Source: Zygophlyctis sp. KS116 (lineage: Eukaryota > Fungi > Chytridiomycota). Taken from it: DNA of 32,000 nt. The notes below the pieces were generated by a model. That model made no database searches, was not told the origin of the DNA, and saw only the letters and a program-made list of their open reading frames with translations. The stretch is taken from the NCBI GenBank assembly GCA_054661495.1, contig BAAFSQ010000015.1, positions 1 through 32,000 of the forward strand, in the 5' to 3' direction. The position numbers and the translations under genes are program-made. Positions 1-32,000 of this stretch are shown one piece after another (positions within the stretch are counted from its first letter, which is position 1; the number at the start of each line of letters is the position of its first letter).

Positions 1-2027
1 AATCTTGTCGTTTTCTTTCTTCCAGAGAATATTACTGGGATACAGGTCCATATGGATCACATTGCACTTGTGCATGGAATCTAAGATCCTTTTCATTTCA
101 GCCAGAAAACTATTAAAAAGCCTTTCTTCCAAAGGAAATCCCATTGAGTAACCTACCAACTTTGGATATATTACACAACCGTTATATCCATTCTTCTCTT
201 GCTCCAGAGAACTGTAAGCCAAAGGCTTGACAGCTTCAGGAACCTCCTTCAGCGCCTCGTATATTTTCCACATGTAATAAAGAGATTTATCCTCGTCGTC
301 AAAACGGAAAAAAATGTCCTTTCTTTCTTTCAGATGATAGATATTGATGCTCAAGCACAAATCCATTTCCTTTTGCATAAAAGATTTGACTGTGGATCTT
401 AACAATGAATTAATCTTCCCGGCCACTTCCCTACAAAATCTTTTCAAGGCTGTCAAATGAACAGAGACTTTATCCAAATATATGCTGGCATCTAAAATAC
501 CACTGGTTAAATAAAGTACAGGTAAAGAAGGCTTCAATAGAGTGACCCAACCAAACTGATAAAGATTTCCATTTGTTAAAACAAGAGGAACTCCACATTC
601 TTCAGCCGGTATTCCTAGCTTAAGATGGCTCATTATAATATTGCTACCTAATGCAAAAGCTTGTCCAATTTTTTCTAAGGGCGAAACAGTTGTATCGATT
701 AGTTCTATAACAGCTAACCCAATCGTAGATAACGTTTCATTATTTTGAGCAGAATAAACACACATAAGATCCGGCGAAGATTCTTTAGTTGCATGCCCAA
801 AGGTTGCATTGACTTCAGCCGACGGAGTTTGACAAATCACTTTCAAAAGAGGAGATGAACCGTCTTCAAGATATTCAACAAGAGCTTTTCCTGTGATTCT
901 TTCAACAGTTCTTGCTGGAAACCGCGGAGCCAAAATTAAAACATTTTTATATTCCTTGACATTACTTTTAATAGTTTCAGGAACTTTCAGCGGAGCTAAA
1001 CCAAATAAAAGACCAGTTTTAATTGCAACAGCAGCAGCATTGTCTACATCTCTGGTATTGATGGCATCTTTCACAATCTTTGGAAGATTAAAAGTAAAAG
1101 GGAAAATGCCATTATATCCACAGTTTCCCATCATGGTCATTTTTGATCCAGTAAAAGCCGAAGCAAGGCGTGGTTTTGATTTCAAAAGTAGCAATCTTTT
1201 CTTCTCTGTTTCATATAACTCTGATGGACTGATTGGGACAACAACAATAAGTGAATCCTCTTCACTTTCTCCCAGACTGCCAAGCTTGCAAGAAGCCTTT
1301 AGTGGATCTTCCTTTGTCTAAGATCATACCATGATTTACCTTTTCTTCTTCTGAATTTCTCTTATCAAATGAGTCCTTGTTCTTAAAGACTTTGAGATCC
1401 GAAGGACTAACACCCTTCAAATGACTATCAGAGTACTTGATTTTGACAGCATCCTTTAACTGGTCAATAGCAGCTGATCGAGGAAGTGAAACAGAACTAG
1501 CACTGGTGCCGCTATAAGGATTCCCAGTGTGGGAGTCATAGAGATGAAACCAAACTAATTCTGAAATATCAAGTTTTAGTTTTTTCAGTTGAGGTCCTTG
1601 TTCTTCAGTCAAATCGATTGGTACAACAACAATAAGAGAATTCTCTTCAGTTTCTCCCAGACCGTCCACCTTGCAAGAAGCCAGTAGTGGCTCTTCCTTT
1701 GTCTAAGATCATGTCATGATTTACCTTTTCTTCTTCTAAATTTCTCTTATCAAATGAGCCCTTGTTCTTAAAGACCAGGAGATCAGAAGGACTAACACCT
1801 TTCAAATGATTATCAGAGTTCTTCTTTTTGACAGCTTTACAAAAGTGTGCAATCATTGGAACAAACATTGGAATTTTCACTGAAGAGCGCCGGACAAAAG
1901 TAGCACTAGTTCCCTTGTATGGCAGACCGGTAGAAGAATCATAGAGATGATACCAAATTCGACCATCATTTGACATTCTCCTTTTTGAATGATTCAAGAA
2001 TTTTACGCCTCTTGCTGCGGAGACCAT
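1..2027 (-). CDS. Crinkler (CRN)-like protein: two tandem N-terminal header (ubiquitin-like) domains + REase-like domain + protein kinase domain; 3' end runs off the window
   Basis: Header motifs IWYHLYDSSTGLPYKGTSA...HLKGVSPSDLLVFKNK...EEPL...SLIVVVP occur twice. Introns at 1703-1724 and 1318-1339 (22 nt each; in-frame alternative acceptors 6 nt further on) join the track ORFs to an open frame reaching position 1. That frame contains SPDLMCVY...AVIELIDT (PD-(D/E)xK-like, degenerate) and the kinase catalytic loop MHKCNVIHMDLYPSNILW (HMDLYPSN at 31-54). Start is the ATG at 2027 or 1976. Confidence 0.85.
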
Positions 2028-2399
2028 TTGCAAACCACATTTGGGTCCAGGAAATGTTCAGATCGACAAGTCCCAAAATATGGTTCTTATCAGCAATATA
2101 TAAAATGATATCGGAGATGCTTTAAGATATCTTGATACCATTAAATACTTATTCATATCGGTATTATGTCAGAGCAAATGTTTTTGTCGTTTCAAATACC
2201 ATTCAGTTGGGGTTATTAGCTAAACAGGGCAATATATTCTTGATGGATTCCTTAATACAGCAGTAAGTAATCTTGAATCTGGCGAAATATCAAAATATCA
2301 AGTAAGTGATGCCCCTGTCCATTTTATCAGCAATACTTGCTGCCATCGATCTAAATGAGCAAGATTGCGATCAAAATAACAGATCACAAATGAGTTTGA

Positions 2400-2528
2400 A
2401 GAAAAGGGAATATAATCACATTTGGATCAAACTGGAAATGTACTCTCACACATTAGCCCATATCTGTTCCTGTAAAGTATTGAGTCATAGAGGTGAAATT
2501 AAATACGATCATAGAATGAATTTGACAT
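2400..2528 (-). pseudogene. Decayed Crinkler header-domain relic
   Basis: The minus strand from 2528 reads MSNSFYDRI*FHLYDS, versus MSNDGRIWYHLYDS and LVWFHLYDS in the intact gene. 2482-2498 matches 1533-1549 at 16/17 nt. The conserved Trp codon is replaced by TAA and a frameshift follows (FTGT, cf. YKGT). The left boundary is approximate. Confidence 0.6.
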
Positions 2529-2621
2529 TTTTAAAACCGGGGCTTGCAATCGATAATTTATAATCTCAAACAAATTCCTAAAACTAAAATTGTGCCACAA
2601 CATCCTTGAAGAAAATGTAAA

Positions 2622-3120
2622 TCATTCTACACCTTCAATCTCTTCAACCTTTGCGGCTTCTTTTCCCATTTCTTCCTTTAATTTGTCTACAATCAATCCC
2701 ATTACTACAGGAGGAAGCGATTGTGAGAGTATTTCAAATAATCCTTGTGCCTACATAATAAATCTAAAAAGTACTTACCCGAGCACCCATATGTTTCAAA
2801 GCTCTACAAAAGCAAATTGCAGCTGCTTCATATGCATCAGGACCATTCTGTAATAATCTTTCTCCCATTTGTAGATGTTGCATAAGATAAGCCTCTCTTT
2901 CAGCATCAGTAACTGGATCAGGCATTTCCAGGATTTCAGGAATATAATCCTTTTTACGACTTTCTCTTCTTTCTCTAATCATTGAAGCAGCCTTCTTTTT
3001 TTGATCTTTTAAATAGACTTGAAAGTCTTCATCATTTCTCCTCTTGTAATCAAAATAAACACAATAACTTCCGAAAGCCAATGCACTTCCCAGTCCAATC
3101 AAGTAATTTAATTGCGTCAT
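2622..3120 (-). CDS. TOM20: Mitochondrial import receptor subunit Tom20
   Basis: N-terminal anchor followed by YCVYFDYKRRND, then a TPR-like segment YLMQHLQMGERLL...AAICFCRAL. One 28-nt intron (2751-2778) yields a C-terminus ending VEEIEGVE*. Confidence 0.93.
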
Positions 3121-3193
3121 AAATTTTTTCAAACTTTTTAAAATTTTTAAAACCTCGAATGTTTGTGTCAGAGTCTGGGTCAATTTTGAAACA

Positions 3194-3835
3194 TCAACAA
3201 AAACTATTTAGACACTCTATACAATTCCCATCCTTTGAATTACTGTAATACTTTTCAGCACAATATACATGTAGTACACTTGTACAAGAGTCTGATTTAC
3301 ATTTTTTATACTTGAATAATACAATTTCTTCACATAAACTACAAAATATTAGTTTATCTTCATATTCATTCATTAAAAAAGATCCCAATTCAAATACAGT
3401 TTTTGGACCTAGACTATATTTTCCATCTTGTACACTTAACCAACCTTGCATAGTCCAATTATTTAAACATTTTTCACCATCTCTTTTTGGTAATTTACAT
3501 AGAGATAGTGCATTTGTAGAAGAATATATAAATTCTGAATTTACAATTTCATGAATAATTTCTTTAAAAAAAGAAATTTCATTTTCCTTGAGAAAAGTTG
3601 CAGATTTTGCAATTTCATCTCCCAAAGTATTTACTAGTAAAATCTGTAATTTTCCAGTTAAAGGATTTGTTTTTTCTAGTATTTCTAGAGAAATAAAGTC
3701 CAAGTCCTTGTTCAAGTTGGAAATCATTTGTTTAAAAGGTTCCTGTATTCCTATTTTAGAATGCAAGTCTTGGGCTTCAGACATATCCATGAAATTGTGT
3801 CTAGAAACTAAACACGACAGAAAATACGACGACAT
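3194..3835 (-). CDS. NSE1: SMC5/6 complex subunit Nse1 (winged-helix + RING)
   Basis: LVNTLGDEIAKSAT, QGWL...YSLGPKTVFELGSFL, and a C-terminal RING-like CSLCEEI...C...C...LHVYC...CIEC. Confidence 0.9.
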   Translation of the reverse strand: MSSYFLSCLVSRHNFMDMSEAQDLHSKIGIQEPFKQMISNLNKDLDFISLEILEKTNPLTGKLQILLVNTLGDEIAKSATFLKENEISFFKEIIHEIVNSEFIYSSTNALSLCKLPKRDGEKCLNNWTMQGWLSVQDGKYSLGPKTVFELGSFLMNEYEDKLIFCSLCEEIVLFKYKKCKSDSCTSVLHVYCAEKYYSNSKDGNCIECLNSFC

Positions 3836-4007
3836 TTTTAAACATAGCCCTTCTTTTCAACCCTTGATTGCCTTATTAGAAGCCTGACGAGAGTATTTCT
3901 TTCAACCCTTCATATCTAAAAGTCAAATGATGATATTTATCAGATACTCTTGAAAATGCAATGGGTCTCAACCCTTGTATTTAATGAGATATAAATGTAT
4001 CTGATGA

Positions 4008-6039
4008 CTAGATATATCTACTCAGATTCTTAATTAAATCGGACCTCTGAATTGTAGACTTTTCTCCATTGTCTCCTCCAAAGGCTCCTAGTAATAATAT
4101 TTGAATTTCTTGTTGGGATTTGTTTGTATATGTTTTCTGAAACAATTCTCTTGTTTCCTGAAAAGTAATTGTACCACTTTTAAAACTGGTTTGAATTGAC
4201 AATAATTTTGCTTGAGATGTTTCTAATTCTTGCAAGAGAATAGTATTAACAAAAGATCCATCATTTGAAAATATTTCATCAATAGTATTCCCATGCAATG
4301 ATTGCTCTAAAGCTTTTAAATTTGATACAGTCTTTTTAGACCAAATAGAAGACTTTTTCATAAAGGAAAAGAATTGGCTAGCTTCAACAAAGCCATGATT
4401 CTCTCCATAATGTAATGTCTTATCGGCCTCTATGAATAATGATTTGACTTTTGAAATAGCAGACTCTAACTGATAATAGACAGATTTGTCCCAGATTCCC
4501 ATAAAGATTTTACTAAAGGTATTCAGGATTGCAATGCTAGGAGAATAATGATTGGAATAAAATAGAATATTTACACCCCATTCTAATACTGCCTCTTTAG
4601 ATCCAAATCTCTTTTTCAAGTATAAGTGGAAATAATCTGACAAGGCAATGTCTTTTCCCCTGTTTTTAGGTAAATTGTCAAAGTTCTTTTTTCCATAAAG
4701 TACATTATTTACAAATTCGATTGTTTGATAGATTGATAGATTTCTATTACAAAGCTTACCATTAAATCTATATTTTAATAAATTTGGATGATTACTTTAA
4801 ATACTTTGGCAAATCTATTCCTACTGTAGTTGAATCACGCCAAAAGTTTTCTAGACTGTTATTTACTCTAAAGATTAATCACAAATCAAATGAATACCGT
4901 TTCAAATCAATTTCTGATCCTAAAGATTTCTTTTTGGAATCCAAAGAATATATTTCTCCTATTGAGTTTTTTGTGCTTTCAGCTACTTTTTTCAACTATA
5001 AATCAGAAAAATCTTAAAAAACCTTTGGAATCTCCAACATAATATTTGAAATGACTTCATTGTAACAGAGTCCTTTTAGAGATATTTCATATTCTCTTAT
5101 GCTGAATGGAACTTGAGATTGAATATATTGCCAATCTGGAAATCTTTCAGGTTCAATACTTGCCATTTCTTTTACCAATTCTACTTTTTCAAGTTTTAAT
5201 TCGTCGATTTTTTCGTTTAAATTCTGAATTATTGATTTCAATTCTGAATTTTTCTCTTGAGAGTCTGATAATTGATTTTTTACTGAATTTAATACTTCCG
5301 GGTTTATCGATTGCTCGTTCTGTTCCATTAATCCTTGTAGATCCTTTGATAAATTAGAAATTTTCTTATTTGATATTGTTATAATGTCTTGTAATTTTTC
5401 TATTTCTTTCTCCTTTTTGATTAATTCTTCTTTTTGTGAATTTTCTACTTTTGAAATATCAACTGGCATATTTATCAATTCGTGATTTTTCTCCTTGAGT
5501 GCATTATTTTCTTTGAGTAAGATTGAAATTTCTGATTCAAAAGATTGTATTTTTAGCGTGAAGATGGCGTGTTGGTCCCGAAGAAATTGGTTTTCTGTTT
5601 TAAATTTCACTAAAAATTCATCCAGTTCCAATGACTGCTGATTTAATTCCTGGAGATTCTGTAATTTCATGATTGCCAATTTCCCCTTTAGTGGCTCTAG
5701 ACTTGAAACTTTTTCCTCTAAACGTGATATTGTCAATTCATATTCGTTCTTGACTTGAGATAAAATGCTTGAGTATGTTTTAAACTCTTGAATAAAGTAA
5801 TCAAACACCTGACGGTATATATCAATTTTAGATTCGGTGCCCTTTGAGAGTATTGTTTCAGCTCGTATGAAATCCGTTAAAAATTCTAAAAACTTTTTGC
5901 GACACAGAGTTCCAGCTAAACCGCCTTTGAATGACGGTGATATTCCTGATGAGATCGGGCCAGATGCAGACGCCCTAGATATACTTGCTCTAGATATAGA
6001 TGCGCGCGATGTAGATATAAATGCGTCTGATCCGGCCAT
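4008..6039 (-). CDS. TSNAXIP1: Translin-associated factor X-interacting protein 1 homologue (cilium/flagellum-associated coiled-coil protein)
   Basis: IYRQVFDYFIQEFKTYSSILSQVKNEYE (TSNAXIP1 N-domain-like) and a long coiled coil. After three introns (27, 30, 28 nt, between about 4768 and 5022) it reads LPKYLKFNGKLCNRNLS and DYFHLYLKKRFG. The exact C-terminus is slightly uncertain. Confidence 0.8.
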
Positions 6040-6083
6040 TTGTTAATCGATTTTGGTCGGAAATCTACTGAAAAACGCGCAAT

Positions 6084-8670
6084 TCACGCGCCGGCGATTT
6101 GTACCTGCAAGAGCCGCATATTTTCTGATCTAAAAGCTATGCCTGATATCGCCCTTTCAATTCCTCGACGCAGATATTTGTAAATATTAGGTTCTGTAGA
6201 ATTTGGAATGTCCCATGATCGACCATTTGTTTCTGAAATCAAATACTGTAATTCATGCAATTGATTGGGGTCTTGCGCAAACTTTGATACCAACAATTTG
6301 ATATTTTGTCCGCTGATATTTTCCAGATTTGAAGGAAAATCGTTTTTGGCAAAATTACAAACCAGCCTGTAAGTAACAGGTGAATAAAAGATGAAATAAC
6401 CCAAGTATAAACTACGATCAGAAACTGAAAGATTCCGTTGAATCAAGGAAAATACCCGCTTTTGATGAATAGGAAATTGGGAAAATATTAATGCTTTCAA
6501 ACGATCTCCTGGATAAATTGAGTTTAAGGCCCAAACCATTTCGAAACTTTCTTCATCCTTCATTGCGGAATAGTAAATTGCATCAAAGTAATCAGGATTT
6601 ACATTTATCGGCTCTGAAGTATTCCAGCTGAAAAATACGTTCCGAGAGGCTTTGATGTAATCAGCAGATTCAGTTAAAACGCCTAAAAACATGATTGTAG
6701 ATTCAGGCCATTTTTGTCCTAAGAGTGGTAATTTATCCCGCACCTTTTCCTTAAATTTTTGAAAGGTTGGGTGTAAATTTAGAATTCCTTCTAGTTGGAA
6801 CCATAACTTCAAAACTGTTTTCCAAACGGTTGCAGATGTTTCATTCTTTAGAATATCTAAAGATTTAATTGCATCGTTCCACGCTGACTGAAGGGATAAT
6901 GACAATTGGAATGATTGATAAATAAAATGAGCCTTTTCAAAATCGCTAAACATGCGATTGTTTTGAGATATTATAGATGCTAAATCACCAAAATAACTTC
7001 CATAGTGCGTGTAATAAAACCCTCCAGTGTCTGCATTTATCAAGAATCGGTAATAAGCCGGAATAGACAATTCCATGTTTTCGTCATCTAAAATTAAATT
7101 CATTAATTTAAAAGATTTGATGGATCCATTAAGATGTGTATCAAAAAGTTTTATGGAAATAGATATATTCCACAAAGAGTTCGATGCCTTATTTAGGAGA
7201 TTGAATCTCTTTTGAGTCAGCATAATTTTAATTCTATCCTTTTCAACAACTTTTGTCGAGACGTAAACAACTGGAAATCCGGGCTGGTATATCCACGATT
7301 TGATGTGACCTGAAACTTCATTTCCTAGGATATCAAGTAAATCTTTAGTCATTGCATTACTAAACGTATATCTGCTCAAATATATCCTTAATTTCTGACA
7401 AAATTTTCGGCAAATATTAACAAATCGGGTCCCATCCATAAACTTTGAGATCATTGAAAGAATAACTGCTCCTTTGTTATAAGTTACATCATCAAATAAA
7501 TTTGTCGGTGTGTTATCATCACTCCCAAGTACTGCATGTGTGAACCAAGATGAATCTGCTTCAAAGGCAATAACAAATTCGTTAATATAAAACATACTTT
7601 CAGTATCCTTAAAGTATTCTGTAACGCTATGATACTGTAAATACTCTGCAAATCCTTCATTTAACCACAAATCTGACCATTTTCCCATTGTAACAATATC
7701 TCCCAACCATTGATGAGCTATTTCATGGGATAGAAGAGTAGAAATATAAAACAGATCATCAGTAGACGAGTATTTGTTTATAGAAAATCTCTTGTTTTCA
7801 ATTGTTACTAGTCCGAAGTTTTCCATTCCCTCGACTAATATTATTAAAGAAATTTACCAGTATAGTCCGGAACTGGAAAAATATCCAGTTTTGAATTCGG
7901 ATACTTTATATCAAACATTTTCTGAAAATATATTAAGCTTGATTGGGAAACATTCAGCGCATACTTGGAACCATAAGAATCTTCTCCAAGATAAAAGACA
8001 CGAACAATTGGAGTAGAGTCTGACGATACAAAAGAAGACTTTCCTATTGCCCTATGATATTATTCTACTTTAATTACCATGCCGCTAGATATGTAGATAA
8101 TTTGGGTGTCTTTAGAAAGCGAAATAATCGCCTATTGCCCAATTGTTTGATTATATCCACATCCATATTTGAGATTACATAATAAGGCTCTTCAACGCTT
8201 ATTTCTATTTCAAAAGATCCTTTCAATGCAGGATCATCAAAACAAGGAAATACTGAATGAGCGCCATGAGATTCAAATTGAGTTATTGCAATTAATTCAT
8301 TGAGAACTGTACTTGAATAAAACCCAATTGTATCGTTTCTATCAATCTGTCCATTGAAAGTTATATATATAGTAGCTTCCTCCAGAGGATATAACGGCTC
8401 TCTCAAGTTGATCATTAATTGGTGCCGAGTCCTTGTGTAATGCAACTGAAAGACAAATGTACTATTTTCAACACTTGCATAATCCACTTGATTTAAAGAA
8501 TCTAAAATAATAACATTTGTTTGCTCAGTAGCAGTGACTTTAATACTAACATTTCCTGTATAATAGTAATTAAGCAGCTTCACATCTAGCCGTAAACTAT
8601 ATTCTGATGGAATTATTAAAGACTTCAAGCATAAAAAGCGTATAATATAGTATATAATTCGCATAAACAT
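6084..8670 (-). CDS. M1 family zinc aminopeptidase with hydrophobic N-terminus (probably secreted or membrane-anchored)
   Basis: TQFE...FPCFDDP, EGMENFGL (GxMEN variant), HEIAHQWLG...WLNEGFA, YNKGA. Two short introns (about 8052-8077 and 7834-7856). Confidence 0.93.
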
Positions 8671-9434
8671 TTAAAGATCAGACACAATTTGAGATATTAC
8701 CTCTCCGTCCGACACTACAACTTGGAATTCTGGTGTTAAAATCGCCGTTCCCATATAAACTCTTGGATTTCTATACTTCATTTCTGATTGTAATACTTTT
8801 GGAATTGCCATATGAATCTCCTTGACTTTACATTTATCAAGTATTCTCTTTACATTACCAGGAGTTATTCCCCCACCTGGTAAAATTTGGACCCGATCAT
8901 TTGCAACTTTTACCAATTCTTGAATAACATCAAGACCTTCTAAAGCAGAACTTTCACTTCCAGATGTAAGAATACGCTTAATTCCTCCAATACTAATTAA
9001 AGTCTCTAAACTTTTGATTAAATCTTTAGAAACATCAAAAGCTCTATGAAACGTAACAGCCATTGGTCTTGCTAATTCCACACATTCTCTAGTTCTTTGT
9101 ACATCAATTTCACCATCTAAAGTTAAAAATCCCAATACAATTCTAAATCTTTAATAAATCAAAAATACCCAGGAACACCAACTTGTTTAGCAAAGGCAAT
9201 ATCAGCCTTTATTATTTCATACTCTAAATCCGAATAATAAAAGTCCCCTCCTCTCGGTCTTATCATGACATGAAATGGAATTCTTAGACATTTCTTTGCA
9301 GCGATGATAGTTCCAGCTGAAGGAGTGGTGCCACCTTGTAGTAAATTATCACAAAGCTCAATCCCATGAGCACCAGACTCTTGTGCTATAATCGCACTTG
9401 TTAAATTCTCTACACAAACTTCTAAAAGAACCAT
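8671..9434 (-). CDS. CUTC: Copper homeostasis protein CutC
   Basis: LLEVCVE...IELCDNLLQGGTTPS, HVMIRPRGGDF, VTFHRAFD, RILTSG, PGGGI. One 26-nt intron (9143-9168). Confidence 0.95.
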
Positions 9435-9467
9435 TAATTTATTCCAATTATTCAGGCTTATGATGAC

Positions 9468-9721
9468 CTAACAGACTGCCGATTCTCTTCCTTTGAGTAT
9501 ATGCACTTTTAAAGAATCATTGTAGCCTTGCAATACTCCCCTTTCAAACTCTTCTTGAAGACCGTCATTCTGATGATCAATGCCATCAAGGTAACCAATC
9601 TAAAATAAATTATTGAAATCACCTTGTAATGCTGTAATGCAATTTTTTTAACTTCATTGTCAGTCAATCTGCATTCATATGATCTTGAATCTGCATCATG
9701 GTCCCATACATCAGTATTCAT
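9468..9721 (-). CDS. YAE1: Small Yae1/Lto1-family (Yae1_N, deca-GX3-like) protein
   Basis: Removing a 23-nt intron (9600-9622) gives HYK-IGYLDGIDHQNDGLQEEFERGVLQG, the GYxDG...LQxxFxxG pattern of Yae1. The acidic DVWD N-terminus is also typical. The stop could shift slightly if there is another intron. Confidence 0.7.
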
Positions 9722-9820
9722 ACTACAAGTGTTGTGGTCTAGTCCTGAGCAGATTTGTTAATTTAGGCGTCTGGGTTAAACTGAGAATTTAAGTAAGTTG
9801 ATGCAAATTAATGACTAGAT

Positions 9821-12301
9821 ATGATTGAGTTTATGTATATTTTATATTCTCTACTGGCACAATTGATATTTTATCAACAAGAGAGAGGATGGTTGTCTAA
9901 TAATGTCTTGATGTTTATCATATTTACCGCTAGATTTGTAATTGCTCTGATTTCTAGAAAGAAAATGCAAACTTCAGGTTTAGTCATTGCTAAATTGATG
10001 GGGCTTGGCGTTTTGAAATGGATGGAAATTCACTTGTTTTTGGAGGCTTTTAAACTAGGAAATGTTTCAGAAATTCATGCATTTTTAATATTAAGAGTTC
10101 CATTCGAAATTATGATTAATGCTCAAAAAAGTTCATTTAGATCTCTTCTTCTTGCATTGGCGGTTCTGATTAGTACATTACTTACTCCTCTGTTGGAAGA
10201 AAAAATTTGGGGTATATACTTTAATGTAGGATTAATGGCTTTAAATATTGCTATTTCAAAGGCTTTCACTCAAATTGCTAATATAGGTTCTGAAATAGGT
10301 TTTTGGGAAAAGGAAGTTTATATTTCTTTGATTGCCTTGTTAATTTCTTTATTTAAGGGATTTAAAGAATTTGATTTTTCTCTTGAACCGTCAATTAATA
10401 GTTATTTAGTGGGTTTTGGGTTTATAGTTTTGGCATTGGTGATAACTACAAGAAAATCAAGTGTAGAAGGGATTAAATTTTTTTCTTGGGCTTCTTCTCT
10501 TTTAATATCTTGTCTAGGATCAATATTGTTTAAGGATTATAATTCTATATTATTCATATTGTCAACACTGGTTGGTCACTTGATTTGGTTTTTTTATATT
10601 TATGATTCTCAAAGAGGGGATTATGATTTACTACCAGTCTCTGCAAAGAATGTTGGAAAGACAAGTGGTTCTGAAGTTAGTTGGAAAAAATGTATTTTTT
10701 TGCTATTTTTGGAAGTTTTGGTTTTTGCAAATGATATGGGAGCTTTTTCAGGCTTTAATGTGTTAAATGGTAGGATAAGCCAGGCTGATCTAGTAGACAG
10801 TGTCACAGCTGCGTTGGAACAAGGGAATCCTCAATCTTTTGTCATTTCTGATGAACACACTACTGCTAAACAAAATGTGGGAAGTGTTGATCGAGAATCT
10901 GGATCTTTTGTCATTTCTGATGAAGAAAGTGCTAAACAAAATGTTGGAAGTGTTGATCGAGAATCTGAATCTTTTATCGATTATAGTCATTGGAAAAGTA
11001 TACTTTCGTCTCCTGATCAGTCCAAATCAAGTAGCTGTAATGCTATGTATGGCTCAGGCCTTATTGAAAGTTATCAAGGATCAAAGACTAATGTCTGCTC
11101 GTCAAAGGATAAGCACGGGACCAATATAAACTGCTTCTACTATCAAGGTAGAAAGGGTGTATCTGGTGTTGATTTTGAGAGCCTCTGTGAAATTAAAAAC
11201 TTTAAATTAGACCTTGATAAAATATCTAAATTTAAATTTCCTCAAAACCAAAAATTGGATTTTTGGGACATGAATTATATTCTCAAATCAACTCTGGGAA
11301 CATGCAAACTCAACACATCATTGATTAAAGATAAAATACATACTGAACAACCGTCTGCATATTTGCTCAACTCATACTCTAATGATGATAATTTGCAATG
11401 CCACGAATATTTCAATAAGACTATCCTTTTCATTAGTAGATGGGACACCACGAATCAGTATCACGCCACAGAAGATTTTTTGCAGGCATGGGTAACCTTA
11501 CTTGTAGCTGGAATAGATCCTCATAATACTATCGTTGTTAGATTAGACACTAAAAATATGGGACCATTTACTTCCTTTTTCAATAATGCATTATCTGGCA
11601 AACCTTTATCAAAAGAAGAGAAAACTGATAAGAATTTGACTCGGGATATCATCAATATAGTGGACTGGGCAAAGACCAGTAAGTTTTCTTGTTTTTCTCG
11701 TGCAGTATTTGGGATTTTTGCTGTACCATCTCCTGTATCCTTTCAAATGTATCACGAACATCCGAATCCTACATCTTGTGGCACACCTGATACTTCAATT
11801 TTCACCTCTTTCAAAGACTTTATGATCAAATCATTTAATTTTGTTCCAGATTCTAAATTAGAGCCTCGAAAAGAAGTTTATTTGACTTATATATCAAGAA
11901 AAGGATTTTTAAGGGAAATTATTAATGAAGATTATATGCTCAAGAAAATATCTGAAACTGTTTGCCAAAGCCAAAAAGATTGCAAATTAAAAATACAGGT
12001 TTACGATTTTCAAAAGCTCACCTTTTATCAACAAATTTCTATAGCTAGAAACTCTGATATATTACTTGGAATGCATGGTGCTGCTTTAACCTCTAGCATA
12101 TATCTTCCTAATTCTTCTACATTAATAGAGATTGGACACCCTTCTAGATCAGGTAACCAACACTTTCAAAATATAGCCCGGTTTATGGGATTGAAATATC
12201 GGATTCTTGATGGAAATGATCTGCTTTCTGATATATCAATAACAGATATATCAAATGCAGTGAATGAAGAAGTAATTCAGAGACTGCGCCTGTCAGCGTA
12301 G
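9821..12301 (+). CDS. Intronless 826-aa fusion: N-terminal multi-TM nucleotide-sugar-transporter/DMT-like region + C-terminal GT61 (EOGT/xylosyltransferase-like) glycosyltransferase
   Basis: About 9-10 hydrophobic segments in the first ~310 aa. The C-terminal part has FISRWDTTNQYHATEDF, YISRK...REIINE, QQI...SDILLGMHGAALT...LP...LIEI and HFQNIARFMG, which are GT61 signature motifs. GT61 is well supported; the transporter identity is inferred. Confidence 0.8.
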   Translation: MIEFMYILYSLLAQLIFYQQERGWLSNNVLMFIIFTARFVIALISRKKMQTSGLVIAKLMGLGVLKWMEIHLFLEAFKLGNVSEIHAFLILRVPFEIMINAQKSSFRSLLLALAVLISTLLTPLLEEKIWGIYFNVGLMALNIAISKAFTQIANIGSEIGFWEKEVYISLIALLISLFKGFKEFDFSLEPSINSYLVGFGFIVLALVITTRKSSVEGIKFFSWASSLLISCLGSILFKDYNSILFILSTLVGHLIWFFYIYDSQRGDYDLLPVSAKNVGKTSGSEVSWKKCIFLLFLEVLVFANDMGAFSGFNVLNGRISQADLVDSVTAALEQGNPQSFVISDEHTTAKQNVGSVDRESGSFVISDEESAKQNVGSVDRESESFIDYSHWKSILSSPDQSKSSSCNAMYGSGLIESYQGSKTNVCSSKDKHGTNINCFYYQGRKGVSGVDFESLCEIKNFKLDLDKISKFKFPQNQKLDFWDMNYILKSTLGTCKLNTSLIKDKIHTEQPSAYLLNSYSNDDNLQCHEYFNKTILFISRWDTTNQYHATEDFLQAWVTLLVAGIDPHNTIVVRLDTKNMGPFTSFFNNALSGKPLSKEEKTDKNLTRDIINIVDWAKTSKFSCFSRAVFGIFAVPSPVSFQMYHEHPNPTSCGTPDTSIFTSFKDFMIKSFNFVPDSKLEPRKEVYLTYISRKGFLREIINEDYMLKKISETVCQSQKDCKLKIQVYDFQKLTFYQQISIARNSDILLGMHGAALTSSIYLPNSSTLIEIGHPSRSGNQHFQNIARFMGLKYRILDGNDLLSDISITDISNAVNEEVIQRLRLSA
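10835..10975 (+). repeat. In-frame tandem duplication (69-nt and 66-nt units) in the stem of the GT61 fusion
   Basis: tcttttgtcatttctgatgaa...gctaaacaaaatgtNggaagtgttgatcgagaatctg starts at 10835 and 10904, with a partial third start at 10970. It encodes SFVISDE(HTT/ES)AKQNVGSVDRES twice. Confidence 0.95.
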
Positions 12302-12370
12302 GCTGGTGCGATTCGAGACCTAATTCGGTGAATCGGTGCCGCAGATCTAATAAACTTCAAATATTTTAGC

Positions 12371-13807
12371 ATGATGAACAATTTGAATCTGAGCAAGTTG
12401 GTTTTTATTCTGTGTTTACTATTTTCTTTAATTTGTTTTTGGCTTCAAAAAATTTCATTTCATCCAAGAGGAAACATCGCTGTAAATGGATTGTCCAGAA
12501 CTATGGCGGCTGGATCAGGAACTGGATATGGATCTAGAAAACGTCAGGGGTATGATGGACCTCAATCATCTTGTTATGAACATTCTATGATGGACTTTAA
12601 ACAGATGCCGAATCTTCATAATTCTGATTTACCTGCGGCGTATATGATTGCACCACCGACTGATCATTTCTCAATAGGAACTTTGTGCATGGGAGTATTT
12701 GTATATATTCCACACATATATGGTAAAAATGCTTCTAGCGGTCTCAAAATTGATGATTATCCTCCTGATTCAATTTATTTTGAAATTATAGGAAAAGATT
12801 TCCAAATTATTCCTAAACTAGATTCAAACTATACTGAAATTGATGTTAAAGATGATGGAGTGTTAAGATACTATTATTTGAATGTGGAATTGAGAGATGG
12901 AGAGATTCAATGACGTATTTTAAAGATCCTGAAGATAGAGTTTGGGTTCCTTACAATTGTCGATATGTTCTAATGTCATATTCAGAGTTTACTTCATGCA
13001 TGTCAAAATCAAATAAGCATCTACATTTTTATGGCGATTCAAACATGAGAAGGGCTTTAAAGGCTATTACAACAGGTGGTGCATGGTGTAATACACTTTA
13101 TGATCCCAATTCGCATGAATGTGAATGTTCAGATCAAGATAGAGTACAAGTTCCATACATGGATGAAAGTCAAACGGTAAATTATTTTGGAAATGTTGCC
13201 GGCTCTTCAGGATTTTCTATTCTTTTCGAAAGAGTAAATGGGTTTCAAAGTCAGCAAGGTTCCTTTGATCAAATTTTGAATGCTTCTCATTTGGCTGAAT
13301 CGTTTAATAAGTTTGGATTGAAAGAGATTAGGAAGCCGGATGCTGTTATTTTCAATTTAGGTACGTTGTTATCACCTTTAATTTCCAAGTTAATTGGGAT
13401 GCCGGATTTAATAAATGGGAAAGCTTTCAGACAAATGTAATCAAGATTGTGGAGTCTATGAAATCTACTTATGATGGAATCCCATTGATATTTAGACCTG
13501 GACAATACTTTGAAGGCCGTAAGATTGTATATTTTAAGTCGTAGATGTGGATACTTCAGTTGGATCTGGGCTCCCACGCAGATACTCAAGACTAAGGGTA
13601 GAAGCCTTTAATCAGTTTGCGATCCGTACATTCCAACAGTTTCTTCCAGATCAAATTAAAATCTGGGATATTGCATTGCTCGGAGAAGCCCAATTACCAA
13701 GTATAAAACGTAAGATTCTTCAATGCAATTCCAACCACATGTTTAGAAATGGAATAGATTTAGAAAATCAAGTACTCTTCAACATACTCTGCTCTCAAAA
13801 GTCTTAA
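12371..13807 (+). CDS. Type II membrane SGNH/PC-esterase-like (TBL/NXPE/CASD1-like) sugar O-acyltransferase or esterase; frame break at about 12900 (possible internal deletion or pseudogene)
   Basis: N-terminal TM, WVPYNCRY, HFYGDSNMRR (GDS motif), NLVNWDA after intron 13361-13389, intron 13519-13544, and C-terminal CNSNH...ENQVLFNILC. The two halves are in different frames around 12880-12913. Confidence 0.7.
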
Positions 13808-13838
13808 ACTAAAATCATAAGTGTTGCGTTTATCATTT

Positions 13839-14808
13839 TCAAGAAATCTTGCTGACTAAATACATTCCAGAAAGCATCCCTGCCCACCATACCAGTATAG
13901 AACTATTCCCATAAAGAAAATACTGTGGTAATAGAGTTACTGCAGGCCCAGGACACAATCCTCCTAACCCCCAACCTAGGTATTAACTTCAAGAATAATT
14001 AACCTAGACCAAACAAGATTGAACCAAAAATCAATTTAAAATCAACAATAGTTTTATGAGGAAAATTCCATTTTGAGCATGATAAAGGAGCCTGTAAAGC
14101 ACTTGTAATATAGTGATGCAAAAGTAAATTTGGTAATAGCCCAGACGCAAAAACAACTCCCAAAGATGGATCAATTACTTTAAATAACTTGAAATCATAC
14201 AATGCCAATGATAAATTTAAGAATCCCAAAACCTTTTCAGGATAAATCATTCCACCAATTGATAATCCAATTGCAAACACCATCCCTACAAACCAACTTA
14301 CAAAAGCCATATGAAACTTTTTAGAATTATAAAATCCTATAATTGCACCAAAGACTGCTACTAGTAGTAAAATTTGATTATTTTTAGAAATATTTATAGA
14401 GTTTTCATACTCTAAAACATTATTTTGTAAATCATTTATAAAAAAACGAGTCATCATTGCAGTCATCATAAATGTCAAAACTGCAAGAATAGATCTTTTA
14501 GAAAGTCTTGCCATCCCACATAACCCATGTCCACTAGTACATCCATTCCCCATTGTAACTCCAAAACCAACCAAAAACCCACTTAAACTATTAACCCATT
14601 GATTCTGATTTAATTTTATTTCTTGCTGAAAGAAACCGACCGCCCACATTCCACACAAGAAACTTATTTGCCAGAGTTGCCTTTTAAAAATCGCATTATT
14701 AACAATTCCAGAGATACCAACAACTCTTCCATAAAAGACACTAAAAGACAAGACACAGAGCGACAGTAAGCTTCCTCCTATAAAAGAATCCCATAAAAAT
14801 GCCTTCAT
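13839..14808 (-). CDS. YeeE/YedE (thiosulfate/sulfur-compound transporter) family membrane protein
   Basis: GRVVGISG, GNGCTSGHGLCGMARLSKRS, FAIGLSIGGMIYPEKVLGFL, and after a ~28-nt intron (about 13976-14003) GWGLGGLCPGP. Confidence 0.9.
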
Positions 14809-14840
14809 CTACTTGATCTATTTACTAGCGGTGGACCACT

Positions 14841-14875
14841 GCCTAGTGCCCAGTGCCCAGCGCCCAGAGCCTAGC
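14841..14875. repeat. 5x heptamer GCC(C/T)AG(T/C/A) in the divergent YeeE/RPS27 promoter region
   Basis: gcctagt gcccagt gcccagc gcccaga gcctagc, a GC-rich patch in AT-rich DNA. Confidence 0.85.
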
Positions 14876-15007
14876 GGTTCTCTTATTACTCCTTATTAGA
14901 GTCTTATTCCTCTAGTGCTAAAGTTAGGCTAATGACTGATGTGGCACCAGGTGAATCAAGTTTCAGTGCTAGGCCATTGCCACCGTTGAATCAAAAAAAA
15001 CGATAAA

Positions 15008-15314
15008 ATGACTGTAAGAACTTTCTTTAATTTCCTAGTTGGCTGTTGATCTCTTAAACCCATCTCCTGCTGCAGAAGCTAGATCACATAAACTTAAACG
15101 ATTAGTTCAATCTCCAAATTCATTTTTTATGGATGTGCGTTGTGCTCAGTGTTTTAACATTACCACAATCTTTTCTCATGCACAAACAGTGGTAACTTGT
15201 AATGGATGTTCAACCGTTCTCTGTCAACCAACAGGCGGTAAAGCTAGATTAACTGGTAATTTTTTTAATTTTAAGTGGTTAGAAGGCTGTTCCTTTAGAA
15301 AGAAGGCATCTTAA
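15008..15314 (+). CDS. RPS27: 40S ribosomal protein S27 (eS27)
   Basis: ATG ACT, intron 15014-15038, then LAVDLLNP...[20 protein letters not shown]...[11 protein letters not shown]...[12 protein letters not shown], intron 15256-15282, then EGCSFRKK. Confidence 0.98.
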
Positions 15315-15332
15315 GAATTTAATTTTCCCCGA

Positions 15333-18300
15333 ATGAGTACAAGTGATGAGTTGCGATACTATTTTACTTCCCTTGAATATGATTATGAGTCTTTTTATGC
15401 TAACCGTCCAGTAATAACTATGACTAAATCTAGTTTTTATTTACATTTCCAAATGCTTCTAGTTTTCAATTAAGTTCAAATGGAAGTTGTAGTTTTAATT
15501 CTACTTTGGATTCTATAACGGTGTCGGCAGGAGGAAGTTTAGATGTGGTTTGTTCTACAGTTGGACTAGTTGTTTTTACAATACTCTCATTATTTGGAAG
15601 AAATACAAGTACAAGTATGTATATTACAATTCATCAAGCTCCATGTTATCAATGGTATTTTGTGGCTTCAAATGCTTTTGAGGAAAATGCAACTACAAAT
15701 TCTAAAAATAATAATGTAAATTTGTTGAGTGATTCTCAATGGTATGCAAGAGCGTGGATTATGGATCTAAATACTGCAAATGAATTAGAATTAAATAATA
15801 CTGCGATAGAACCATCAGATGTAGGATACATTGACTAATTTTAGACTTCTAAACAGTTGACTAGAGGGTACGCGTCGGTGGGACAAGTTCCAGTGATTCA
15901 AGGTTGGGAAAATCTATGTTGTTGGAATGTAGAAATCGATTATTATTCTGAAAAGGCGTATACTTGAAATTACTAAATTTAGATTTTGGAATTTGGGATT
16001 TGAAAATTGGTATCAAGATCAAATTCTTACAGTGACTGGGAATGATGTTACTCTAGTAGGTTGTCAAGTTAAATCAATCCAGCCAAGACTTTATTGGGAA
16101 AAGTTTGATTCAAATTTATTAAAGTCTGCAGTCTCTTTAGCAAATATAGCATCAAATTTCTCAATGTTTACTGAAAAGTGTTACAAGAGTGCTAATATTG
16201 CTTTATCTTCAGTGTATGGGTCTTCTAATTTTGCATTTGCGAATTCAATGGTTTCTAATATGTCAATTTATACAGGATCTCTAAATAGTATTTTATATAG
16301 TGCTGCAATTACAATTAATGGGGTTTTGCTGTTAGGATCTAATGGTTTGGAATTTATGAATAATTCAATCTCAAAAACATTAACTCTAAGTGATTTTCCA
16401 AAAAAATTGCGTTTTGTTGATTACTGTCATTCAAGTAATTTACCAAGCTGGATTTTCTCTGTTGTGACAGCATTTAGTAACACAACTCTGCATATTTCTC
16501 TTGATGGAGGTTATAATTTTGTAAAACAAGTTACATTGAGTCAATTGACTTTTCAAAATAGTGCTAGTGGTGGCTTTATACGTGATGTAACAATACAGCC
16601 TACTTTTAAGAATCTGGCAGTTTTAGTACGTGATGTAACAGGTTTAGATCGTGTTATTACATATGATTTGGAATTTGGGACTATTAAAAATGGATATAAT
16701 TTTACTGGTACAGCAATCGATGCAGGAATTTTAGGTTCTAGTCCTGGACTCAGGGCCTTTTCTTCAGGAGAAATTATTGCATATGGTGACAATCTATTTT
16801 ATAGGTATACCATTTCTTTTTAATTATAGTCCAAATGGAGGCGTGAGCTTTTTCCCATTGGTAGTATCTAAATCAAGCAGTGAATATTTTTCACAAGTAA
16901 CGGATGGTATGGATGGAATATTTGTAGTTCTTACTTCAACCAATAGGTTAGTTTCGATAAGTTACCAACTCAAAGGGTGTTTGTAGGTGATGCAGATATG
17001 ACTTCTCTTACAGAATTGGCAGCAGGGATTCCATATAATGCTGGTATTTTATTCGGTTAATTTCTAGCTGTACATATTGCCTTTGATTTTAAAAATCTGT
17101 TTGTCTATCAGCCGAATGAGTCTGGCCCCCATGTAACTAGGCGCTCAATTCCGATTAAGAATCAGATAATAAGCCCAAAGTATGATTCGTAAAATTTTAA
17201 TGATAGATCTGCTTCTGTAGTGGGAGACACCTGTCCATATTTTAATTTTCAGACAAACTTTACTAGATATTATAATTTAGATATTGGTACCACATTAGTA
17301 GAATTTATCTATAGGAGAATCCGCAAAGTTTTATTTTTCCCTCCTTTTCAGTTCAGAGCTAGAAAACTCGATTGCGGTATTTTTTGGTTATTTACTCTTA
17401 TAGTATGCATTCACCAATCTGAGTTTGATTACTCACTCTCATAACTTTAGTCATATTGGAGGGCCCCCTAGCGTTGCTCAGGCTGGATACGTGGAAATAT
17501 ATCCTGGGAAATCTGCAGAAACAGGAATTGTCGAATTCCGTATGGAGCCGAAACTCTTGAATCTAGCTTGTTCTTCAATGCGCGCTGTAAGATTGCAATT
17601 CCGAATTTATAAAAGTCTGCTACGATCAATGTCGGTTGTCCTCCGTCTAAGACTCTCCACATCATTCCTCCTACTCAGTTTGTGCCTTATCCCCCGACAA
17701 CTCCCAGAATCGATTGGAGTAATTCCCTTGGACACCATGCAGCGCACCCTGCAACAGATTATGATCATCATGAAACACCTACTGCATCTACTGATTGCGA
17801 AAATGCCCCCAGTGTGATAACTCTTAGTCCTGGCTCATGGGTATCAAATTGGTCAGCAGGAACTACTGGTCAGTCGGAGAATGTAAATTTATTGAATAAT
17901 GTTAGGTCATTGCCTACGATTGCTCAAAATATGGTAATCCAATCCGATTATACTATGGTGACCTATTCATGCCCTCTTTTGCCAATTTTAGAGGAGGCGA
18001 ATTTGAGGAATATGTTTACAAAGATATAGCAATCTGGGAAGATTATGGCCAGTCTTCTTTCAGTTTCAATATGACTCAATCTGATGCCGGATGCGTTCAA
18101 GACTCACAATATCTCTCGGATTTTATAACAAATACTACCTCAGATATATCTGAGATTTGGACTCCATCAGTAATTTTTAAACTTAAAATTTAGAATTATG
18201 AAAAGTGCTACGTCGGCAGTAGTCAAACAATTATATCCACAAAGGCATATCCGCTATTGAATGGCACGAATCACAATTCTATCAGATGGGCTGGAGGAAG

Positions 18301-18542
18301 GAATGGATACTACCTATTTTCGGCCCGCGTCATGGATCCTGAACATAGGTATTTTTAAAAACAGTAATGACAGTTTTTGTACTCTTACAGCACATTTTGC
18401 AGTCGAGGTGTATGGTGCTCCACTTTATGCTGGATATCAAGCCGCGATTGTGATAGGAATGATGATAGTGGTTGTAAGCATCCTAGCTGTTTCATACTAT
18501 ATTCAAAGATCAAAACTAGCAAAAAAACAAAAAAATGAATAA
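15333..18542 (+). CDS. CATSPERE: CatSper channel auxiliary subunit epsilon homologue (~950 aa, ~13 short introns, single C-terminal TM)
   Basis: The hand-spliced frame is open throughout and contains, in order: LRYY, CSTVG, PCYQWY, RAWIMDLNTANELELNNTAIEPS-TSKQLTRGYASVGQVP, TCPYFNF..YYNLDIGE, INVGCPP, YDCSKYGNPIRLYY, IAIWEDYGQSSFSFNMTQSDAGC, WTPSNYEKC, YPLLNGTNHNSIRW..GRNGYYLFSARVMDPEHSFCTLTAHFAVEVYG, then TM and a basic tail. These are collinear with motifs I recall from mammalian CATSPERE. Confidence 0.85.
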
Positions 18543-18543
18543 T

Positions 18544-21500
18544 TTAATTTTCTAGAGCTATCTTTAGTTTGTTGAGTTTATCTTCCATTTTTGTCTTTTG
18601 CTGATCTATTTCGCTGATGAGAACTTTGACTTCCGATTCCAGTTGATTTCTTTCCAATTTTATTTTATTTACTTCGATTTCAAGATCTTTGATTTTTCTG
18701 ATCATGGCCTCTCGTTCAGTCTCAAACGTGCCAAATTTCTCTTTTTGCGCCTTCAAATTTAGTTAATATATAGGTACCTCAAATACAATTTTCATATTCA
18801 AATGCTCCGCATCTTTTCGGCGGATCGCCTCCTCTCTCTCATGAATAAGAGCGGCTTCTTTCTTTTTGAATGCTTCAGTCACCTTCAGTACTTCTTGCTC
18901 TATGAGGTTTATACTATGATTTCTTTGTAAAAGTTTCTCGGAAACAGCATCAAGCTCATTGCGCAGTGAGTCGCGCTCAACTTTGTATTCATTAACGATT
19001 GATTGGAAGTGCTTAACAACAGCCTGCTGATTATCTAACTCCTTCTTAATTTCATGCGACACATTTCTCTCATATTCTAGCTGTTCACTCCAATATGACT
19101 CCCTTTTTGAGCTTTCATTTGTGATTAACGAGGATTCCCGCACCTTAAGTTTATAAATAAACAAATACCTTATTTTCCAAGTTTTGCCGCAGTTTCTTTA
19201 AACTGTCGTTCTGATCTTCAAGCATCTGATTCTTGATTTTAATGGTCTATTTTTAGAGGACGAAACAGAAAGTACCTGATTAAGTTCCGCATTTTGCTCT
19301 TCGATCGATTTAATTTGATTTTCCAGCCCTTCAATGCGTTGTTGAATGATGGGCTTTTGAGAATTCAATTCTATTTCCTAGTTATCAAATAATTCCATTT
19401 TTACCATTTTACTGATTTTATTGCAAAGTTCGTATTTTTGATTCTTTAATTCAGATATTTCCTTGGAAGAAGACTCTAAATTGCCCAATATACGAACGTT
19501 CTTTTTTGTGATTTCCTCATATTGTGATTTTGATAATTGCAAGGCGCTTTTTAGCTCTTCGTATTCATTACATTTTTCCTAAATGATCATGAGCAACAAG
19601 GATACATCGTAAATATTTGCAGTAAGTTCAAGCTTTGATTCATGCTCATTTAACTTGACCTTTTGATCTTTTGCTAGATTCGTTAGCTGCTTAATTATCG
19701 AGGTATATTCATCCTCATTGTTTTTAAATCCAGACAATTTCTATTGGTAAATTTAATCACAGCTACCTGTCGCTGATCTTCACATATCTTCTGTAACTCC
19801 ACATATGCAGTACTGATTTGATCATACTTCTCTTTTTCACCTATTATTTCATGTTGCAAAATTTACTATTATAAACCATCCTAAACTCATTTTCTAGATG
19901 ATTATATGCTGTTTGAAGTTTCATAAATTCTGCCCGTGACTCATCCAACTCCTTGCGATGTTGAGTGAGCATAAGTTGAATTTTATCACCCATAGCTTCT
20001 TTCCGATCTTGCTTTTGATATCTTAAATTAATTAAGGTCAATTACAACAATGCATCATTAAGCCGATTCTGATACTTTATATCAACATCAGCAAGGGATG
20101 ATTTTGCCAGCTTCAGTTCCTCATTCAAATTTCGTATTTCTTTTCTTTGAAACTCATCTTGCATTTCCATCTTTATGTTAATTACATTTAAGCAAACCTG
20201 GGTAATTTTAATCTTAAAATGCTCCCTTTCTTTTAAATATTTCAAAGCCAAACGAGATTTTTCCTCCTCTAATGTTTTAATTTTTATTCTTGAGCTGCAA
20301 AGATTATCCTTTACATTAAAATCACAAGTCTGTACCTTGATTGTAGCACTGTCTTTTTTAAGTATTAAATTTTCTTCTTCCATCTTATTTTTATCTTTCA
20401 AGTGATTCTCTTTTTCCATTTTACATTCTTCCAAATCTGCAAACAATTTCTTGATCGACATTTTGGGAGTTTCGTCCTCTGCCGCTTGAAGTCTCCCCTT
20501 AAATTCCGAGTTCAGCAACTTAATCTTCACGGAGATCTAATTTACCTCTAATTTTTTGTTTTTTAAAGTCAACTCTTTAATTTCATCATCTTTTTCTGAC
20601 AAATCTTTAATGAGCCTTGATTTTTGTTCTAAAAGCCCATTATTTTCCCATTTAAGCGTTTTTACCGCTTCCTAAATTTTACAAACTACAATCTACCGTG
20701 GTATTCTTTAAATCTGAATGAATCCTATCAATTTCAGATAGTGAAGTCTCTAATTTCTGTTGAACATTTTCCCTATTATCTCTTTCAATTTGCAAAAGTT
20801 GAGAATGAATTTCCTTTCTTTTAAAAGACTAAAATTACATTATTTTGCGCCGACCTTTGTACCTTTTTGGTCCTATTTTATAAACAAGTATAAAATACAC
20901 TTCTATTTTCTCCTTGACGGAATGATCTAATTTTGGTATTTTACTAGGAACATTGACAATCTCTTTAACTTGCTATCATATTTAGTAAAATCTTAAAACT
21001 CACCATAATATTATCCTTTCTCCAATCCACATATTCCTTTAAATAATCCTGATTTTAAAACTAAATAATTTATACCTTTTCATTGTGCTGTAGTTTTTCT
21101 ACAATTTCTTTTAATAGTTTTTCTAACCCATCTATTCTCTTTTCAGACTCTTGCGACTCTTTATTGCACTTTAATTCTTTAATTTGACTTTCTAATTCCG
21201 TCAATTGATCCAAAACTTGAGAATTATTATTATTTTCAGAGGCTTGCTTTACATTTTCTGATAAATTTGAAATATAATTTTCAATAACTTGTAATTTATG
21301 AGATAAATTCCCAATATCCTTGTCTGGTAAATTTTCTAGACTTGAATTTTCTACATGGTCTGTAAATGAGAAATCAGAATTTGATCCAAAATAAACATTT
21401 CCCAATCTATCTAAACCATCAATACCCATTAATTGAGGAACTAGATTAAACACTTTAATCCTAGAATACTTGTAATCTTGCATAAATTTGTTATGACTCG

Positions 21501-22025
21501 GCAGAGTTAGATCACTAGAAAACACGATTTCCTTTAAATGACAACATCCAACTAGATACTGCAACTGATCCAAATCCTGAATATAATTCCCCTTTATATC
21601 AAAAATACTTAATGAATGATGATTTCCGTGAAGTTCAACTATGATTAGTTCAATAAAGTACCCAGTCCTTCTAAATCATGAATGTAATTAAATGACAAGT
21701 TTAGATTCAAGAGTTGATTTAAAGACCAAATTCCTTGAATTTTTGATATTTTGTTATTTGATAAATTGAGAGTTTTTAGATTTTTTAGACATGAAATACC
21801 ATCCATACTTGAGATACAATTTGAAGATAAATCCAAAATACTCAAATTGCTAATCATACATAGAACATTCGCGTCTAGAGTCGGTATTTGGTTAGAATGA
21901 AGTAAAAGTTCATAAATCCATCCTTGGCCTCTTTGGTTTGCTTCATGTTTGAATAGAGGTACAAGCTCTTTTAAACATTTTATTCCATAATCTATTTGAG
22001 ATACAGTGACTCCTTGCGCAATCAT
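18544..22025 (-). CDS. LRRCC1: Leucine-rich repeat and coiled-coil centriole/basal-body protein (LRRCC1/Vfl1-like)
   Basis: SDS22-type LRRs (LLLHSNQI, LDLSSNCI, LNLSNNKI, LNLSFNYI), an LRRcap-like VFNLVPQLMGIDG, then a long coiled coil with LENEFRM. Many short introns, including an 18-nt micro-exon (DQKGTK, about 20856-20873). Confidence 0.8.
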
Positions 22026-22083
22026 GGGGATTTTTAATGACGCAATCTGAATATAATAATAGATAAAATATATTTAAAAATGA

Positions 22084-23742
<1,659 letters not shown>

Positions 23743-23832
23743 TTTCCCCACAATTGTCACGGTACCTTTCAAGTAGTAAGATTCTTAATAGGTTTATTTT
23801 GATTTTACACAATGTAGGACTCAACGTTGAGG

Positions 23833-24551
23833 TCAAACAGGACTTGAACAGAGTCCTTGAGTCTATGTGCACTTTAGAAAATTAAATTACAGAAATCCAA
23901 AAATCCCATGATATCTCTTTACACATTGATGATTTTGCCAAATACATTCTTCTAATTCCATCTTTCCAAAATAAAAATATTCTATTATTACATACATGTC
24001 CCCAATTTTCTCCTATTTTTTAATCTAGAGGAAATACCTAGTGCAGGAACTAGAATCCCTTGATTATTATGTATTTTAGTAGTCATTTGATTTGTTAAAA
24101 CTATTAAAATTCCTTTTTCATATGCAATCTTTTTTAATTCTTGTCCGATAGAATTTAAAAATACGCTTCGTTGTCCATAGTCTGAAATTCCTTTAAATAA
24201 AAATGCTATAGAGTCTATAATAATCAATTTAACATTACTAAAATCTAATAAAATACTCTCTAATTCTTGTATTAGACTAGTTAATTGAGAAAGAGAAAAT
24301 ATTCTATAGACTTTTAAATCATTTGTATTAATAAGAGATCCAGTCATTTCCAATAGTCTTTTTAGAGTAAAACTACCTTCAGTATCTATATATATAATTC
24401 TTGATTTCTTCTTCAAGACTGATGATGAGAGTTGAATACATAATTGAGTTTTTCCAAGGCCTGGAAGTCCAATGATTTCAGTCAATTGTCCTGGTAGAGT
24501 AGCCAAAGTTGAGTTTAATGGTTCTAGTCCAGAGTCTATTGGTTCGTTCAT
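23833..24551 (-). CDS. RAD51C: RAD51 paralogue (RAD51C-like), RecA core only
   Basis: TEIIGLPGLGKTQLCIQL (Walker A), IYIDTEGSF, LIIIDSIAF (Walker B), LTNQMTTKI, LVPALG-ENWGH. Two short introns. Start at 24551, with an alternative at 24623. Confidence 0.8.
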
Positions 24552-24641
24552 ACAGGATAGGATCAGTCGAGTGTCTTGGACTGTATGTAGGCAGTATATA
24601 GAGTAGGCGCACTGTAGGATCATAGCGTAGGCACATTGTAT

Positions 24642-27266
24642 ATGCTGTCAGACTTGGAATCACAGCTGCTACAGGCCTTGGACACTTTAAAACTCACCGC
24701 CTTCTTAAACGGTGGGACGCTGGATAGTAATGTATTCAAAGGATGGAATAGATCAGATCAGGAATGGTTGGATTTTATAAATGAAGCAAGAGCTCATATA
24801 AGATGGGAGAGAATACAATCTGTAAATTGTGCTGATGATGTTTATTATTTCACTCAAGATCATTCAGATGCAAAAATCAGAGCAAAGGAAATTGCTATAG
24901 AACAATCAAAAAATCAAGCTAAAGTTACAAAGGCTTCAGGAGGATTTGATTATCTTTTTATGGAATTAGAGTCAATGGTACCAGATACATTAAGATTAAA
25001 AGAATTAAAAAGTTTAATACTAGAATCTAGACCTTCTAAAAGTAAATGGGCTTCAGATGATAAGTTGGGGCAAGAGCCAGTATACGAGGCATTTGAAAAG
25101 GTTTTGGCAGAATTAAGAAATTATACGGTATCTAGGATTAAATTTAAAAAAATTAGGAACACTCTCTTCCGTTTTTAAAACCAGTTCAAAAACGTGAAGC
25201 TCCAAATTATTATGATGTTATAAAGAATCCAATGGATTTAGGGACAATGGCTAAAAAATTAAAGAATTTAGAATACAAGTCTAAAGAAGAGTTTTGTAAG
25301 GATCTAAATTTAATTTGGAATAATTGTTTTACTTATAATACTTTGCCTGAAAGTATTTATAGAAAACATGCAAATGCAATGAGGCAAAAAGCAGATGAAT
25401 TAATGAAGATAATACCAGAAATATCTGTAAAAACTGGAGTAGAGGAATCAGATGATGATGAGGGTATTTAGATTTAGATTAATTTTGAAAAAGTTAGTAA
25501 GTTGGGGACTGCTGCAACTGCTTCTGTAAATGGGGATACTATGCACGGGGAAAATAATTCAAGGCGTCCACTGACTTTTGCAGCCCTGGAAGAAGATCAA
25601 GAAGGAATGGATTTAGATTTTATGGAAAATATGGATAGTATTGATACACCGGTGCTTGATGGTCAAAAAGATGATGATACACATCATTCCGAACATGGCG
25701 AGGAGGATGACGACGAGCAGCTTCTAGAGTCAACTTGGGATTCCGTCCAGTTTCAAAAATGGAGGGAACTATCATTGGAGCAAAGAGCTCATGTATATGT
25801 AAGTTACCTTTTAGATTAATCTAAAAGAAACGTCACTTTATTGATTCAGGTGTACGTTTTGAGAACAAAAAGGCTTTTGTAAGAAGCCCCGAAGACATGT
25901 TGGATTTTTACTGCCAAGAGGCTGAATATATTGAACGTATGAAAAGTCTTGAGGATGCATCATCTGTTAATACTAAAACTGGTTACTGGGAAAAAGCTTT
26001 TCTTCCAGAATTAATGTCACCTACATCCATTATACCACACATTAAGCAACCGTATGCGTAAGTGTTTATTTATAATTTAAAAGTGATTCACAAACCCCCG
26101 CTATATCATTATCAAGGATTAAATCTGCAAATATCGATAAATCAAGCAATATTTACCAAAAAGTCTGCCAAAATATATCTGAACTTGATCAAATCAAGAA
26201 ATTATATTACAATATAGAGGTATTTATCAATTTATGAAATTATAGGGAGAACAGTTTCATTCAACTTCACATACATATGCTCGAGACACAGATGTGCTGG
26301 TTTCTTCGTCTATTAATTTAGGGAAAGATGAGGCCTCCAAAATATTGGGGCAATCTATAAGCTTATTAATGAATCATTTAGGATTTGACGGTATATCTGT
26401 TTAATTTGTAATTGATTAGCGATATACGAATCGGCTCTTTGTACATTTATTGATTTAGTGGCAGAATACCTTTCAAATTTTGGGCGAAACATAAAGTTAT
26501 GCTTGGATAGTGCTGATCCTGGCATTACCACGGAGGTATTTATGATCATTTTTCAATCATTAGGAGATTTTGGAATATGCCCTTGCTCAAAATGGTATTT
26601 CTGATGTCCAAGTTTTACATGCACACATACTAGGCCTCGTTTCTCAAGGCAAAAGGCTTTCTAATATTAAAAACTACTTAAATGGGATACAAAATAGGAT
26701 ACTGTTGGTATTTTTCTTTTCTATTGATGGTTAGAAGCAAGAAAAATCAAATATAATTACGGAGGAAGAAGAAAATGAATTGGTTATGAGGTATCAAGTT
26801 TCATTTAAAACATAAGTGGAAATTACTTATCAGCCCTTGGAATTGATATTTTAAATATCAAAGATATTGGCATTGATATTACAGAGGTTCCATTAGAGTT
26901 GTGGAATGAAAAAGCGAATAAGCAAGTATGCCATGTAGAAGATCGGTATGTTTTAAAAAATTGATAGCAGACTTGCATCTCCCATGACAGGCCCAAGGAT
27001 TGAAGAAATATCAACTCCTTGGAAACCAATTTCTGGTGAAAAACAGATCGGGCTTCTTAAAACATTTTATGATAGACCTGCTACGGCTTTAATAGAGGTA
27101 TTATTCTTTTAGCTTAATATCCAAGGACGATCAAAAGCCAAATGTCAAAAGTCTAAAAAGCAAAGTAATGGTTCGCGCTGCAACAGTGAGAAAGCGACTG
27201 GTTATAGGAACTGACAATATACCCAAAAAGAAGAAAAAATCAACAACTTCCAATAAAATAGAATAA
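24642..27266 (+). CDS. SPT7: SAGA complex bromodomain subunit Spt7
   Basis: [36 protein letters not shown]...APNYYDVIKNPMDLGTM...IWNNCFTYN, acidic linkers, and a histone-fold segment (HLGFD-AIYESALCTFIDLVAEYLSNFG). Many short introns. The basic tail ends at TAA 27264-27266. Confidence 0.9.
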
Positions 27267-27280
27267 TATGTACTACTTAT

Positions 27281-29320
27281 TTATTTTGCGTACTCGATCA
27301 ACGCATGCTCTTCTAAAAACTCAACCATCTTTTTCAGTACTTTATCTTTCGAGAGTGTCATAAATTCGCCATTACAAACGACTACCAAATGACATTTTGC
27401 TCTTGTTAAAGCAACATTTAATCGCCGTGACTCTTTCAAGAATCCAATTTCAAAATCATCGTTACTTCTAACCAGACTAATTATAATTACAAGTTTTTCT
27501 CTTCCTTGAAATCCATCCACAGTTCCTATTTCTATCAAAGGTGACTCTTCTCTCAGTGCCAACTTCAGAAGATCCACTTGGGCATTGTAAGGTGATATAA
27601 TCGCTATTTCTCCATCTTGAATACCCCAATTCTTCAATCTTTTTATATATTTGATAATCATATCTGCCTCTCCTTCATTAAACTTTGAATCATCCAACTT
27701 AATTCCTGATGTTGATGATTCAACTGACTCCATAAAGTCTGCACCAGTTGTATCCAAAAACATTAGCGGAGACTCAGTCTCTTCGCACTTTTCAATGTTT
27801 GGGAAATCAATCAATGTACGGAATTTCACTGATTCATGCGCAATCAATTTCCCTTCATAAAATTGAGAAGATGAGAAGTTCATTATTTGTTCATTCTGAA
27901 ATTACAAAAAATCACATTACCATTCTATACTGAATATTTAAAAGCCTTTTAATCGAGTCACCATATAATTTAACCAGACGATCTATAAGTGTTGTTTCTA
28001 ATTTCATTGATTTCTTATCGGACATTTTAACGGCTTTAGTAGATTTGACTGTAGGCTAGACATTAATGTTATTTTAAAAACGAACAGGTAGCTGCATATG
28101 ATCACCAGCAAATATCACTCTTTTAGATTTCAGAATTGGAATCCATGTTTCTGCCTCAAGAGCCTGTGATGCTTCGTCTACCAATAAAGTATCAAACTCT
28201 TCATAAGCCAGAACCTTGCTTGCGGCCCCATTTAGAGTACATAAAACTACCTGAGCATTTTTTAGCAACGATTGAATAGCACTTTTTTCACGAATTCTTA
28301 ACTCTCCTCTCAAGTGTTTAATTTCCTGATACAGTGCCCTCCTTTCACTTGATCTTTTAGACTTTTTGATTAAATTCAAAGTATTGTCCATTTCCCTTCT
28401 CACATCCGTCACAATTTTCCCTTGATCACAAGTTTTAAGCAAAATATCTAATGAATGTTCCAAAACTGCAGGAAGAATCCTAGCGGGATGCCCTATTCTT
28501 ACAATATTCAGCCTTGTCTTTGCCAACCTTTCAACAATATTATCTTAAAAATTAAATATCTCATGTACCAACTGAAAGATTTGATGGACCACAGACTAAA
28601 ACACGATCTCCCCTCTTTACCAATTGTAAGATAACTTCAATACAAGTAAAAGTCTTCCCTGTCCCTGGCGGCCCATGAATCAATGCAACTTGATTAGCAG
28701 ATAATGCAAACTTTACAGCATCTTTTTGTGCTTGATTAAGTTCATCCTCATTAAAACATAAAAGATCAGACTGTAAATCTCCAAATGTGGGTTTATAATC
28801 ATTCATCAAGACCTTTCATTAATTCTTAAAAACCTTACTCTAACTACTTCATTATTTTCTTTTTTTGAATTCATTAAAGTCATCATTGTATCCTTCATTC
28901 TCTGATAAGTAACATTATTAGCCATTTTAAATCTTTTCTTTCATTATAAAAATATTACATTGACTGCCTCTTCCCTGTATCTTTAAATTCTTCTGAGAAT
29001 GCAATTGTTATAACCTGATCAGTTATTTTATACACAACACCCGATTGTTCATTTGATTCATCACGAACCGAGACGATATCACCATTTCTAAATGAATGAG
29101 TAGGAAGTAGATCGCCGATATCTCTTTCAAAATCAATACAAAACTTTCCACCGAGTCCAGTTCTTTGCCCAGTGATCATCAAACCACAAAGCGCAACTCC
29201 CAGTCTCTGCAGTTGAATTGGCGAATATTTAGCATGAAGTGATAAAGTCGATTCAATATCCGCCTCTTTTTCTGCCTCTATCAGTTGAATCTGTGTTGTT
29301 GCAAAATCAGTCAAATCCAT
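27281..29320 (-). CDS. IGHMBP2: UPF1-like SF1 helicase IGHMBP2/SMUBP-2/Hcs1
   Basis: [93 protein letters not shown]. Five short introns. Confidence 0.93.
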
Positions 29321-29438
29321 AAGTCACTGACCACTGATCGGTTCCCTTGAGAGAAACGGAAAAACTTCGTGATCAATTGACCGCCCCATTAAAGTTTGGC
29401 TATAAATAGATTTGCTCAACGATTAATTATTAATAACC

Positions 29439-30725
29439 ATGGGACTAGATGAATCAATCGGCAAGATCAATGAAATAAAGGAACACTTTCCCTCTGAAAA
29501 GATACTTGATGAGGCTACAATTAAAAGGTTTTTGATTGCTAGAAGTTATGATGTGCAAAAAACTGTCGATATGATTCAGAATTATCTGGAATTTAGGAGG
29601 ATAAATGATATTGATTCCATTAAACCTCCAAATGGCATTGATAGACCTTTTACAATGTCTGTTCGGAAGTTGTATAGAGATTCAAACTATGATTCAAATG
29701 CAATTGGTTTAAAAGATGAATTTAGAAAGTTTTATCCTGCTACTGGTGGGATGGGGGTTCATGGCTATGATCGGCAAGGTCATCCGATATTGATTGAACT
29801 ATTGGGTAAGTATAATGTCAAAAAAATGGCTGAATTATGTGATCCAGAGGTTCTAAAAGAATTTTGTATATTAAATAATGAATTTATCTTTGGACAAGTA
29901 ATGGCTGAATGTAGTAGGATACATAAAAGTACAATAGAAAAGGTATTTTACTATTTTTAAAAGATTGATGGTTGCAATATTTGATTGTACTGGAATGGGT
30001 TTACATCAATTTCATGTTCCGGGGATCATGTTATTGAAAGTAGTTGCATCATTAAACCAAGACTATTATCCTGAACGTTTATACAAGATATTTATAGTTA
30101 ATGCTCCAGTATTTTTCTCTGCAGCATGGGCAATAGTGAAAATTGGATTGGATAAACGTGTATTGGATAAAGTTATGGTACTAGGATCGGATTATAAAAC
30201 TACTCTATTAAAGCATATTAGTCATGATCAACTTCCAAGTTTTCTTGGTGGATCGTGTACTTGTGCTCATATGGCTGGTGGATGTGTTCCATCTCCTTCT
30301 GAAGATATACCAGGCGATCATTTGGCTTATCGCTATAAAGCTTTTCTTAAAAAATCTCAACCAATTCATGAACATGTAGTAAATCTTCAAGGAAATTTTC
30401 CAATTCATTTCAAGTACGAGTCTCTAGCAAATTTAAGTTTTGAAATCATGCATGGCTCAAAGTATTTTTTAAAATACTAATATTTAGAGTAATATATACA
30501 AGTGATTCCAATCAATTAAATGATACATCAATTTCTCTAAATCCAGGGCAATACATTTTCCGATGGACTGGACAAAAGCTTTCTTTTAGGCAATCTAGAT
30601 TAGATTATACAATTTTACGGCAATTAAGTCATTCAGATTCTGGATTTGGACTCCTTGATGATGAATGGGTTGACTCTGAGGGCGATGTTTTTTATGACTC
30701 AAAAGAATGTTTGTGCTGGTGCTAA
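29439..30725 (+). CDS. SEC14/CRAL-TRIO lipid-transfer protein with GOLD-like domain and C-terminal FFAT-like motif
   Basis: RFLIARSYDV, HGYDRQGHPI, QDYYPERLYKIFIVNAP, QLPSFLGG. After intron 30462-30487 it reads NPGQYIFRW (GOLD-like) and ends DDEWVDSEGDVFYDSKECLCWC*. The first intron (from 29943) lacks an in-frame AG. Confidence 0.85.
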
Positions 30726-31392
30726 AGTTTGTTTTATAAAAGATTACATTGACAATTACATTTTTAAAGACTGCGATTGTACATTTGTTTCTCCACTAGT
30801 GTCTGATACTCTTGATGTGAATATTGACGAAACTAAATACGATGGACTCGTAGTCACTTCTAAGCGATCACTGGAAGCGTTGAGTAATTACATCATTAAC
30901 ACCATAGAAGATCTCAAGGATTTAAAGGGAAAGACGCTCTTTGTTGTTGGTCCTTCTACTCATGCAAAGGCTGTTGAAATGGGATTCAAGTCTATTTTGG
31001 GATCAGAGAGCGGATCCGCTCTCGCATTAGTGGACTATATTCTAAAAGGAAAATGTAACAGGCTGTTATTGCTGACAGGTGATAAAAATAGGGACGATTT
31101 ACCTTTGGCTTTAACTGCAGCCAAAGTTCAGTTTGATCAACTCAAAGTCTATGAAACGAAAACAAATCCCAATTTGGAAGTGGATTTGTTAAAATTGAAA
31201 AATCCAGAATGGATGGTGTTTTTTAGTCCCTCTGGATTCAATGCTGTGAATGAATTCTTGAAGGAGTTTCCTAAAATTGCATGTATTGGAAAGACGACAG
31301 CGTCTCATATCAGGGATCGTGGATACGAAGTGATGGCGATTGCATCAACTCCTGATCCGGTGTCTCTGTATAATGCAATGTTCAACACATAA
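30694..31392 (+). CDS. HEM4: Uroporphyrinogen-III synthase
   Basis: KVCFIKD, YDGLVVTSKRSLEA, FVVGPST, GSESGSALAL, LLLTGDKNRDDLP, VYET, WMVFFSPSG, IACIGKTTA, ASTPDP. The last in-frame ATG before the conserved first strand is 30694. Confidence 0.92.
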   Translation: MTQKNVCAGAKVCFIKDYIDNYIFKDCDCTFVSPLVSDTLDVNIDETKYDGLVVTSKRSLEALSNYIINTIEDLKDLKGKTLFVVGPSTHAKAVEMGFKSILGSESGSALALVDYILKGKCNRLLLLTGDKNRDDLPLALTAAKVQFDQLKVYETKTNPNLEVDLLKLKNPEWMVFFSPSGFNAVNEFLKEFPKIACIGKTTASHIRDRGYEVMAIASTPDPVSLYNAMFNT

Positions 31393-31405
31393 TAATAGAT
31401 TTATT

Positions 31406-32000
31406 TCAAGAAGAGACTAATGATGAGGCATCCTTGAGCCAAATGGAAGCAAGTTCTTCAATTAAAATTACTAAAAAATTACCTTGCAATGTTTCAGTTA
31501 GACGGTTCCAGTTAACATCACCTTCTATATTAACGATTTGCGAGTCAGCCACCGGCTCCTCTTTTGTTTTGGGCAAAACCTTTTTACGAGTGGGTTGAAC
31601 AGGCTCTTGTGCCCGCTTGGAGAGATATTCGACAGAGTGCATTGGCTGTTCTTGGTCCAGGACGTCCAGAGGAGGGCCTGCAAACCATTTAATGCGCCCA
31701 TCAGGGAGTCTATCAAAACTTTCGGCTGATTATTAATAAAATCTAGAAAATACCAGTTGATTCAATTATATTGTCTCCAGGAAGATTTCCAAGTTGATTG
31801 TAATACAATGGGTTGATTTGATTAGTTGGACCAGAGGGTGTCTGTCCTGCTATATTAGGACGGCCAAAACCTCCCCCAGATATGGCAGACGTTGCCGTGT
31901 TAGGAAGTGGAGTAGAGTAAGCGGGAACACCAAGATATGGATTCGGACCCACTTGTAATTGTGGTCCAGGCGGAAGGGCTGGAGCTTGCGGTCGAACTGG
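31406..32000 (-). CDS. 3' end of a probable RSC1/RSC2 (polybromo-like) chromatin-remodelling subunit; partial
   Basis: Pro/Gly-rich linker, then after intron ~31726-31753 AESFDRLPDGRIKWFAGPPLDV....MHSVEYL, resembling the C-terminal motif of fungal Rsc1/2. Probable 27-nt intron at 31456-31482. The diagnostic bromo/BAH domains would lie outside the window. Confidence 0.55.

Follow-up and report, generated by a model that had tools for sequence, protein, structure and literature searches.

The CatSper auxiliary subunit epsilon was reported in 2017 to be of ancient origin, a zoosporic fungus being among the organisms screened, and subunit delta was reported to be evolutionarily younger than epsilon (PMC5362262). 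In the mouse, epsilon pairs with CATSPER2, and the epsilon ectodomains are needed for assembly (10.1101/2024.11.18.624146). A 2026 atlas contains 15 fungal CATSPERD/E proteins. Genes of this kind were known and annotated before in other swimming fungi, and the gene described here, from the chytrid Zygophlyctis sp. KS116, is one more non-animal member of the family. It lies in a window of 32,000 nucleotides, the whole stretch of DNA that was analysed (contig BAAFSQ010000015.1, positions 1 to 32,000). The gene is less novel than a sequence-only reading of this window had scored it, as fungal CATSPERD/E genes have already been published, and chytrid homologues have been named by NCBI. The same reading warned that automated annotation could miss the gene. 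Prokaryote-style gene callers split genes with 25-nt introns into unannotated fragments, and the closest relatives in public protein sets are only pieces of 230–340 amino acids.

Mammalian CATSPERE (7EEB chain H, 9UBW chain H) resembles the chytrid protein in length (985 amino acids in the mouse versus 958 here) and in the order of its parts, namely an N-terminal domain, a beta-propeller, an Ig-like/stem region, one helix and a short tail. The two are also alike in the C-terminal sequence match (E 3e-9), in the propeller fold (Z 16.3) and in a heavily glycosylated ectodomain, which here means predicted sequons. In contrast, identity over the aligned propeller is only ~12–14%, the animal Pfam propeller model misses the chytrid gene, no signal peptide is encoded, and the host is a fungus with zoospores, not sperm. 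Mammals have both delta and epsilon, whereas the chytrid genome apparently has only one delta/epsilon gene.

Homologues from other chytrids are present in GenBank: KAI8815055.1 (Cladochytrium), KAI8918744.1, KAI9349449.1, KAJ3332498.1 (Blyttiomyces) and KAJ3421509.1 (Polyrhizophydium stewartii). These align with our gene from end to end at 28–34% identity and have the same domains. They differ from it in that our gene has 13 introns of 23–29 nt, is separated from the ribosomal protein gene RPS27 by an 18-nt spacer, and encodes no signal peptide, whereas three of the relatives have one. A search with exon 4 among 1.8 billion representative proteins revealed no close sequenced relative besides metagenome fragments. 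Chytrids account for all of the closest named relatives, in agreement with the earlier description of the genome as fungal-type.

Gene structure and expression

The frame-preserving path computed by script runs on the plus strand from an ATG at 15333 to a TAA at 18540–18542 and contains 14 exons, 13 GT..AG introns (23, 24, 25, 25, 29, 24, 27, 28, 27, 29, 23, 24 and 25 nt, in order) and 958 codons (Table 1). The sequence-only estimate of about 13 introns of 23–29 nt and about 950 amino acids was exact. An alternative path, which uses introns 16961-16986 and 17682-17707 and misses two others, was rejected; the homologue alignment and the invariant residues fit the 13-intron model, and the family's invariant G-C appears in the protein only when intron 17587-17615 is spliced out. 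Exons 5–9 align to the chytrid homologues, invariant residues included. The joined model was used only for translation, MAFFT alignment and a local hidden Markov model (HMM), and single exons served as the queries in all database, Pfam, PDB and fold comparisons.

Table 1. Positions, in the window, of the CATSPERD/E-family gene, its parts and its upstream neighbour
Feature	Position	Strand	Remarks
RPS27, upstream neighbour	15008..15314	+	introns 15014-15038, 15256-15282
Whole gene	15333..18542	+	CATSPERD/E-family (epsilon-type) single-pass membrane protein; gene model and collinear profile matches
Exon 1	15333..15410	+	start also conserved in related chytrid contig L013; no signal peptide
Exons 2-3	15434-15820, 15845-15957 (15434..15957)	+	N-terminal domains; weak CATSPERE_NTD2 match
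Hydrophobic stretch, residues 62-80	15539..15595	+	Kyte-Doolittle 2.2
Exon 4, 273 aa	15983..16804	+	main part of beta-propeller
Exons 5-9	16830-16946, 16976-17043, 17068-17179, 17207-17286, 17315-17376 (16830..17376)	+	remaining propeller and linker
Exons 10-11	17404-17586, 17616-17882 (17404..17882)	+	precede C-terminal domain; conserved V-G-C-P motif
Exons 12-14	17906-18169, 18194-18348, 18374-18542 (17906..18542)	+	CATSPERD/E C-terminal domain (Ig-like, stem), membrane helix, short tail
Transmembrane helix, residues 926-946	18441..18503	+	top hydropathy window, 2.56; aligns with homologues' membrane helix
Introns 1-5	15411-33, 15821-44, 15958-82, 16805-29, 16947-75	+	gene model
Introns 6-10	17044-67, 17180-206, 17287-314, 17377-403, 17587-615	+	gene model
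Introns 11-13	17883-905, 18170-93, 18349-73	+	gene model; all 13 introns within 15411..18373

The encoded protein has 19 N-x-S/T sequons, 16 Cys and a single membrane helix, whose most hydrophobic part is residues 926-944 and which is followed by 12 mostly basic residues as a short tail; the glycosylation-site-rich ectodomain and C-terminal transmembrane segment that had been read from the sequence were both recovered.

One contig of a lake metatranscriptome (run X19), covering 17814–18101, is identical to the genomic sequence except that the 23-nt intron 17883-17905 is removed exactly, and this is the one splice junction confirmed by RNA. A second RNA contig (X20; 17547–17782) is unspliced and could be DNA or pre-mRNA. 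Differences from another strain amount to 2.4% in introns and 1.0% in exons (15 synonymous, 13 nonsynonymous and 8 intronic). In this freshwater chytrid the gene for an epsilon/delta-type outer CatSper subunit is real, intact and transcribed.

Family membership and the relation to epsilon and delta

The Pfam family PF22850 (CATSPERD/E_C) matches exons 12, 13 and 14 collinearly (profile positions 26–104, 111–161 and 164–210), with E-values of 5.6e-9 (36 bits, above the cut-off), 6.6e-3 and 7.4e-3, respectively, and a six-frame search of the genome with this family recovered the gene at 53.2 bits (E 1.5e-13). In a six-frame search with a profile of full-length chytrid homologues, the gene was the only match in the genome, and the pieces lie in order along it: 15452–15913 on profile positions 35–173 (52.8 bits), 15972–17297 on 183–619, 17592–17885 on 695–777, 17903–18358 on 776–922, and 18372–18533 on 919–974. 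The collinearity that had been read from the sequence is shown here by reference to these homologues. A local HMM of seven chytrid homologues matches the spliced model at 673 bits over residues 8–955. Protein searches seeded with the family alignment and with the C-terminal region of P0025 yielded nothing beyond the query itself. The matches to CATSPERD/E profiles and structures to which the sequence-only reading had tied its assignment were found in both the C-terminal domain and the propeller.

Among the propeller families of Pfam, which were trained on animals, neither PF22844 nor PF15020 directly matches the gene. Nor did PF15020, PF22844, PF15064 and PF22840, all animal-trained, match anywhere in the genome, although the controls were silent too, so that this search says nothing about absence. 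Searching with exon 4 yielded ~26 relatives among the representative proteins; those of full length come from chytrids and combine the domains CATSPERE_NTD2, Beta-prop_CATSPERD and CATSPERD/E_C. The AlphaFold2 model of exon 4 is all-beta (pLDDT 79.5). Foldseek placed 7eeb_F first and 7eeb_H fifth and ranked many WD40 propellers near the CatSper chains; it was a second structural comparison (VIA) that set 7eeb_H apart, with mouse CATSPERE residues 222–498 of that chain as the best match (244 aligned residues and Z 16.3, against 195 and Z 14.8 for the runner-up). An ESM Atlas feature search with exon 4 gave only generic BNR/sortilin-type propeller clusters (<=0.83, below the useful range) and was set aside. 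Upstream, exon 2 matches PF22843 (CATSPERE_NTD2) at E 0.023 and 15 bits, under the 27-bit cut-off, whereas the aligned chytrid relatives reach 28–33 bits and exceed it.

Identification as CATSPERE in particular, as first proposed, is tentative, because the C-terminus and the N-terminal domain are epsilon-like but the propeller sequence is weakly delta-like, and the gene may be an unduplicated delta/epsilon gene. The gene might instead be an orthologue specifically of CATSPERD, which (7EEB chain G) shares the PF22850 C-terminal family and the propeller. By sequence, the exon-4 profile matches CATSPERD alone in the PDB, and weakly (E 6e-4); the exon-4 relatives match Beta-prop_CATSPERD (PF15020; up to 45 bits) and not Beta-prop_CATSPERE; and three chytrid relatives are labelled 'subunit delta-domain-containing' by NCBI. 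Several observations oppose such an orthology. Exon 12, which encodes a region common to delta and epsilon, scores 40.6 bits (E 3e-9) in the PDB against CATSPERE of mouse and human, but only 17.7 bits (E 0.05) against CATSPERD. The chytrid homologue profile as a whole gives 249 bits (E 6e-73) with CATSPERE and 152 bits (E 2e-43) with CATSPERD. The epsilon-only NTD2 domain is present in the chytrid relatives, CATSPERD lacks the N-terminal domains seen in the chytrid gene, and the published origin of delta is later than that of epsilon (PMC5362262). We consider specific orthology to delta most unlikely. The mixture of epsilon and delta signals in these alignments fits a gene that would predate the delta/epsilon split. 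No second delta/epsilon gene was found in the 12.7-Mb genome, although the fragmentary assembly (1175 contigs) weakens this copy number.

Partner genes and proposed role

The gene is not an orphan in its genome, a point that the sequence-only reading had left to a search for pore and auxiliary subunits. Four single-repeat CatSper-like pore genes are present (CatSper2-like, CatSper3-like, CatSper1-like and CatSper1/4-like), and for the CatSper2-like gene CatSper2 is the only family matched in the PDB (E 9e-10). The filter Asp is kept in three of the four pore loops, twice as T-x-D-x-W; the remaining gene (C217) has Ile at the expected position of this Asp. Homologues of beta (CATSPERB_C, E 8e-27), gamma (CATSPERG_C, E 3e-21), theta (TMEM249, E 1e-10) and tau (C2CD6; CTSRT, E 6e-6) accompany them. 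Nearly all of the conserved CatSper set is retained in a very small chytrid genome, and the retention supports the published view of a complex older than animals and of flagellar Ca2+ control in zoospores.

The protein is very probably a single delta/epsilon-family auxiliary subunit, of epsilon-type layout, of a CatSper-type flagellar Ca2+ channel complex. The suggestion that the organism has a multi-subunit CatSper-like complex is supported by the presence of the partner genes; that this complex assembles, sits in the flagellum and acts in motility or chemotaxis is an inference. As in the mouse CatSpermasome, the glycosylated ectodomain would form, together with beta and gamma, a canopy over a tetramer of the four CatSper pore subunits, and the membrane helix would lie beside the voltage sensor of a pore subunit. 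The subunit would be needed for the assembly and modulation of a channel that sets the beat of the zoospore flagellum.

A family member by descent could also have come to work outside the channel, perhaps in adhesion or as a surface receptor of propeller/Ig type. The high divergence of the ectodomain (~30% identity among chytrids) and the atypical filter of one pore-like gene would suit such a function. However, the best-conserved part of the protein is the stem and membrane helix, which contacts the channel in animals; this small genome also has the pore, beta, gamma, theta and tau genes; and the animal subunits depend on one another for stability (PMC5362262; 10.1101/2024.11.18.624146). A function outside CatSper therefore appears quite improbable.

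The amino terminus and the neighbouring RPS27 gene

A type I ectodomain protein needs to enter the ER. The gene, which had been described as intact and full length, does have an open frame and end-to-end profile cover, but it encodes no N-terminal signal peptide: neither a hydrophobic N-terminus nor an upstream exon was found, and only ~7 residues precede the point at which the conserved mature domain begins, residues from ~8 onward (exon 1) aligning with this point in the homologues. Chytrid homologues P0008, P0012 and P0025 do have a signal peptide. In a published table, a SignalP match is given for only one of 15 fungal CATSPERD/E members. The hydrophobic stretch at residues 62-80 occurs also in L013, is absent from the other chytrid homologues, and may be an internal targeting signal.

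Only 18 nt separate the RPS27 stop from the ATG of our gene. RPS27 adjoins the orthologue in four other chytrid genomes or contigs, and in the P0008 genome, where the signal peptide is kept, the spacer is 279 nt. Read-through of the RPS27 stop as a source of a longer N-terminus would be in frame here, but was rejected, as the spacer in L013 is one base longer and puts the two genes out of frame; a signal-peptide exon upstream of RPS27 is unlikely, a minus-strand gene occupying 14200–14808.

If the signal-peptide exon was lost when the spacer collapsed to 18 nt, the gene could be a decaying or mis-targeted relic whose product no longer reaches the membrane. The signal peptide is indeed missing both here and in L013 but present in other chytrid homologues, and it is retained where the spacer is 279 nt. 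Decay is difficult to reconcile with a 958-codon frame open over 13 introns, with a signal-peptide-less start that is shared by a relative with only ~66% protein identity in exon 4, with strain differences enriched in introns and synonymous sites, with the spliced RNA contig and with the retention of all partner genes. We regard a relic as very unlikely.

Tentatively, and as a possibility rather than a probability, the single gene and the missing signal peptide may be read together: chytrids would keep a pre-duplication state with one delta/epsilon protein, and this lineage would have lost the signal-peptide exon as the RPS27 spacer shrank to 18 nt and would use a new route to the membrane. 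This route might lead through residues 62-80, the hydrophobic stretch peculiar to the lineage, or through a first exon that lies within RPS27 exon 2 but is read in a different frame (~15135–15190) and is joined via an unusually long intron (~148 nt) to an acceptor just past the ATG. If the pre-duplication reading is true, a single protein would occupy both the delta and the epsilon positions, and the canopy would be the product of three genes, with the present subunit in two copies beside beta and gamma. That there is one delta/epsilon gene and no signal peptide raises small, testable questions on how the canopy was constructed before animals. Finally, one GenBank gene model fuses the orthologue to RPS27 and is named as a ribosomal protein.

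Gene model and homology of the product

A shortest-path search across GT..AG introns, followed by refinement against homologues, joined the gene into one open frame (see table). The sequence-only reading had proposed about 13 introns of 23–29 nt and a product of about 950 aa, and the spliced model bears this out: all 13 introns are GT..AG and 23–29 nt long, and 10 of them start with GTA. ORF calling indeed breaks up the gene, as had been claimed, with 15333–18542 (+) appearing as many short ORFs. The predicted product has 19 N-x-S/T sequons and 16 Cys, in agreement with the sequon-rich ectodomain and C-terminal membrane segment described earlier. Database, Pfam, PDB and fold queries used single exons, and the joined model was used in local scripts only.

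Features of the gene, channel partners (contigs of this genome) and RPS27-neighbour stretches
Feature	Location	Strand	Remarks
CatSper delta/epsilon-type gene, one open frame	ATG 15333 to TAA 18540–18542	+	14 exons, 13 introns, 958 aa
C-terminal membrane helix, strongly hydrophobic	residues 926–946		followed by basic tail of 12 residues
CatSper2-like pore gene	C2		PDB relatives CatSper2 only, E 9e-10
CatSper3-like pore gene	C21		top single-repeat match CatSper3
CatSper1-like pore gene	C8		CatSper1 match, 80 bits
CatSper1/4-like pore gene	C217		matches CatSper1 and CatSper4
Beta subunit domain CATSPERB_C	C56		E 8e-27
Gamma subunit domain CATSPERG_C	C1		E 3e-21
Theta subunit TMEM249	C627		E 1e-10
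Tau subunit C2CD6 (CTSRT)	C193		E 6e-6
RPS27-neighbour stretches compared	window 15008–15333; L013:979–1290; L024:2117–3001; L022:3001–7612		L013, related chytrid metagenome contig; L024 and L022, other DNA stretches

The Pfam profile CATSPERD/E_C (PF22850) matches exons 12, 13 and 14 in consecutive profile order (26–104, 111–161 and 164–210; E-values 5.6e-9, 6.6e-3 and 7.4e-3, respectively), and a six-frame, genome-wide search placed it at the window gene alone (53 bits, E 1.5e-13). Among PDB entries, exon 12 matches mouse and human CATSPERE (7EEB and 9UBW, chain H; E 3e-9), and CATSPERD at E 0.05 only, across a region common to both paralogues. Exon 4 (273 aa) gave no match in a direct Pfam search, and 26 relatives emerged when 1.8 billion representatives were searched exhaustively with HMMER. 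Those that are full-length come from chytrids (Phlyctochytrium, Blyttiomyces, Dinochytrium, Polyrhizophydium, Cladochytrium and others) and have CATSPERE_NTD2, Beta-prop_CATSPERD and CATSPERD/E_C domains. A profile built from seven chytrid relatives matches CATSPERE (E 6e-73) and CATSPERD (E 2e-43) in the PDB. Over the genome it matches the window gene alone, in five main pieces in order (profile 35–974), and it scores 673 bits locally against the joined model (residues 8–955).

The AlphaFold2 model of exon 4, made from a 20-sequence alignment, is a partial beta-propeller (pLDDT 79.5, pTM 0.75). Foldseek ranked CatSpermasome chains first and fifth for this model, amid many WD40 propellers, and in the VIA comparison its best match was mouse CATSPERE of the CatSper cryo-EM structure (Z 16.3, rmsd 4.4, 244 aligned residues, chain residues 222–498), ahead of a runner-up with Z 14.8 over 195 residues. 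The profile and propeller-structure matches, including PF22850, therefore establish homology spanning the N-terminal domain, the propeller and the membrane helix. The observation of an intact CatSper-epsilon-type gene is confirmed, and its interpretation as a candidate part of a multi-subunit CatSper-like complex is supported.

Probable epsilon-type assignment and candidate channel partners

The signal for epsilon versus delta is mixed: the C-terminal domain, the full-length profile score and the NTD2 domain favor epsilon, and the propeller sequence weakly favors delta. A single delta/epsilon gene was detected in this assembly. Epsilon is reported to be as ancient as CatSper1–4, beta and gamma, delta having arisen later (Chung et al. 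2017, PMC5362262). The best reading is that the gene is epsilon-type and would represent the state prior to the delta/epsilon duplication.

The 12.7-Mb assembly (1175 contigs) holds four CatSper-like pore genes, so the gene is not an orphan lacking pore subunits. Three of the four pore loops retain the filter Asp (T-x-D-x-W in full on C8 and C2, C-A-D-G-W on C21); in the loop on C217 (L005:2043–2336), T-Q-I-G-W, Ile replaces it. Elsewhere in the genome, contig C1018 encodes a voltage-sensor-only protein (L006:139–735) with PDB matches to Hv1 proton channels (3wkv, E 1.6e-8; 5oqk). On contig C221 (L007), an Ion_trans match lies beside an open frame that by eye resembles a cyclic-nucleotide-binding domain, which suggests a cNMP-gated or HCN-like channel candidate.

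In the mouse, the CATSPER1-4-3-2 tetramer lies under a canopy of four large auxiliary subunits; epsilon is paired with CATSPER2, and its ectodomains are needed for assembly (10.1101/2024.11.18.624146). By analogy, we infer a similar role for the chytrid protein, which would occupy the same CATSPER2-paired place in the canopy, its ectodomain serving channel assembly.

Earlier reports describe CatSper pore genes of Allomyces (Cai and Clapham 2012, cited in 10.1101/230292) and a complex that is conserved as a whole in non-animals (Cai et al. 2014, cited in PMC5362262), and a 2017 epsilon screen covered 17 eukaryotes, Allomyces among them (PMC5362262). The fungal flagellar proteins catalogued in a 2026 atlas include a CATSPERD/E orthogroup of 15 fungal proteins, limited to flagellated fungi, as well as CATSPER1–4, B, G, T, EFCAB9 and TMEM249 (PMC13358043). 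Three chytrid relatives are already named 'cation channel sperm-associated protein subunit delta-domain-containing protein' by NCBI. The window gene adds a member to a family known from flagellated fungi, and its novelty is low.

Transcripts and strain differences

The organism is seen repeatedly in freshwater metagenomes from several studies, and contigs of the window gene were found in two lake metatranscriptome runs, X19 and X20. The X19 contig (17814–18101) exactly lacks the 23-nt intron 17883–17905 and is otherwise identical. The X20 contig (17547–17782) is unspliced, with the predicted intron 17587–17615 still present, and may reflect a retained intron, pre-mRNA or carry-over of DNA into the RNA library. 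X4, a DNA metagenome from another study, contains a strain about 98–99% identical; the 36 differences listed within the gene comprise 15 synonymous, 13 nonsynonymous and eight intronic changes. By a rough count, 2.4% of intron positions differ versus 1.0% of exon positions, a pattern that fits both purifying selection and the exon–intron model.

The RPS27 neighbourhood and the N-terminus

RPS27 directly adjoins the CatSper delta/epsilon gene, upstream and on the same strand, in this genome, L013, Polyrhizophydium stewartii and the genome encoding the chytrid homologue P0008. In Cladochytrium it lies downstream and convergent, and in Phlyctochytrium planicorne it is no neighbour of the gene. 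The 997-aa '40S ribosomal protein S27' of P. stewartii (KAL2920026.1; GenBank and UniRef) is RPS27 fused to the CatSper delta/epsilon orthologue, apparently a misannotation that arose because the genes lie so close together. A minus-strand gene is present upstream of RPS27, and CutC is close by in both L024 and the window.

The ATG of the window gene lies 18 nt past the RPS27 stop. No signal peptide was found, the protein starting about seven residues ahead of the conserved mature-domain start; the chytrid homologues P0008, P0012 and P0025 have one, and only one of 15 fungal CATSPERD/E proteins is SignalP-positive (PMC13358043). L013 (exon-4 protein identity 66%) shares this start, and its spacer, 19 nt long, is nearly identical. 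There the gene is not in frame with RPS27, so read-through from RPS27 is not a conserved source of the N-terminus. Speculatively, RPS27 exon 2 read in another frame could supply a short hydrophobic ORF that joins in frame, via an intron of about 148 nt, to an acceptor just past the ATG. A 19-base run in the spacer, extending into the first codons (window 15315–15338; L013 ~1255–1280), is identical in both genomes amid diverged synonymous sites, and may be a 3'-end signal, a promoter signal or a splice acceptor. Residues 62–80 are hydrophobic in the window gene and L013, and form an amphipathic strand in other chytrids.

At the other end of the gene (window 18540–18546), a convergent coiled-coil gene on the minus strand (ORF 18544–18756 and onward) has its stop 1 nt from the TAA, so that the 3' ends of both genes must overlap.
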